From positions 1,792,001 to 1,856,000 of the forward strand of contig CBDHHL010000032.1 of assembly GCA_965263355.1 (NCBI GenBank): 64,000 nt of DNA, written 5' to 3'. The stretch's first letter is position 1; every line of letters begins with the position of its first letter. The position numbers and the translations under genes are program-made. Shown piece by piece: positions 1 to 64,000 of this stretch. Under the pieces are notes generated by a model, which was not told the DNA's origin, did not search any database, and saw nothing but the letters and a program-made list of their open reading frames with translations. Source of the DNA: Leptolyngbyaceae cyanobacterium (GTDB taxonomy: Bacteria > Cyanobacteriota > Cyanobacteriia > Phormidesmidales > Phormidesmidaceae).

Positions 1-616
1 TAAAAGAATCATTGATAGTAAACTTTTAGGAGAAATTCTGACAATTCAGTCTATATTTGGTCATCCTGGACCTGAATTTTGGAGTCCCTCAAGTGAATGG
101 TTTTTTGACCCCAGTAGAGCGAGTGGAGGTGCATTACTAGACTTAGGGAGCCACCAAGTTGACTATCTTAGTTGGTTGACTAATCAGAGAATCAAAGAGG
201 TTTCTGCCTTTACCTCAACATGCAAGAAGGGAATCAAAGTTGAAGATAATGCATTATTACTAGCTAGGTTTGAAGATGGCCCTATAGGATCTATCTATGC
301 AAGCTGGAGAATTAATCCAAAAGCGGAAAATAGATGTATTCTTTACTGTGAAAATGGAATTCTAGAGATTAATAATAATTCACAAAATCCTTTAAATATT
401 TGTGCTACCTCAGAAATGGGGGGAGTAACAAAAAAGGAGTTTGATTTGGAAGGAATCTCAAAAATTTCAGCATTTAAAAAAATGCTCGATCACTTTATAG
501 AATGTGTCATAAATCAAGAGCAGTCATCGATTACGGGTGAAGATGGTTATCGTTCATTAGAAATCATTTTGGCTGCTTACGAATCAGTTCGAACAAAAAG
601 CGTTATTGCTATCTAA
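1..616 (+). CDS. Gfo/Idh/MocA family oxidoreductase, C-terminal part (5' truncated by window edge)
   Basis: Frame open from base 2: KRIIDSKLLGEI...WFFDPSRASGGALLDLGSHQVDYLSWL, continuing into the 176..616 ORF. GGxLxDxGxH motif and typical C-terminus 'GEDGYRSLEIILAAYES'. Confidence 0.85.
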   Translation, partial: KRIIDSKLLGEILTIQSIFGHPGPEFWSPSSEWFFDPSRASGGALLDLGSHQVDYLSWLTNQRIKEVSAFTSTCKKGIKVEDNALLLARFEDGPIGSIYASWRINPKAENRCILYCENGILEINNNSQNPLNICATSEMGGVTKKEFDLEGISKISAFKKMLDHFIECVINQEQSSITGEDGYRSLEIILAAYESVRTKSVIAI

Positions 617-637
617 CAAGACATTGGGGAGAGTTTG

Positions 638-1729
638 ATGATGATGAGACAGACAATTGTTGAAGGAGTTGGCCACCCCCTCTCACTTAAAGAAGTAGAT
701 ATTCCTAAACCTAAAAGTGGTGAAGTAGCCTTAAAAATTAAGGTTGCAACCATTTGCACTTCGACTGATTTTGATATTATTGCTGGCCTTCATGCTCCCC
801 ATGATTTGGCAATTCAAGGTATGTTGCCTCACGATGTAAGAGTTCATTTGGGTGAAGAGAGTGACTTATACCCTAAAAATATTTTTCCTGAAAAGCCTTT
901 TCCCTCACCAATGGGGCATGAAGCCGTAGGAGAAATTATTGAACTTAGTCCAGATGCAAATGACGCAGATAGGTTGGTTTTTCCAGGAGAGAAACTTGCC
1001 TTGGGTGATCGGGTCACCACCTATAAAATACCGGCAGCGTATAGTGATTACTCATGCTTAGGCTCACACAATGTAGCTAAAGTTCCTGACAGTATGAGTG
1101 ATGAAGAGGCGTCTCTCATCGAACCTTTGATAATTAACTACAATTGCGTAAAAAGGTGTTTTGATTATGCTGAACAACGCACAGTTGCTATCCTAGGTCA
1201 AGGTTGCCAAGGGTTATTCTCCACACAAATCGCAAAAGCCCTAGGTGCCCAAACAGTTATAGTGACAGATCCCCTAGATTACAGAAGAGATTTAGCACTG
1301 CAATGTGGAGCAGATATTGCCCTGAATCCTGATGAAGTAAATGTTGTTCATGAGATTGAAAGAATCACCAATGGGAAAGGGGTTGACTTAGCTTTAGAAT
1401 GTGCGGGAGTGCCTGAAACGGTTCAAGTGTTGCCGTATATCACCAAAAGAGGGGGTGTTATCGGCCAAATTGGAGCGATTTGTACACCTGTGGAGTTTGA
1501 ATATGGATATATACATTTCAAACATATCACTGTTATTCCTGTGGATTATGTTCCTAGTTTGCAAATGCTTTCCTCGCAGGTGAGAGAAGTATTTCAACTG
1601 ATTACTTCTAAAAAGATAAATCCAGGCGTTGTGATTACCCATAGATTCCCGTTAGATGATATCAATGAGGCTTTCAATATGTTGCGGGAGACTCGAGATA
1701 AGGTGATTAAAATAGCTGTTACTCCTTAG
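638..1729 (+). CDS. Zinc-binding medium-chain (sugar-alcohol/threonine dehydrogenase-like) dehydrogenase
   Basis: Catalytic Cys region (ICTSTD), GHE motif, Rossmann GQGCQG, 'GKGVDLALECAG', 'ITHRFPLDDINEAF'. Structural-Zn four-Cys lobe absent. Confidence 0.85.
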   Translation: MMMRQTIVEGVGHPLSLKEVDIPKPKSGEVALKIKVATICTSTDFDIIAGLHAPHDLAIQGMLPHDVRVHLGEESDLYPKNIFPEKPFPSPMGHEAVGEIIELSPDANDADRLVFPGEKLALGDRVTTYKIPAAYSDYSCLGSHNVAKVPDSMSDEEASLIEPLIINYNCVKRCFDYAEQRTVAILGQGCQGLFSTQIAKALGAQTVIVTDPLDYRRDLALQCGADIALNPDEVNVVHEIERITNGKGVDLALECAGVPETVQVLPYITKRGGVIGQIGAICTPVEFEYGYIHFKHITVIPVDYVPSLQMLSSQVREVFQLITSKKINPGVVITHRFPLDDINEAFNMLRETRDKVIKIAVTP

Positions 1730-1768
1730 AGGTTACAGTTACTCCCTAGAAGTTATATTTGGGCATTC

Positions 1769-2461
1769 ATGACTGAGCAGATGGGCCTGTTTGGTGGCCA
1801 GCCAGCGCCTGAGGCAGCCACCCTATCCCCCGAAACCTGGGAGCAAATACCCACCAGTGCCAATATTCCGATTCCTCCGAGTACCTATGAGAACTTAGAC
1901 CAGCTGGCACACCATTGCAACCAGTGTCAGCGGTGTGATTTGGCTAGCGATCGCACCAATGTGGTAGTAAGTCGAGGCAATCCGGGGGCCAATTTGTTGA
2001 TCATTGGCGAGGGTCCAGGGCAGCAAGAGGATGAACAGGGTCTTCCCTTCGTTGGTAAGTCAGGGCAGCTGCTGGACAAAATTTTGGCCTCAGTCCGGCT
2101 AGACACCCAAAACGACGTTTACATCTGTAACGTGGTCAAGTGTCGGCCCCCTGGGAATCGCAACCCAACTGCCGGGGAAATTGCAGCCTGTGTGCCCTAC
2201 TTGAGGGAGCAGGTGCGGCTGGTGGATCCTAAAATTATATTGCTGACGGGCAATACGGCTTTAAAGGGTCTACTGGATATTAAGCAAGGTGTTACTAAAG
2301 TACGCGGTCAATGGAGGTCATGGGAAGGACGCCATTGCATGGCCATTTTTCACCCGGCCTATTTACTGCGTAATCCGTCTCGGGAGACGGGTAAACCTAA
2401 ATGGCTGATGTGGCAGGATATTCAGAAAATTCGTAAGAAGTTGGATGAATTAGCTGTATAA
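1769..2461 (+). CDS. Uracil-DNA glycosylase, family 4 (Fe-S)
   Basis: CxxC, GEGPG, PFVG, NVVKCRPPGNR, HPAYLLR motifs. Confidence 0.95.
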   Translation: MTEQMGLFGGQPAPEAATLSPETWEQIPTSANIPIPPSTYENLDQLAHHCNQCQRCDLASDRTNVVVSRGNPGANLLIIGEGPGQQEDEQGLPFVGKSGQLLDKILASVRLDTQNDVYICNVVKCRPPGNRNPTAGEIAACVPYLREQVRLVDPKIILLTGNTALKGLLDIKQGVTKVRGQWRSWEGRHCMAIFHPAYLLRNPSRETGKPKWLMWQDIQKIRKKLDELAV

Positions 2462-2629
2462 AGCCTATTCTCATAATAAATGAGAGCAATTGCTAGGATA
2501 GTTGGGAAATGGCAATCGTTCTGTTTTTTTGTTTGCGCTATGGCAGGACTGGGGCTTGTCCAGTTTTTTTGGCAGCTAGTCAATTTAGTTATGCCTCCTG
2601 GGGGCTGATTATTGATTGGTTTTATCATG

Positions 2630-2753
2630 CAAAAGCTAAAGATTTGGGTTGGTTATTGGTGAAGAGTTGAGGGTAAAGAGTGACTCTTCATCCCTTTAGA
2701 TTCTTTACTCTTTACCCGTCTTACCGGAAATCTTAGGCTTGACAGACCACTAG
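2630..2753. repeat. MITE-like dispersed repeat family A, copy 1 (left end degenerate)
   Basis: Near-identical to 37334..37467; ends ...GAAATCTTAGGCTTGACAGACCACTAG. Confidence 0.75.
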
Positions 2754-2755
2754 AT

Positions 2756-3463
2756 TTACTCACGAAAAATTGCCTTTGCTTTGCAGTCTCTCAGCCACCT
2801 CTGAATAGCTTGCCCCACACTGCCATAGCTACTATCCCGAGGAGGGATCTGTACGTCACCCTCAGCATCAATGGCAGAAAACATAAACACCATTTGCCAA
2901 CCATTTTCATCAGGGGATAAAAATAACCAATGGAAGTGGCTGATTGAGGCAACTTCTAACCCTGAATATTGGCGTTCCAGCGTTGTAAAGAAGAGTTGAC
3001 GCAACTGCTGGCCACTATCCGGTAGTGTAGTATACACCCGGTCTTCAATCGCCAGGGGTACTCGCTCTGGCTGACTGGCTGTGATTACGTAGGCCGGACG
3101 ATAAGCAGTGGGAATGTCGGCTACGCTGCTTTGGAGAATGCGATTAGTGTAACTGGGGATATCTCGGATTAGTAAGTTGGAAAGGGTGTCAAAGTCCTGG
3201 GGGCAGGTGGCTTGGGGACGAATAAACGTGGTTTCAGGTGCTTCTGGTTCTGTAGCGTCGGGTTCGTTGGTAGGGACAGAGGGCGCTGGGGAGCCAGGAG
3301 AAGAAGGTGCAGTTTCAGGTGGAGAAGCAGGCGGAGCAGGGGGAGCAGGGGGGAGTTCTGGTAATTGGGCCAGGCTAGGCGAACTGCTGAGGGCCAAGCT
3401 CAACAATATGCCTATAGGTCCTACGAAATTGTTAGACTTCAGTTTTGGCATCCCAAAAATCAT
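2756..3463 (-). CDS. Hypothetical secreted protein with Pro-rich linker
   Basis: Signal-peptide-like N-terminus, Pro/Ala/Ser-rich segment, globular C-terminal domain (FFTTLERQY...HWLFL). Confidence 0.7.
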   Translation of the reverse strand: MIFGMPKLKSNNFVGPIGILLSLALSSSPSLAQLPELPPAPPAPPASPPETAPSSPGSPAPSVPTNEPDATEPEAPETTFIRPQATCPQDFDTLSNLLIRDIPSYTNRILQSSVADIPTAYRPAYVITASQPERVPLAIEDRVYTTLPDSGQQLRQLFFTTLERQYSGLEVASISHFHWLFLSPDENGWQMVFMFSAIDAEGDVQIPPRDSSYGSVGQAIQRWLRDCKAKAIFRE

Positions 3464-3532
3464 TGCTGCTCACCCATTGTTGCGGCATAGTGGGCAGTGC
3501 CCACCCTACGGTTTCCCATTTCCCATTTCCCG

Positions 3533-4267
3533 CTACCACATTTCATCGCAAATCTGTTGAAATGTGGTGGCTGGATCGCTCGATTGGGTAATGGGGCGGC
3601 CAATGACAAGATAGCTGGCTCCGGCGGCGATGGCTTGGGACGGTGTCATGGTTCGCTGCTGGTCACCCTTGGGGGAACCAGCAGGTCTAACGCCAGGACA
3701 GACTAACAAAAAATCATCACCGCAGACACGACGGAGAGTTTCGGCTTCTTGGGGGGAACAAACAACGCCGCTGAGACCACTATCTTGGGCTAATAGGGCC
3801 ATTTGCAGGGCGTAGTCTTCTATCTCTAGGGAGACTTTGAGTTCAAAGGCCAGACCACGGGGATTAATGCTGGTGAGTAGGGTAACGGCAATCAGGTTGG
3901 GGGGAGCCCAGCCTGCCGCTGTGGCACCTTCTAGGGCGGCAGCCTGGGCGGCTTGCAGGGCCGCTTTACCCGCTGGGGCATGGACGGTGATCAGGTCAAC
4001 ACCGTAGCGACCGGCGGCACGACAGGCTCCGGCCATAGTGTTAGGAATGTCGTGGAATTTAAGGTCTAAAAAAATCCGTTTTTGCCGCTGTTTTAGATGT
4101 TCTAAAATGGCAGGCCCAGCACTGACAAATAGCTCCAGCCCCACTTTCCAAAAGGTAACGTTGGGCAGGGTGTCGAGCAAGGCGATCGCATCTTCCATCG
4201 TCGGCACATCCAACGGCACAATAATCCGCTCAGTTGCTGATTTTGCCATGCCTAATTTTGGAGCCAT
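3533..4267 (-). CDS. pyrF: Orotidine-5'-phosphate decarboxylase
   Basis: [39 protein letters not shown] motifs. ATG overlaps the tyrS stop (TGATG). Confidence 0.97.
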
Positions 4268-5508
4268 CACACCACCAACCGGACAAACTTTTTCTTGCCT
4301 ACCTGGAGCACCTTACCTGCGATCGCATCAGGTTCACTAAACTCCAGATTGGGGTCGGTCACTTTCTCACCATCGAGTTTCACCGCCCCACCCTTAATTT
4401 GACGTCGGGCATCACTACTGCTGCTACACAGGGGGGTAGCCCCCAGAAGATAAAAAATCTTAGCGGGAAAGTTCACAGTAGAGAGGGAAAATTCAGGCAC
4501 CGCTTCAGCCTCGCCAGAGCCTCCCTGCACCAGGCTAATGGCATCTTTTTGCGCCTGCTGAGCCGCATCGTCTCCATGGAATTGGGCCGTAACATCCAAA
4601 GCCAGCTGCTTTTGCGCGTCTCGCGGATTATCAGGCAAGGTATCCAAAGACCGTTTAGTCAACAGTTCAAAGTACTCTGAAATCAGAGCATCTGGCACCT
4701 TTTCCAGTTTGGAATACATCGACAGCGGATCTTCCTGAAGACCCACATAATTGCCCAGGGATTTGGACATTTTTTGGCTACCATCGGTGCCCAATAACAG
4801 CGGCAGCATCATGCCAAACTGCGGTGTCAGACCAAAATGACGCTGCAAGTCGCGTCCTACCGCCACATTAAATTTCTGGTCAGTGCCCCCCAGTTCCACA
4901 TCAGCCTTGAGGGCCACCGAGTCAAACCCTTGCATCAATGGATATAAAAACTCATGGAGATAAACCGGATTGCCCTGCTCATAGCGTTTAGCAAATCCCT
5001 CCTTGGCCAGCATTTGACCGACGGTCATCGTGCCAAGAAGCTCCAGGATTTTGCCCAGATCCAGCTCCGATAGCCATTCCGAGTTGTAACGAATTTCCAA
5101 CCGACCAGGGGTATCAAAATCTAAAATGGGCCGCACCTGTTCAATGTAGGTTTGAGCATTGGCCTGGACTTCGGCTTCGGTAAGCTGTTTACGCACTTCT
5201 GACTTACCTGTCGGGTCGCCAATCCGGGCGGTAAAGTCCCCGATTAATAAAACCGCTGTATGGCCAGCATCCTGAAATGCCCGCAGTTTTCTTACTGGAA
5301 TACTATGGCCCAAATGAATTTCTGAACCCGTCGGGTCAATGCCGAGTTTGATCCGCAGAGGCCGATCAGTCTGCTGTAGCCTTGTCAGTAGACTTTCGTC
5401 AGGGTCGCTGGACTCAGGCTGGTGGGGAAATACCTCACTGACACCGCGATAAATCCCCTGAAACTCATCAGGGATAACGGGCATTACAAAGTCGGAAGCC
5501 TCGGTCAT
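4267..5508 (-). CDS. tyrS: Tyrosine--tRNA ligase
   Basis: [22 protein letters not shown] motifs and C-terminal S4 domain. Start moved to the MTEASDF ATG. Confidence 0.97.
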
Positions 5509-6115
5509 AGTGGATTGAAGTCGACAACAAGTAGCCTGGGTGTCGAGGAGTAGATAAATTGCTTCACCGTTACCCCAAAAGCAGGTAAGACAATGCATAG
5601 GTTATCAAGATCCTGGACGTTATAAAATCCTCGATCCTAAGTTTGCAAATTTTCCTAGACATTGAACTGATATCCACTATAGTGGCGAGTAATTGTCCTT
5701 AAGCAGAGAAGTTTAGTACCTGTCTAAGGTACGGATCGAGTTTTAATGGGGCCTATTCACCCAAGCTTCTGTAGATCATAGGGACGCCATCAGCTCGATC
5801 CGCTTGCCGCCCATTAGCCGCCCATTAGCCGCACACCATTGTACTGGCCAATGGATCAGCTGAAACATTCCCAGTAGAATGCGTCTGTACAAACAGGTAT
5901 CATGTGTCCGAATCAAATGCTTTAGAGGGACATTTTTGATAATAATCAGGGCAGACTGAAGCCGGCTGCAAATCCGCGAAACCACCCATGGTTTTTTCGT
6001 AGAAGAAACTTAATATTTCAACTTGGCTATGGTTAGCACCGTTTATTGGCAGTGGACTCTATAATTTATGGCCTATGTAGGCTGCCGTGTATTCCCATAA
6101 GGATTTAACCTATCT

Positions 6116-8038
6116 GTGGCATTTCATACTATTCGTCAAACCCGAATTCCCTTGCAGTTTAGTGGTGAGCCCAAGCTGCTTAAACACATTCAAGATGTGT
6201 TGCAGATTAGCGGGGCCACCTTACTAACAGCAACCATGCTCTGTAGTGCTGTAGCCGCTGGTGGGCTCGTTGGTTTGGCAATTAGCTTTCGCAATTTGCC
6301 GGATGTGCGGGCGCTGCGGAACTATATCCCCACAGAAACCAGCTATATCTACGATATGGATGGCAATCTCCTCGATAGCTTGCACGATGAAGCCAATCGG
6401 GAGGTGGTTGATCTCAATGAAATTTCCCCCCATCTAAAACGGGCGGTGTTGGCGGTCGAAGATAGTGACTTTTATGAGCACAGCGGTATTAATCCCGTTG
6501 GTATTGGTCGGGCATTTATCGCTAACGTCCAGGCAGGTGAAACCACCCAGGGTGGGTCTACCATCACTATGCAGCTAATTAAAAACCTATTTTTAAACCC
6601 GCAGCAGGCCATTAGCCGTAAGGTGGCTGAGGTTGTTTTGTCCCTTCGCCTTGAACAGATTTTCGAGAAAGATGAAATTCTTGAAATGTACCTGAATCAG
6701 GTTTATTGGGGCCACAATACCTATGGTGTTGAAACCGCTGCTCAAAGCTATTTTAATAAGTCATCCAAAGATTTAACCCTGGCCGAATCATCCATGATGG
6801 CGGGGTTGATTAAGGCCCCTGAAGGATTGAGTCCATTTGTTGACTACCAGGCCGCTAAACGGGAACAGTCCCTCGTCCTGGCGCGGATGGAAAAGCTGCG
6901 ATGGATCACAGCCGCCGAAGCTGAGGCCGCTAAACAACAGCCCCTGCGTTTGGGTAAGGTGACATCGTTTATTTCGAGTAAAGCACCCTATGTTACCGAA
7001 GCTGTTGTCCAAGAGCTGCAGGAGCAGTTTGGTCAGGAAGCCGTTCTAAAGGGCGGTATGCGGGTCCAAACTACAATTGATTTTAAGCTGCAAAACCTGG
7101 CTAAACAGACGGTTAAATCGGCCTATATAAATCGGTTTGGGAGTGGTGCGATCGCAGATCAAATTGCTCTAGTCGCCATTGATCCAAGGACCCACTATGT
7201 AAAGGCCATTGTCGGTGGTGTGGACCATGAAAGCAGCCAGTTTAACCGAGCTGTACAGTCCCGGCGTCAGCCTGGATCCGCCTTTAAGCCCTTTGTTTAC
7301 TATTCAGCCTTTGCCTCGGGGCGATATTCTCCTGAAAGTATCGTGGGAGATACACCCGTTACCTATCCAGATGGGTCTGGTTACTATTCTCCCAAAAACT
7401 ACGGCGGCTCCTTTATGGGCAACATGCCCATCCGGCGGGCACTAGAGCTTTCACGGAATATTCCGGCTGTAAAGCTAGGACAGGCCATCGGCATCTCTCG
7501 GGTGATTGATGTAGCCCGTACCCTAGGCATTAAAAGTCCGATGGATCCAGTAATTTCTTTACCACTGGGGTCTGTGGATCTAACCCCCATGGAAATGGCT
7601 GGAGCCTACGCCACCTTTGCTAATAATGGCTGGCATTCCGACCCCACTTTAATTGCTCAGGTGACAGACAGCGACGGCAATGTATTACTAGATAATACGC
7701 CTAAACCACAGCTGGTGTTAGATCCCTGGGCGACGGCAGCATTGACCGATGTTTTACGCGGTGTCATTGAGCGGGGAACAGCCACTAATGCTCGCATTGG
7801 TCGACCGGCTGCGGGTAAGACAGGCACCACTGACTCCCAGCGAGATGTATGGTTTGTGGGCTATGTGCCTCAGCTATCGGTGGCCGTATGGGTGGGCAAT
7901 GATGATTACAGTCCCATGGGACGCAACGCGACGGGTGGAACCTATGCTGCACCAATCTGGCGTGATTATATGGTGCAGGCATTGCGAAATGACCCCGTGC
8001 AAAACTTCCGTCGTCCATCGGAGTTTATACGTCCATAA
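6116..8038 (+). CDS. Class A penicillin-binding protein (PBP1A family)
   Basis: Transglycosylase EDSDFYEH, QGGSTIT, RKVAE; transpeptidase SAFK, SRN, KTGT. Confidence 0.95.
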   Translation: MAFHTIRQTRIPLQFSGEPKLLKHIQDVLQISGATLLTATMLCSAVAAGGLVGLAISFRNLPDVRALRNYIPTETSYIYDMDGNLLDSLHDEANREVVDLNEISPHLKRAVLAVEDSDFYEHSGINPVGIGRAFIANVQAGETTQGGSTITMQLIKNLFLNPQQAISRKVAEVVLSLRLEQIFEKDEILEMYLNQVYWGHNTYGVETAAQSYFNKSSKDLTLAESSMMAGLIKAPEGLSPFVDYQAAKREQSLVLARMEKLRWITAAEAEAAKQQPLRLGKVTSFISSKAPYVTEAVVQELQEQFGQEAVLKGGMRVQTTIDFKLQNLAKQTVKSAYINRFGSGAIADQIALVAIDPRTHYVKAIVGGVDHESSQFNRAVQSRRQPGSAFKPFVYYSAFASGRYSPESIVGDTPVTYPDGSGYYSPKNYGGSFMGNMPIRRALELSRNIPAVKLGQAIGISRVIDVARTLGIKSPMDPVISLPLGSVDLTPMEMAGAYATFANNGWHSDPTLIAQVTDSDGNVLLDNTPKPQLVLDPWATAALTDVLRGVIERGTATNARIGRPAAGKTGTTDSQRDVWFVGYVPQLSVAVWVGNDDYSPMGRNATGGTYAAPIWRDYMVQALRNDPVQNFRRPSEFIRP

Positions 8039-8142
8039 ATACCCGAAAGGATACGTATCGGTAGCAACAATCCCTAGATGGTAAGTAATGCCAATTCTAC
8101 CCTTTGCAACAATCCCTGGACAGTGGGTGAGCAATGCCCACC

Positions 8143-8460
8143 TTACTCTTTGATGTCAGACTTCATGCGATCTAGGGTCATCTGCATCTGGTCAAACATT
8201 TTTTGCGGCGTCATGCCAAATTGACCAAGATGGGTTTTAAGCTGCTCCATGGTTAGCTGAGCAGTAAAATCTTCGGACAGCTCAAATCGCTTCATAAAGA
8301 CACGATATCGATCCATGATGCTCTCCATCTGTTCGATATAGAGCTTTTTGCCATCACGGTCAAATTTGCCATAGTTGCTTCCCAGCTGCATGAGTGCCTG
8401 ATAATCCTGAAAGAGTTTCGTGGCTTCTTGCTGCACGATCTCTGAATCAAAAAAGCTCAT
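8143..8460 (-). CDS. DUF1825 family protein
   Basis: Typical N-terminus FFDSEIVQQEA and 'FMKRFELSED'. Confidence 0.85.
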   Translation of the reverse strand: MSFFDSEIVQQEATKLFQDYQALMQLGSNYGKFDRDGKKLYIEQMESIMDRYRVFMKRFELSEDFTAQLTMEQLKTHLGQFGMTPQKMFDQMQMTLDRMKSDIKE

Positions 8461-8612
8461 ACATGTACTCCCAGGGACTTATTTTCGTTGGCCGTTCGCT
8501 ACTAGTGGACAGTTAAGCCGACTACTCTTTTAGAGTAAAAGCTTGTTTTAATATACGCAAAGGTGAGATATCCCTACCTGGGGGCTAATCTCCCCAAAAT
8601 TTTCCTAAAGCG

Positions 8613-9605
8613 TTAGCCCCCTAGAATTTTTCTGAGCCAGGATTGTTGTTTGGGTTTTGATTTAGACGTTGGCTGCACAGCTTGACTGGTAACCTTACCC
8701 TTCTTAGCTTTAGATGCAGATTGAGCTGCTGCTTGAGACTGCGACTTTTGCTTCTCAGCCATCCGTTTTTCCAACACCTGGCTGTACTTAATGGCGACAG
8801 GATGATTGGGATTGAGTTCTAACACTCGTTTGAGATGGACACGGGCCATACCATAGGACTTTTGCATAAGATAGGCCTGTCCCAACATCGAATGAAGTTC
8901 AATGCCGTTGGGAATTATTTTCAGAGCTTCTCGCAGCTCTTGAATAGCTAGCTCATAATTACCCTGGTTCAGGTAAGTGCGCGCTCGAATGCCATACTTT
9001 TCGGCATAGTTAATAACCGGGGGGGCTGGAGCTTTTGGTTCTTCTGACTTGGTATCTTCTTCTAAAGCAGAGCTAGACTCCACAGCAACTAACCCAGTCC
9101 GTTTAGCCCGAATAGGCTTGCTGATTTTACGATGGAGAAAGGCTAGATTTAGCTGGCTAAGCCCGGATAGAACGATGGCGAACTCAACTGCTGAGTCAAA
9201 TTGCCTGGCCGTTAAATGATTGACTGTATTCTCATAAAAAACCTCAATCTCTGCCTCAGGGATACGCAAGAGCTGTTGCGCACTCTCAAAGGAAGGCTTG
9301 AGCTTGCCTTGACGTTCTAACTGCTTGACTCGAAACCGCATATTTGCCAAAACTTCAGAGCGGCTTTTCTCTTGCTTGAGTCGCTGATAGGCAGGATTAA
9401 TGACCTTCGCAATCAACGGTTCAGATGCTTGATTAATCGGGCCATCATTAGCAGCTTGAACATCGGGATGAAGGAGCTTAGCTACCTGACGATAGCGTTT
9501 AAGAATACGACGGTCTTCAGCATTGAGAGAAAGCCCCAGGGCAGCGTAGGGATCTTTTTCAGCAGCTGTGATCCATTCATCTTGAAATGACTTTGCGTTG
9601 GTCAT
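8613..9605 (-). CDS. J-domain and TPR protein
   Basis: DPYAALGL...LLHPD J domain; C-terminal TPR pair. Confidence 0.85.
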   Translation of the reverse strand: MTNAKSFQDEWITAAEKDPYAALGLSLNAEDRRILKRYRQVAKLLHPDVQAANDGPINQASEPLIAKVINPAYQRLKQEKSRSEVLANMRFRVKQLERQGKLKPSFESAQQLLRIPEAEIEVFYENTVNHLTARQFDSAVEFAIVLSGLSQLNLAFLHRKISKPIRAKRTGLVAVESSSALEEDTKSEEPKAPAPPVINYAEKYGIRARTYLNQGNYELAIQELREALKIIPNGIELHSMLGQAYLMQKSYGMARVHLKRVLELNPNHPVAIKYSQVLEKRMAEKQKSQSQAAAQSASKAKKGKVTSQAVQPTSKSKPKQQSWLRKILGG

Positions 9606-9904
9606 GCAATGGCAGGCTCAGAATTGGCTCACGTACAATTCATAAACAGGATGAGGTGGCTAAATTCCGGCGATTATCAACATAAATTTGTTCATTAGAT
9701 AAAAAAGCACACCTGATACCTAAAATATGCGATGTCTAATTTCTAACCTTAGCTCTCACTCTCAAGAGAGGGGACATAGATTAACTTTACAAAAAGCATA
9801 TTAACTATGCTATCCAGAAAAGCCTACCTACCCAAGGTATAGTTGACTTTCTCAAGTCTAAAGCCTAGATATCTTTAAAGGCTGAGAATACTAAGCTTTG
9901 TCTG

Positions 9905-9965
9905 CGTCCAGAGCTGGAATTTTTCCGTAGAAGAACCTACAGGTTTCAACTCGGACGTAGTTTAG
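9905..9965. repeat. Short dispersed repeat family B, copy 1
   Basis: GTCCA...TTTTTCCGTAGAAGAACCTACAGGTTTCAACTCGGACGTAGTTTAG, similar to 24140..24279 and 28243..28316. Confidence 0.7.
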
Positions 9966-10089
9966 ATACATCATGTTATGTAGATACATATCAAATTCTA
10001 GCTGCTTCCTTACAGAACGGGACATTGGCTATCTTGCGGATTAATTGGGTTAATATGACATATCTCAAAATACGTTTCTAGGACTGCTT

Positions 10090-10497
10090 ATGGATGATAG
10101 GCAGAGAGAGCATCAAAAAAGCAAAAAAATTACAGTTTTTTTGACACTTTTAGGGGCACTACAGCCAACTCCAGTCCCTGTGGCCGGAATACACAAGTTT
10201 TATTTAGGTCAATACGGTTGGGGAGTTATTTATATGCTTCTAGGTGTTACCCAAGTGCCTCGTATTGCCTGCGCAGCTGAAGGTATATGGTATTTGGCTG
10301 AGCCAATGCTAAAGGGGGGGTGGTCAATGCTGTGGTCAATATTGGAACCATCCCCCCCAGTTGCCCCTATCCTTAATCAAACGGTGGAAACGGTAGCTAA
10401 TAGTCTGCGCGAAATTGAGCATTTGCGACAGGAAGGTCTCCTTTCAGAACATGAATTTGAGCAAAAACGACGCAGTTTGCTAAAACAAATCCCGTAA
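10090..10497 (+). CDS. TM2/NINE-domain membrane protein with C-terminal SHOCT-like domain
   Basis: GIHKFYLGQ motif; C-terminal 'LRQEGLLSEHEFEQKRRSLL'. Confidence 0.8.
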   Translation: MDDRQREHQKSKKITVFLTLLGALQPTPVPVAGIHKFYLGQYGWGVIYMLLGVTQVPRIACAAEGIWYLAEPMLKGGWSMLWSILEPSPPVAPILNQTVETVANSLREIEHLRQEGLLSEHEFEQKRRSLLKQIP

Positions 10498-11117
10498 TGA
10501 AATTATCCTTAAACAAACTTGACCTAGCAATGGCCAAAGGGCAAAGCAGGTCTCAAACATGGCGGCGATTGATCGTCAAACAGGCCTTACGAGGCTTGGA
10601 TGCCCTTGAAAGTAGATTAAACCCTCTGCGCAATAAGCTAGCACAGGATAGCTATTATCGATTTCGGTCAATTGATGAGGTCAGATTGGGCATCAAATTG
10701 GGCGTTCACATTGACGCTAATCGCGCAACGGTAGACGATTGGTTAAGATTGCCGGGTATTTCTATCCATCAGGCAAGGGCTCTAGTTGAGCTGAGTCGTT
10801 CAGGCACGTCCCTGACTTGTTGGGAGGATGTAGCAGCTGTTACTGGCATTGGACTTCCCAGCTTGCAGGCACTGGGTAACATTGTGCAATTTTATTATTA
10901 CGACCCGGATAGTGACCTTACGCCCAAACAGCTAAATGTGAACCAAGCCAATGTTAGGGAATTGGCAACAATTCCTATGATTGAACCAGCCTTAGCTGAA
11001 CGGTTGGTTTACTATCGTCAGCGATTTGGTCCCTACAAAGATTGGCTAGACCTAAAGCATCGGCTACAGCTGCCGCCCCAGGTGATCACAGCTTTATTAC
11101 ACTACCTACGATTTTGA
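10497..11117 (+). CDS. ComEA-family helix-hairpin-helix DNA-binding protein
   Basis: IDANRAT..LPGI and LNVNQAN..IPMI HhH repeats; translationally coupled to the upstream gene. Confidence 0.8.
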   Translation: MKLSLNKLDLAMAKGQSRSQTWRRLIVKQALRGLDALESRLNPLRNKLAQDSYYRFRSIDEVRLGIKLGVHIDANRATVDDWLRLPGISIHQARALVELSRSGTSLTCWEDVAAVTGIGLPSLQALGNIVQFYYYDPDSDLTPKQLNVNQANVRELATIPMIEPALAERLVYYRQRFGPYKDWLDLKHRLQLPPQVITALLHYLRF

Positions 11118-11330
11118 AGGGCAGGAGGAGGCTTAGCCTACCGATAGTAAACAGATGCATGTTTTCCATTCGCAATTTCCCAAAGTGACAGCTATATCAA
11201 CTTTTAGTGATGACACTCACACCAATCTTGTCAAAGGCGACGTTTACTTAAGGTATCTGCAAATTCTATAGGAATGTCCTGAGTCTATCCGTGGAATTGA
11301 GTAGATTGAGAGAAGTACAGAGTCGAGACC

Positions 11331-11591
11331 ATGCAGGGACTAAGAAAGGTCAGTGAGACTATTTATCGAGGCATCACAGCTATTGCCATGACTGCTGCCC
11401 TCGCTACTATCTACGCTGCGACAGCGACAGATGGCCAGGTGACTAGTGGTGATGTCTTAATAAAACAGATACAGGTTGTTTTAAGGCTTCATCAAACTGA
11501 TGGGGAAATTACCCAGGGCATTCAAGACTCTCAGGAGAGTTTAGCAACGCTTTTACTGAGTTCCCAGGGCAATGAGTACAGCCATCAGTGA
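11331..11591 (+). CDS. Small hypothetical protein with hydrophobic N-terminal segment
   Basis: ATG start in an otherwise empty intergenic space; signal-like stretch ITAIAMTAALATIYAATA. Confidence 0.45.
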   Translation: MQGLRKVSETIYRGITAIAMTAALATIYAATATDGQVTSGDVLIKQIQVVLRLHQTDGEITQGIQDSQESLATLLLSSQGNEYSHQ

Positions 11592-11677
11592 ACAATTTTG
11601 GTTAATATTTGTTGCAGTTGATTTGTCTTACGTTAGACTTAAGCATTTTCCATAACTGTGTCCCGTAAGATAGAGAC

Positions 11678-12973
11678 ATGGCTAACTCTCTACTTACTGA
11701 TGCCAGCCGTCGCCTTGATCGTGCGCTTAAGTACGTCACTATTTCTGACGATGCGGCAGAGCGTCTAAAGGCACCGAAGGCAAGTTTAAAGGTCTCCATT
11801 CCTGTGCGGATGGATGATGGTTCCCTCAGGGTTTTTGAAGGGTACCGGGTTCATTTTGATGATACTCGTGGCCCCACTAAGGGGGGCATTCGCTTTCATC
11901 CCCAGGTGAGTTTAGATGAGGTGCAGTCCTTAGCATTTTGGATGACGTTTAAGTGCGCGGCGCTAAATATACCATTTGGTGGCGCAAAGGGAGGGGTGAC
12001 GCTAAACCCCAAAGAACTCTCTAAGGCAGAATTGGAGCGTTTAAGTCGTGGGTATATTGATGCGATCGCAAATTTTATTGGCCCCGACACCGATATTCCA
12101 GCCCCTGACGTTTATACCAACCCTATGATTATGGGCTGGATGATGGACCAGTACAGTATCATCCGTCAGCAGCGCAGCCCAGCGGTAATTACCGGTAAAC
12201 CCGTGGCCTTAGGCGGTAGCTTAGGCCGATCCACCGCCACAGGTACCGGGGCATTTTATGTGCTTGAAGCCATTATGGCCCAGTTGTCAGAGACCCAAAA
12301 ATCAACCCCAAAAACGGTGGCAATTCAAGGGTTTGGCAATGCTGGTGCAGTCGTTGCCCGTCATCTCTTTGATGCCGGGTACACCATTGTTGCTGTCAGC
12401 GATTCTCGCGGCGGTATTTATACCCCTAACGGGTTAGATATTCCCAGTGTTCAGAAATTTAAGGCCGACACCCGTTCTGTCAAAGCCGTTTACTGTGACG
12501 ATAGTGTCTGCAGCCTGGTCGACCATAAGGTGATTACAAATGAAGAACTGCTCAGTCTGGATGTGGATATCCTGATCCCGGCCGCCTTGGAAAATCAGAT
12601 TACCGCTGACAATGCCAATAGTATTAAGGCTCGCTACATTTTTGAAGTCGCCAATGGGCCGATCAGTGCTGATGCCGACGACATTTTAGACGCCAATGGT
12701 ATTACGGTATTTCCCGACATTTTAGTCAATGCGGGTGGGGTAACGGTGAGCTACTTTGAATGGGTGCAAAACCGCAGCGGGCTTTATTGGTCCCTTGAAG
12801 AAGTGAATCAGCGGCTGAAGCAACAAATCGTCACCGCTGCTAATACAATTTGGCAACTTGCCCAAACCCATCAAACATCCGTGCGGACTGCTGCCTATAT
12901 CCATGCCCTAAGGAGCCTGGGCGAGGCGATGGATGCGCGGGGTACCAGGGCAGATTACGTCGAAAAAAAATAG
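11678..12973 (+). CDS. gdhA: Glutamate dehydrogenase (Glu/Leu/Phe/Val family)
   Basis: GPTKGGIRF, GGAKGG, PAPDV, GFGNAG, NAGGVTVSYFEW motifs. Confidence 0.95.
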   Translation: MANSLLTDASRRLDRALKYVTISDDAAERLKAPKASLKVSIPVRMDDGSLRVFEGYRVHFDDTRGPTKGGIRFHPQVSLDEVQSLAFWMTFKCAALNIPFGGAKGGVTLNPKELSKAELERLSRGYIDAIANFIGPDTDIPAPDVYTNPMIMGWMMDQYSIIRQQRSPAVITGKPVALGGSLGRSTATGTGAFYVLEAIMAQLSETQKSTPKTVAIQGFGNAGAVVARHLFDAGYTIVAVSDSRGGIYTPNGLDIPSVQKFKADTRSVKAVYCDDSVCSLVDHKVITNEELLSLDVDILIPAALENQITADNANSIKARYIFEVANGPISADADDILDANGITVFPDILVNAGGVTVSYFEWVQNRSGLYWSLEEVNQRLKQQIVTAANTIWQLAQTHQTSVRTAAYIHALRSLGEAMDARGTRADYVEKK

Positions 12974-12997
12974 ATAATTCATATAGGCGTATCCCAG

Positions 12998-13029
12998 AGG
13001 TAGGGGCGTTCCATGGAACGCCCCTACCT
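12998..13029. repeat. Perfect 32-bp palindrome, GTAG-type REP element
   Basis: AGGTAGGGGCGTTCCA|TGGAACGCCCCTACCT. Confidence 0.8.
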
Positions 13030-13091
13030 GAACCTCCCTACATTTATGAATGCGAAGGGGTAGAATTGCAAAGCACATTATTGGGCTTGTA

Positions 13092-13649
13092 ATGACCGCT
13101 GAAAAATCCTCTGTTGGAGCCTCGCTGAAAAATTTGGTTCAATCCAATGCCAAACTGGTGGCCATCGCCGTGGTCATTGCTGTGGTCATTCGGCTATTTA
13201 TTGCAGAGCCTCGATTTATTCCATCAAATTCGATGGATCCCACCTTACACATCGGTGATCGATTACTGATTGAAAAACTGTCCTATCGCTTCCATCCTCC
13301 TCACCATGGCGATATTGTGGTGTTCGAGCCTCCCCCACAACTGCAAGCGATTGGCTATCGTCCGGAGCAAGCCTTTATTAAACGAGTTATTGGGTTACCT
13401 GGAGACACTTTAACCGTCCATGACGGTCAGGTATATCGGAATAACCACCCCCTTACCGAGCCCTATATTTTGACCTCGCCTCGCTATGAAATGAATGTGG
13501 TAACGGTGCCTGAGAACACTCTATTTGTCATGGGTGACAATCGAAACGATAGTAACGACAGCCATATCTGGGGTTTTTTGCCGATGAAAAATGTCATTGG
13601 CCATGCAACTGTAAGGTTTTGGCCCCCGGATGACTTGGGTATGGTTTGA
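13092..13649 (+). CDS. lepB: Signal peptidase I
   Basis: SNSMDPTL (catalytic Ser), IKRVIGLPGD (Lys), GDNRNDSNDS. Start moved to ATG 13092. Confidence 0.95.
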   Translation: MTAEKSSVGASLKNLVQSNAKLVAIAVVIAVVIRLFIAEPRFIPSNSMDPTLHIGDRLLIEKLSYRFHPPHHGDIVVFEPPPQLQAIGYRPEQAFIKRVIGLPGDTLTVHDGQVYRNNHPLTEPYILTSPRYEMNVVTVPENTLFVMGDNRNDSNDSHIWGFLPMKNVIGHATVRFWPPDDLGMV

Positions 13650-13781
13650 AGAACTAATTAATTGATAACCTTATTTATTTTTAACGGCGGAATACCGAAC
13701 CTCTTTACCTTAAAAGCTTTGCTAGTCTAATCAAAGAGGATATTGTGACAGGATTTTGCGATCGCAACGAGGAGCTTGGCT

Positions 13782-14765
13782 ATGGCAGCAACTGACTTCA
13801 AAGATTATTACCAAATTCTCGGGGTCAGCAAATCCGCCAGTACGGACGAAATTAAACGCGCCTTTCGCAAGCTTGCTCGCAAATACCATCCCGATGTCAA
13901 CCCTGGCGATCAGGTCGCTGAAGCCAAGTTTAAGGAAATCAACGAAGCCAACGAGATCTTATCGGACCCCGAAAAGCGGCGTAAATATGATCAGTTTGGT
14001 CGTTATTGGCAACAGGGTGGTCAGGCGGGTGCTGGCGCTGCTCCTGGAGACTTTGGTGGCTTTGACTTTAGCAACTATGGCAGTTTTAATGAGTTACTCA
14101 ACGAGCTGCTTGGCGGTTTAGGCGGCGGGTTTCCTGGGGGCGCTAGAACCAGCTATCGTCAGCCCGCCGGAGGGGGTGCCCCTGGTGGATTTGGGTTTGA
14201 AACGCCGGGAGCTGCCAACAGCGCCCAGTTTGATCAAGAAGCCAGTATCACCCTGTCCATGGCTGATGCCTTTAGGGGCACTCAAAAGAAATTTCGCATT
14301 GGTGGCGATGCCCTAACGGTCAAAATTCCGGCCGGGGTTAAACCTGGCAGCAAAATCCGCTTGCGGGGAAGGGGGCAGATGAATCCCTACACCCAGCAGC
14401 GTGGCGATATTTACTTAACGGTGGATATCCAGGCCCATCCGTTTTTCCAGTTTGATGGCGACAATAATTTGGTGTGCGAGGTATTGATTTCTCCTGACGA
14501 GGCCGTCTTGGGAGCCAAGATCGATGTGCCCACACCCGATGGCAATGTTACGGTTAACATCCCAGCAGGAATTCGCTCAGGTCAAACCCTACGGTTACGG
14601 GGTAAAGGCTGGCCTAAGCCCAAAGGTGAGCACACCGATCAGTTGGTTAAGGTAATGATCAAAGCACCTAAAACAGTGACTGACAAAGAACGGGCTTTAT
14701 ATGAACAGCTACGGGACATGCGCAGTTATAACCCCCGTCAAAACCTACAAAATGTCCGGCTGTAG
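13782..14765 (+). CDS. cbpA: DnaJ class II chaperone (CbpA-like, no Zn finger)
   Basis: DYYQILGV...HPD J domain, G/F-rich region, DnaJ C-terminal domain; GAGGAG RBS. Confidence 0.85.
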   Translation: MAATDFKDYYQILGVSKSASTDEIKRAFRKLARKYHPDVNPGDQVAEAKFKEINEANEILSDPEKRRKYDQFGRYWQQGGQAGAGAAPGDFGGFDFSNYGSFNELLNELLGGLGGGFPGGARTSYRQPAGGGAPGGFGFETPGAANSAQFDQEASITLSMADAFRGTQKKFRIGGDALTVKIPAGVKPGSKIRLRGRGQMNPYTQQRGDIYLTVDIQAHPFFQFDGDNNLVCEVLISPDEAVLGAKIDVPTPDGNVTVNIPAGIRSGQTLRLRGKGWPKPKGEHTDQLVKVMIKAPKTVTDKERALYEQLRDMRSYNPRQNLQNVRL

Positions 14766-14833
14766 ACGCGTCGCAACGCACCTAATCAGTAAAGAAGCTA
14801 ATATAGTTAGAACATCCATACCAGTTTCTCCCT

Positions 14834-14995
14834 ATGGTGTTCCAGCTACGGGATAAATATATCGACCCGTTTATAGATAAAGGCAGAAATGAGGAAAAGC
14901 GACAGATTGCGCAACAAATGAAAATAGCAGGGATAGACGTTCAGAAAATTGCTCAGTTTACTGGACTGACGAATACTGAGATTGAAGGACTCTAG
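14834..14995 (+). CDS. 53-aa internally deleted Rpn-family mini-gene (Rpn N-terminus fused to Rpn C-terminal domain)
   Basis: Translates MVFQLRDKYIDPFIDKGRNEEKRQIAQQMKIAGIDVQKIAQFTGLTNTEIEGL. Both ends match the Rpn protein at 57082..58020. Below the ORF-track cutoff. Confidence 0.7.
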   Translation: MVFQLRDKYIDPFIDKGRNEEKRQIAQQMKIAGIDVQKIAQFTGLTNTEIEGL

Positions 14996-15500
14996 TGTTC
15001 TGTTCTTTTCCTTTGCTAAGTCGACGAAATATAAAAATGTAGGGTGGGCGGGCGAAGTATCTTATATCTCTAAATATTAACACCGCTTTCTTGAATAAGA
15101 GTAAAGTCTGCTACAACAGGCATAATTCTCTCCTTTATTAGATGATTGTTTTGTAAGGTTCCTTGGGTTTAGTTGGCTGACGACTCCCAAAGAATCGGTA
15201 TAGATTATTTGTAGCAAGATCGAAGCTACATCAACCTTACCCCTAGGGGTACTCTTTGGCCTGCCTTAAAATCTTGGTCTATGTCTCATCAAAAAAAATG
15301 CCGCATAACGTGGAGGTGTGCGACCGAAGACTTTCTTCATGCACTTTGTCTCTAACTTCCTGTTTTTCTTCACGAGCTTCCATATAGCAACTTTTTCATT
15401 GCGCAGTTAATGAAAGTTTCGCCCCGACGAATCACCTAATTCTGTGGGTCATCTATTGTAGGGCATAGCAAACACCTAGCCATGGTTATTTGGGTTCATT

Positions 15501-16904
15501 TCACTCATTCTCTGTAGAAATGTCTGAGCGATTGGCCAGGTCCGTCACATAGCGTTCACCGTTATACCGAAGTGTAGGTTCTACTTCGCTCGTTCTACTT
15601 TCCTTATTAGTAGTCACGTCTATCTCAGTCAGACCAGCGTCGGTAATTTCTGACTCACTGAGGTTTATCGCTTGGTCCGATTGAACTGCCTGTTCCTTAG
15701 TCTCAAGCAGCTGTTCCAGTTCCGTCGCCATCTGAATTTGCTGATTAAGTTGCTCAGCGATGGCGGTTTGGTCTTCTAAATCACCCGTAAACGACACCAA
15801 ATTAGTCAGGCTATTAAGTAACTCCCTGACATCGCTGCGCAGTTCAGGGTCCCCCGTTAAAGTATCCACATCCGCCATAATTTTTTGTGCACTTTGAAAT
15901 ACATCGCGGGCGGACTCAAGGGTCTGCTGCAATAAAACTAAATTTTCGTCAGTATTAAAGCTGGAGGTAATACCCTGTAGATCTTGGGCTGCTAATGATG
16001 CGTTACTAGCCAGCAGTTCTAAATTAGTCAGGAAGGTGCCTTCGTGAATTACTGGCGCTAATGTATCCATCGCCAGCCGCAGCTGCCCCGTGCTAGCACT
16101 AATATTATCTAGGGTGACCGCCAGATTGCCCTGATTAGTGGTCAAAATACCGTTCACCTGGGCCAATGTAACCTCTAGTTGCTCAGATGTACGTACGGTA
16201 GTCGCTTCTAACTGAGTAGCCGCTCCGGATACAGAGTCCAAGGTCTGGCGGGCCGATGCCGACAATGGCTTAATCTCAGTACGGATATCCTTGGCCATCA
16301 TGGTAACTTCATCGGTCAAGTCCACCACATTACTCAGAATTTCCTGCGTGTTGTCGAGTAAATCCCCAAGATTATCAAGGGTTTCAGGATCATCAAGGGT
16401 ATTTGAAAGGGCCTCGGAAATTCGTTGGGAGGATTCTAGAAGATCCTCGTAGTTAACACCCACTACGCCATCAATGCGATCGCCATTACACAAAATAGTA
16501 CTGCTGTCACAATTTCTTGCTGTGGGTCCAGGGATAGAGTCTTCAGACAGGATCGCATCAGTCGGCGGTTGGATCGATATGGTTGTCTCACCAATCAGTC
16601 CAGACTGACTCGTCTTAACTACAGACTCTTTAGGAATGAGTAAATCCCCTTTATCGATTTCAATTTCTACTAAAACCGTATTGGAAGCGGGTGAAATGTT
16701 CGTAATACGTCCTACCGGTACACCTCGATAGCTGACAGAAGATCCTTCTAAAATGCCACTAGCACTTTCAAAGTCTGCGAAAAAACGGTAGCTCCGTTGG
16801 CCAAAGGTAATGCCACGTAGCCACATGACTAAACCTCCAAATAGGGCCAAGCCCGCCAAAATCAGTAATCCAACAGAGCCTTCACGAATGGTTCTTGCAC
16901 GCAT
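15501..16904 (-). CDS. mlaD: MlaD/MCE family protein (Ycf22/TGD2-like)
   Basis: REGSVGL TM start, MCE domain (V.YRGVPVGRI, SGLIGET), long helical region. Confidence 0.9.
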   Translation of the reverse strand: MRARTIREGSVGLLILAGLALFGGLVMWLRGITFGQRSYRFFADFESASGILEGSSVSYRGVPVGRITNISPASNTVLVEIEIDKGDLLIPKESVVKTSQSGLIGETTISIQPPTDAILSEDSIPGPTARNCDSSTILCNGDRIDGVVGVNYEDLLESSQRISEALSNTLDDPETLDNLGDLLDNTQEILSNVVDLTDEVTMMAKDIRTEIKPLSASARQTLDSVSGAATQLEATTVRTSEQLEVTLAQVNGILTTNQGNLAVTLDNISASTGQLRLAMDTLAPVIHEGTFLTNLELLASNASLAAQDLQGITSSFNTDENLVLLQQTLESARDVFQSAQKIMADVDTLTGDPELRSDVRELLNSLTNLVSFTGDLEDQTAIAEQLNQQIQMATELEQLLETKEQAVQSDQAINLSESEITDAGLTEIDVTTNKESRTSEVEPTLRYNGERYVTDLANRSDISTENE

Positions 16905-17053
16905 GGTTTCCTATGGATTAACGGTAGATGGTACAGCCAGTCGCACACCCTGGGAGAAATTATACGGGGGGATTCCAGATATCGTCCACAGTTAGAACAG
17001 TAGTTTTACCCAAGAAAAATTTAGGCTTACTACCTAGGGATGGTCTAACTGTA

Positions 17054-17881
17054 TCAATTTGCCACCCGAATTGGCCCGTCAATGGCGGCGCTAAAAAACT
17101 GCCGCACATAGGGATTGGGCGTATGGTCAATCTGATCAACTGGCCCCATCCATTGAATGGATCCTTTGTGCAGCATCACAACCCGGTCGGCAGTACGGCG
17201 AATAGTACTGTCCTGATGGGTGACAATCAAATAAGTACTACACCCTTGATTGCCATGGATATTACGGATTAAATCTTCAATTACCGTTGAGGCAATGGGA
17301 TCTAATCCAGCAGTTGGTTCGTCGTACAGTAAAACCGTTGGCTTGTCTTGGGCCTCTTGGGGGTTAGAAATCACAGCACGGGCAAAACTAACCCGTTTAC
17401 GCATTCCCCCAGATAGCTCGGCGGGGTAGCGATCGCAAATATTGGGTAACCCCACCATTTGTAGCGCCTGCTCAGCCAGCCGACTAATTTCGGCCTCTGA
17501 CAAGTCAGAATTCTGATATAGGGAAAAGCCTACATTTTCCTGTACCGTCAACGAATCAAATAGGGCTGCCTGCTGAAATACCATGCCAATATTGACCGGA
17601 TCATCCGCATCTTCAATTAACCCCTGTCGCCGTTGGCCAGCCACAAAAACATCCCCCTGGTCAGCCGCTAGTAGCCCAGCAATGATGCGTAAAATAGTAG
17701 ACTTACCCGTACCCGATGGGCCAATCAGGGCAACGGCTTCACCTGGCTGAACCGTTAAATCAACATTATTTAGGACCTGATTGCTACCAAATCGTTTAGA
17801 GATACCCTTGAGTTGAAGAATTGGGGAGGCATCATCACAGGGAGATGGGGGAACAATTCCATTTGATTCAGAGACAGACAT
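17054..17881 (-). CDS. mlaF: MlaF/TGD3-like ABC transporter ATP-binding protein
   Basis: GPSGTGKS, FQQAALFDS, LSGGMRKRV, YDEPTAGLDP; adjacent to mlaD. Confidence 0.9.
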   Translation of the reverse strand: MSVSESNGIVPPSPCDDASPILQLKGISKRFGSNQVLNNVDLTVQPGEAVALIGPSGTGKSTILRIIAGLLAADQGDVFVAGQRRQGLIEDADDPVNIGMVFQQAALFDSLTVQENVGFSLYQNSDLSEAEISRLAEQALQMVGLPNICDRYPAELSGGMRKRVSFARAVISNPQEAQDKPTVLLYDEPTAGLDPIASTVIEDLIRNIHGNQGCSTYLIVTHQDSTIRRTADRVVMLHKGSIQWMGPVDQIDHTPNPYVRQFFSAAIDGPIRVAN

Positions 17882-17969
17882 GGCGGCAGTTGCTATAACT
17901 CGCTAACGAGCTGGGGACAGCTTATGACAAGATAACCCATGGTTATAAAAAGGGCGTGAGAGATTGACT

Positions 17970-19346
17970 ATGCTCTTGTGGATCGGTTCACTCAGAAAGT
18001 TTCTACAGCGTAATATCCGTTTTGTTTGGCACGAAACAAAGGATTTAACCCCGGTCCACAACCGTTGGGTGCGCTGGCTTTTACCAGGTCTATTGGTCAA
18101 ACGTTGGCTGTTTTTAAGTACCGTTGGGGTGCTGATGGTTGGCCTGGGGGCCATGATTTGGCTAAAACTCACCCCCGTTTTTTTTACAGTCCGATTTGTA
18201 TCGACGGTACTACGGACAATTACACAACTTATTCCCCGTTACATTAGCGGTCCCCTGGCGATTTTATTTGGTTTATCCCTGATTATTTGGGGCCAAAGTC
18301 GCACCCTCGGCTCAATTACGGAAGTTTTACTACCGGGCAGTCAGGAAAACAGCCTGTGGGATGCCATTGCCACTCACCGCAAACTCAATCGCGGCCCCAA
18401 AATTGTGGTGGTAGGCGGGGGCACAGGGCTTTCTACCATGTTGCGCGGGTTAAAACGCTATAGCGCTAATATCACTGCGATTGTGACGGTGGCAGACGAT
18501 GGTGGTTCATCCGGTCGCCTACGACGGGAAATGGGCGGGTTACCGCCAGGGGATATTCGTAACTGTCTGGCAGCGCTAGCGGATCAAGAAAAGCTGGTGA
18601 CTGAATTATTTCAGTATCGATTTAGTAGCGGTAGCGGTCTCAGCGGTCACAGCTTTGGCAATTTGTTTTTGGCAGCGATGAATGAGGTGACTGGCGATTG
18701 GGAAAAAGCCATTGCCGCTAGTTCTCAGGTATTGGCCGTACGCGGTGAAGTCCTGCCCTCCACCCTGAGCGATGTCAAACTTTGGGCAGACCTGAGCGAT
18801 GGCCGCCGAATTGAAGGGGAGTCAAATATTACCAAGGCGCGGGGACGCATTATCAATATTGGTTGCACACCAGCGGCGCCCCCAGCGTTGCCTAAAGCCC
18901 TTGCTGCGATTAAGGAGGCCAACTACATCATTATGGGTCCTGGTAGCCTCTACACCAGCATTGTGCCCAATTTGCTAGTGCCCGATATTGCTGCTGCGAT
19001 CGCAGCGGCCCCTGTCCCCCGTATCTACGTATGTAACATCATGACGGAACCGGGTGAGACAGATAACTACAGTGTCTCTGAGCACATTCATGCCATTGAC
19101 CGGGCCTGTGGTCAGCGTTTATTTGATGCCGTTCTAGTTCAAAAACGGTCACCCTCTGCGGCGGCATTAGAACGCTATCGCAAAGAAGGGGCAGAGCGGG
19201 TGACCTTTGATCGGGATGCGGTGATCTCTTCGGGACGACGAATTGTCATCGCTAACGTCATGCACGAAACTGACAAAGGCACTATTCGCCATGATCCACC
19301 CAAACTAGCCAAGGTCCTGATGCGCTGGCACGCCAGGGTGTATTAA
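17970..19346 (+). CDS. yvcK: YvcK/UPF0052 family protein (gluconeogenesis factor) with N-terminal membrane segment
   Basis: [38 protein letters not shown] motifs. Confidence 0.92.
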
Positions 19347-19399
19347 CCCCGTGGGAACGCGTCCCCTACGGAGTGGGATGGGTGTATGTGGATAATCGA

Positions 19400-19645
19400 T
19401 TACCCCTTCGCAAAAAAACGTCTGGATACCCAGCTAATTAAACCGCTGGCGATGGCCCCTGCCATCAAAATGCCAATAGAGGGCGTAAACACTGGCTCCC
19501 AAAGGCGATACCAAAGATCAAATCCAAGGTTAATATCGGCAGCCCTGCCTAATAAAGCCAACACAAACCAAACAAAACTAAATAGAACAAAGAAAAGATT
19601 GATCGTCAGAGCGGTGTTTAGCCAGTTGATTAAACGGTCTTTCAT
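19400..19645 (-). CDS. Small conserved cyanobacterial membrane protein
   Basis: Two hydrophobic segments around 'LWYRLWEPVFTPSIGILM'. Confidence 0.75.
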   Translation of the reverse strand: MKDRLINWLNTALTINLFFVLFSFVWFVLALLGRAADINLGFDLWYRLWEPVFTPSIGILMAGAIASGLISWVSRRFFAKG

Positions 19646-19771
19646 ACCAGCAATAAAGAATGGTTAGCGGTCAGGCACAGGATGATTATCCTCAAATTAG
19701 TATCCCGAACCCAGGTGCTTAATCAACTGAAACACCACTCACCATTAACCATCTCCCGCTTTACCCTCAGA

Positions 19772-19935
19772 GCTTGCACCTGATCATGCTAATCCGCCTT
19801 GGCCTCAAAGTTTCAAGGCTAACCCGCTAAACGGTTCAAAGGAGCGGTAAAAGCTAGATATATAGAGCTTCATGACTAACCTTGCTGCTTTAGCCACAGC
19901 CCTCAATTGGCGTTGGGTTTGAACCCAGCGTGAGT
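19772..19935. repeat. Dispersed repeat family C, inverted copy
   Basis: Contains TTGCACCTG, CAAGGCTAA and GGCGTTGGGTTTGAACCCAGCGTGAG, the reverse complements of motifs at 48640..48826 and 58075..58345. Confidence 0.55.
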
Positions 19936-20127
19936 TTTTACTTAGAAATATTAAATAATGAGCCGTCTTAACAATAGGTAACAATCCAATAGAGATAATC
20001 TAAATTACCTGAGAAACATCTTAAAAATCGAGTATTTCTAACAAAATATTGATGGTTAGAAACGAGATCAGATACTTATTTAATCTCGAGAAAGCCCGCA
20101 ATAAATCCAGAAAATTCACAAAAAAAT

Positions 20128-20153
20128 ATGGTTAGCCCGTCAAGGGTAACCAT
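20128..20153 (-). terminator. Probable intrinsic terminator
   Basis: Hairpin ATGGTTAGCCC-gtcaa-GGGTAACCAT with an upstream A-run (U-tail on the minus strand), after the 20209..20403 gene. Confidence 0.5.
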
Positions 20154-20208
20154 ACTGTAGAAGCTGAGTTTTACCGACTGAAAACCACAAGGGATGGGGT
20201 TGAAACCC

Positions 20209-20403
20209 CTACACAGCATCAATATCTAATCCTTGAGATGCCTTTAGATTGTCAGGATCAACATAGTGGCAAACAGATTCATCGATACAAATCAAAGCCC
20301 AGCCAGACTTTTCAATACCCATCAATTCATAGGGTCCATCCTGAACAAAAAACCCTTTATGATTCCTTGTTTCAGGTTTGACTTCTACAGCATGCTTATC
20401 CAT
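20209..20403 (-). CDS. Small hypothetical protein
   Basis: AAGGAG RBS before ATG, followed by a terminator-like hairpin. Confidence 0.7.
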   Translation of the reverse strand: MDKHAVEVKPETRNHKGFFVQDGPYELMGIEKSGWALICIDESVCHYVDPDNLKASQGLDIDAV

Positions 20404-20718
20404 TTTTTAAGGCTCCTTGCAACGGGGTGAGATCCAATAAAAGGAAAACTTATCGGAATCTTTTCTTAAGCTTATCAGTTCCTTTTTATTCCGAGCGTTA
20501 AGTTATCTGATCCAGAAAAGCAGCTAAAAAAACGCGGGGATCATTGCCCCGCAACCCTTACAAAAAGCTAAGGAAAGCTATTTTTCAGTGATGGTAAAGA
20601 CACGGTTAACAAACCGTTTACTCAGGATTGTTTACAAAAAACAATGAATATTCGTAAACCACCTAACCTTACAGTCGAAGTGGAGCTTGAAGGCTGAAGT
20701 GCTCTCAGCATAAGGGTT

Positions 20719-21141
20719 TCAATTGTTGAAAATCCAGTTTTTAACCTTTTTCAGGCTTTCCCAATCGGGTTTTCTAGTTAATCCTTCTTCAAAATTCCGT
20801 CGAATGTCCGCTTGAATGTCCTCAACAGACATCACCAGCTGACTAGCGAGTTCCACATGCTCACGCACACCTTTGCGATCGCTATCAAGAATTGCGATCG
20901 CAATATTAATATGGGCCTGAGGATCCTGAGGTGTCAGTTTAATCGCTTTCTGGGCTGCCTTATAAGCGGCGTTAGGTTTATCTACCAAGAGATAGAGCCA
21001 CGACAGGCAAGTATAAATAGCACTATTCTTAGGGGCCTGAGCGCTTAATTCCTTAAATATAGGAATCAGGGTATCAACGCTTTCACCAGCCTGATAGCGC
21101 TCTAGTGCCGCTTCAAACTGTTCATCAATAGTAGGGCTCAT
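20719..21141 (-). CDS. TPR-repeat protein
   Basis: TPR-like helices (AYKAAQKAIKLTPQDPQAHIN); cotranscribed position behind iscA. Confidence 0.8.
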   Translation of the reverse strand: MSPTIDEQFEAALERYQAGESVDTLIPIFKELSAQAPKNSAIYTCLSWLYLLVDKPNAAYKAAQKAIKLTPQDPQAHINIAIAILDSDRKGVREHVELASQLVMSVEDIQADIRRNFEEGLTRKPDWESLKKVKNWIFNN

Positions 21142-21181
21142 ATGGGGAAAGTCTTGGTCAAAAACTTTCCCATTCTAAACC

Positions 21182-21535
21182 TTAGGCGCTAAAGGATTTA
21201 CCACAGCCGCAGGTTTGATCCGCATTGGGATTAGTAAATTGAAATCCACCGCCAATTAAGGCGTCGCTGTAGTCGAGAACGAGGCCATAGAGGTAGAGCA
21301 TACTCTTCTTGTCACAGATCACCTTGAATCCTTCATAATCGAACACTTCGTCATGTTCGCCAATGTTGCCAAAGGTTTCAAAGTCCATCATGTAGGACAT
21401 GCCAGAGCAGCCTCCCTGACGGACGCCTACCCGCAAACATAGATCGGAACCTTGTTTTTCTTTCAGGGCGAGGACATGGGTTAGGGCCGCTTCAGTCATC
21501 ATGATGCCCTGTTTCGGTTGCGTAGCTTGGGTCAT
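21182..21535 (-). CDS. iscA: A-type Fe-S cluster assembly accessory protein (IscA/HesB)
   Basis: GGCSGMSY and NPNA..CGCGKSF motifs. Confidence 0.93.
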
Positions 21536-21739
21536 GGGTCGTCTGCTTGTTTAGATTACTGACATTTGTTAGCGCTTAGTTTAGTGTAGCTTAGCCATTG
21601 GTGAGGAACGTTTCTAGCTTCAATGATTGTGATTGACTATAGCCATGGTGTGTCTCTGCGATAGTTGAACAAATCTATCGGGGCATAGCCAATGGTTTGA
21701 TTCTTCTTCACAATAGAAGCTGTTCATACAGCCGTATTT

Positions 21740-23338
21740 ATGCCCCCACTGAGCCCGTTTACCTGTCGTCGTATTCAAAAATTGCCCCAAACCAATAGCG
21801 TTTGGGAAGGTGGGCGCTGCTCAATGCCTGAATCAGAGGAGAATAAACGAGACTGTATTTTGTGGATTGATGGCAATCAGGGATATGTGCGCAGCGTGGA
21901 TATGGTGTCTACCGATAGTGGTTATGAAGCGGTGGCCCGGAGTTTACTACAAGCTATAGAACATCCTCAAGGCCCTGCAGACCCCTGTCGTCCCCAAAGG
22001 GTGGTAGTGAATGATCGAGAACTGCAGTTTTTTTTAAGGGGGGTGCTGCAGGATTTAGATATTGACGTCACCTATGGTGCAAAGCTTCCTTGGGTAGATG
22101 AGATTTTTGATCATTTACTCTCCCATATCAATGTGCCGACATCGTCTTTGCCTGCAGACTATCGGGAGCGTCTTTGTGAAAAAGCACTGGCACTGTGGCA
22201 CCAGGCACCCTGGTATCGCTTGAGTGAGCAAGAGTTATTGGCAGTTGAGTTAAACCGTTGGGATACAGACACCCTATATGTTTCTATTTTGGGTATGGCG
22301 GATGTGGACTATGGTCTGTTGTTTTATCGCAGCCTGGACTCGTTATTGCAATTTCGTGAGCGGGTGCTAAATTGCGATTACGATAGTGCTGATTTGTCAG
22401 ATCACATGTCGTCTCACATCTTGCAACAAGTCTTTCTCAGTCAGGATTGCTTTTTTCTTAATTACTCAGTGGAGCGCCCGAGACAGCCAGAGCCTGACGA
22501 TTATGAATTTGGTAGTATTCACCCGCTTGAGGGGATCCGCCATGAAATTGATGAAGCTGAAGCGGCGACATTGATCATTACCTTGGATGCACTGCATCGC
22601 TTTTTCGAAAAAGCACCCGAACCGCTTAATGTATTAGAGCCCATTCAAAAGACTTTGCGGGTGCCCAACCCGTTGTCAGGGGATGGCCCTAAGCAATGCA
22701 CAGTGAAAGTCATGTCGTTGCCAGACATTTCTAGCAAACTAATGGCGGAAACTGAGCAGATGCTTGAACTGGAGGCAAGCGTCTTAGATGAGCCCGTACT
22801 AAAAGATGACCTGATCCCTGACGGAGCCCTGATTTTGCTTACTCAGGTATCCCCTGAGCGAGTCAAACAGCTACAAACGACCAAAGTTTACCACCAGGCT
22901 CTATCGAAGGATAAAACGAGATCGACAAAAGCATCCTGGCCTGTGGTGATTATTCAAACGTCACGCCCCAAAGCAGTTGCTCTAGTGGAGCGCCTTGAGT
23001 CATTGGGAGGAATCAAGGCCATGTGCTTTAATCCTGGCCATGATCCGTTTAGACAACTCACCTTTCAACTGGGTATTTGGCAAACGGGTGACAATAGTCT
23101 GCATCTGTTCCATGAATATGATGGCAACAATGATTACCATTGCGAAGCCCTTGAAAAATGGCAGCAACAGCAACTTAAGAGCCATGGTTGCTGTGGCATC
23201 ATGATTGCGGCAGGCGTGACTGGACGCAATCGAGGTAATCCTCAACCCAAAGATATTATGGCTTTCTTAGAGGTAAATTTTTGCCCCCCTGAGGTGCTCA
23301 ATCTAGAGCCTTTAGTGTTGAGCTATGCAATTGACTAA
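21740..23338 (+). CDS. Conserved cyanobacterial hypothetical protein (DUF6930-like)
   Basis: Long ORF with 'RPQRVVVNDRELQFFLRGVLQ' and 'SILGM' segments recalled from this family. Confidence 0.65.
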   Translation: MPPLSPFTCRRIQKLPQTNSVWEGGRCSMPESEENKRDCILWIDGNQGYVRSVDMVSTDSGYEAVARSLLQAIEHPQGPADPCRPQRVVVNDRELQFFLRGVLQDLDIDVTYGAKLPWVDEIFDHLLSHINVPTSSLPADYRERLCEKALALWHQAPWYRLSEQELLAVELNRWDTDTLYVSILGMADVDYGLLFYRSLDSLLQFRERVLNCDYDSADLSDHMSSHILQQVFLSQDCFFLNYSVERPRQPEPDDYEFGSIHPLEGIRHEIDEAEAATLIITLDALHRFFEKAPEPLNVLEPIQKTLRVPNPLSGDGPKQCTVKVMSLPDISSKLMAETEQMLELEASVLDEPVLKDDLIPDGALILLTQVSPERVKQLQTTKVYHQALSKDKTRSTKASWPVVIIQTSRPKAVALVERLESLGGIKAMCFNPGHDPFRQLTFQLGIWQTGDNSLHLFHEYDGNNDYHCEALEKWQQQQLKSHGCCGIMIAAGVTGRNRGNPQPKDIMAFLEVNFCPPEVLNLEPLVLSYAID

Positions 23339-23475
23339 ACGGAAACAAAACGGAAAAGCCCTATGGGATGTGCAATCTCCTTCTGACTTCCGTACCGTTA
23401 GGTCCTCCAGAGGACTTGTTCTGATTTCCGAATTCGGACCTGGCCGAGATTTGCTGGCTAACGTTGATACCTGAC

Positions 23476-24066
23476 TTATTGGTGTTCCCAATGGAAGGTA
23501 GCGAGAAAAAATAGACTGGCGGACATGATAATTCCTGTCAATAAAAATTGATGAATCGGTAAAAATGTCAAACCAGGTACGGTGCAGACATGGATAATAC
23601 CTATCAGTACTAGGGCTGGTGCTTTTATCCCTAACCCCGTAATCACATAGCCAAAGGCACTTATGCTAAGCCATAGAGGACAAAGATGTGGCAAAATCAA
23701 GCCCCATCCTGCCAAAATGCCATAGTCGGTGAGACCCAGTCCAGCTATGACTAACAGTGACCAGCTATAAAAAATCCAGCGCTGATTTCTTGTGGTTACC
23801 CAAAACCAGGTAAGTCTACCGGACAGCCAGATAACAATGCAGGAAAGCACTGACCAGAGGATCGCCTGGGTAGACCAATCCAGAAGAGTGTATTGTGCAA
23901 CCAAAAAGATGGCGGCAGTTGCCACGCTCCAGGTGAGTAGGGCCTGATCTAGTCGGGTCAGATAGGTTGAAATAAAGGCGTTATCGGGGTTGCCAATTTG
24001 GATTTTTATTACTCCATGGAGATCTACAGGGTCAACCAATCTCTGTTTTAGCTGAAAAATGGACAT
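23476..24066 (-). CDS. Hypothetical multi-pass membrane protein
   Basis: About 6 hydrophobic segments. Confidence 0.75.
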   Translation of the reverse strand: MSIFQLKQRLVDPVDLHGVIKIQIGNPDNAFISTYLTRLDQALLTWSVATAAIFLVAQYTLLDWSTQAILWSVLSCIVIWLSGRLTWFWVTTRNQRWIFYSWSLLVIAGLGLTDYGILAGWGLILPHLCPLWLSISAFGYVITGLGIKAPALVLIGIIHVCTVPGLTFLPIHQFLLTGIIMSASLFFLATFHWEHQ

Positions 24067-24139
24067 CAGTTATAGAGCGAGTTTTAAGCGTTAATGGAAA
24101 GACTCAAACAACAATGTTTCTCGGGCTGAAGGTGGGTAA

Positions 24140-24279
24140 CTAAACCTTGTCCATGTCTAGGACCGGTCATTTTTCCGTAAAAGAACTTACAGGTTTGAAC
24201 TTGGACGTGGTTTAAGCCCAAGGGACATCCAGGATTAGAAATTTACCGTAGAGGACCTACCGGTTAAACTTTGGACGTG
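24140..24279. repeat. Short dispersed repeat family B, two tandem copies
   Basis: CTAAACCTTGTCCA...TTGGACGTGGTTTA (24140..24215) plus a degenerate copy at 24225..24279. Confidence 0.7.
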
Positions 24280-24287
24280 AGATTATG

Positions 24288-24322
24288 GCTCCTAAAGTCT
24301 TAAAAATTAAGACTTTAGGAGC
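24288..24322. terminator. 16-bp perfect stem hairpin, probable terminator
   Basis: GCTCCTAAAGTCTTAA-aaa-TTAAGACTTTAGGAGC downstream of 24405..25223. Confidence 0.6.
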
Positions 24323-24404
24323 TATAGGGTTTTTGTTGTCATTTTATTGATTATATACTGGCTTAAACGCCTGTGGGGTCACGTTATTGCGCCTACAGGC
24401 TCGC

Positions 24405-25223
24405 TCACTGGTTTGTCTCTTGGGGGATGAGTTGTAAGGGGTAGTCTAGGGTGTGTGCGATCGCATCATAACGTCGCAACTGATCCTGATAGATGGCATC
24501 CCAATCATTTCCTAACCCTGGCGCATCCCAATAGCCCGTATCTGGATCAATAAACGCTTTAGTACGTGCCCAGACAATCCGCTCCGGCAGGTCCATTGTG
24601 CGTGCCTGGTAGAGCCAGTCAATATAGCCTCGGTCAAGGGCCGCTAAGGGAGCTTGATTTGCTAAATCAATGCCGTTAAGTTCTTCAAGTAACGACAGTT
24701 GGAAAGCCTTAGTTTGGGTTTGACGACGGAGTTCTTTAGCCTGTTGTTGCAAACGATGTAATTGTTTGCGATCGGCTTCCTCTGGAGAAGACGCCCCATG
24801 CTGGTAGGAAAAGCTACCTAAGTTCCAAACACCGTTGCCAGGATCCACATGACCATAATAGGCACTGGTATACCCACCCGCAGGCGTGCGAGTCCCTTCC
24901 GCGCTACCCACAGCTCTAGCTACCAAGGAGGCAGACTCCCCAGCAAAGAGAGCATTGATAGCATAGCTGGTTTTAGTATTTGCAATAATGAGGTTTGGTA
25001 TTTGGGCTGCCGGGGTAGGCCGATGGTCTGGAACAAACGTTAGGGCAACAGAGTTTTTCGATTTAACCGTTGCACGAACGGTAGACGGCTGCGATCGCTT
25101 GGCAAGCTTAAATTCTAGGGCAGCCGCTTGAGCGCTACTGAGCCAGCTAAGGGTAGCGCTCAGGCTAGTAATAATGACAAATAAGGGCTTAACAAATCTG
25201 GGTTTCAAGGAGATACGTTTCAT
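24405..25223 (-). CDS. Secreted hypothetical protein, possibly lysozyme-like
   Basis: Signal peptide; core 'AVGSAEGTRT...YYGHVDPGNG...NLGSFSYQH'. Fold assignment is a guess. Confidence 0.65.
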   Translation of the reverse strand: MKRISLKPRFVKPLFVIITSLSATLSWLSSAQAAALEFKLAKRSQPSTVRATVKSKNSVALTFVPDHRPTPAAQIPNLIIANTKTSYAINALFAGESASLVARAVGSAEGTRTPAGGYTSAYYGHVDPGNGVWNLGSFSYQHGASSPEEADRKQLHRLQQQAKELRRQTQTKAFQLSLLEELNGIDLANQAPLAALDRGYIDWLYQARTMDLPERIVWARTKAFIDPDTGYWDAPGLGNDWDAIYQDQLRRYDAIAHTLDYPLQLIPQETNQ

Positions 25224-25230
25224 TGGCTAT

Positions 25231-25677
25231 CTATGACTGAGTCAGTAATTGTTCAATAAACGTTGGCGCAGGTTCTACAACAGCCCAGGTACCGTTGGGT
25301 TCTCGACGCAACATTGCAAATACCAAATGCTGAGCGCGACCGATGGTTTGATTTTGGTTTAGAGCACCAAATCTAGGCTGACTCAGGCCACAGAGACGAA
25401 AGAGATACGCAGGGACATCGGCACTGGAAACAATGACGCAGTTTGTGGCAGTCGGTTCGACGGTGCCATCAAAGGGCATATGTACGGTATCGCCGCCTAA
25501 GGCCAGACTAATATCGCCCAGGCCACTACTGACGGCATAACCAGCAATCTCGGTACCGATAGCTAGGGGCCAAGTCTGGTGCATAGTTAAGGTGCGAGGA
25601 GCCGGTGTAGCACGACTGCAAGCAGAAAGGCTAAGGCCTAAAATTAAGCCCAGACAGTTGCAAAGGGTAAATTTCAT
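25231..25677 (-). CDS. Lipoprotein, degenerate M23-peptidase-like
   Basis: Lipobox LSAC; 'VHMPFDGTV' and 'QTIGRAQHLVF' resemble M23 strands, but the Zn-ligand motifs are absent. Confidence 0.65.
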   Translation of the reverse strand: MKFTLCNCLGLILGLSLSACSRATPAPRTLTMHQTWPLAIGTEIAGYAVSSGLGDISLALGGDTVHMPFDGTVEPTATNCVIVSSADVPAYLFRLCGLSQPRFGALNQNQTIGRAQHLVFAMLRREPNGTWAVVEPAPTFIEQLLTQS

Positions 25678-25799
25678 GGGGAGAGAGGAAAAAATTAGGG
25701 GAGCAATTTAAGCTGAAAAATCTTGATCTGGTGGGGAGTCAGGAATCACGAGACATACCAAATCCGAGTTCATTAACCCCGATAAAACATCATCAGCCT

Positions 25800-25826
25800 G
25801 TAGGGGCAATCCCTTGTGGTTACCCT
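25800..25826. repeat. GTAG-type REP element
   Basis: GTAGGGGCAATCCCTTGTGGTTACCCT, similar to 56144..56240. Confidence 0.6.
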
Positions 25827-25917
25827 GTGATATCGGGGACAAGCAACCAAGATTTTATATTGGAGTCAAGCAGGATATCGCCTCTGCCCCCCTGATACAT
25901 GACTCCTGATACCTGAC

Positions 25918-26391
25918 CTATTGAAAACTAAAGGCAAATCCAGCATATTCGTCGCCTTCGTATAGCATCACCAACCATGTTGTTGGAGAGAATGCCAGAG
26001 GATACGCTTCGCGTTCAGCAGTGATGCCATCTCTAAGTTCGAGGCTGGGTAGTTGACAATAGGGGTCTGCCACAATCGCTCTAACAGATTGTTGACTAGA
26101 GCGCTCGGGTACAGTGAGAATCTGCGCAAGCTGGGCTCTAGACAGGACAGCAGAGGATTGAACCATACGCTGACACGTCTCTTTGGTGTCAGCTGTCGAG
26201 GCGTGCAAATGAGAACTGGCATCGAATAGGAGGCTAAAGAGAGCAATCCCCCATCCGGCAGCAAGAACGTATGGATTTCGCCACCATGGACTAACACGCT
26301 GGCTCAAGGGTTTTAGAAATGGGGTAGTTCGTTTTCTGGTTCTGCGTGGTGCTGGACGTGGAATAGAACGGGTGTAGAGCTGTTGAGTCAT
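25918..26391 (-). CDS. Hypothetical single-pass membrane protein
   Basis: Basic N-terminus, one TM segment, domain 'LSRAQLAQILTVPER...PYCQLP...REAYPLAF'. Start moved to the MTQQLY ATG. Confidence 0.7.
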   Translation of the reverse strand: MTQQLYTRSIPRPAPRRTRKRTTPFLKPLSQRVSPWWRNPYVLAAGWGIALFSLLFDASSHLHASTADTKETCQRMVQSSAVLSRAQLAQILTVPERSSQQSVRAIVADPYCQLPSLELRDGITAEREAYPLAFSPTTWLVMLYEGDEYAGFAFSFQ

Positions 26392-26682
26392 GGCTTGGTG
26401 TGTGTTGGTTATGCAGCTATCTACAACTATAAGAGAAAGAGTTTCGAAAAGTATTCGGTTTTCAGATTGATTGCTATGGAAAAATCGTATAAATCCTTTA
26501 TTTTCAATGACTTTAGTGGATCGCATAAATCTTTCCGTCAAGCTGTGCAACAACATTTAGAAAAGGATCTTTGATGGTGGCATTTGTGCAACAGCGTTGA
26601 TTGTCAACCACGTTCATAAATGAAGACTTCGAAAGTCAGAATTCTGACTTAACCGAAATTTTCCGACTTAAGTTATACCCCT

Positions 26683-27288
26683 TTAAGACAAGGCTTGAAC
26701 TAAAATTCGCATTAAAGCTGCAACATCTTCTGGCACACGGTAACTTTCCAAGCCCTGCTCAATTGTCTTCTCACTTCGACCAAGCCGAGCAAACTCCCAA
26801 ATCTTTCCTGTGGTTACAGCACCTACCAGATGGGTTTGTTCCTTACTTTCTTGCCATTGCTCTAATGCAATTAATTCAGCGATCAGCTGAGTCATCCCAT
26901 AATCTAAGTCTTCCTTTTTGGCTTCAATCACCAACAAATTGCTAGCATTTTCTAGAAAATAATCTAAATATCCTTGGATTTGCTCATTCACTTTAATGGA
27001 GTACTCAATGAAGATTTCGGCTTTCGTATAATGCACTAAATCTAACATCAAAGGCGAGATTAGTAATTCTCTCCTAGCGGCCTCACTAGATAAAGATGCA
27101 TAGGGTAGGACTTCTTCAATCCGGTCCTTTAATTGATCAATCCGGTCTAAATTTCCCTGATATTGAAATAAGTTCAGTTTTCTCCTAGAAAATGAATACC
27201 CAAAATAATTAGCTAGATCCTTGGGTTCAATCTTGAGATCAAAGATTTTACTAAACGTATAAGATTGCTCCGGATTAATAACTTTCAT
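26683..27288 (-). CDS. PD-(D/E)XK-like protein (type I restriction HsdR N-terminal-like cyanobacterial family)
   Basis: SEAARRE...GYLDY...VIEAKK...QLIAEL...GAVTTGKIWEF pattern. Confidence 0.7.
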   Translation of the reverse strand: MKVINPEQSYTFSKIFDLKIEPKDLANYFGYSFSRRKLNLFQYQGNLDRIDQLKDRIEEVLPYASLSSEAARRELLISPLMLDLVHYTKAEIFIEYSIKVNEQIQGYLDYFLENASNLLVIEAKKEDLDYGMTQLIAELIALEQWQESKEQTHLVGAVTTGKIWEFARLGRSEKTIEQGLESYRVPEDVAALMRILVQALS

Positions 27289-27391
27289 AGTCCATTTATG
27301 ACAGAGTAAATTAACGATCAGATCTGGCGATTAACTCTAGTATCAGGCATATTTATGATAGATTCAATCTTATGTTTGAGCCTTACTGATT

Positions 27392-28054
27392 TCAGCCTGT
27401 TATATTATCGACAACCGTTGCTCGGTTAAGCAGAGTACAAACTTGTTTATCGGTCACTTGCTCAAAGTTGTTGTACCAAAGGCCAATGGCATACAGGTGA
27501 CTAGGAACAGATAGACATATTAGCCGATCAACCTGCGGTTTTATTTGTTTATAGGCCTCCATAGCCGCAATGGGAGCCGTGACGATTAGCTGTCTTGGTT
27601 GTTGCGATCGCACCCACATCACCGCTGCCCGCATCGTTGCTCCAGTGGCCAGACCATCATCCACCAAAATAACAATGCGATCATAAACAGTTACTACAGA
27701 ACGATCACCCCGATAGACCTGTTCCCGTCGTCGGAGTTCCTGGAGTTCATCGTTTGTAATGGCGTCAAGTTCCTGTTTTGTTATTCCTAGATAACGAATG
27801 GCCTGGTTATTAATCACTCGCACACCATCAGCGGAAATGGCTCCAATGGCACTTTCTTTATTACCAGGCTCCCCCAGTTTTCTAACCAGGCAAATATCCA
27901 AGGTTAAATTGAGGGCACGGGCAATCTCATAGGCAACGGGGACTCCCCCTCGGGGTAACGCCAACACCAAAACATCGGCACGGTTAGCGTAGGCCTTTAA
28001 CTGCTGTGCCAGTTGCTGGCCCGCATCGGTGCGATCGCGAAATCGGCTGGTCAT
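27392..28054 (-). CDS. Phosphoribosyltransferase family protein
   Basis: FRDRTDAGQQLA, LPRGGVPV, VILVDDGLATGATM. Confidence 0.92.
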   Translation of the reverse strand: MTSRFRDRTDAGQQLAQQLKAYANRADVLVLALPRGGVPVAYEIARALNLTLDICLVRKLGEPGNKESAIGAISADGVRVINNQAIRYLGITKQELDAITNDELQELRRREQVYRGDRSVVTVYDRIVILVDDGLATGATMRAAVMWVRSQQPRQLIVTAPIAAMEAYKQIKPQVDRLICLSVPSHLYAIGLWYNNFEQVTDKQVCTLLNRATVVDNITG

Positions 28055-28242
28055 GGGTTTATCCCCCGCAGTGTTACGACACAGGTCAGAAAACACCCTA
28101 ATCTTAGGATATAAGACGATTCTGAGGACCGTATGAAGGATATTGAATTTTAGCCGCTATCAGGGCAAGCTCTGATTAAACCAGGTAAGGTCCGTTGAGA
28201 AAATCCCCTGGCAGATCGTTGGTCATACCCTCGATAATGTAG

Positions 28243-28316
28243 TAACCATGTCCACGTCCAGATCTGAATCTTTTTCCATAGAAGCAGCTATAGGTGTCAA
28301 CGTGGACATGGTTTAG
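28243..28316. repeat. Short dispersed repeat family B copy with terminal inverted repeats
   Basis: AACCATGTCCACG...CGTGGACATGGTT inverted ends; lies just upstream of the tpm RBS. Confidence 0.7.
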
Positions 28317-28338
28317 TCGACTTTTCAAAGGAGTTAAG

Positions 28339-28977
28339 ATGGAAAAAAGTTTTTGGCTTCAGAAATGGGAGAACAATAAAATTGCTTTCCACAAAAGTGA
28401 AGCTAATCCCCTATTGGTCAAATACTTTAAAGAACTTTCTTTAGAGAAAGGTAGCCGCATATTTGTACCACTATGTGGTAAAACCCTTGATATTGCTTGG
28501 CTGCTTGCCAATGGCTATCGTGTGGCTGGGGCTGAACTGATCGAAATGGCCATTGAGCAATTATTTACAGAGCTGGGGATAGAGCCCAAAATTTCAAAAG
28601 CTGGCAGTGTAAAGCACTACAGTGCCGAAAATATTGACATATTTGTCGGCAATATTTTCGATGTATCCAGCAAGATACTTGGCCCTGTCGATGCCGTTTA
28701 TGACAGAGCCGCGCTGGTGGCCCTACCCACAGCAATGCGCGATCGCTATACAGTACACTTAACTGAGATTACGGCTAAAGCACCACAGCTGCTGGTTAGC
28801 TACGAATATGACCAAACTGTAATGGGCGGTCCTCCTTTTTCAGTGAGTAACGAGGAAGTCAGTCAACATTATGGCAATAGTTATGACGTAACCCTCCTTA
28901 TGAGCAAAGATGTACCTGGTGGCTTAAAAGAGAGATGTACTGCCCAAGAAAATGTTTGGTTGTTGCAAACAAACTAG
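28339..28977 (+). CDS. tpm: Thiopurine S-methyltransferase
   Basis: FWLQKW, VPLCGKTLD, YDRAALVALP, GPPFSV; AAGGAG RBS. Confidence 0.93.
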   Translation: MEKSFWLQKWENNKIAFHKSEANPLLVKYFKELSLEKGSRIFVPLCGKTLDIAWLLANGYRVAGAELIEMAIEQLFTELGIEPKISKAGSVKHYSAENIDIFVGNIFDVSSKILGPVDAVYDRAALVALPTAMRDRYTVHLTEITAKAPQLLVSYEYDQTVMGGPPFSVSNEEVSQHYGNSYDVTLLMSKDVPGGLKERCTAQENVWLLQTN

Positions 28978-29086
28978 ATTCTGTGGTGACATAGGTAATG
29001 CAACAGTGCCAGAAAATTTGAAAACCCTAGGGTGGCGGCTGTTATAAACAATTCAACCAAACTAAATTCTCATGATCTGAGAGACT

Positions 29087-29392
29087 TTATTCTGATTCAT
29101 CATCAACAGGGATTGCCTCACCTTCGCTTTCATCCTCAACAGAGATGATTTCTGCATCAACAGAGATTACCCTATCTTCGCTTTCATCTTCAACAGAGAT
29201 GATTTCTGCATCAACAGAGATTACCCCATCTTCGTTTTCATCCTCAACAGAGATGATTTCTGCATCAACAGGGGCTGTCTCAACCTCGCTAACAGGCGTA
29301 ATTTCTATTGCCTCAGCTTTATTTACTACGTTTTTGTTTAACTGAGCTGAGTGCTTGCGTATCTTTTTGACATTACGCCAATTATTTCTCAT
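29087..29392 (-). CDS. Small protein with basic N-terminus and acidic 18-aa tandem repeats
   Basis: Three repeats of [SP]VDAEIISVEDE[NS]E..[VA]I (54-bp DNA repeats kept in frame). Confidence 0.6.
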   Translation of the reverse strand: MRNNWRNVKKIRKHSAQLNKNVVNKAEAIEITPVSEVETAPVDAEIISVEDENEDGVISVDAEIISVEDESEDRVISVDAEIISVEDESEGEAIPVDDESE

Positions 29393-29557
29393 GTCGTTAA
29401 TTTACCCTAGGTAAGTCCTCCTAGAGACTATAACCATCCAAGGGAAGCAAGCCTCCATAAGGCCTGAAATTTATATAGATATCTCACACAACCTACAAAA
29501 ATTTTAACTCTATGATGTATGCCAGGATGCAACAAGATAGACCATCCTATGAATGCT

Positions 29558-30508
29558 TCAAATACAAAAGATACAGCGACCCATGGATAGGTCAAACATG
29601 TGCAGGTTGTATTCTTTCGATAGTGCTTCAAACACTCGTAACCCGCGCACGCTGTTGCCGTTGTCATCAATCGGTGGTGAGAATGTAGCAATGCCTGCTT
29701 TTCCTGGAATTATGGCCAAAATACCGCCAGAGACGCCACTCTTGGCCGGTATCCCTACCCGATAGGCCCATTCCCCAGCCCGGTTATACATGCCGCAGGT
29801 ATACATAATACTCAGCAGATCCCGCACATAGTTCTCATTGATTGCACGAGTTTGAGTAATGGGGTTTTCACCATGGTTAGCTATGGTGGCCGCCATGGTA
29901 GCCAGGTCACAGCAGGTAACCATAACAGAACATTGCTGAAAGTATAGGTCAAGCGCCGCATCAATGTCCTGATCAATCATGCCAAAATTGAGCATCAGAT
30001 GCGCCATGGCCCGATTACGATGGCCGGTAGCACGCTCCGACATAAATGTAGGCATATCAATAAACACCTCATGCCCGATGTAACGCTCAAACATTTTGAG
30101 CATGCGGTTGAGTTTATCGGTAGGGCTATTTCCCTTGAGCAAACTGCTAGTAGCAATGGCTCCGGCATTAATCATTGGGTTATAGGGGCGGTGGGACCCT
30201 TCATCCAGACGAATAATTGAGTTAAACGGGTCCCCGGTAGGCTCTACACCGACTTTCTCCAACAAGACGTCTCGACCATGATCCTCTAGGGCTAAACCGT
30301 AGCAAAAGACTTTAGAAATTGACTGAATCGTAAATTTCTGGGCGGTATCACCCACATTAAACACCTGACCATCGGTAGTGACTACGCTGATACCAAACCA
30401 GTCTGGATTTGCCTTTGACAGCTCCGGAATATAATCCGCCACTTGTCCCGAATCCGTCGCAGAATAGGTATGGTGTAGCTTTTCTAAAAAAGCTTGCAAT
30501 TGTGCCAT
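29558..30508 (-). CDS. glsA: Glutaminase A
   Basis: [35 protein letters not shown]. Confidence 0.96.
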
Positions 30509-30558
30509 AGTCGATGCCTCACCCGCTCGATAGCATCATAGTGTGAAATTGCCGTCGG

Positions 30559-32619
30559 TTAAACTGTCAGCCGCTTACCCTCAGCATCTAAGGTTTTGAC
30601 CAAAAACGCCCACTTGTCAGCGACTTCCTCAATAATTTTGGTTGTGGGTTTACCAGCTCCGTGGCCTGCCTTAGTCTCAATGCGAATCAAGACTGGGTTA
30701 TCGCCTTGATGGACAGCCTGGAGCGCGGCTGCAAACTTAAAACTGTGGGCGGGCACCACCCGATCATCATGGTCAGCTGTGGTAATCAGAGTGGATGGGT
30801 AGCTGGCCGAGGTGAGATTATGTAACGGAGAATAGGCATACAGCGCTTCAAACTCCTCAGGATTTTGGGGAGACCCATAGTCACTTTCCCAGGCCCAGCC
30901 AATGGTGAACTGATTAAATCGCAACATATCCATCACCCCTACGGCAGGCAGTGCTGCCGCAAATAGGTCAGGACGTTGAATTATGCAGGCACCCACCAGA
31001 AGACCGCCATTACTGCCGCCCATAATGGCCAAATTTTCCGGTGCGGTGTAATTGTTGTCAACTAACCACTCAGCTGCACCAATAAAATCATCAAATACAT
31101 TTTGCTTATTCAGCTTTGTTCCGGCCTGGTGCCAGGTTTCACCATATTCTCCCCCGCCGCGCAGGTTTGCCAACGCATAGATGCCGCCCATTTCTAGCCA
31201 CACTAGATTACTCACAGAGAAACTAGGCCTGAGGGAAATATTAAAACCACCGTAGCCATAGAGCAGTGTGGGGGTTTGACCATTGGGCGTTATACCCTTT
31301 TTGTGGGTGATAAACATGGGTACTTGGGTGCCGTCTTTGCTGGTGTAAAACACCTGCTGGGTTTCATATTGGCTTGGGTCAAATGCGACATCAGCATCAC
31401 GGAACAGACGTTGTTCTCCGGTCTCCAGGTTGTAGCGATAGATACGACTGGGAACTGTAAAACTAGAAAACCGATAAAACGTTTCCGTATCGTCTTTTTT
31501 ACCGTCAAACCCACCGGCTGAACCAATGCCCGGTAGTTCTACCGTTCTGAGGGGTTGCCCCGTCAAGTCAAAGATTTGAATGGTGGTGTAGGCATCCTTA
31601 AGATAGTTAGCCACAAACTGGTTGTTGATAAGACTCACGGAGTCCAGCGTTTCTTCAGCTTCTGGAATAATCTCCTTGGGTACCTTTTCCTGGGCTAAAT
31701 CTAGGGCAATAACTCGACCACGGGATGCGTCTAAATCTGTCTGAAACCAAAATGTAGTACCGTCATTATCAATCAACCTATAGGAGGCTTCAAACTCACT
31801 GATGAGTTCAACAACGTCACCATTGGGATCTTGCAGATCTTTATAAAAGATCAGATTTTTGCGCTCAGTGCTACGCCAAACTCCAATCATCAGATAACGG
31901 CCATCGTTGGTTACTCGCCCTTGAAATCCCCACTCCTTTTCATCCGGGCGTTCATAGATTAGCGTATCCTCTGACTGGGGAGTGCCCAGACGATGGTAGA
32001 AGAGTTTTTGGAAATAGTTAACTTCCTCAAACTGAGAATCAGTCGAGGGTTCGTCATAGCGATTATAGAAAAACCCCTGGTTGTCATGGCTCCAGGCAGC
32101 TCCCGAGAATTTACTCCACTTTAGGTGGTCAATGGTATCTACCCCAGCCTCAATCTCTCGCACCTTCCACTCCAGCCAGTCTGACCCTGAACTTGACAGA
32201 CTATAGGCCAGATAACGGCCATTTTCACTAACTGCAATATTTCTCAGAGCAACGGTACCGTCCTCTGACAGGGTGTTGGGGTCAAGCAACACCACCGGTT
32301 CTGCCTCCAGGGAGGGTTGTGTGTAAAGTACTGCCTGGTTTTGTAAACCGTCATTTTTATAGTAAAAGTAACGCCCACCCCGCTTAAACGGCACACTATA
32401 GCGCTCATAGTTCCACAGTTCCGTCAGCCGCTGTTTCAAAGGCTCAACCGCAGGTAGCTGACGCAAATATTCAAATGTAACCTCATTCTGTGCCTCAACC
32501 CAGGCCTTAGTCTCGTCAGAATTCGGATCTTCAAGCCAACGGTAGGGATCGGCCACGACAGTGCCATGGTACGTATCGGTTTGATCGCAGCGGCGGGTTT
32601 GGGGATATTGAAAGGGCAT
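30559..32619 (-). CDS. Prolyl oligopeptidase (S9A)
   Basis: DPYRWLED, GYGGF, GGSNGG (Ser), DDRV (Asp), GHG (His). Confidence 0.96.
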   Translation of the reverse strand: MPFQYPQTRRCDQTDTYHGTVVADPYRWLEDPNSDETKAWVEAQNEVTFEYLRQLPAVEPLKQRLTELWNYERYSVPFKRGGRYFYYKNDGLQNQAVLYTQPSLEAEPVVLLDPNTLSEDGTVALRNIAVSENGRYLAYSLSSSGSDWLEWKVREIEAGVDTIDHLKWSKFSGAAWSHDNQGFFYNRYDEPSTDSQFEEVNYFQKLFYHRLGTPQSEDTLIYERPDEKEWGFQGRVTNDGRYLMIGVWRSTERKNLIFYKDLQDPNGDVVELISEFEASYRLIDNDGTTFWFQTDLDASRGRVIALDLAQEKVPKEIIPEAEETLDSVSLINNQFVANYLKDAYTTIQIFDLTGQPLRTVELPGIGSAGGFDGKKDDTETFYRFSSFTVPSRIYRYNLETGEQRLFRDADVAFDPSQYETQQVFYTSKDGTQVPMFITHKKGITPNGQTPTLLYGYGGFNISLRPSFSVSNLVWLEMGGIYALANLRGGGEYGETWHQAGTKLNKQNVFDDFIGAAEWLVDNNYTAPENLAIMGGSNGGLLVGACIIQRPDLFAAALPAVGVMDMLRFNQFTIGWAWESDYGSPQNPEEFEALYAYSPLHNLTSASYPSTLITTADHDDRVVPAHSFKFAAALQAVHQGDNPVLIRIETKAGHGAGKPTTKIIEEVADKWAFLVKTLDAEGKRLTV

Positions 32620-32695
32620 GGGGGACGAAGGTGAGGGGGGATTAGGCTTTCTTGGGGTAGTTTAGCGTTTTCAGGATGAATTGCGATCGCACCCC

Positions 32696-34198
32696 CTAAC
32701 TTCCTACCCCCTGCATCAACGCTTTCAGTCGCTGCAAACGCCGCCGCAGTACCATGAGTAGAGCCGCTAAAACGATACCTTGTAAGGCTATCCCCAAACA
32801 AACCGCCATGAAAAATCTAGCTTGAGAAACAGCATGAAATGGATAGCCAAAGAATGTGCGATAAGCCAACCAAACGGGATTTAGAGGAGTCCCATTCTGA
32901 AAGATAAACAAAATACTCAACGGCACAATAATCAGCAGTAGTATGGTGCCTGCCGACCAAAGGGCTGGATTCCGCACCTGGGTGGTAAAGATAATTTGGG
33001 TTAGAGCAGCATAAATCAACCAACTTAAAACAACACTTATGGGGATTACTAACAAATGATCCAGGGGTAATACTGTCTGATCCTCCAGGAGTAACAATGG
33101 CACTATCAATAAACCGGCAATCAAAATATTGACCCCCACGGCGGTAAATGCTGGACTCTTATCAGCCCAAAGCCGGGTAGCTAGATTGGTTTTGGGATAA
33201 GTTAGCCAATCAAATAGCTGTTGACGGTGAGGCATCAGGGCCAATAATAACAACAGTATTAAGCCAAAATTGACCCCATACAGCACGATGGCACCGAGAA
33301 ATGATTCCCAATCTTGCGCAGCGTTCTGATGTTGGAAAAATCCCCAAATAAGTACGTTGATATAGGCCGTTAGCATATAGCTCAACCGTTTACTAATCAA
33401 TGTGGTTTTAGGCTGATGGAAGAGCCGCTCTAGCATGCACCACACTAAGCTAATCGTAATCAGCAGATTAACCAGAGTAAAGCCATAGGCCAAAAAGCTA
33501 TTGTCAATCAAATTGATATATAGCCACTGGACGGATGTAAATGGAGTGTCTCCATTAAACAGTCGGGAAACATCAGCCACGTTTCGCCAGCTAACCCCTA
33601 TATTCCAAAACATAAACATGGGGGCAAACAAAAATAGGCTAAGACCTGAAAAGGCAATGGCTGTAGACGTTTTCTGGGCCTGTAGCTTACGGGTGATGCC
33701 GGCTAAAAGCGCAAGGCTAAAACATAAACCTGTAGCCATTGCCAATAAGCTGTAATAGCTCAGAAGAAAGCTAAAGGGTATTTCTATTTGAATCAGCGAC
33801 AAAACATGCAAAGGAACGACTGAGAGGACAACCAGATAGGGGACAATGGGAACACCTAAGAGTTTTCCTAAGAGAATTTCTCTGGCAGGTCGTGGACTCA
33901 GGCGAATAAAATTCAGGGTGCCTTTCTTCTCTTCTTGGGCCAGGTCACTCACTATGTAGTAGCCGCCAATAATAAACAGAAAATAGGGAAGGGTCCAGGT
34001 AAAAAAGCGGGCAATATCAAGCCATGGGTTAGCAAATTCGGGAAACGTTTGAGCGTTTTGAAACGATAGGAAGCAAAGCAAGATTTGAAATATGGCCGAT
34101 ATGCCCAACGTCGCTATTACCGTCCGTGGTTTAAGATGGCCGCGACACTCTCGCAAAAATTGAGGATTCCAAATGCCAATTTGATTGATCCAGTTCAT
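32696..34198 (-). CDS. ABC-2 type transporter permease
   Basis: WNPQFLRE, 'EEKKGTLNFIRLSP..ILLGKLLG', many TM segments; downstream of an ATPase gene. Confidence 0.8.
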   Translation of the reverse strand: MNWINQIGIWNPQFLRECRGHLKPRTVIATLGISAIFQILLCFLSFQNAQTFPEFANPWLDIARFFTWTLPYFLFIIGGYYIVSDLAQEEKKGTLNFIRLSPRPAREILLGKLLGVPIVPYLVVLSVVPLHVLSLIQIEIPFSFLLSYYSLLAMATGLCFSLALLAGITRKLQAQKTSTAIAFSGLSLFLFAPMFMFWNIGVSWRNVADVSRLFNGDTPFTSVQWLYINLIDNSFLAYGFTLVNLLITISLVWCMLERLFHQPKTTLISKRLSYMLTAYINVLIWGFFQHQNAAQDWESFLGAIVLYGVNFGLILLLLLALMPHRQQLFDWLTYPKTNLATRLWADKSPAFTAVGVNILIAGLLIVPLLLLEDQTVLPLDHLLVIPISVVLSWLIYAALTQIIFTTQVRNPALWSAGTILLLIIVPLSILFIFQNGTPLNPVWLAYRTFFGYPFHAVSQARFFMAVCLGIALQGIVLAALLMVLRRRLQRLKALMQGVGS

Positions 34199-34269
34199 GG
34201 TGAGTGGGAAATGAGGGATAGGTTGTAGGGCGGGCATAGCCCACCATCCTGGCACCGTTGTGATTCACC

Positions 34270-35250
34270 CTAAGCAGTGCGTTGATGGCCAGAGCGAATA
34301 AAAATATCTTCCAGGGTCTCTTGGGTACGATAAAATTCTGTAATGGCAAAGCCTTCGGAGACTAACTGACGCAGCAGATCAGCAGCGGCCTGGGCATCCT
34401 GTGTAAATTGAATGGCTAGCTGATTGTTATCCAGTGGTTTTACAGGGATAGTTTGAGCATCCAGGTAGCGCGCCAGCCCATCAATATTTTCTACCACCGA
34501 AATCAGTAACTGTTGTGTGGCAGGTTCATACAAGCTATGTAATTGACCACTTTGGACCAGACGGCCCTGCTCCATAATACCAATGGCGGTACAAAAGTCT
34601 TCTAAATCACTGAGAATATGGGACGAAATTAAAATGGTAATTCCGTCTTGCTGCAGGGTTTTAATGGTTTGACGATACTCAATCCGGGCGATGGGGTCCA
34701 GGCCAGAAACGGGTTCATCTAAAAGTAATAGGGTGGGTTTATGCAGCACAGTACGAGCCAAGCTGAGTCGCTGTTTCATTCCCCGTGACAGTTTACTAAT
34801 CAGCGCCCGACGTTTGTTTTCTAAACTGACTAATGCCAATACGTCGGTAATGCGTTGCTGCAGTGCAGTTCCTTGAAGATAATACAGTTGGCCAAAGTAC
34901 TGTAGATATTCGTCAACGGTGAGATCGTCGTAGAGGGGGAAATCATCAGGGAGTAACCCCAGTTGATGCTTAATCTGAGCATTGGGATGGCCCCGCTTGA
35001 GGAGTTTGCCACCAATTAAAATTTCTCCGGTGGTTGGTTCCTCAGCCGTAGCCAGTAAACGAATCAGAGTTGTTTTACCCGCACCGTTAGGGCCAATCAG
35101 TCCATAAACTTCGCCAGCAGCAATAGCCAGGTCAACATTGTCAACGGCGACATGGCGATCAAACTGTTTTGTTAGCCCTCGGGTTTCTACCACGAGAGGT
35201 GGCGAAGCAGCAGGGGACGGGTCTTGAGATAGAGACAAAACTTCAGGCAT
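34270..35250 (-). CDS. ABC-2 type transporter ATP-binding protein
   Basis: GPNGAGKTT, LSRGMKQR, LDEPVSGLDP, SSHIL. Confidence 0.93.
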   Translation of the reverse strand: MPEVLSLSQDPSPAASPPLVVETRGLTKQFDRHVAVDNVDLAIAAGEVYGLIGPNGAGKTTLIRLLATAEEPTTGEILIGGKLLKRGHPNAQIKHQLGLLPDDFPLYDDLTVDEYLQYFGQLYYLQGTALQQRITDVLALVSLENKRRALISKLSRGMKQRLSLARTVLHKPTLLLLDEPVSGLDPIARIEYRQTIKTLQQDGITILISSHILSDLEDFCTAIGIMEQGRLVQSGQLHSLYEPATQQLLISVVENIDGLARYLDAQTIPVKPLDNNQLAIQFTQDAQAAADLLRQLVSEGFAITEFYRTQETLEDIFIRSGHQRTA

Positions 35251-35427
35251 ACCGTCACTGGATAAATAAAACTGAGCAGATTGCTGAACACATCGCTTTT
35301 GTAGCTTAAGGGGCCTAGCGATCGCAATTATCGTTAACTATGGGCACCGATCGATAAAATTAGCAGTCGTAGCATAGACTAAGACCTCGTTAGACAACAG
35401 GTGTTTACGGTTACATTTAGTAGCCGG

Positions 35428-36714
35428 TTAATGATTCGTTTCAATTCGGTTTAATGCATCGGCGGGTAGCGTCTCCAGAATCAGCTGGGCAAAGCGGCCA
35501 GCTGCCCCCGATGGACCACGCAGTTGACGGAGGGTTTTGCTCATGGCTTGCAGTTGTTCGGGATGATCGAGGTAAGTGGAGATGCGATCGCACACCTCTG
35601 CTGCCGTAATCCGTCCCAGCAGCTCCGGGACCACTTCCTGTCTGGCCCAAATATTCGGCCAGGCAAAACGCTTCTGATTTCGCTGGATATACTGAACAGC
35701 CACAGTATTGATCACTTTAGTGAGCGCAGTACCCACTATGGGTAGCTGACATAGTAACCCCCAAAAACCATCCCAGGTGCGCATAACATCTAGCTGCTGG
35801 GTGGGTAGCAGCACCACCATGGGGACAGCCAGGGAACCGAGCTGGGCGGTATTGGCCCCAACGGTGGTAACGCAGAGAGTGCAGCGTTTAAGCAAACCAT
35901 GGGCAGGAAAATCAGTCCACAGACTGACCTTGGGACCGTCTTTGATTTGGAAGTAGGGCAGGCCGTTATCGGGAGTGATCAGCTGGGCCTCGGGACCGTG
36001 CATCACGTCGACAGTGGCGTTTTGGTTGGGGTCGGCATATTTGGCCAGGATTTCTGGCGTGACGGTGGGGGCAACGGGGATGATGAATTCTATTTGGGGA
36101 TGGGTTTGGTGGAGATGGTGTGCGATCGCCAGGGACAACGGCACCCCCGGTCTCAACTTATCGGGCTTAGACCCCGGCAGCAGCCCAATCACCTGGGTAT
36201 CGGTGGCAAAGGGCAGCTCAGTACTGGCAACAGACTCCACATCCGCCATCAGGTCCCCTACCACCGTTAGTTTGGACTGATACTTAGCAGCAATGTTCTT
36301 TGTACTGTCCCCCTGCATCATGCCAAAGCTGTCCACCCAGTTCAGCCAGCGCGGTTCCCATTCAGCGTAGACTGTCGTGCGATAGCCCAAGCGCTTGGCC
36401 GCCCACACTGCATAGAGCTGGTCGCCACCGAGAAAGACCACCACACCCCGGCTATACCAGTTCCAGTTGTCGGCAGTGTTGCCCGATAAAAGAAATTTGA
36501 AAAAATCCCCTGGCCCTTGAACCCTATCTACTTCTGGATAGGACCTTAGGGAATCCGTTTCACCACCGGATGCATGGGGACAGGGGGACAGCATTACCGA
36601 TAAGCGCAGTTTGCTGTGGTCTGGCTCCTGTTTGCGGAGTTGCTGCACCACAGGTTTGACCCAGGTGGAGACCTCTCCGGGGCCGTTGGTCAAAATTAGG
36701 ACATCTACCGCCAT
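35428..36714 (-). CDS. Lipid-A-disaccharide synthase-related glycosyltransferase (LpxB-like)
   Basis: TNGPGE, FLGGDQ, VGDLM, LLPGSK, GANTAQL, WPNIWA..VVPEL. Confidence 0.8.
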   Translation of the reverse strand: MAVDVLILTNGPGEVSTWVKPVVQQLRKQEPDHSKLRLSVMLSPCPHASGGETDSLRSYPEVDRVQGPGDFFKFLLSGNTADNWNWYSRGVVVFLGGDQLYAVWAAKRLGYRTTVYAEWEPRWLNWVDSFGMMQGDSTKNIAAKYQSKLTVVGDLMADVESVASTELPFATDTQVIGLLPGSKPDKLRPGVPLSLAIAHHLHQTHPQIEFIIPVAPTVTPEILAKYADPNQNATVDVMHGPEAQLITPDNGLPYFQIKDGPKVSLWTDFPAHGLLKRCTLCVTTVGANTAQLGSLAVPMVVLLPTQQLDVMRTWDGFWGLLCQLPIVGTALTKVINTVAVQYIQRNQKRFAWPNIWARQEVVPELLGRITAAEVCDRISTYLDHPEQLQAMSKTLRQLRGPSGAAGRFAQLILETLPADALNRIETNH

Positions 36715-36831
36715 TGGCTGATGGGGGCCCGAGATATTGTCATGGCTACAGTATCATGGGACCCCATACGGGGAATATAGCCGCATCGTGCCTGAGAGAC
36801 CTGTGAACGCTGTCTATTGGTTCATTTCTAC

Positions 36832-37152
36832 TTAGTTTGCGTTCCTTTGGCCTGTATTCCCTTGGCCTGTATCATCTTGGTCTCCATTCCCTTGGCCTGC
36901 GTTCCTTTGGTCTGTATCCCCCCCTTGGCCGGCATTCCTTTGGCCTGAGTTGGCTTGGCTTACCTCAATAGGGATATCCCTGGGCTGCATCACATATACA
37001 AAGCCATCAGCCATCGACGGGTCATCTTGGATAGTCTGAATTCGCAGACTATCATTAATTTGGGCAGTCGCCGCCGAATTACCAGCTGCTACAAGCAGTG
37101 AACCCACAACCAAAGCCCCTAGGGACTTAGACAAATAAGACACAGTTACCAT
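36832..37152 (-). CDS. Small secreted protein with Gln/Asn/Gly-rich C-terminal repeats
   Basis: Signal peptide (..NSAATA-Q); tail SGQRNAGQGGDTDQRNAGQGNGDQDDTGQGNTGQRNAN. Confidence 0.65.
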   Translation of the reverse strand: MVTVSYLSKSLGALVVGSLLVAAGNSAATAQINDSLRIQTIQDDPSMADGFVYVMQPRDIPIEVSQANSGQRNAGQGGDTDQRNAGQGNGDQDDTGQGNTGQRNAN

Positions 37153-37333
37153 GATGATTAGAACCTAAGTTAGCGCAACATAAGAAACAAACGTTTAACC
37201 GGTTATCAAGAAGTATGACAGCCCGTATTACATAGCTCATGCTTGAGCCTTACCACATATTCACTTTTTCGTAATAACGAACAAGCTTCAGCCATAACCT
37301 TAGGACATTTCTGGGAAAGAAGCTACCAGTTAT

Positions 37334-37467
37334 CTAGTGCAGCGTCAAAGCTAAAAATTCGGGTTGGTTACTGATGAAGAGTGAAGGGTAAAGCATGACT
37401 CTTCATCCCTTTAGACTCTTTACTCTTTACAGTCTTACCCGAAATCTTAGGCTTGACAGACCACTAG
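37334..37467. mobile_element. MITE-like element family A, complete 134-bp copy
   Basis: Imperfect terminal inverted repeats CTAGTGcagcGTCAAaGCTAAaaaTTCGGG / CCCGAAatcTTAGgcTTGACagacCACTAG; second copy at 2630..2753. Confidence 0.7.
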
Positions 37468-37664
37468 GCCCCGTTCGGCCAAACTCACGTCGAAGCTAAA
37501 ACCCTAAAATTGGGGCTCGGTCGCTAGGGGTATGGTGTCAGCTTGTTGGGGCTGCCAATGCGGTACCGCCTAGTAATTTCCACATAGGTCGTTGCTTTGG
37601 TCATGCCTATTTCGCTCAAAAGCGTTAGTCTATAATCGTTAAATTTCACATTTGCATTGTCATC

Positions 37665-38468
37665 GTGACCCAGCCCGCCGCCCTCCGTGATTTGTTAACT
37701 GCTGTTGCCCAGGGGCAGATAAGCCCAGATACGGCCTTTGGTAAGCTCAAGCATCTGGACTATCAGCCCGTTGAGGACTTTGCCAAAATTGACCATCATC
37801 GGCAGCTCCGTACAGGGTTTCCAGAGGTAATCTGGGGTCAGGATAAGACAGTGGAGCAGCTGGTTAAAATTTTTCAGGCGATGGAGCTGGAAAATCCGGT
37901 CGTAATGGCAACGCGGATAGCCCCTGAAGTATACGGACAGCTACAAAAATTGTTGCCAAATTTACGGTATTACGAAACAGCTCGCATTTGTGCGTTGCAG
38001 CCGAATAGTGTGGCAACAGACTATCCAGGAACAATTGCCATTCTCACGGCGGGGACGGCGGATCTGCCGGTGGCGGCAGAAGCAGCGGTGACGCTAGAAC
38101 TATCTGGTTTTCAAGTGACGCGACTGTGGGACGTAGGCGTGGCAGGCATTCACCGACTGTTAAACAATCGAGCGGTGATTGATAATGCCGATGTGTTGAT
38201 TGTTGTTGCTGGTATGGAGGGGGCATTGCCCAGTGTTGTTGCTGGGTTGGCAGACTGTCCGGTGATTGCGGTGCCGACGAGTGTGGGCTATGGGGCTAGC
38301 TTTGGTGGCGTGTCGGCATTGTTGACAATGTTGAATTCTTGCGCAGCAGGGATTGGGGTGATGAATATTGACAACGGATTTGGGGCCGCGATTTTAGCCG
38401 GACAAATTATCAGAACAGCAGCCCGTTTAGGATCATCAAGGAATCAACAATCAAACATGATTTCTTAG
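37665..38468 (+). CDS. larB: LarB/CpmA family protein (AIR-carboxylase-like; circadian phase modifier)
   Basis: DHHRQLRTGFPEVIWG, AGTADLPVA, DVGVAGIHRL, AGMEGALPSV, PTSVGYG, NIDNGFGAA. Confidence 0.92.
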   Translation: MTQPAALRDLLTAVAQGQISPDTAFGKLKHLDYQPVEDFAKIDHHRQLRTGFPEVIWGQDKTVEQLVKIFQAMELENPVVMATRIAPEVYGQLQKLLPNLRYYETARICALQPNSVATDYPGTIAILTAGTADLPVAAEAAVTLELSGFQVTRLWDVGVAGIHRLLNNRAVIDNADVLIVVAGMEGALPSVVAGLADCPVIAVPTSVGYGASFGGVSALLTMLNSCAAGIGVMNIDNGFGAAILAGQIIRTAARLGSSRNQQSNMIS

Positions 38469-38609
38469 AAAAGACGGTGCAACTGACCAAATAGCATTTT
38501 CTTTACTAAATTCACTACAGACTTTATTGTTGCTTTGCCTAGACCCCGTGGCAATACAGTTAAATATACTTACGGGACAGAACAGATGTGCTGACACACT
38601 GTTAAAGGC

Positions 38610-38737
38610 TATTGCCAAAGCTAAAAATTAGAGTATGTAGAGTATGCATCGAAGTAATCAGGGCATATGAGCTTTCCCTTTTCTTTTCTCCATTGCCCAA
38701 GTATTCACTAGAAAACGTAGCTTTGACAGACCACTAG
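38610..38737. repeat. Family A-related MITE copy with a different interior
   Basis: CAAAGCTAAAAATT left motif and CTTTGACAGACCACTAG right end. Confidence 0.55.
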
Positions 38738-38963
38738 GTACTTAAGTCCTCATTAGTGGGTGACTATCTTGCTCAATTGCCAAGGATAAAAACATCCTTG
38801 AAAGCAATAGATTATCAGCGTGGACAGGCAAATACCTCAATGTATCTACTATCCAGATTAGGGCCTGTCTGTCTTTAACAGATTTTCCATAGCAAATACC
38901 CAGTCAGGTGATGTTAGTACGTCATCACAAGTGTTTTTAAAGTTTTTTACGGCAGGAGATTCT

Positions 38964-39842
38964 ATGAACCGATATTTAGGTAAACCCTCTTGGTTGTTGA
39001 TGGCTTCTGTAACATCAGGAGTGCTTGCGATCGCAACACCCAGTCAGGCCGCTAGTTTTGCATTTTCGGAAAGCTTATTAGAAGTTGTTTTTGGCCAAGA
39101 GTTCACGGGTAGCGAAGCAGATACGGATGCCGATACATTTGCCATTGCAGATGACGGTGACGTATCAGTGGACGCATTTGCAGACGCCACTATCTTTAAT
39201 GATGCCTCTGGGTTATCTACATGTCTATTTGGCTTAGGTGCTCCCGGTGCTTGCAATGTCGCTCTCAGCGAAGCAATTGGTGATGATGGCAACAACTATT
39301 TTGGCATCGGTGAGAGCACAGCCGAAGTCATTGGTGACTTCTTTGTAGCATCAGGCAACAACTTTAGTTTTGATTTCATTGCTTCACTACTGCTCGAAAC
39401 CAATATTGACCGTCCTGATGTGGAAAGTGCCCAGGCTACTGGAGAGGTCTCATTTGCAATCTTTGGAAGCAGCCAAGCAGAGTCTCTCTCACTTCTAGAT
39501 ACCTTCACACTAGCAGGACAGCTATCAACATTGAGTGAAGACGATAGCCTGACCGAGCCACAAACCAGTAACACATTCGCATTTAATACATTCATTAATA
39601 CCTCCTTTGGAGGACAAAATGAGTTTGTTGATGCTTTGGCGGAAGGCTCCTATAGCCGTACCTTTGACAGTGACACATACTTACAACTGGTGGAAGTAAA
39701 AACCAGTTCTGCTTGTGTAACGACAACGGATAGTGGCCAAAACTGTAACCAGTCAATTCCAGAACCCACTAGTCTACTAGCTTTAATTGCACCACTCTTA
39801 GGCCTAACTGGCATCTCTTTACAAAAAAGAACAAGTCGATAG
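38964..39842 (+). CDS. PEP-CTERM sorting-domain surface protein
   Basis: Signal peptide (ATPSQA-A), acidic Ser/Thr/Ala-rich body, C-terminal IPEPT + hydrophobic helix + KRTSR; AGGAG RBS. Confidence 0.88.
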   Translation: MNRYLGKPSWLLMASVTSGVLAIATPSQAASFAFSESLLEVVFGQEFTGSEADTDADTFAIADDGDVSVDAFADATIFNDASGLSTCLFGLGAPGACNVALSEAIGDDGNNYFGIGESTAEVIGDFFVASGNNFSFDFIASLLLETNIDRPDVESAQATGEVSFAIFGSSQAESLSLLDTFTLAGQLSTLSEDDSLTEPQTSNTFAFNTFINTSFGGQNEFVDALAEGSYSRTFDSDTYLQLVEVKTSSACVTTTDSGQNCNQSIPEPTSLLALIAPLLGLTGISLQKRTSR

Positions 39843-39892
39843 TCTGAAAAGATTGCGTCTAAGGTCAGCATTTTCTCCTTCTAAGGCTATCT

Positions 39893-39932
39893 ACTGAAGC
39901 CTCCTTTGATATCCATCAAGGGAGGCTTCAGT
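39893..39932 (+). terminator. Intrinsic terminator
   Basis: ACTGAAGCCTCCtTTGAT-atcc-ATCAAgGGAGGCTTCAGT followed by TTT. Confidence 0.75.
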
Positions 39933-40014
39933 TTTAATATCTTGTGTCAAGAGTAGGGGCTTGTGCCTGATTTTCTGTCGATCCCTTAGCTATCCCAAAT
40001 TCATCCAGAAATCT

Positions 40015-40026
40015 GCCAAAATGGCC
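40015..40026 (+). promoter_or_regulatory. Conserved GCCAAAATGGCC upstream motif (also 40515, 40582, and 43140 on the minus strand)
   Basis: Exact or 1-mismatch copies upstream of both precursor genes and of the foldase gene. Confidence 0.45.
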
Positions 40027-40106
40027 ACCCTCCTCCTAACGAATTGCCTATCTTTATCTCAAGAGCAACAAAAGTTGCTTAAAACACTTTCTAGGAGAGT
40101 TTCAAA

Positions 40107-40322
40107 ATGATTATCAACAATTTAAGCTATCTGGGCGACGTTGCTGACGATACAGCTATCTCTGGTGGTTACTATTACTACCATCCATATAATAGCGCGA
40201 ATGCAAGTGCTTCAGCTGTTGCTCTTGGCTACAATACCAACACCAACACCTATACAAGTGCATCAGTGATTCAAGGCTATCGCTCCTCATCTTATTCCAG
40301 TTCTAACGCCAGTACTAGCTAG
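40107..40322 (+). CDS. Double-glycine-leader secreted peptide precursor 1
   Basis: AGGAG RBS; leader MIINNLSYLGDVADDTAISGG; Tyr/Ser/Ala/Thr/Asn-rich 50-aa core; near a C39 exporter. Confidence 0.88.
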   Translation: MIINNLSYLGDVADDTAISGGYYYYHPYNSANASASAVALGYNTNTNTYTSASVIQGYRSSSYSSSNASTS

Positions 40323-40425
40323 CCCACAGTCATAGGTAACATTAAATTCTTCAAGAATGGCTCAAGAGACCACGTATAAGTGGTCTTTCAGTCATTCTTC
40401 TATCTGAATTTCCTTAGAACATGGC

Positions 40426-40474
40426 CACTGAATTCCCGTTCAAGATCTTTATGATCCTGGACGGGAATTCAGTG
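40426..40474 (+). terminator. Long hairpin / terminator after precursor 1 (second hairpin at 40353..40399)
   Basis: CACTGAATTCCCGT...ACGGGAATTCAGTG followed by TTT. Confidence 0.6.
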
Positions 40475-40674
40475 TTTAAATAGATAATAAAAAATAAAAT
40501 TCATCCAAGAATCTGCCAAAATAGCCACATTTCTCTTAGGAATTGATCAGTCAGCGAAATTCGAAATTCATCCAAGAATCTGCCAAAATGGCCACATTTC
40601 TCCTGATAAATTGCCTATCTTTATTTCAGGAGCAACAAAGAGTTGCTTAAAACACTTTCTAGGAGAGTTTCAAA

Positions 40675-40896
40675 ATGATTATCAACGATTTAAGCTATTT
40701 GGGCGATGCCACTAAAGATGCAGCTATCTCTGGTGGTCGTCGTTATTATTACTATCGTCCACGTAATAGCGCGAATGCAAGTGCTTCAGCCGTTGCTCTT
40801 GGCTACAATACTTACACTAGCACCTATACAAGTGCATCAGTGATTCAAGGCAATGGTTCCTCGTCTTCTTCCGGGTCTTACGCAAATGCTTCCTAA
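40675..40896 (+). CDS. Double-glycine-leader secreted peptide precursor 2 (paralogue of precursor 1)
   Basis: Same RBS context; leader MIINDLSYLGDATKDAAISGG; 52-aa core sharing NSANASASAVALGYNT..TYTSASVIQG. Confidence 0.88.
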   Translation: MIINDLSYLGDATKDAAISGGRRYYYYRPRNSANASASAVALGYNTYTSTYTSASVIQGNGSSSSSGSYANAS

Positions 40897-41070
40897 TCCA
40901 GGGTGTATGCTTGGAATGTAAATCCTCGAGAGTCGCTGAAAGAATGCTAAAAGTGCCCTTTCAGCGATTCTATTCTTACAGCTAAAAGATTTTAAGTGTG
41001 AGAGTAGATAAGTCCTTCTCGAGGAATTTGCACCTTGAGAAGGACTTATAATCCAACAAGGAGAAAAACA

Positions 41071-41331
41071 ATGAGTCAGTTAGTTATATCAGACCTTGAT
41101 CTTTTAGAAGATGTATCAAATCAACTCCACATTCATGGTGGTCATCTTAATGCTGTTTTGAGTGCCACTGTAACTGCCGATCTTGATGCAGGCTTGTATA
41201 CTCAAGGCAATTTAATAATAGGAGGCATAAGCTTCTATTATCATGGAAGCTTGGCTGGGGCAACAGCTGGTGCAGTGGCCTCTGGTGGGCGACGAGTTTC
41301 GGTTTCGGTTTCTGCCACTGCTCAGGCATGA
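41071..41331 (+). CDS. Double-glycine-leader secreted peptide precursor 3
   Basis: AAGGAG RBS before ATG 41071; leader MSQLVISDLDLLEDVSNQLHIHGG; Ala/Gly/Val/Ser-rich core. Confidence 0.82.
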   Translation: MSQLVISDLDLLEDVSNQLHIHGGHLNAVLSATVTADLDAGLYTQGNLIIGGISFYYHGSLAGATAGAVASGGRRVSVSVSATAQA

Positions 41332-41339
41332 AGCAAAAT

Positions 41340-41372
41340 GTGTCGATGTCGCCACAATAGCAACATCGACAC
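41340..41372. terminator. Hairpin between convergent genes (possible bidirectional terminator)
   Basis: GTGTCGATGT...ACATCGACAC. Confidence 0.55.
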
Positions 41373-41435
41373 TATACTTATCATCACAATCAAGAAAATT
41401 TTCCAATTACTTACCAGTTTATTCAATCTTCGATC

Positions 41436-41771
41436 CTAAGTTCTCCATCTAAGGGATGGTGATTTTGTTTTGTGGAACCATTTTTTCCGGCCTCCACTTA
41501 TGTTTGTTCGAGACGTATCAACTGTCTTTAAGTATTTAAGATCAGAGATTTTCCCAGAGATTTGACAACTATTAGAGTATTGCTTAATAGTAGAGGATTC
41601 TTTCAACAAACTCTCTTGGTGACGGTTTGCTTTCATCAAACGATGATAAGTTCGATAGGGCATATATTGAAGAGGGTTGTGGCCTTCACCACAGAGAAAT
41701 AAAATACAAGCCCAAGAATATTTGCCATCAAGAATTGCCTCAATGACTTCATCAAAGTATGCCTTATTCAT
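41436..41771 (-). CDS. hetP: HetP-family protein 1
   Basis: Signature VIEAILDGKYSWACILFL..GHNPLQYMPYRTYHRLMK; GGAG RBS. Confidence 0.88.
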   Translation of the reverse strand: MNKAYFDEVIEAILDGKYSWACILFLCGEGHNPLQYMPYRTYHRLMKANRHQESLLKESSTIKQYSNSCQISGKISDLKYLKTVDTSRTNISGGRKKWFHKTKSPSLRWRT

Positions 41772-41809
41772 TCGTTGTCTCCAGTGTGTGAGTAGTAAGT
41801 TTTAAGGGG

Positions 41810-42016
41810 CTATTCCACTACATTAGAATGGCTACTGACATGACTGCTAGAATAGCTATGGGTTTGATTTGGAAAGGTTTCAACCTCGACGCTTTGTTGG
41901 TATGTTGTATAACTCTCAGCTTGGTCATCAGAGATAATGACAACGCTGCTTGCTTCGGCAATAACCTGACCATTTTTAGTAATGACGCGTTTTTTAACAA
42001 CTTTTTTCTGTGTCAT
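41810..42016 (-). CDS. Small Ser/Val-rich hypothetical protein
   Basis: AGGAG RBS; co-oriented between the foldase and hetP; VITKNGQVIAEASSV...SYSSSHVSS. Confidence 0.7.
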   Translation of the reverse strand: MTQKKVVKKRVITKNGQVIAEASSVVIISDDQAESYTTYQQSVEVETFPNQTHSYSSSHVSSHSNVVE

Positions 42017-42159
42017 TGGTTTATTTCTCCTAATTGGTTGCTGTCTCTGTTTTGTACTATAAATTAGCTTGAAATCAATGCTGATTTACTAAACCTTATT
42101 CACGTCTAGAATAGAAGTCTTCCCCTCAAGGAAGCTATAGGGTGAACCTTGAGCACAGC

Positions 42160-42924
42160 TTAAACTGTCGTTTTCAATATACTTGAATCCAATTCGCTAT
42201 AAAGCAGATGGTTGATCTCTCGTTCTAACCACTCGTCAAATAAATCTTGGATGATTTCTTGTCGAACTTCATTGGTTAGTTGGGCTGGGATAAACGCTTC
42301 AACCATAAACAGATGGTAACTAGACTCTATTGCAAGGGGTCCAATAATTGTCCCTAAGGAAGCACCAAAGATGGCAGCTGCAACCTGGGGTTGCAGGTCC
42401 CAACGAGATAGCTTACCTTCATAACCGCACCGTAATCGACGCTCTGGGTCAGTATCATATCTATGGGCAGCTGCATAAAATGTGATCTCTTTTTCTAAAA
42501 TTTGATAGCAGATCTCTTGCACAACGTGGGGATCGTCAACCTGCAGCTGATAGAGTAAAACCTGATCAAATTGAAGTTTATTTTGTGAGAAATATTTTTC
42601 GACTTCCGAGTCAAATAATACATTTGCTAGCTTTTTCTCTAACAATTTTGAATATATACCCGCTTCCCAGTCGTCAACAGACATTAATTGATCTGCTAGC
42701 CAGACAAACGTATCCGCTGCTTTTTCTAGCTGATATTCGCGACGAAACTGCTCAGCTTCAGCTTGAATTTCTAGAGGTCCGATGGTTAGGTTTTGATTAC
42801 GAGCACTATTCTGAATAACGCGTTGACTCAACAATTTTTGATAGATATTTCTCAGTTGGATTGTTTGTCTAAAATAACTAACAATCTCTTCCGAAGTAAA
42901 GTTGACCTTTGAAAAATCTGCCAT
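42160..42924 (-). CDS. PpiC/parvulin-type peptidyl-prolyl isomerase (foldase) associated with a type I exporter
   Basis: Helical chaperone N-domain, then 'FYAAAHRYDTDPERRLRCGYEG...AAIFGA..IIGPL..YHLFMVE' rotamase-like domain. Confidence 0.82.
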   Translation of the reverse strand: MADFSKVNFTSEEIVSYFRQTIQLRNIYQKLLSQRVIQNSARNQNLTIGPLEIQAEAEQFRREYQLEKAADTFVWLADQLMSVDDWEAGIYSKLLEKKLANVLFDSEVEKYFSQNKLQFDQVLLYQLQVDDPHVVQEICYQILEKEITFYAAAHRYDTDPERRLRCGYEGKLSRWDLQPQVAAAIFGASLGTIIGPLAIESSYHLFMVEAFIPAQLTNEVRQEIIQDLFDEWLEREINHLLYSELDSSILKTTV

Positions 42925-43186
42925 ATTTCAGAGTCTTTTAGGTAAATAACTCTTATGTATATCCAAAATCGTAACATGCCTGTAAAAGCAGCAATCGGCT
43001 TCAACAAGATTCAGGCAATTCAATGGGAAATTCCTAGAAAAGGTTACACATTCATATCAATAATCCAGAGTCAATGTGCAGCATATACAAACAAATAGTT
43101 CGTATTTCTGAAGAATAGCTTGAGCCCAACAAGAAATCAGGCCATTTTGGCCTAATGTATATTTTGTAACAAAAATCCTAAAAAAA

Positions 43187-43228
43187 TGATACTCAAACAG
43201 GTTGCAAAGAACAGCTGTTTGAGTATCA
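43187..43228 (-). terminator. Intrinsic terminator after hetP-2
   Basis: TGATACTCAAACAG...CTGTTTGAGTATCA with an A-run on the left (U-tail on the minus strand). Confidence 0.7.
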
Positions 43229-43271
43229 AAGCTAAAGCATTAGAAAAGATATAACCTGTTCTTGGAGCGGC

Positions 43272-43604
43272 TCACCGCGATTTGATACCTAAGCGGGGTA
43301 TACAAAATCTTGAACGAATTCGTCTGGGCTGAAATCCACCTTGTACAGAACGACTACTATGGTGACTGCTTTCTAAGTGTGATAAGTCTACAATTTTTGG
43401 TCTATGTCTATGGTTTTGGCTCTTCAAAGTAGTATTGTCGCCCCGCTTATATCCTGTCTGTTGTTGTCTAAGTAAGCGATTATAAGTACGACACGGGATG
43501 TATTCTTTGGGGTTATATCCTTTTTCACGTAGCCATAATACACAAGCCCATGAGTATTTACCCTCTAAAATGGCTGTCATCACATCATCTGACTGCTTAT
43601 CCAT
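43272..43604 (-). CDS. hetP: HetP-family protein 2
   Basis: AILEGKYSWACVLWL..GYNPKEYIPCRTYNRLL signature. Confidence 0.88.
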   Translation of the reverse strand: MDKQSDDVMTAILEGKYSWACVLWLREKGYNPKEYIPCRTYNRLLRQQQTGYKRGDNTTLKSQNHRHRPKIVDLSHLESSHHSSRSVQGGFQPRRIRSRFCIPRLGIKSR

Positions 43605-43760
43605 TTTTCGACACCCTCTATCTGTTGGTCAATTAATGATTGTTTTCTATTCCTAAATAATTGATCTATTTGCGAGGATTCTCACCTGAATTATTTCAAG
43701 ATTCTATGAAGAATCCATAGAATCCTAATTGAAATTGACATAGAGTCTAAAATTCAGCCC

Positions 43761-45140
43761 TTATAAGTTAAGTCCTCCTTTTTGTAACTGCTTAAAGGGA
43801 TCAATCAAGATATCGATGATTCGACGTTGACGAATACTAATATCAACGGTAGCCGTCTGTCCCGGTTTAAATTGTTTGATTCCTTTTTCTGTTTCCAATC
43901 GGTTTGTTGAGAGGGCAATTTCTAGTTCATAAACATCCCCCAAGATGTCATCTTTGACGGTACCAGGGGCAACCTTCTCTACACTCCCGTCAATAACGCC
44001 ATAGTCTTGAAATGGATAGGCATCAAATTTAATCCGGGCAGCCATCCCTTGTTGTATAAACCCAGCATCTCGGTTAGCAAGCTTGGCAGATAACACTAAT
44101 GGGGCTCCCTCAGGCGCTATTTCAGCAATAGCCTGTCCCGCCTGTACAACTTCATCGGGATTGGCAATATTAAGGGCAAGGACCACACCATCAACAGGGG
44201 CCATTAGGGTGCTATGGGCTAATTTGGTGCGAGCCCCTTGCAGTTGAGTCTCAGTTTCAAAAATGTTAGCTTTGAGCTGGGTTATTTCCACCTTTAGCTG
44301 TTGCAGGCGTTGTTGGATTTCTAATATATGGCGTTGCCCTTCCGCTTGTTTTTGTGTTTGTTCTGCACCTAAACGCCTGATTTCTGAAAGCTGCTCTCGC
44401 AAATTGCCCTGTTGTTGAGTCATGGTTTGCTGGCGTACTAGCAGAGATTGCTCTGCGTCAAAAAAATATTCTTTGGAAATTGCACCATTTTCCTTTAATG
44501 AATTTAATCGTTGAATGCGGTCTTTATGGGCTACAATTTCTGCCTGAATTTGCGCTATTAACGCTTGTGTAGTATCTACATTGGATTTAACCCGTTCAAT
44601 GGCTGCAGTGTGGGCCAGGGTATCGGCCTGGACGCCTGCCTGACGAGTCTGCATTTCTATATGGGTTTGTTCGACTAATGCTTGAGTTTGACTAAGTTTC
44701 TTTTGGGCCGCCTTTAATACTTGTTCTAATCGCTCAATTTCATTCTGATCAAGTCGATCATCTAGTTGAAGCATCACTTGTCCAGCTTTAACCAAATCCC
44801 CTTCTTTGATAAAAATATCTGATACCTTGCCCTGTTGAATAGGCATAACTTTGTAAGCTTCACCTTGGGGAACAAGCTTGCCGCGGGCAGAGCTGACTTC
44901 TTCGACTTTGCCGACATAGGCCCAGATTCCAAATGCAAGGCAAAAGCCTATGCCGCCTGCAAGTAGACGATAGGGGAGTTGTGCAGGGGGGCGATCTAAG
45001 GTTGATTGTACAGCTAGGGACCAGGTGGCAGCTGTGGCCTGGTCAGGTGATGATATCGATTTATGGGGAAAATCGGGGGCATTCGAGAAATTTGTCATAG
45101 GGATACGCTCTGAAGATAGGGGCTTTGAAAATGGAGGCAC
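43761..45140 (-). CDS. hlyD: HlyD-family membrane fusion protein (alternative start 45098)
   Basis: TM segment, ARGKLVP, lipoyl-like halves, coiled coil, APVDG, FDAYPFQDYG, PGQTAT. Confidence 0.93.
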   Translation of the reverse strand: MPPFSKPLSSERIPMTNFSNAPDFPHKSISSPDQATAATWSLAVQSTLDRPPAQLPYRLLAGGIGFCLAFGIWAYVGKVEEVSSARGKLVPQGEAYKVMPIQQGKVSDIFIKEGDLVKAGQVMLQLDDRLDQNEIERLEQVLKAAQKKLSQTQALVEQTHIEMQTRQAGVQADTLAHTAAIERVKSNVDTTQALIAQIQAEIVAHKDRIQRLNSLKENGAISKEYFFDAEQSLLVRQQTMTQQQGNLREQLSEIRRLGAEQTQKQAEGQRHILEIQQRLQQLKVEITQLKANIFETETQLQGARTKLAHSTLMAPVDGVVLALNIANPDEVVQAGQAIAEIAPEGAPLVLSAKLANRDAGFIQQGMAARIKFDAYPFQDYGVIDGSVEKVAPGTVKDDILGDVYELEIALSTNRLETEKGIKQFKPGQTATVDISIRQRRIIDILIDPFKQLQKGGLNL

Positions 45141-45222
45141 TGAATAGTGCAGTGATTATCAATTTTTTTCATTCGAGGGACAGAGCAAAATAAGCGTTAA
45201 ACCTTAAGAAATTGCCCATGGC

Positions 45223-48200
45223 TTAGCCCATGAGCTGTTGTTGGGCTAAATAGTAGTAAAGCCCTTGTTCTGCAATCAACTGATCGTGGTTGCCCTGCTC
45301 CACTAAAATGCCTTGGTCCAGGACAAGAATGCGATCCACCTGGCGTACCGTTGATAACCGATGAGCAATGATAAATGTAGTATGGTTACGACTCAGCTGG
45401 GCCAGGTTATGTTGAAATCGACGTTCTGATTCAGTGTCCAGAGAGCTGGTTGCTTCGTCTAAAATCAGTACCCGAGGCTTTCCGAGCAGTGCCCGCGCAA
45501 TGGCAATCCGCTGTCGTTGCCCGCCTGAGAGGGTAGCTCCTCGCTCTCCTACCTTGGTGTTGTAACCCAGGGGTAAGGCTTGGATAAAGGTATGGGCTTC
45601 GGCTAGCTTAGCAACCTCAACAACATCATCAATTGTATAGTTGGGCCGATATAATGTAATGTTGTCCAGAATCGTTCCAGAAAATAGAAAACAGTCTTGG
45701 GGAACCACACCTAGTTGCGATCGCAACGAATGGGGAGCAATATGTCGAATATCATGACCATCAATCAAAATACGCCCGCTACTTGGTTGGTATAACCCCT
45801 GTAGTAAACTAATGAGTGTTGTTTTCCCTGAGCCACTGCGTCCTACGATAGCAACGGTTTCTCCAATGGGCACCTCAAATGATACATTTTGCAGGATATT
45901 CCGCTCTTCATCTTCTGCATAACGAAAGGTAACATTGTCGAGCCTAATCTGCCCCTGAATGGAGGGAAGTTGCAGCATAGTTTCCTGGGCCGCTTCCTCA
46001 GGCTTGGCAGAAAAAATATCATTGAGGCGTTCTACAGAGATTGTTATCTCCTGAAACTCGTCCCATAAACCAACGAGTGCTAAAACAGGTCCAATTACAC
46101 TGCCAATCAGCATGTTAAATGCAAAAAATTGCCCAATAGTCAGCTGATCCTGGATAACGAGATAGGCCCCATACCAAATTAAAGCAGTACTGCCCAGGGA
46201 ATGAATAACGCCACTGGATGCCTGCAGGGCATTCGCTAATTTTTGACCATGAAATCGGGCATTGAGCAGTTCAATCAAGTCATTTTCCCAACGCCATCGA
46301 GTTTCTTGTTCAACAGCAACTGTTTTGATCGTACCAATACCCGCCATGATTTCGACTAAAGTAGAATTTTCCTTCGCATCGGCATTAAAAATCCTGCGAG
46401 AGACTCGTCGTAGTAGAGGCGTGGCTCCAACGGCTAGCAACGCAATTAACGGGATAAAGACCAATACTACTAAAGTTAAATGCCAGTTGTAATAGGCCAT
46501 TAGCCCAATATAAACAACCATCATCAAGACATCTAGCCATACAATTATCAACTGTCGCGTAAGAAATAACTGAATTTTCTGTCCTTCCTCAACTCGGGTT
46601 GTAATATCACCCACATGGCGAAAGTCAAAAAACTTTAAGGGTAACCTCAACGTATGTTGTACAAACCCACTGAGTAATGAGAGGTCTAAACGATTGGAAA
46701 AGTAATCCAATAAATATTGGCGCACGGCGGTTAACCCAATTTTCCATAGGCCAAATAATAATAGACCCATGGCAAATACATTTAAGGTAACAACGCTGCG
46801 CTGTACCACTACCCGGTCCAGAATAACCTGTGTAAACAAGGGGGTGACTAATCCAAAAATCTGAATAAGTAGGGATGCCAGGATGATTTGAACAATCAGA
46901 TTGCGGTAAGGCCATAATAACCTCAATAGATTGCCCAGAGACTGTTGATTCTCAGTGGATAATGATTGTAATCGTGCAGTTGGTTCCAACAGCAGGGCAT
47001 ATCCAGTCCAACCAGCCAAAAAGTCTTGACGCTGGAGCCATTTACGTCCCTTTGCCGGATCCGCAACCAAAATACTTCTATGATGAATCTGGTAGACCAC
47101 AATATAGTGATTACCTTGCCAGTGAGCCACAAAGGGACCTTGTATTTGAGATAGGCGATCCAAACTAGCACGGACTGGTTGAGCATCAAATCCAACCTTT
47201 TCGGCAGCCCTCACCAGTCCCTTCAGGGATGTTCCCTCACGACTGGTACCTGCGAGTTCTCGTAGCACGTTTAACCCTATTTGTTTGCCCCAATATTGGG
47301 CCACCATGGCTAAACAAGCGACCCCGCAATCTGCCGTACTTTGCTGTTCAATAAAGGGAAACCCATGCCACGGTCGCCGACCTCGATATCGAGGCTGAGG
47401 AAACTCAACCACCGTTTTTTTAGCTAATTCCAATCCAGAAGCACTTGAGTCCAATGGAGTCAGTGATTGATGCGGCTGTCCAACCCTATTGTTAAGCTGA
47501 CTAATATTGGTCGTGTCCGCCTTGAATCCACGCTCCTCTGAACTACTCTTCTTCAGACCATTTGAAACTAGTTTGGAGTCCGAGGCGTGTAAAAATGGAA
47601 AGCGTGTCCACTGGTGCTGAGGTAGACTGTAAACCAACAAGGTTTCTTGAGCCACCCAGTCGTTTGAAACTGGTTGAGGATAGCCCCAATCATCACCTGG
47701 CAGTAATAATTTATGGCCACCGTGGGAGAGTTGAATACGGCCTTCTTTGAGCCAAAAATGACTGGTACTTCCTAACTCAGCTAACCGCTGTTGAGGCTCC
47801 AGCTGTTGTTGCTGACAAGCCGTGGCAAAGGATTCTAGCTCGTAACTACTCAACTCTTGCAGAGAAGTCATAGTTTTAAAGAAAATCAGCTTTTCACGAT
47901 GCTGAGCTTGAGTTTGTAAATATGTTTTCAGATCTGATAGCTGGTCAATCCAACGTTGAAGCACAGTTAACGGCATATATGCGGCCTCAACATTGCCAGC
48001 CGCTACAACCCGATAGGGCATGGCATGATTGCCCAGAATAGGTTCTGCCCCAAAGGTATCACCGCTCTCCAGGGATTGCACAGGGGTCTCCCCCATCTCC
48101 CCAGATTTAGCAATAATTCGGGCACGACCACAACATATTATGTAGAAACCTTTACGTTCTCTGTGATAGACCGATTGTCGAGACTCTCCCCCATATATAA

Positions 48201-48327
48201 ATAGTTCATCTCCCATCCTGTACTTACAACTTTGAAAGGCTCGATTGAAATCAGCAGAAATCCCTGGTTTTATATCTACATCAATGAGTGCAGAGATATC
48301 AAAAGGTACAGTAGAAAAGTAATTCAT
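45223..48327 (-). CDS. Peptidase-containing ABC exporter: cNMP-binding-like domains + C39 peptidase + TMD + ATPase (HetC/PteB-like)
   Basis: C39 QQSTADCGVACL, HYIVV, ADPA with Cys/His/Asp intact; GRSGSGKTT, LSGGQRQR, ILDEATS; N-terminal 'GFYIICCGRARI...GDTFG' cNMP-like fold. Confidence 0.93.
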   Translation of the reverse strand: MNYFSTVPFDISALIDVDIKPGISADFNRAFQSCKYRMGDELFIYGGESRQSVYHRERKGFYIICCGRARIIAKSGEMGETPVQSLESGDTFGAEPILGNHAMPYRVVAAGNVEAAYMPLTVLQRWIDQLSDLKTYLQTQAQHREKLIFFKTMTSLQELSSYELESFATACQQQQLEPQQRLAELGSTSHFWLKEGRIQLSHGGHKLLLPGDDWGYPQPVSNDWVAQETLLVYSLPQHQWTRFPFLHASDSKLVSNGLKKSSSEERGFKADTTNISQLNNRVGQPHQSLTPLDSSASGLELAKKTVVEFPQPRYRGRRPWHGFPFIEQQSTADCGVACLAMVAQYWGKQIGLNVLRELAGTSREGTSLKGLVRAAEKVGFDAQPVRASLDRLSQIQGPFVAHWQGNHYIVVYQIHHRSILVADPAKGRKWLQRQDFLAGWTGYALLLEPTARLQSLSTENQQSLGNLLRLLWPYRNLIVQIILASLLIQIFGLVTPLFTQVILDRVVVQRSVVTLNVFAMGLLLFGLWKIGLTAVRQYLLDYFSNRLDLSLLSGFVQHTLRLPLKFFDFRHVGDITTRVEEGQKIQLFLTRQLIIVWLDVLMMVVYIGLMAYYNWHLTLVVLVFIPLIALLAVGATPLLRRVSRRIFNADAKENSTLVEIMAGIGTIKTVAVEQETRWRWENDLIELLNARFHGQKLANALQASSGVIHSLGSTALIWYGAYLVIQDQLTIGQFFAFNMLIGSVIGPVLALVGLWDEFQEITISVERLNDIFSAKPEEAAQETMLQLPSIQGQIRLDNVTFRYAEDEERNILQNVSFEVPIGETVAIVGRSGSGKTTLISLLQGLYQPSSGRILIDGHDIRHIAPHSLRSQLGVVPQDCFLFSGTILDNITLYRPNYTIDDVVEVAKLAEAHTFIQALPLGYNTKVGERGATLSGGQRQRIAIARALLGKPRVLILDEATSSLDTESERRFQHNLAQLSRNHTTFIIAHRLSTVRQVDRILVLDQGILVEQGNHDQLIAEQGLYYYLAQQQLMG

Positions 48328-48639
48328 AACTTAACCTTCACAATGCGCAAGCAAAAGTCTCAAAAAACCTAAAGCTACAGCTTTAAATTTTTAAAAAAAC
48401 ACAGAGCCAAACATACAAATATAATACAGAGCCAAATATCAGGCCTGAACATACCCAGGCCTTGCATTAGCAAAAGATGATCAAAAAACTCAAGTACTAT
48501 GGCAGGCCTGTTTTCATGTCAACCTACTCTTATGGACACAGCACCTACCGCACTAGTACCTGTGTCTTAGAAATTGAACCAGATGAAAGTATGTCAACAG
48601 AAGTAAGGAAACACAAATTTTACACTACGTCGATTATGA

Positions 48640-48826
48640 CACTCAAATCCACGCCCGGTTCAAAACCGAGCGCTAATTGAAGGTTGCCTGAGTAAAGCGA
48701 CAAAACCGCTCGTGCTATTTGGGATTGCCTATAAGCTACTAGCCCCTTTGAGTGGGTTATATCCTGTTAGCCTTGGGTTTGAACTCTGGGCGGGATAAAG
48801 CCACCTCGCCAGGTGCAAGATGTGAG
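48640..48826. repeat. Dispersed repeat family C (palindromic REP/MITE-like)
   Basis: Aligns by eye with 58220..58345 (GGTTCAAAA..., ATCCTGTTAGCCTTGGGTTT...GGGATA); ends CAGGTGCAAGATGTGAG. Confidence 0.65.
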
Positions 48827-49231
48827 TGAAACCCTTTTTAGGGAGGAGAGCGTTGCCTGACTATAAAAAAGCCGAAAAGTAGAAAACATTTTTCAGTATC
48901 ACTATGTTAAATCGAAGCAGAAATTTTTATAAAAAAGAGTGATTTTTGCGAACCCCATTGAGTTCGCATAGCCACGGTTTTATATATAAATATATATATG
49001 AGATATCAACAAAAAACAATGTTCAGTTTGAGTTGTTAGCAAATTTAAATAATATTTGACTGTTGTACTCTCAAAAAGGCAAATTTTATCTAACCTTTCA
49101 ACTAAAGTTTGAATAGCTCTGGTTGAAGCTGAGTGATATTAGTCTGCTTTAGAAATGCGTTGCCCTATCTAAGTTTGACGTCAGGATCATCAACGTATAC
49201 TTGGCTTGCATCACAAACAGGTTATGACACC

Positions 49232-49247
49232 TGTGAGGAATTTCACA
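49232..49247. promoter_or_regulatory. Consensus CRP-family binding site
   Basis: TGTGA-GGAATT-TCACA in the long intergenic region upstream of the exporter operon. Confidence 0.5.
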
Positions 49248-49459
49248 TTTAGAAATGTAACACGAACTACTGAGGTGAGTTAGATAGCTTCTTAATAAAC
49301 TATTACCATTCTGTACCTAAAAACCATGTAGTATAGAGTGCAGTCCAGTTCATTTTTGTGCTATTCTAATGTAGTACAAAATGCTACTCATCGGTGTCTG
49401 CGGTCTAACCATTCATGCAATGTCAGGTTTGCAGTCGAACTGCAATTGATCGAGTCAGA

Positions 49460-49543
49460 TTATCTTTCCAAAAGCGTTTGAAACGATACTAACGCCTGCT
49501 TTAGTCGTTTGCCACTGACCCAGGTAAAGTCATTGTGACCTGC
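49460..49543 (-). pseudogene. 3' fragment of an alpha/beta-hydrolase gene cut by an IS end
   Basis: AGHNDFTWVSGKRLKQALVSFQTLLER*, with a GHND catalytic-His motif; begins exactly at the IS inverted repeat. Confidence 0.65.
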
Positions 49544-50152
49544 AGCAATTCCAAATTCCAACTTAAGAACAGAAATCAGTATCCTGGAGCTAGCAATCGA
49601 GTCGTGCAAAGCGTAACCCTATCGGGTACAGTCAACTCATTCGGATGGGTCTTGCCTTGGGCAAGATAGTCGTTATGGCTTCAAGTGTGCTCAGTTTCGA
49701 CAGTTTGCTAGGAGGACTGACCTCGTGCATAGGAACGATGAAGGATGGGCGTCAGCCCAGTAACGCAACTCGTTATAGCCTTCAAGATGCAGTGCTGGGA
49801 GCGTTTAGTGCGTTTTTCATGCAAAGCCCGTCATTCCTCAGCAGTTCCAAATTCCAATTTACAGACATCTGAAACCCTTGATTTTCCGTTGGAATTGAGT
49901 TCACTCAGGTTTAGGGGGAGGGGCATAGTCAAGCGAAGGAGTTGGCTAGCTACTCCTCTATTTCGAAGATTGAGTCACAGGAATTAACTGATGGAAAGAA
50001 AACGACCATACCCTCAAACCTTTATAAATCAGGAGCTTTGCCTGGACTAGATATGCCTCTGAAAGTCTTCTAAAGTCTTTTTTAGCAAGGGTTTCACCCT
50101 TCTTGGGGCAGGCCAGCGCAGGCTGTCCTAAAGTTGGAATTTGGAATTGCTG
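49543..50152. mobile_element. Defective IS / nested MITE bounded by perfect 22-bp terminal inverted repeats
   Basis: CAGCAATTCCAAATTCCAACTT (49543) and its reverse complement (50131..50152); a third, 2-mismatch left end at 49839. Confidence 0.82.
49675..49838 (+). pseudogene. N-terminal transposase fragment (ISNCY/IS4-like)
   Basis: MASSVLSFDSLL...DGRQPSNATRYSLQDAVLGAFSAFFMQSPSFL, broken at the internal inverted-repeat copy. Confidence 0.75.
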
Positions 50153-50153
50153 A

Positions 50154-50312
50154 CGACAACTTTACCGAGATATTGAAGACGGACTTCTCAGAATCGGAAT
50201 AGAAGTCGAAGACCGGAGACGACCAGGCACGAAAAAGGCACGGTATTACATCAACATTCCTGCCACGAGAAAACGACTTAATTGCGCACCTGAGAAACGG
50301 AAGGTGGTTTAG
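50154..50312 (+). pseudogene. 5'-truncated excisionase / recombination directionality factor-like gene
   Basis: RQLYRDIEDGLLRIGIEVEDRRRPGTKKARYYINIPATRKRLNCAPEKRKVV*: basic, winged-helix-like, convergent with and overlapping the integrase 3' end; starts at the IS right end. Confidence 0.6.
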
Positions 50313-51384
50313 GGCCGCCTGCAATCGCACTGTGATAGACCGCCTGCTGTTCAGCGGCAGATAGCCATCGCTGATAGGTCTCAGTATGGACCTTAACCGA
50401 GTGCCCCATCATACGAGCTGCAATACTGACTGGGATATTAAACTTGATGCACCGAACCGCAAAAGCATGACGAAGGTCATACGCTAGAAACGGCACCTTA
50501 TAGGTTCTGAACTTTTTAGATAATATCTTTCCGTATTTTCTAAACTCTGGATATTTAAGCGGTGGCGGATTGCCCTCCCCTATCCTCCACTTTGCAACCC
50601 ACTCTGGATAGAGCGCAGAAACTTGGCGATACCCCGTTTTTCCATCAGTAACGTTCCAGATAAGCGGGTCAGGCGTTGGTTCTAAAAAGAACGCTTCATG
50701 AGGACGAACCCCAAAGGTTGAGATCGCAGCATAGACCCACTGCCATGCAGGGTCAGGAAATATATTCCACCACTCCTCTATCAGTTCATCAGCAGGTAAA
50801 TCCCTTCTTGCTTCAGAGCGTCCTGGCGCATAGCTTCCACCATGAGGACGTAAATCAATCTGAATCTCAGCAAACTCAGCAAGTCGCTGAAAGTACCGCA
50901 TAGTGCGCTTTCTGGTATAGGTACCAACATCAGTCTCAAGGAGTATGTTCAGCAGTATATCTCCAGTAAGCGGCTTATCCTGTGGCAGGCGTTTGTATGC
51001 TGCTCCCCAATGCTGATGCCAGGTATCTTCTGTGGTAATGCCCTTTGATAACCAGTGCTCACGAAACTCAGCTATCCATTCTTTTACGGTTCTGTCCTCA
51101 CGAGATACTTTTCCTCGCCAGGTATCCCACTCAAAGCTTCCATCAATCACACTTCCCCAAAGTGAGATCGCAACTTTCTCAGCATCTTTTAATCCACGAG
51201 TCGTTGCAGGAAGTCCAACCTTAGGTCGCGTTACTTCCTGACGGTACGCCTTTACTTTGTCAGATTCAGGTTTTGGAGGAAGCACAGCTCTTAAATACAA
51301 CCATTGCTTTCGCTGAAGAATGGTGACTCTAATTCCGGAGTCACGTAACCGGCTATTTACTCCTGAAAGGTCTACTTGTTCCAT
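50278..51384 (-). CDS. Tyrosine recombinase/integrase (cyanobacterial XisA/XisC-like family)
   Basis: FGVRPHE (R), DGKTG (K), YDLRHAFA, MGHS (H), HTETY (Y); N-terminal 'LYLRAVLPPKP' arm-binding region. Confidence 0.9.
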   Translation of the reverse strand: MEQVDLSGVNSRLRDSGIRVTILQRKQWLYLRAVLPPKPESDKVKAYRQEVTRPKVGLPATTRGLKDAEKVAISLWGSVIDGSFEWDTWRGKVSREDRTVKEWIAEFREHWLSKGITTEDTWHQHWGAAYKRLPQDKPLTGDILLNILLETDVGTYTRKRTMRYFQRLAEFAEIQIDLRPHGGSYAPGRSEARRDLPADELIEEWWNIFPDPAWQWVYAAISTFGVRPHEAFFLEPTPDPLIWNVTDGKTGYRQVSALYPEWVAKWRIGEGNPPPLKYPEFRKYGKILSKKFRTYKVPFLAYDLRHAFAVRCIKFNIPVSIAARMMGHSVKVHTETYQRWLSAAEQQAVYHSAIAGGPKPPSVSQVRN

Positions 51385-51637
51385 GTGACAGTTTGGGGAA
51401 TTCGTTCACCACCTGTTCACCATAGTAGCGGTAGTTTTAGAGAAAAAATGGTGAATAGAAAACTGACCAAAACTGCTGGAGGCTTTCCTGAGAGTGCCAC
51501 AAGACTTGAGATTCAAGGATTTGGCCTGTGCTAGAGTTTATGTGGGGGACCGCCCTGCCCATAGGGGTTCGGGGAACTCGGAGGAGCCCCGAGCAGCCCC
51601 TTTTGCCTCTTAGCCAAAACAACTAACTACTAATCCA

Positions 51638-53239
51638 TCACAAAACAATCGCCATGCCATCCGCCCGTGGCTCCGACCCCGCCACCAGTACACCGTCCAA
51701 TCGCAAAATCACCTGTCCTTTGCCAAACATGCCCGGCGCTGCAACCACCTGCACATCATGGCCCAGATCCCCCAACCCCAATGCCACATGACGCGGCACC
51801 GTCTGCTCCAAATACACCCGATTGCCCCGATCAAATCGCCAGCGTGGTGCATCTAATGCTGCCTGCGGATTTAACCCCCGGTCCAGCAAATTCGAAACCA
51901 CCTGCAAATGCCCCTGGGGCTGCATCGACGCCCCCATCACGCCAAATGGCCCTAACGGTTGACCATCACGGCTCAAAAAACCAGGAATAATCGTATGAAA
52001 TGGCCGTTTGCCAGGTGCGATCGCATTCGGATGTCCCCCATCTAACACAAACCCCGCACCCCGATTTTGCAACGCAATTCCTGTCCCCGGAATCGCAATC
52101 CCACTCCCAAACCCCATAAAATTCGACTGGATAAACGACACCATTAGGTCATCGTCCGCTGCCGCCAAATACACCGTGCCCCCCTGCGGTAAACCCGGTT
52201 CTGCCAACGGTATCGCAAAATCGCCAATCAACTCTCGACGCTGAGCCGCATAGGCCTTATCCAACAACGCTGCCGTCGACACATCCATGGTGCTTGGATC
52301 CGCCACATACCGATGGGCATCTGCAAACGCCAGCTTCATCGCCTCAATCTGTTGGTGATAATTTACCACCGATTCCCGTGGCACAGCCGTCAAGTCAAAC
52401 CCCTCAACAATATTTAGCGCCATTAACGCCGCAATTCCCTGCCCATTGGGCGGCAGTTCCGACACCGTCAGCCCTCGATATGGGGTAGAAATCGGGTTAA
52501 CCCACTCCGCCTGATGATGGCGTAAATCATCCAGGGAAAATACACCCCCCGTTGCTTCTGCAAACGCAACGAATTGTTCCGCCAGTTTGCCCCGATAAAA
52601 ACTCTCCCCTTCCGTGGTCGCTAACTCTCGCAGGGTATCTGCCTGATCTGGACAGCGCCAGATTTTACCCGTACGTGGTGCCTGATGTCCTGGAAAGAAT
52701 GTTTCTAGAAAGGGTTGATAGACGACATCATCGGTTAACGACAAATAGTTCTTTGCTTGCTGCTGCCAGTTGCGGGCTGTCGCAGGCGATACCGGAAACC
52801 CTTCTGCTGCATGACGAATAGCCGGTTCAAATAACCGCTCAAATGGCAGCTTACCCCAGCGTCGCCATAATGTTTGCCAGGCCGAAACCGCCCCCGGTAC
52901 CGTAGTGGCTAACCAGCCGTGCAAGGGTAATTGTGACCGATCTGCCCACATCTCTGGCGAGAGCGCCTGCGGACTTTTTCCCGATGCATTCAGACCATGG
53001 AGTTCGCCGTCCCACACCAGGGCAAAGGCATCCGAGCCTAAACCATTGGAGGTGGGTTCAACGATAGTCAGGTCGATGGCCATTGCGATCGCAGCATCCA
53101 CCGCATTGCCCCCCGCCAGCAAAATCTCTGCCCCCGTCGCAGCTGCTAACGGTTGAGATGTGGCCACAGCCCCCCGTGATCCCAACATGACAGGACGAGA
53201 AGATACATAGGGATAGGCGTTTAGGTCGAATGGTTGCAT
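51638..53239 (-). CDS. ggt: Gamma-glutamyltransferase family protein
   Basis: GGNAVDAA, EPTSNGLGSD, GTVY nucleophile, QSNFMGFGSG, RPFHTIIP, GVMG. Confidence 0.93.
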   Translation of the reverse strand: MQPFDLNAYPYVSSRPVMLGSRGAVATSQPLAAATGAEILLAGGNAVDAAIAMAIDLTIVEPTSNGLGSDAFALVWDGELHGLNASGKSPQALSPEMWADRSQLPLHGWLATTVPGAVSAWQTLWRRWGKLPFERLFEPAIRHAAEGFPVSPATARNWQQQAKNYLSLTDDVVYQPFLETFFPGHQAPRTGKIWRCPDQADTLRELATTEGESFYRGKLAEQFVAFAEATGGVFSLDDLRHHQAEWVNPISTPYRGLTVSELPPNGQGIAALMALNIVEGFDLTAVPRESVVNYHQQIEAMKLAFADAHRYVADPSTMDVSTAALLDKAYAAQRRELIGDFAIPLAEPGLPQGGTVYLAAADDDLMVSFIQSNFMGFGSGIAIPGTGIALQNRGAGFVLDGGHPNAIAPGKRPFHTIIPGFLSRDGQPLGPFGVMGASMQPQGHLQVVSNLLDRGLNPQAALDAPRWRFDRGNRVYLEQTVPRHVALGLGDLGHDVQVVAAPGMFGKGQVILRLDGVLVAGSEPRADGMAIVL

Positions 53240-53357
53240 AGTTGGAAAAACGTCGTTTGTAGCATGGTACCCGACGGGCCGCAGGCCGTAGGCCGTAGAT
53301 TGGGTAGAGCCCCGAAACCCAACCTCAAGCCATAATAATATTTAATCAGGAGGAATC

Positions 53358-53747
53358 ATGACAGTTAGCGATCGCACCCAAATCAAAAAAATATTTGAAG
53401 AAATTTACCCTGAAACCGCCCGTTCCAGAAATCCCCAACGCTACGGAGCCATGTTTACCGAAACAGCCATACAAATGCCACCCCATGTGCCCGACCGCCA
53501 TGGCCAAGCTGACATTGCCGCTGGCTATGCAGAACAGATTGTTGACAAAGATCTGGATCCCACCCTTACCGCTGAAGATATCCATGTCACAGGAGACTTT
53601 GGCTATGTTACCGGCATTGCCATGGTTACCATTCATCCCCACGATGATAGCCCTGCCATACAGCTCAAATTTCGAGGACTGTGGTTAATGAAAAAGGAAC
53701 AGGGAGACTGGAAAATTGATCGGCAGATTTGGAACGAAAAGTCCTAG
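53358..53747 (+). CDS. NTF2/SnoaL-like (DUF4440) protein
   Basis: AGGAGG RBS; FTETAIQMPP...GQADI...GDWKI pattern. Confidence 0.8.
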   Translation: MTVSDRTQIKKIFEEIYPETARSRNPQRYGAMFTETAIQMPPHVPDRHGQADIAAGYAEQIVDKDLDPTLTAEDIHVTGDFGYVTGIAMVTIHPHDDSPAIQLKFRGLWLMKKEQGDWKIDRQIWNEKS

Positions 53748-53752
53748 TGGGG

Positions 53753-53795
53753 TATTGGACTTATTGGACTTATTGGACTTATTGGACGTGGTTTA
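53753..53795. repeat. 9-bp tandem repeat (TATTGGACT) x4 running into a family B right end
   Basis: TATTGGACTTATTGGACTTATTGGACTTATTGGACGTGGTTTA. Confidence 0.75.
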
Positions 53796-54023
53796 TAACT
53801 GATAATCAGTCTAAGCCAAGGCTATTTACAGTTTTTAAGGAGCTTTGCCTACAATAGGTATAGTCCAAAGCTGTCAACTTACCCATGGGTCAAGTTATTT
53901 TAGTCCCATACTTAACCCTAAAGCAGTACCTGATCCATATCGTTAGTACTAAAACCCGTTATATATATCTGAAAAATTAAAGGTTTCCTCCTAATGCAAC
54001 ACCTAAGGCAAAAGAGAATAACA

Positions 54024-54119
54024 TTTCCCCTCCTGGGAGGGGCTCCGGGGTGGGTTCCTGTGACTGGCGCTAATGATAAAAACCTACCTCGCCCACTGGG
54101 CACTCTTCCCGAAAGGGGA
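54024..54119. repeat. Cyanobacterial palindromic dispersed repeat (TTCCCCTCCTGGGAGGGG...GGGGTGGG type)
   Basis: CCCCTCC-TG-GGAGGGG hairpin, GGGGTGGG, and a degenerate inverted partner. Confidence 0.55.
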
Positions 54120-54148
54120 TAAGTCGGAACATTGCTGAATTTTTTCCT

Positions 54149-56134
54149 ATGTCGCTGTTACCCCATCTCTCCCAACTATCAAATCTTCGTCAAGCACTTG
54201 CTGCTCAGCTTGAGGAGATGAGCAGCACACTCCAATCGCTGCAAGCAGCCTTCGATTTGACCCAGCCCCTGGCCGATCTCTCTACCACTGGCCAACGCCT
54301 GCGTCAGGGTGTCTTTCGGCTGATGGTGTTAGGGGATATGAAACGGGGCAAAAGCACGTTTCTGAATGCCCTGTTAGGAGAACCCCTCCTCCCCAGTGAT
54401 GTTAATCCTTGTACTGCGCTGCTTACGGTGCTACGCTATGGCCCCACTCCCCAAGCCACAGTTTATTTCACCGACGATCGACCCTCAGAACAGCTAGATA
54501 TTGATACGTTTACCCAACGGTATACTATTGATCCAGCAGAAACTCGCCAAACCAGGGAGGATAGCCCCTTTGCTCACGTTAGCCATGCTGTTATCTACTA
54601 TCCACTTCCCCTATTGCAAAATGGTGTAGAAATTGTCGATAGCCCTGGTCTTAATGATACTGAGGCCCGTAATAAACTCTCCCTGGGCTATATTCAAAAT
54701 TGTCATGCGATCTTGTTTATGTTGCGGGCAACCCAGCCCTGTACCTTAGCAGAGCGACGCTATCTGAATAACTATTTACAAAATAAGGGACTGTCGCTAT
54801 TTTTCTTGCTGAATGCTTGGGATCATATTAAAGATAGTCTGCTCGATCCGGATGATCCCGATGAGTTAGCCCAGGCGGAAGCACGTCTCCATAGGGTATT
54901 TAACAGTACACTCAAGGACTATTGCGACAATTATGACCAGCGGGTATTTCCCATCTCTGCCCTGGAGGTTCTACGCCAACGGATTAAGACTCCGAATGCG
55001 CCCATCTGTGATCCAGAGTTTGCGAGATTTTTAACCACGTTGGATCAGTTTCTAACCCATGAGCGAGCCCGGGCAGAATTTCAGCCGGTGGTGGCCTTAT
55101 CCAACCGTGTGTTGACGGAAATAACTGAGAAAGTACATCTGCGTCAGACGTTGTTGCATCAAACGGTGGCTGAACTTAAGCAATCTATTTTGCAACTGGC
55201 TCCAGTATTTGAACAGCTGGTGGCGATTCGAGATCAGTTTCAACAGGAGATACGGGAAAGTTGCGATCGCAACTCAACCGCCACCACCACCGCCTTCAAA
55301 GACTTTATCCTCAATCTAGAAACCACCTTTGAAAAAGACTTTGCACCCTACCAACCCGATCTCTCGTTACTTGATCTAGTCAGTCCTGCCGGTCGACAAC
55401 AATTTAACCAATCCTTAGAAACCGCCTTTCAACAGTATCTTAACGACCAGCTTCTACACTGGAGTCGTACCCTGGAGCCCACCCTCCGGGACGCTTTTCA
55501 GACGCTATCCGAACGTGCTGCCCACTATGGCACGTCTTACAACCAAATTACCCAAGAAATTCTGACTGCACTCAGCGGTCAGCCAGTACAAATTCCCCTC
55601 GACAATACCCAACCCAGCTGGGCAGCATGGGCCGTTGAAGCCCTCAACCAGCCTGCCGATACCCCCGAGGTAAAAGCGGTGCTGGCGAGTATCAATCTGC
55701 AAAGCATTTTATTTAATCTGGTGGCTGCTGTCGGTGCCAGTCTGTTGGCCTCTAGCCTAATCAGCTCCATTGCAGGACCTATCACCTTAGGGCTTGCCAG
55801 TCTTGGCATTGGTGCGTTTCAAGTGGACCAAATCCGTCGTGCCCTGGTGAAGGCGGCCCGCCAGGAACTGAGTACCCATTTACCCCGCATTGCCGCCGAA
55901 CAACAGCAGCCCATCCACTCTGCTATTGTTCAATACTTTCGTGACTATGAGCAGTCCGTCATCAGTCGTCTAGATGCTGATATCAAAGCCCGTAAGGCAG
56001 ATTTGGAAACCCTCCTGACCCAAAAGCAAGACCAGGAACATCAGGGTCAAAGTGAAATAAACCGATTGCAGACGACTTTAACTAAACTGCAGCAGACAGA
56101 TCAAGCCATTCAAGAACTATATGACCAGATTTAG
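54149..56134 (+). CDS. Bacterial dynamin-like GTPase (BDLP family)
   Basis: G1 GDMKRGKS, G2 NPCT, G3 DSPG, G4 NAWD; hydrophobic paddle near the C-terminus. Confidence 0.92.
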   Translation: MSLLPHLSQLSNLRQALAAQLEEMSSTLQSLQAAFDLTQPLADLSTTGQRLRQGVFRLMVLGDMKRGKSTFLNALLGEPLLPSDVNPCTALLTVLRYGPTPQATVYFTDDRPSEQLDIDTFTQRYTIDPAETRQTREDSPFAHVSHAVIYYPLPLLQNGVEIVDSPGLNDTEARNKLSLGYIQNCHAILFMLRATQPCTLAERRYLNNYLQNKGLSLFFLLNAWDHIKDSLLDPDDPDELAQAEARLHRVFNSTLKDYCDNYDQRVFPISALEVLRQRIKTPNAPICDPEFARFLTTLDQFLTHERARAEFQPVVALSNRVLTEITEKVHLRQTLLHQTVAELKQSILQLAPVFEQLVAIRDQFQQEIRESCDRNSTATTTAFKDFILNLETTFEKDFAPYQPDLSLLDLVSPAGRQQFNQSLETAFQQYLNDQLLHWSRTLEPTLRDAFQTLSERAAHYGTSYNQITQEILTALSGQPVQIPLDNTQPSWAAWAVEALNQPADTPEVKAVLASINLQSILFNLVAAVGASLLASSLISSIAGPITLGLASLGIGAFQVDQIRRALVKAARQELSTHLPRIAAEQQQPIHSAIVQYFRDYEQSVISRLDADIKARKADLETLLTQKQDQEHQGQSEINRLQTTLTKLQQTDQAIQELYDQI

Positions 56135-56143
56135 GGAATTTTT

Positions 56144-56240
56144 GTAGGGGCACTCCCTTGTGGATGCCCCTTCGATAAGGCATAGCCCCTACAAGATTAT
56201 CTATTTAAAACCCTGTAGGGCACTCCCTTGTAGATGCCCC
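56144..56240. repeat. Cluster of GTAG-type REP elements (BIME-like)
   Basis: GTAGGGGCACTCCCTTGTGGATGCCCCT, inverted GCCCCTAC, and GTAGGGCACTCCCTTGTAGATGCCC. Confidence 0.7.
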
Positions 56241-56318
56241 CTTTTCAAGAGTCATGGAATGTCATGGAGAATATCGGATATTCTGGTCAATGGCATTCGT
56301 TATACCATTCCCTCTCCC

Positions 56319-56966
56319 ATGCCTGATTTCAAACCCAACGACGGTCGTCTTTATGCCCCTGCTACGGAGCGTAACCGTGAGTATATCCTGGCAGTGCTAG
56401 AACGGGTACTGCCCACCCCTGGCAACGATTCCAGCACCATCCTGGAAATTGCCAGTGGTACGGGGGAACATGCTAGCTTTTTTGCCCCTAAGTTAGCGCC
56501 CCGTCGTTGGTGGCCCAGTGATATCAGTGCTCCCATGCTAAAGAGTATTGCGGCCTGGCAACAGGCGACCAATGCGCGTTATTTGTTGCCACCCATTGAG
56601 TTAAATGTCTGTGTTGACCCCTGGCCGGTTGAAGCAGATGAGAAGCGAGCTATTGATGCCATCGTTAATATTAATATGATCCATATTTCACCTTGGAAAG
56701 CCTGTGAGGCATTGATGGCCGGGGCCGGTCGTATATTGCCAGACGGTGGCGTTCTTTATCTATACGGTCCCTTTAAACGCAATGGTGAGCATACAGCCCC
56801 CAGTAATGAGACATTTAACAGTTGGCTGACAGAGCAAAACGCTGATTGGGGAGTGCGTGATTTAGAAACGGTTGAAGAGCTTGCTAACAGTCATCAGCTA
56901 ACCTTGCAGGAGGTGGTTGAGATGCCTGCTAATAATCTTTCTCTGGTGTTTCATAAACAGCCATAA
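56319..56966 (+). CDS. DUF938 family SAM-dependent methyltransferase
   Basis: APATERNR, LEIASGTGEHA, NMIHISPW, LYGPF, WGVRDL, MPANN. Start moved to ATG 56319. Confidence 0.92.
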   Translation: MPDFKPNDGRLYAPATERNREYILAVLERVLPTPGNDSSTILEIASGTGEHASFFAPKLAPRRWWPSDISAPMLKSIAAWQQATNARYLLPPIELNVCVDPWPVEADEKRAIDAIVNINMIHISPWKACEALMAGAGRILPDGGVLYLYGPFKRNGEHTAPSNETFNSWLTEQNADWGVRDLETVEELANSHQLTLQEVVEMPANNLSLVFHKQP

Positions 56967-57081
56967 ACGACTATTCCCTCACCCCTTCACCCCATTCCCC
57001 GTCTTAATCTCAATTGTTACCATTGACACGGTACTCATCTAGGCTATACTAAGTATAAGTACGCATGTACCATAGCCTACT

Positions 57082-58020
57082 ATGGCATTTTTGTTTCCTG
57101 ATAAGTATATTGACCCTTTAACCGACTTTGGGTTTAAGCGCCTGTTTGGCACCGAACCCCACAAAGTGCTGCTGATCGATTTTCTGAATACCCTATTACC
57201 CGACTATCACCATATTCAGGATGTCACCTTCAAAAATCCAGAATCCATTGGTAGAACCTGGGCTGATCGTAAAGCGATTTTTGATATCTACTGTCAAACC
57301 GAAACCGGTGAACGGTTTATCGTTGAACTCCAGAAAGCAAAACAACAGTTCTTTAAGGACCGAAGTGTCTATTATTCCACCTTTCCGATTCAAGAGCAGG
57401 CCCGCACCGGGCCTTGGGACTATCAGTTAAGTGCGGTCTATACCGTTGGTGTACTGGACTTTATCTTTGATGAACACAAGCATGAAGAGACAATCATCCA
57501 TACCGTTGAACTAAAAGACCAACACTGTCAAGATGGTTTTGGTTCGTTCCAAACCCAAGATAAGTATGATAAGTTGAAATTTATTTATATTGAACTGCCT
57601 AAGTTTAAGAAATCCCTGGCGGAGTTAAGTTCCCATACAGATAATTGGTTGTTTATATTACGACACTTATCTCAATTGGAAACTCCACCTAGTAATTTAC
57701 AAGACGGTGTGTTTAACCAACTGTTTCAAGTGGCTAAGATTGCCAACTTTTCAGAAACAGAACAGGCTCTTTACCAAGAGAGTTTAAAGGTCTACCGTGA
57801 TAATTTTAATGTCACCCAGACCTTGCTTAAAGAAGCTGATAAAAAAGCTAGGGAAGAGGGCAGGGAAGAAGGTAGAGCAGAAGGTAGAGCGGAAGGTAGA
57901 GCGGAAGGCAGAGAAGAAGAACGACAGCAAATTGCTCAACGGTTGAGATCTTTGGGCCTCTCCATTCAGGAGGTTGTGAAAGCGACAGGGCTAACTCCAG
58001 AAGAAATTGAGCAGCTTTAA
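57082..58020 (+). CDS. Rpn-family recombination-promoting nuclease / putative transposase (PD-(D/E)XK)
   Basis: DPLTDFGFKRLFG, IFDIYC, FIVELQ, IELPKF; 12-bp-repeat R[AE]EG tail; TGLTPEEIEQL end. Confidence 0.92.
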   Translation: MAFLFPDKYIDPLTDFGFKRLFGTEPHKVLLIDFLNTLLPDYHHIQDVTFKNPESIGRTWADRKAIFDIYCQTETGERFIVELQKAKQQFFKDRSVYYSTFPIQEQARTGPWDYQLSAVYTVGVLDFIFDEHKHEETIIHTVELKDQHCQDGFGSFQTQDKYDKLKFIYIELPKFKKSLAELSSHTDNWLFILRHLSQLETPPSNLQDGVFNQLFQVAKIANFSETEQALYQESLKVYRDNFNVTQTLLKEADKKAREEGREEGRAEGRAEGRAEGREEERQQIAQRLRSLGLSIQEVVKATGLTPEEIEQL

Positions 58021-58074
58021 TTCGGTACCTGTCCATAATTTTGACTCAAATCTTGTACTAAGTCGATTGTGAGG

Positions 58075-58345
58075 CTCAAACCCACATTGGGTTCAAAACC
58101 CAACGATAATGGAGGGTTGTCCACTAAAAGGGACAATTTAGCTGTGAAGCTATGAATATTGAGCTTTCGGTTATTTTCTAACCCCTTTTAGGACAGATAT
58201 TGCACTATGTTGGTTATGAGGTTCAAACCCACGCTCGGTTCAAAATTGGGTGCTAGTTGGGATCGCCTGTAAGCTACAAACCCTTTTAGTGGGTTTTTGA
58301 TCCTGTTAGCCTTGGGTTTTCAACCCTGGGTGGGATAGAGCTATT
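58075..58345. repeat. Dispersed repeat family C, two copies
   Basis: TCAAACCCAC...GGTTCAAAA units at ~58075 and ~58222; matches 48640..48826. Confidence 0.65.
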
Positions 58346-58441
58346 TTCTATGTACTTTCCAGTAATCAAGTTTGCATAAGTCGGCAATGGTGAGTGGTAT
58401 TACGCTACAGACGTCTTAGTTCTCTGTTTGGTGTATAGCCC

Positions 58442-61400
58442 ATGCGTTACCATCTGGTTGCTCTTAGTCTTGCCTCTGGGATTGGTTTTGTTGGTTTTGA
58501 TGCGTTATTGGCCCATGGTGAACCACTGCTTGCTTCGTTGATTCAAGCTAATGCTGATCTGTCAGAAGATGATATTGAGTCTGATGGGACAGATGATGAT
58601 ATTAGTCGTCTGCAAGCGTTGGGTGAGGCACAGGTACAACAGGCTCAGTTATTAGAGGCTATTACCACCTATAAACAGGTTTTGACAGCTTATCGACAAG
58701 TAGGCAATCGTAACGGTGTAGCCGCTACCCTAATTCGTCTAGCAGATACCTATAATTTACTTTTTCAGTATGACGACACACTGGCTGCAGTCAATGAAGC
58801 GCTAGTGATCTATCAGACGCTGGGGGATGCAACTGGCGAGGCAACTGCGCTAGATCGTCTAGGAATGGTTCAAGTGAATCTGGGGCACCCTCATCAGGGG
58901 CTAGCTACGTTACAACAAGCCTTAGAATTGCGACGGTCATTGGCCAATGTGCTCGGTGAAGCAGAAACACTGATGTATTTGGGTATTGCGCTGGTTGGTC
59001 AGGGAGACACTGGGGTAGCCCGTGAGAATTTACAGGTGGCGTTGGAGAGACATGAAGAGACAGAAAATGATTACTACACGGCGCTGACCCTTGTCTATCT
59101 TGGCCTGACGACTCTCCAAGTGGATGTTGAACAGGGACTAAAGCTGATGGAACAGGGGGTAACAGTAGCTGAGAAAATTGATCATAGGCCAACAGTTGCG
59201 ATTGCGCAATCTATCCTGGGTCATGTTTATCAAGCCCAAGGTCAGCTTGCCCAAGCCACAGAGTCTTTTTCAGCTGCTCTAGTTATCGCTGAAACTGCAG
59301 GTAATCAGTCATTTCTCAAAAATACTCAAGGCCAGCTAGCGGCTTTACTGATGACTCTGGGTAACCAATATTCCGAACAAGACCAACCTCAACAAGCTAT
59401 TGACGTTTACCAACAGGCATTGTCAGTGATTAAACAATTAGGCGATGCCCTTGAACCATCAGTGCTGGGTAACGTCTATCGCTCGCTAGGACATAGTTAT
59501 CATCAACTTGGAAAGAGACTATACACAGAGGAAAAGTTTGAAAAAGCCTTAGAAAACTATCAACAGGCTCTGACAACAGCACAGCAAAGTGTTGAAATAT
59601 TCCGTCAGAATGAGTTAAGTCAAGAAGAAGGCTCATCCTTAATAGATATCTGGTTGGTCTACAACAGTTTGATTGATACTTATGATTCTCTAGAGAATTA
59701 CGAAATGGCTCTGATATTCGTTCAAGAGCGTCTGGAGATTGCACAGCAAGGTGCTTTCTTAAAAACAGAGTCTGGTGAGCTTTTACAGGCACGTTCGCAA
59801 TCTCTCGCTGCTAACTTTTATGATTACTATGGCGCTCGATTGTTAGGGAGTACTCCTGATGAATTAAGAGCTGTTACACTTGATGAATTGAGAGCTGCAA
59901 TTGCTGTTGTCAAGCAAGGTCTGAGATATGCCCAAACAGCTTTAGATTTAGTTCAGGCTAACCCTACGATATCAGAAGAGATGACTTCAGCTTTAAGAAG
60001 CTTGTGGCAGTTAAGTTCTAGTTTGCAAGCCAAGTATGCTAGAGCTGCCCAAATAACAAAGGAAAATAATCCCGATGCTGCTATTCAAGATTATCAACAG
60101 GCACTTTACTGGAGCCAACAAGCAATAGATTTAGAAACAATTGTAGTTTCTAAGATTGATTCTAGCAATCATCCAATTAGTGAAGAGTCTCGACAATCCA
60201 TTCGACAGGGGCTATTGACTAGCTATATGGGATTAGCTGGTATTTATGAAAGTCAAAAGGCGTACAAACAAGCGTTAACGAACTACAACAATGCTCGTGT
60301 GCTTGCAGAAGAAGTAGGTGACCTGGAACGTCTGAAAATAACATTGGGAGCAATTTGGTCTTTCTATTCTAGAAAAGCAGATGACTATAGGGAGCAACAA
60401 CTTTATGACGAAGCAATTGCCGCCTATCGCGCTGGCATCCAAGTTGCTCAAGAACGTAATAATCCCAGGGAAGAACAAGTAATGCTGGCTAGCATTGCTA
60501 ATCTTCATAGACGTATTGGTGAATACAACAAGGCCCTAAGTGTTACTCAAGAAATGTTGCACCTTGCTCAAGTGAATGAGCGTCCCAGAGATGAATTCAC
60601 AGTCTGGAATTACATTGGTCACATACACCTAGATTTAGGCAACTACAGTGAAGCTCTTAACGCTTATCAAAGAGGTTTATCAATTAATCAAAAGCTAAAC
60701 AACCAGTTGAATGAATCTGCCAGCCTCCTCAATCTGGTAAATGTGTATACTGCGTTAGGTGACTATCAGAAAGCATTAGATGCTGCACAGCAAAGTATAC
60801 TGTTGGCAATGTCTGCTGAGTATATATCAGAGCAATTCGATCTGGAATTTGAATATTTACCCGACTATTGTTTATTTGATAATCTTGCAGATTATCAACA
60901 AGAAAGCTGTTCTCAGCTAGAACAGAATCAGACTGAGCGTAGTCGTACCAGTTATGAGGAGATCAAAAAAGTTTTTGCTAGTTCTGCATTCAATAATCTG
61001 GCTGCAGTTTATCAGAACATGGGTCGCTACCCTGAGGCCCTTGAAAATGTACTCCAAGCACTAGATTTGGTAAAGGATATTACGCTACGCGACAAGCATA
61101 GCAACTTAATTCTAATGTCATCCATCCATAGCGACTTAGGACAGCCTGAACAGGCTAGTGCTGCCTTACAACAGGCTCAAAAAATTATTGAAAGTTCAGA
61201 TGAGCGTGTTGCAAAAATTAATGTTCTGAATAATCGAGCTTTGCAAATTCTTGAGAACGAAAATGATGCCGAGCAAGCATTAACTATGCTCAATCAAGCA
61301 TTTTCACTTTCCCAAGAATTGGGCACTCGCCCTCAGGATATCTTCATTCTCAACAATAAAGGGCTTTTCTATACAGCCCAGGGTGACTATCCCCAGGCCA

Positions 61401-63676
61401 TTGAAACTTATCAAACAGCACTAGAACTGGCTCAAGAGATGCAGAACGCAGAAGGGCAGGTGGTTAGCCTTGATAACTTGGGTTCGCTTTATCTTGTTCT
61501 CGGACAGACAGACCAAGCTCTTGCCTATCGCCAACAGGTGCTGAATTTGGTGAGAACTAACGGTTCGCGAGGATATGAAAGTGAATTTTTGACTACCGCT
61601 GGTAAGGTGCACCATTATGCAGGGCGTCTGAAGCAGGCATTAGATTATTATCAGCAGGGGCTAACTCTGGCCCGAGAGCTGCAATTTCCCAAATCTGAAC
61701 TCTATGCCTTGAGTGAGCTAGGACGATTATATGCGGATCAGCAAGACTTTGCTAACGCAGAACGTACTTTGAAGGAAGCGTTGGGAATCGCAGATGTCAT
61801 CGGTAGCCCATTCCTAAAGACCAGTGTGCTCAGAAATCTTGGCAAAGCTCAAGTTGGCCGTGGTGACTATGAACAGGCACAAGCTACACTAGAAACTGGT
61901 TTAGTCCTAGCCCGTAAGGTCAAAGACAAATCGAGAGAAGCTAGGCTCCTGGCTGAGTTGGGATCCCTTTATAATGCTCAAGAGCAGCCTGAAACAGCTA
62001 CTATTTTCCTCAAACAGGCCGTGAATCTCTGGGAAGAAATTCGGGCAGGCTTACAGGTGCTGCCCAAAGACGATCAAGAATCCTTTACCGAAACCGTTGC
62101 CGATACCTATCGTCAGCTCGCCGATATCCTCCTTACCCAAGGCCGCATACTCGAAGCACAACGAGTCATAGAGTTGCTGAAAATAGAAGAACTGCGTGAG
62201 TTTACCTCCCAAACCCGTGCTGCATGGACAAGCAATGGGATTGTCCTCACCCCTGTAGAACAGAGAATTCAAGCAGCCCATGGTAGTTTAATTGCTGTCG
62301 GTCACGCACTACGAAAATGCAAGATTGAAGACTGTAGTGACGAAGAAGAACGTGAACTCGACTTACAGCGTGTTGAGCTAATTAAGGAATATAATCGGCA
62401 GACTCAAGCAGCTGTAGACATCTATAAGAGATGTTCAACTTCTGTTGATGATCATACCAGTTTATGCGTTGAGCCTATCGACCTCGGCAATCAAGCCACT
62501 AAGCTACTTGAGACCCATGAAAATGCTGTTCTTGTTTATCCATTAATCGTCAAAGATAAACTCTGGTTACTGTGGGCTGGTGAAAGCGGTACTGCCGGTA
62601 GGATAGAAGTCAATACCGTGACCCCAGAACACCTAGCTGAAACAGTAAAAGACTTGCGTATCAATATTGAACGTGGCAGACAGGGCTATGTTGATCACAA
62701 CTCCCTGCAAACCATGCAAGAACAGTCAGAAGAACTTTACGACTGGCTGATCCGTCCCCTAGAAGAAGAACTCACCAAAAATAATATCAAACATCTTATT
62801 TTTGCCCATGATCGCTACACACGCTATATTCCCATGGCAGCCCTTCACGACGGCAACAATTATCTAATTGAAAACTATGCAGTCTCCACTGTCTTATCCG
62901 CAAGCTTAACCCAAATAGACGACGCACTTCCCCCTGCTGATCAAGCATCGGTACTCGGTGTAGGCTTATCCGAACCAGTAGCCGCGTCTGAAACAATCCC
63001 TCAACCGTTCAGTGCATTAGAAAATGTCCCTTTAGAATTAGATGGCATTATCAAAGAAGAGACTAACGACGATAGTGGATTTTATCCAGGACAAATCTTC
63101 CTAAACGACACATTCAACGAAAAATTATTGTCAACCAAGGTAGATGAGCATCAGGTTCTACATATTGCCACCCATGGCAAATTTGAATTTGGTCAGCCTG
63201 ATAAATCCTTTATTCTTCTAGGTAACGGTGATCCGCTGTACATTCCTAAAATTGACACGCTGCTACCAGACCAGCTCAAAGATGTACATCTTGTTGTTTT
63301 ATCAGCCTGTGAAACAGCGTATGGTGAGGAGGGAAGTGATGGTACGGAAATTGCTGGGATCAGTTCTTACTTCCTAAAAGATAATCGTGCAGATGCGGTT
63401 ATGGCTTCCCTATGGGTTGTGGATGACGCTAGTACTAGCCTACTGATGCAGCGTTTTTACGAATTTCTTGCCACTGGTGACCTAACTAAAGCCGAAGCCC
63501 TCCAGCAAGCACAGCTTAGCCTACTTTATAACCAAGATGTCGCAACCCGACTCGACGCCGTACAACGTGCCTCCATCGAAGTTACCACCCATGAAGGACT
63601 ACCCGTAATCGCAAACACCTCCACCGCCCATCCCTATCATTGGGCTCCATTTATCCTCATTGGTAACGCCCTATGA
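58442..63676 (+). CDS. Large TPR-repeat CHAT-domain (caspase-like) protein
   Basis: Many TPRs; CHAT dyad VLHIATHG and VVLSACET; ASLWVVDD; HPYHWAPFILIGN. Confidence 0.93.
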   Translation: MRYHLVALSLASGIGFVGFDALLAHGEPLLASLIQANADLSEDDIESDGTDDDISRLQALGEAQVQQAQLLEAITTYKQVLTAYRQVGNRNGVAATLIRLADTYNLLFQYDDTLAAVNEALVIYQTLGDATGEATALDRLGMVQVNLGHPHQGLATLQQALELRRSLANVLGEAETLMYLGIALVGQGDTGVARENLQVALERHEETENDYYTALTLVYLGLTTLQVDVEQGLKLMEQGVTVAEKIDHRPTVAIAQSILGHVYQAQGQLAQATESFSAALVIAETAGNQSFLKNTQGQLAALLMTLGNQYSEQDQPQQAIDVYQQALSVIKQLGDALEPSVLGNVYRSLGHSYHQLGKRLYTEEKFEKALENYQQALTTAQQSVEIFRQNELSQEEGSSLIDIWLVYNSLIDTYDSLENYEMALIFVQERLEIAQQGAFLKTESGELLQARSQSLAANFYDYYGARLLGSTPDELRAVTLDELRAAIAVVKQGLRYAQTALDLVQANPTISEEMTSALRSLWQLSSSLQAKYARAAQITKENNPDAAIQDYQQALYWSQQAIDLETIVVSKIDSSNHPISEESRQSIRQGLLTSYMGLAGIYESQKAYKQALTNYNNARVLAEEVGDLERLKITLGAIWSFYSRKADDYREQQLYDEAIAAYRAGIQVAQERNNPREEQVMLASIANLHRRIGEYNKALSVTQEMLHLAQVNERPRDEFTVWNYIGHIHLDLGNYSEALNAYQRGLSINQKLNNQLNESASLLNLVNVYTALGDYQKALDAAQQSILLAMSAEYISEQFDLEFEYLPDYCLFDNLADYQQESCSQLEQNQTERSRTSYEEIKKVFASSAFNNLAAVYQNMGRYPEALENVLQALDLVKDITLRDKHSNLILMSSIHSDLGQPEQASAALQQAQKIIESSDERVAKINVLNNRALQILENENDAEQALTMLNQAFSLSQELGTRPQDIFILNNKGLFYTAQGDYPQAIETYQTALELAQEMQNAEGQVVSLDNLGSLYLVLGQTDQALAYRQQVLNLVRTNGSRGYESEFLTTAGKVHHYAGRLKQALDYYQQGLTLARELQFPKSELYALSELGRLYADQQDFANAERTLKEALGIADVIGSPFLKTSVLRNLGKAQVGRGDYEQAQATLETGLVLARKVKDKSREARLLAELGSLYNAQEQPETATIFLKQAVNLWEEIRAGLQVLPKDDQESFTETVADTYRQLADILLTQGRILEAQRVIELLKIEELREFTSQTRAAWTSNGIVLTPVEQRIQAAHGSLIAVGHALRKCKIEDCSDEEERELDLQRVELIKEYNRQTQAAVDIYKRCSTSVDDHTSLCVEPIDLGNQATKLLETHENAVLVYPLIVKDKLWLLWAGESGTAGRIEVNTVTPEHLAETVKDLRINIERGRQGYVDHNSLQTMQEQSEELYDWLIRPLEEELTKNNIKHLIFAHDRYTRYIPMAALHDGNNYLIENYAVSTVLSASLTQIDDALPPADQASVLGVGLSEPVAASETIPQPFSALENVPLELDGIIKEETNDDSGFYPGQIFLNDTFNEKLLSTKVDEHQVLHIATHGKFEFGQPDKSFILLGNGDPLYIPKIDTLLPDQLKDVHLVVLSACETAYGEEGSDGTEIAGISSYFLKDNRADAVMASLWVVDDASTSLLMQRFYEFLATGDLTKAEALQQAQLSLLYNQDVATRLDAVQRASIEVTTHEGLPVIANTSTAHPYHWAPFILIGNAL

Positions 63677-63839
63677 CATTGATGATGCAAACAATCTTCT
63701 AAACTTACGATGTTGGTAAGTTATCTGGAGCGATGCCGAGCGATCGCAATAATCCGCCAATTTATTAGCCCTACAACATTCGGCCACTAGCTCAGCCTGG
63801 GTCGTTTCGATAATTTCATCCGGTCAAACTAAAATTCAT

Positions 63840-64000
63840 CTACCTTAGTCCGTAATAATTGGGCACCCATGACCCATGTAATCCAGGGACTAACCGATGG
63901 TTTAACCATAGTCGACAAACTGGACCTGCGGCTAAATCTTTAGCATCCAGCACCACCAGCGACGAACGTTCCTGTGGATGGCTGTAAACCATGCCAATTA
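63840..64000 (-). CDS. Carotenoid cleavage oxygenase family protein, C-terminus (5' part outside window)
   Basis: IGMVYSHPQERSSLVVLDAKDLAAGPVCRLWLNHRLVPGLHGSWVPNYYGLR*; terminal LHGSW iron-ligand motif. Confidence 0.85.
   Translation of the reverse strand, partial: IGMVYSHPQERSSLVVLDAKDLAAGPVCRLWLNHRLVPGLHGSWVPNYYGLR

Follow-up and report, generated by a model that had tools for sequence, protein, structure and literature searches.

Comparative evidence links an internal double-glycine leader in HetP proteins to HetC-type C39 exporters

The locus analyzed here raises the question of what a HetC-type exporter cuts, and whether HetP proteins could be its targets. According to the accessible text of PMC10986499, both the peptidase and the ATPase of HetC are needed for heterocysts to form in Anabaena PCC 7120, and identification of the HetC substrate is named as the next crucial step (Rachedi 2024). 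The same text reports no double-glycine-leader gene near hetC and raises HetP-derived peptides merely as a possibility. HetP is described, in the available part of PMC13342950, as a nonspecific DNA-binding protein required for sigma-HetZ binding. The window, a stretch of 64,000 nucleotides of cyanobacterial DNA, encodes two HetP proteins near a HetC-type exporter and three small stand-alone precursors. Its source is a lineage close to Leptothoe, which we take to be non-heterocystous. The features of the locus are:

38931..39842, plus strand: PEP-CTERM-like surface protein (NF041538 weak, below cut-off)
40107..40322, plus strand: stand-alone precursor 1, 71 aa, N-terminal leader and Ser/Thr/Ala/Tyr-rich core
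40675..40896, plus strand: stand-alone precursor 2, 73 aa, tandem paralogue of precursor 1
41071..41331, plus strand: stand-alone precursor 3, 86 aa counted from the ATG at 41071, leader divergent
41436..41771, minus strand: hetP1, 111 aa, with HetP domain (aa 1-49), linker, internal double-glycine leader and 17-aa tail
41490..41549, minus strand: HetP1 internal leader ISDLKYLKTVDTSRTNISGG, from the translation, ending at Gly93-Gly94 with the predicted cut directly after
41436..41489, minus strand: HetP1 tail, 17 aa plus stop, containing Trp, net charge +7
41810..42016, minus strand: leaderless Ser/Val-rich ORF, 68 aa, just upstream of hetP1
42160..42924, minus strand: PPIase/SurA-like protein with rotamase domain (PF00639, PF13145; TIGR04500 below cut-off)
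43272..43604, minus strand: hetP2, 110 aa, with HetP domain, linker, internal leader and 20-aa tail, immediately downstream of hlyD
43335..43394, minus strand: HetP2 internal leader IVDLSHLESSHHSSRSVQGG, from the translation, ending at Gly89-Gly90
43761..45140, minus strand: HlyD membrane-fusion protein (TIGR01843 above cut-off)
45223..48327, minus strand: HetC-type exporter with cNMP domain, C39 peptidase, and ABC membrane and ATPase domains (Pfam)

Both HetPs belong to the NF037966 HetP family, scoring 82.9 (HetP1) and 78.2 bits (HetP2) against a curated cut-off of 45. The predicted structure of HetP1 has three helices over aa 3-61 and low confidence elsewhere; fold searches with this model gave no clear match (none in Foldseek at E<=0.001; best Z score 4.4), so DNA binding by HetP is taken here from the literature. 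The exporter has an intact C39 catalytic triad (Cys334, His407, Asp423), its nearest solved structures are PCAT1, the 6mpz peptidase domain and ComA, and in the exporter tree it clusters with exporters encoded upstream of hetP, separate from a second cyanobacterial exporter clade. Precursor 1 matched nothing in Pfam or NCBIfam, and the look-alikes of precursor 2 in the ESM Atlas were unnamed cyanobacterial clusters (0.93-0.94). The Ser/Val-rich ORF has relatives at 8 other loci, and the PEP-CTERM-like protein is a recurrent companion, with a relative in 13 of 29 non-Nostocales-type cassettes. A promoter scan returned 19 sites versus 21.5, which is chance level.

The two HetPs share the leader I-x-D-L-x-[YH]-L-x9-[IV]-x-GG, which resembles the leaders of the three neighboring precursors. 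The original prediction of an internal double-glycine leader in both proteins is borne out, with correct coordinates and translations; its single formula for HetPs and precursors needs correction, since the spacer has 9 residues in the HetPs versus 8 in the precursors, and in HetP2 Y is replaced by H and I by V. A post hoc pattern derived from the five leader sites recovered these five and nothing else across the window's six frames, and gave one match in 200 shuffled six-frame sets. An independent test used a profile HMM of 41 leaders taken from stand-alone precursors in other genomes, with 2780 shuffles as the control. HetP1 scored 19.8 bits and HetP2 6.0 bits, the latter a partial match only, against 4.7 for the best shuffle; precursor 3 stayed below 12 bits. 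As is common to exported precursors cut by PCAT (C39) peptidases, the leaders have G-[GAS] at their end and a hydrophobic residue at -4, and the cognate peptidase has Cys-His-Asp. In 92 of 103 representatives the stretch from I to GG measures exactly 20 aa. Predicted complexes of the C39 domain with aa 66-108 of HetP1 scored 0.02, 0.52 and 0.02 in three runs against a mark of 0.32, which counts neither for nor against an interaction.

To gauge how widespread the motif is, an unbiased NF037966-based sample of 51 HetP-domain loci from 22 genomes was used, because the profile behind a count of 110 of 163 representatives had itself contained the motif; that count was dropped as a family frequency. 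The leader core occurs in 22 of the 51 proteins and an intact G-[GAS] in 16, while 29 lack the motif, so family-wide conservation does not hold. HetP of Anabaena (alr2818) carries the leader, which ends at Gly119. Following the leader, the tails are diverse: among 103 of them, net charge is at least +3 in 24 and at most 0 in 45, and lengths run from 1 to 88 aa. The description of the tail as cationic is therefore right for HetP1 and HetP2 and fails for the family, no conserved cationic core like that of bacteriocin-like precursors was found in the 103 tails, and the idea of a small cationic signal peptide is unsupported as stated. Relative to other reading frames the tails are enriched in Trp (3.3% vs 1.4%) and Asp/Glu; Phe is not in excess, and a broader description as aromatic-rich was trimmed. 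Close relatives of HetP1 retain a W-x-x-W-like tail start with variable length, and the syntenic HetP2 paralogue of Leptothoe sp. PORK10 BA2 retains the leader with a different tail.

Presence of the GG site goes with presence of a HetC-type exporter. Among the 51 loci, and counting two exporters that are fragmentary or split, such an exporter was found within the 20-kb locus for 14 of 16 proteins with intact G-[GAS], 0 of 6 that have the core and lack GG, and 1 of 29 lacking the motif altogether. Co-decay was followed in 121 Nostocales hetP orthologues, 60 with intact HetC and 61 without, on a tree of about 300 bases of hetP and in a sample enriched for low-scoring hetP. Strict GG was retained in 51 of the 60 and in 14 of the 61 HetC-less orthologues. 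Ten GG losses fell on HetC-less branches (exposure 2.33) versus three on HetC branches (7.1; binomial p 1e-4). Change rates on HetC-less relative to HetC branches gave ratios of 20 for GG, 4.2 for the core, and 3.3 and 2.2 for the spacer, with no speed-up in the HetP domain (0.90), the linker (1.10) or the tail residues (0.94 and 0.89), the domain and linker ratios being partly circular. These region-specific ratios persisted after masking of the largest clade. Because GG changed only twice over 7.2 units of HetC-bearing branch while flanking linker and tail changed about twice per site, the leader is under selection. Comparison of 11 independent pairs was only suggestive: on average 4.8 pointed in the same direction and 0.2 in the opposite, and the median p was 0.0625 when strict GG was scored and 0.22 when G-[GAS] was.

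Lineages with a damaged exporter suggest which of its activities is relevant. Three of four lineages with a Cys-to-Ser HetC lack strict GG, and HetC catalysis seems to matter for retention of the site. Nine orthologues with intact HetC do not have strict GG (six are G-R, two are G-A and one is truncated); next to the six G-R sites, HetC has an intact triad, and the Gly located two positions ahead of the catalytic His, conserved in other copies, is altered, as it is in all four Cys-to-Ser copies. All 11 loci that have HetC but lack a PPIase gene within 2.3 kb retained GG, which decays even beside an intact second-clade exporter (four loci); by these comparisons GG tracks HetC rather than the PPIase. 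The core motif could also serve the PPIase, because hetC and the PPIase gene were mostly lost jointly (55 of 60). Tail length behaves like GG, being kept only with intact HetC (truncation events 13 versus 3, p 3e-5): tails of at least 25 aa are found in 54 of 60 orthologues with HetC (median 36) versus 16 of 61 without (median 7). About a dozen HetC-less lineages retain a long tail, which is therefore not strongly inhibitory, and tail residues change about twice per site per unit branch, near the linker rate. Selection for tail removal after HetC loss was considered and not adopted, as a rough estimate of the truncation rate fits neutral decay. HlyD is encoded immediately upstream of hetP in each of the 29 non-Nostocales-type cassettes, whereas the 31 Nostocales loci have HlyD in none and stand-alone precursors in two; with these lost, HetP is the sole leader-bearing gene found beside hetC in Nostocales. 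All co-decay data come from Nostocales and extend to the window via synteny and the exporter tree.

Because the leader is real, is under selection and follows the fate of the HetC-type C39 exporter, the proposed mechanistic link between HetC and HetP is likely. Because the motif decays where that exporter is lost or inactive, HetP is probably the protein that HetC-type exporters cut. For the window, the comparative data tilt towards both HetPs being substrates of the neighboring exporter, cut after GG, with the HetP domain staying in the cell and the tail moved out. The C39 peptidase would bind the internal leader and cleave behind it; the N-terminal domain, reported to bind DNA in Anabaena, would remain inside while the short tail would probably cross the membrane. 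An N-terminal piece of HetP is reportedly sufficient for function. More tentatively, cutting may raise or redirect HetP activity, in which case transcription would be coupled to the state of a nucleotide-gated exporter. Here, in a non-heterocystous cassette, HetP and the Ser/Thr/Ala-rich precursors would be served by one peptidase, and HetP could report on the export of the precursors. Among the three roles originally offered for the leader, such cleavage-coupled control, with cleavage as predicted, fits the comparative evidence best. A bolder scenario makes HetP the missing physiological substrate of HetC, the piece before GG an active transcription factor and the tail a signal delivered outside; heterocyst commitment would have co-opted this switch, dropping HlyD and the precursors, and many Nostocales would later have lost HetC, after which leader and tail decayed. 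We regard this whole chain as possible, while leaning against it.

Several alternatives were weighed. HetP might be cut chiefly for its tail, which would serve as a secreted or periplasmic signal peptide; the HetP domain would then be an extended leader, or else a passenger independent of it. This is compatible with the favored reading, and the HetC-dependent tail length, the Trp and Asp/Glu enrichment, the essential ATPase (PMC10986499, accessible text) and the constant upstream HlyD of non-Nostocales-type cassettes all speak for it; yet tail and linker residues change at similar rates, and lengths and charges, acidic to basic, vary widely. An exported tail acting alone also leaves unexplained the finding, in the available part of PMC4133259, that 3-4-fold extra hetP-sfGFP fully bypasses a peptidase-less HetC and restores diazotrophic growth. 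We consider it unlikely as the main role. Two points count against the favored reading as well: HetP-GFP is cytoplasmic with the same localization whether or not the HetC peptidase domain is present, and the full-length fusion works without that domain, so cutting is not strictly needed for activity.

Uncut docking of HetP, on the exporter as decoy, gate or polar anchor or on a PPIase-like chaperone, would account for a strongly conserved core that decays with HetC loss, for the mostly joint loss of PPIase and hetC, and for the accumulation of HetC-GFP as well as HetP-GFP near heterocyst poles (PMC4133259, available part). That study, as far as its text is accessible, nevertheless describes HetP-GFP as cytoplasmic and localized alike with or without the peptidase domain, being polar even without it. 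The pure decoy of the original prediction fits less well because GG decays fastest and strict GG is lost beside full-length Cys-to-Ser HetC in three of four cases; the fixed spacing and the HetC-dependent tail length also count against docking alone, which we rate as quite improbable. Still less probable is that the motif survives as a relic from the fusion of a HetP domain with a precursor gene, or is cut by another peptidase such as the M16 enzyme proposed in 2011, the HetC link reflecting joint decay of an old cluster. The absence of the motif from most HetP-domain proteins would suit this, as would the p values of the independent pairs, which fall short of 0.05, and of 60 genomes that lack a working local hetC, 53 have no HetC-like match (E<=1e-60) while all 60 keep hetP. 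Against it, GG is selected, HlyD and precursors decayed in Nostocales whereas the leader did not, and none of the 37 window ORFs of at least 150 aa has an M16 domain.

If HetP is indeed cut by HetC, it answers the question of HetC's substrate posed by Rachedi 2024 (accessible text), explains how extra HetP bypasses loss of the peptidase, and provides a route by which the peptidase of an ABC exporter controls a transcription regulator. hetP adjoins hetC and its leader was noted in 2011, but in the literature searched the two were apparently never connected; the comparative evidence tying the internal GG site to the HetC-type peptidase is new here. It names a testable bond, after Gly119 in alr2818 and after Gly94 and Gly90 in the window, for which reagents already exist.

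The motif itself is not novel: it was published by Wang et al. 2011 (PMC3140520) as KIxDLxYLEx10GG in HetP including Anabaena alr2818, credited there to an M16 peptidase, and repeated by Micallef 2015 (PMC4558948). The window HetPs are members of this HetP-type precursor group, each departing from the motif at a single position (E to K; Y to H), with the x10 spacing and the same cluster parts as groups I/II: a long-type C39 ABC exporter with nucleotide-binding domain, HlyD and SurA/rotamase. The locus differs from those clusters in having two leader-bearing HetPs and no M16 peptidase, the group II hallmark, among the 37 ORFs. Wang et al. treat HetP as a bacteriocin precursor, and their accessible text contains no comparison with stand-alone leaders and no HetC test. 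As regards cyanobacterial tandem bacteriocins (CTB), the stand-alone precursors had no library match and one Atlas row at 0.85, which is a lead only. EbfG1-4 of Synechococcus elongatus are small GG-leader proteins exported by the C39 transporter PteB (PMC4997328; bioRxiv 10.1101/2022.07.13.498973), a system placed in group III in the available Wang listing; the low-complexity precursor cores here (46% S/T/A/G, almost no Cys) resemble EbfG by composition only, and the EbfG amyloid paper makes no mention of HetP. In NHLP and Nif11 (N11P) extended-leader precursors, as in HetP, the GG site comes after a folded domain, which puts the cut a long way from the N-terminus. The five window proteins and 8 related precursors gave no Pfam or NCBIfam match to those leader domains, and, unlike them, the N-terminal part of HetP is a regulator that has a function of its own and paralogues without a leader. 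A similar gene arrangement is that of HetC (alr2817) and HetP (alr2818) in Anabaena/Nostoc PCC 7120, where a cNMP-C39-ABC exporter also lies upstream of hetP and the catalytic Cys and His are 73 residues apart (C347/H420), as in the window exporter (C334/H407). Unlike PCC 7120, the window retains HlyD and three stand-alone precursors beside them.

Both HetP-domain proteins of the window were found by translation to carry an internal double-glycine leader (I-x-D-L-x-[YH]-L-x9-[IV]-x-GG) behind the HetP domain, as in the original prediction, and a HetC-type exporter is encoded nearby:

41436..41771, minus strand: HetP1 (NF037966, 82.9 bits), motif at 41490..41549, tail behind GG of 17 aa
43272..43604, minus strand: HetP2 (NF037966, 78.2 bits), motif at 43335..43394, tail of 20 aa
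45223..48327, minus strand: exporter with cNMP, C39, membrane and ATPase domains; Cys334, His407 and Asp423 all present

The linkers between HetP domain and motif are unrelated in HetP1 and HetP2, and the same leader type opens all three plus-strand precursors. A pattern derived from these five leader sites matched nothing else in the window, with 1 match in 200 shuffled six-frame sets. In an independent test, a leader HMM trained on 41 stand-alone precursor leaders from other genomes gave 19.8 bits for HetP1 and 6.0 (a partial match) for HetP2, compared with 4.7 for the top of 2780 shuffles, which bears out the proposed likeness to precursor leaders. The idea that the motif might be unreported does not stand: it is already known, having appeared in print in 2011 (Wang, Fewer and Sivonen, PMC3140520) and again in 2015 (Micallef, PMC4558948).

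Several other features of the region were recorded. A leaderless, Ser/Val-rich 68-aa ORF (41810..42016) has relatives in 8 other cassette loci and a make-up like that of precursor cores. The DNA 5' of precursors 1 and 2 (39977..40109 and 40545..40677) is near-identical over ~100 bases and marks a tandem duplication, which takes in the ribosome-binding site and probably also the promoter. Upstream of the exporter, 49645..51384 holds a remnant (49645..49987) that we take to be transposase-like and a 368-aa ORF with presumably tyrosine-recombinase-like motifs and no Pfam match. The GC content of the cassette (38-46%) is below that of its flanks (45-51%).

In 16 close relatives the D, L and GG of the leader are invariant and linker length is variable. 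For an unbiased count, 101 genomes of the phylum were sampled, and all 51 NF037966 matches, which fall in 22 of them, were taken together with the 20 kb around each. One leader-type HetP occurs per genome in all 22, with an intact G-[GAS] (the relaxed leader end) in 16 and a core without GG in 6; the remaining 29 matches are paralogues that lack the leader. The locus also holds a HetC-type exporter for 14/16 intact G-[GAS] proteins (one fragment, one split), compared with 0/6 for cores without GG and 1/29 for leaderless paralogues. Misfits in an order-level sample include loci L144 and L163, where HetP has a leader but no exporter can be seen, and loci such as L155, L159 and L161, where an intact exporter adjoins a degenerate or leaderless HetP. 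Three leaderless proteins (P0016, P0093, P0134) have two or three tandem HetP domains. The stretch from I to GG is 20 aa in 92/103 HetP representatives; stand-alone precursors are looser (19 aa in 57/99).

An exporter tree of 83 sequences, built by a quick method, separates an upstream-of-hetP group from a second clade by a branch 0.8 long. The former includes the window's exporter (sister: Leptothoe sp. PORK10 BA2) and the Nostocales genes in hetC position; Anabaena PCC 7120 HetC itself was not included and is linked to the tree by position and by the near-identical HetP sequences of L077 and alr2818. Cassettes were counted only where HetP bears a leader, the exporter is full and the downstream DNA extends for 6 kb or more. 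Those of non-Nostocales type have HlyD immediately upstream of hetP in 29/29, a SurA-like rotamase (PPIase) gene in 26/29, precursors in 24/29 and a PEP-CTERM-like gene in 13/29. Because Nostocales loci have HlyD in 0/31 and stand-alone precursors in 2/31, hetP is nearly always the sole leader-bearing gene beside their hetC, within the DNA available per locus. The stand-alone precursors form a widespread family (L010, L033, L049, L059, L069, L075 and window 40107..41331) for which no Pfam or NCBIfam model was found; their 99 distinct cores are 46% Ser/Thr/Ala/Gly, with Cys and Trp almost absent.

Within Nostocales, 125 distinct orthologues were gathered by a leader-core pattern, which misses some members whose core has decayed further or whose flank differs (e.g. 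L047, L181, L186, L212, L215); L043, L052, L066 and L193 were dropped because their upstream DNA was too short. Of 80 regions from a family-level search, 60 ranked in the lower half and 20 in the upper half, which over-represents decayed sites. An intact HetC meant a long ORF directly upstream in which Cys, His and Asp are all present; four loci that have GG and a near-intact or split HetC were scored as not intact, a choice that biases against HetC-dependence. Strict GG was present in 51/60 orthologues with intact HetC vs 14/61 without, and G-[GAS] in 53/60 vs 29/61, the tips not being independent. A genome-wide search with one HetC query matched 7/7 controls and 7/60 HetC-less genomes (four local Cys-to-Ser copies, three elsewhere in the genome) and missed one divergent local copy; hetC was not found in the other 53 of these 60 Nostocaceae genomes, picked for lack of a working copy beside hetP. 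In Anabaena PCC 7120 hetC is described as essential (PMC10986499).

On a tree built from the hetP DNA preceding the motif, HetC was lost ~14 separate times. There were 10 losses of strict GG on HetC-less branches (exposure 2.33) vs 3 on branches with HetC (exposure 7.1; p 1e-4). In a stricter independent-pairs test with 11 pairs, on average 4.8 pointed the same way and 0.2 the opposite way (median p 0.0625). Since HetC-less members with GG adjoin members without it in several clades, the order suggests that hetC was lost before GG. With gaps treated as missing, HetC-less/HetC rate ratios were 20 for GG, 4.2 for the core, 3.3 for the two residues before GG, 2.2 for the spacer, 0.94 and 0.89 for the tail (a free control), and 0.90 and 1.10 for domain and linker, these last being partly circular because the tree was built on them. 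Masking a 23-tip clade gave, in the same order, 20, 4.3, 2.8, 1.9, 0.98 and 0.88, and 0.74 and 1.18.

Taken together, the following points fit cutting by HetC better than a leader that only docks or a motif that is a relic. Strict GG is absent in 3/4 lineages with Ser for the catalytic Cys of HetC, and it decays even with an intact second-clade exporter nearby. All six G-R sites that adjoin an intact triad belong to one clade (L071, L176, L182, L185, L188, L189). Its HetC peptidase has three changes and, like the Ser copies, has lost a conserved Gly adjacent to the catalytic His; the specificity may have shifted, or decay may have begun. Loss of hetC goes with loss of the PPIase gene in 55/60, and all 11 loci with HetC and without a nearby PPIase keep GG. 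On this evidence, a leader that docks HetP uncut on the exporter is quite unlikely, and a motif that is a relic or is cut by another peptidase is more doubtful still. The HetC-HetP link originally proposed thus gains ground, in that leader fate tracks the HetC-type peptidase, whereas its docking-only or decoy form is less favoured. The four Cys-to-Ser loci (L184, L190, L202, L231) have full-length or split HetC with further active-site changes, and HetP tails of only 4 aa.

The HetP tail is not a conserved cationic peptide, since its length ranges from 1 to 88 aa (median 19) and its net charge is at least +3 in only 24/103 and 0 or below in 45/103; the small cationic signal peptide once envisaged has no family-wide core. 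Trp occurs in 76/103 tails vs 3/103 linkers, and compared with other frames of the same DNA (72 tails) Trp (3.3% vs 1.4%) and Asp/Glu are enriched and Phe is not. Nostocales tails reach at least 25 aa in 54/60 with HetC (median 36) vs 16/61 without (median 7). Because length differs in this way and truncations number 13 in HetC-less members vs 3 with HetC, the tail matters only together with HetC, even though residue change in it keeps pace with that in the linker. A tail that is itself a real product is compatible with cutting, but we regard it as unlikely. In L077 and alr2818 the tail end resembles a second leader core without GG (L-S-D-[LI]-D-[FL]-[IL]).

On balance, cutting is the probable course: the exporter would bind the internal leader and its peptidase would cut behind GG, so that HetP domain, linker and leader would be retained inside the cell and the tail moved out. 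From Anabaena genetics we infer that the cut alters HetP activity, because peptidase loss blocks differentiation and more HetP bypasses the block. As described by Corrales-Guerrero in 2014 (PMC4133259), hetP-sfGFP raised 3-4-fold fully makes up for a HetC that lacks its peptidase domain and yields more contiguous heterocysts, and HetP-GFP is cytoplasmic and polar with or without that domain. A 2026 paper (PMC13342950) presents HetP as a nonspecific DNA-binding protein required for sigma-HetZ ChIP peaks. A passage of PMC10986499 states that no double-glycine-leader gene has been found near hetC to date and names HetP-derived peptides as one untested possibility. No report that shows HetC cutting HetP, or argues it from the motif, was found in the searchable full-text literature, which largely leaves out subscription papers. 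The evidence for motif upkeep by a HetC-type peptidase appears to be new, and makes this open question directly testable. In the window, the exporter peptidase would serve HetP1 and HetP2 as well as the three low-complexity precursors. Solely by analogy with EbfG (PMC4997328; bioRxiv 2022.07.13.498973), these precursors may be peptides of the matrix or the cell surface.
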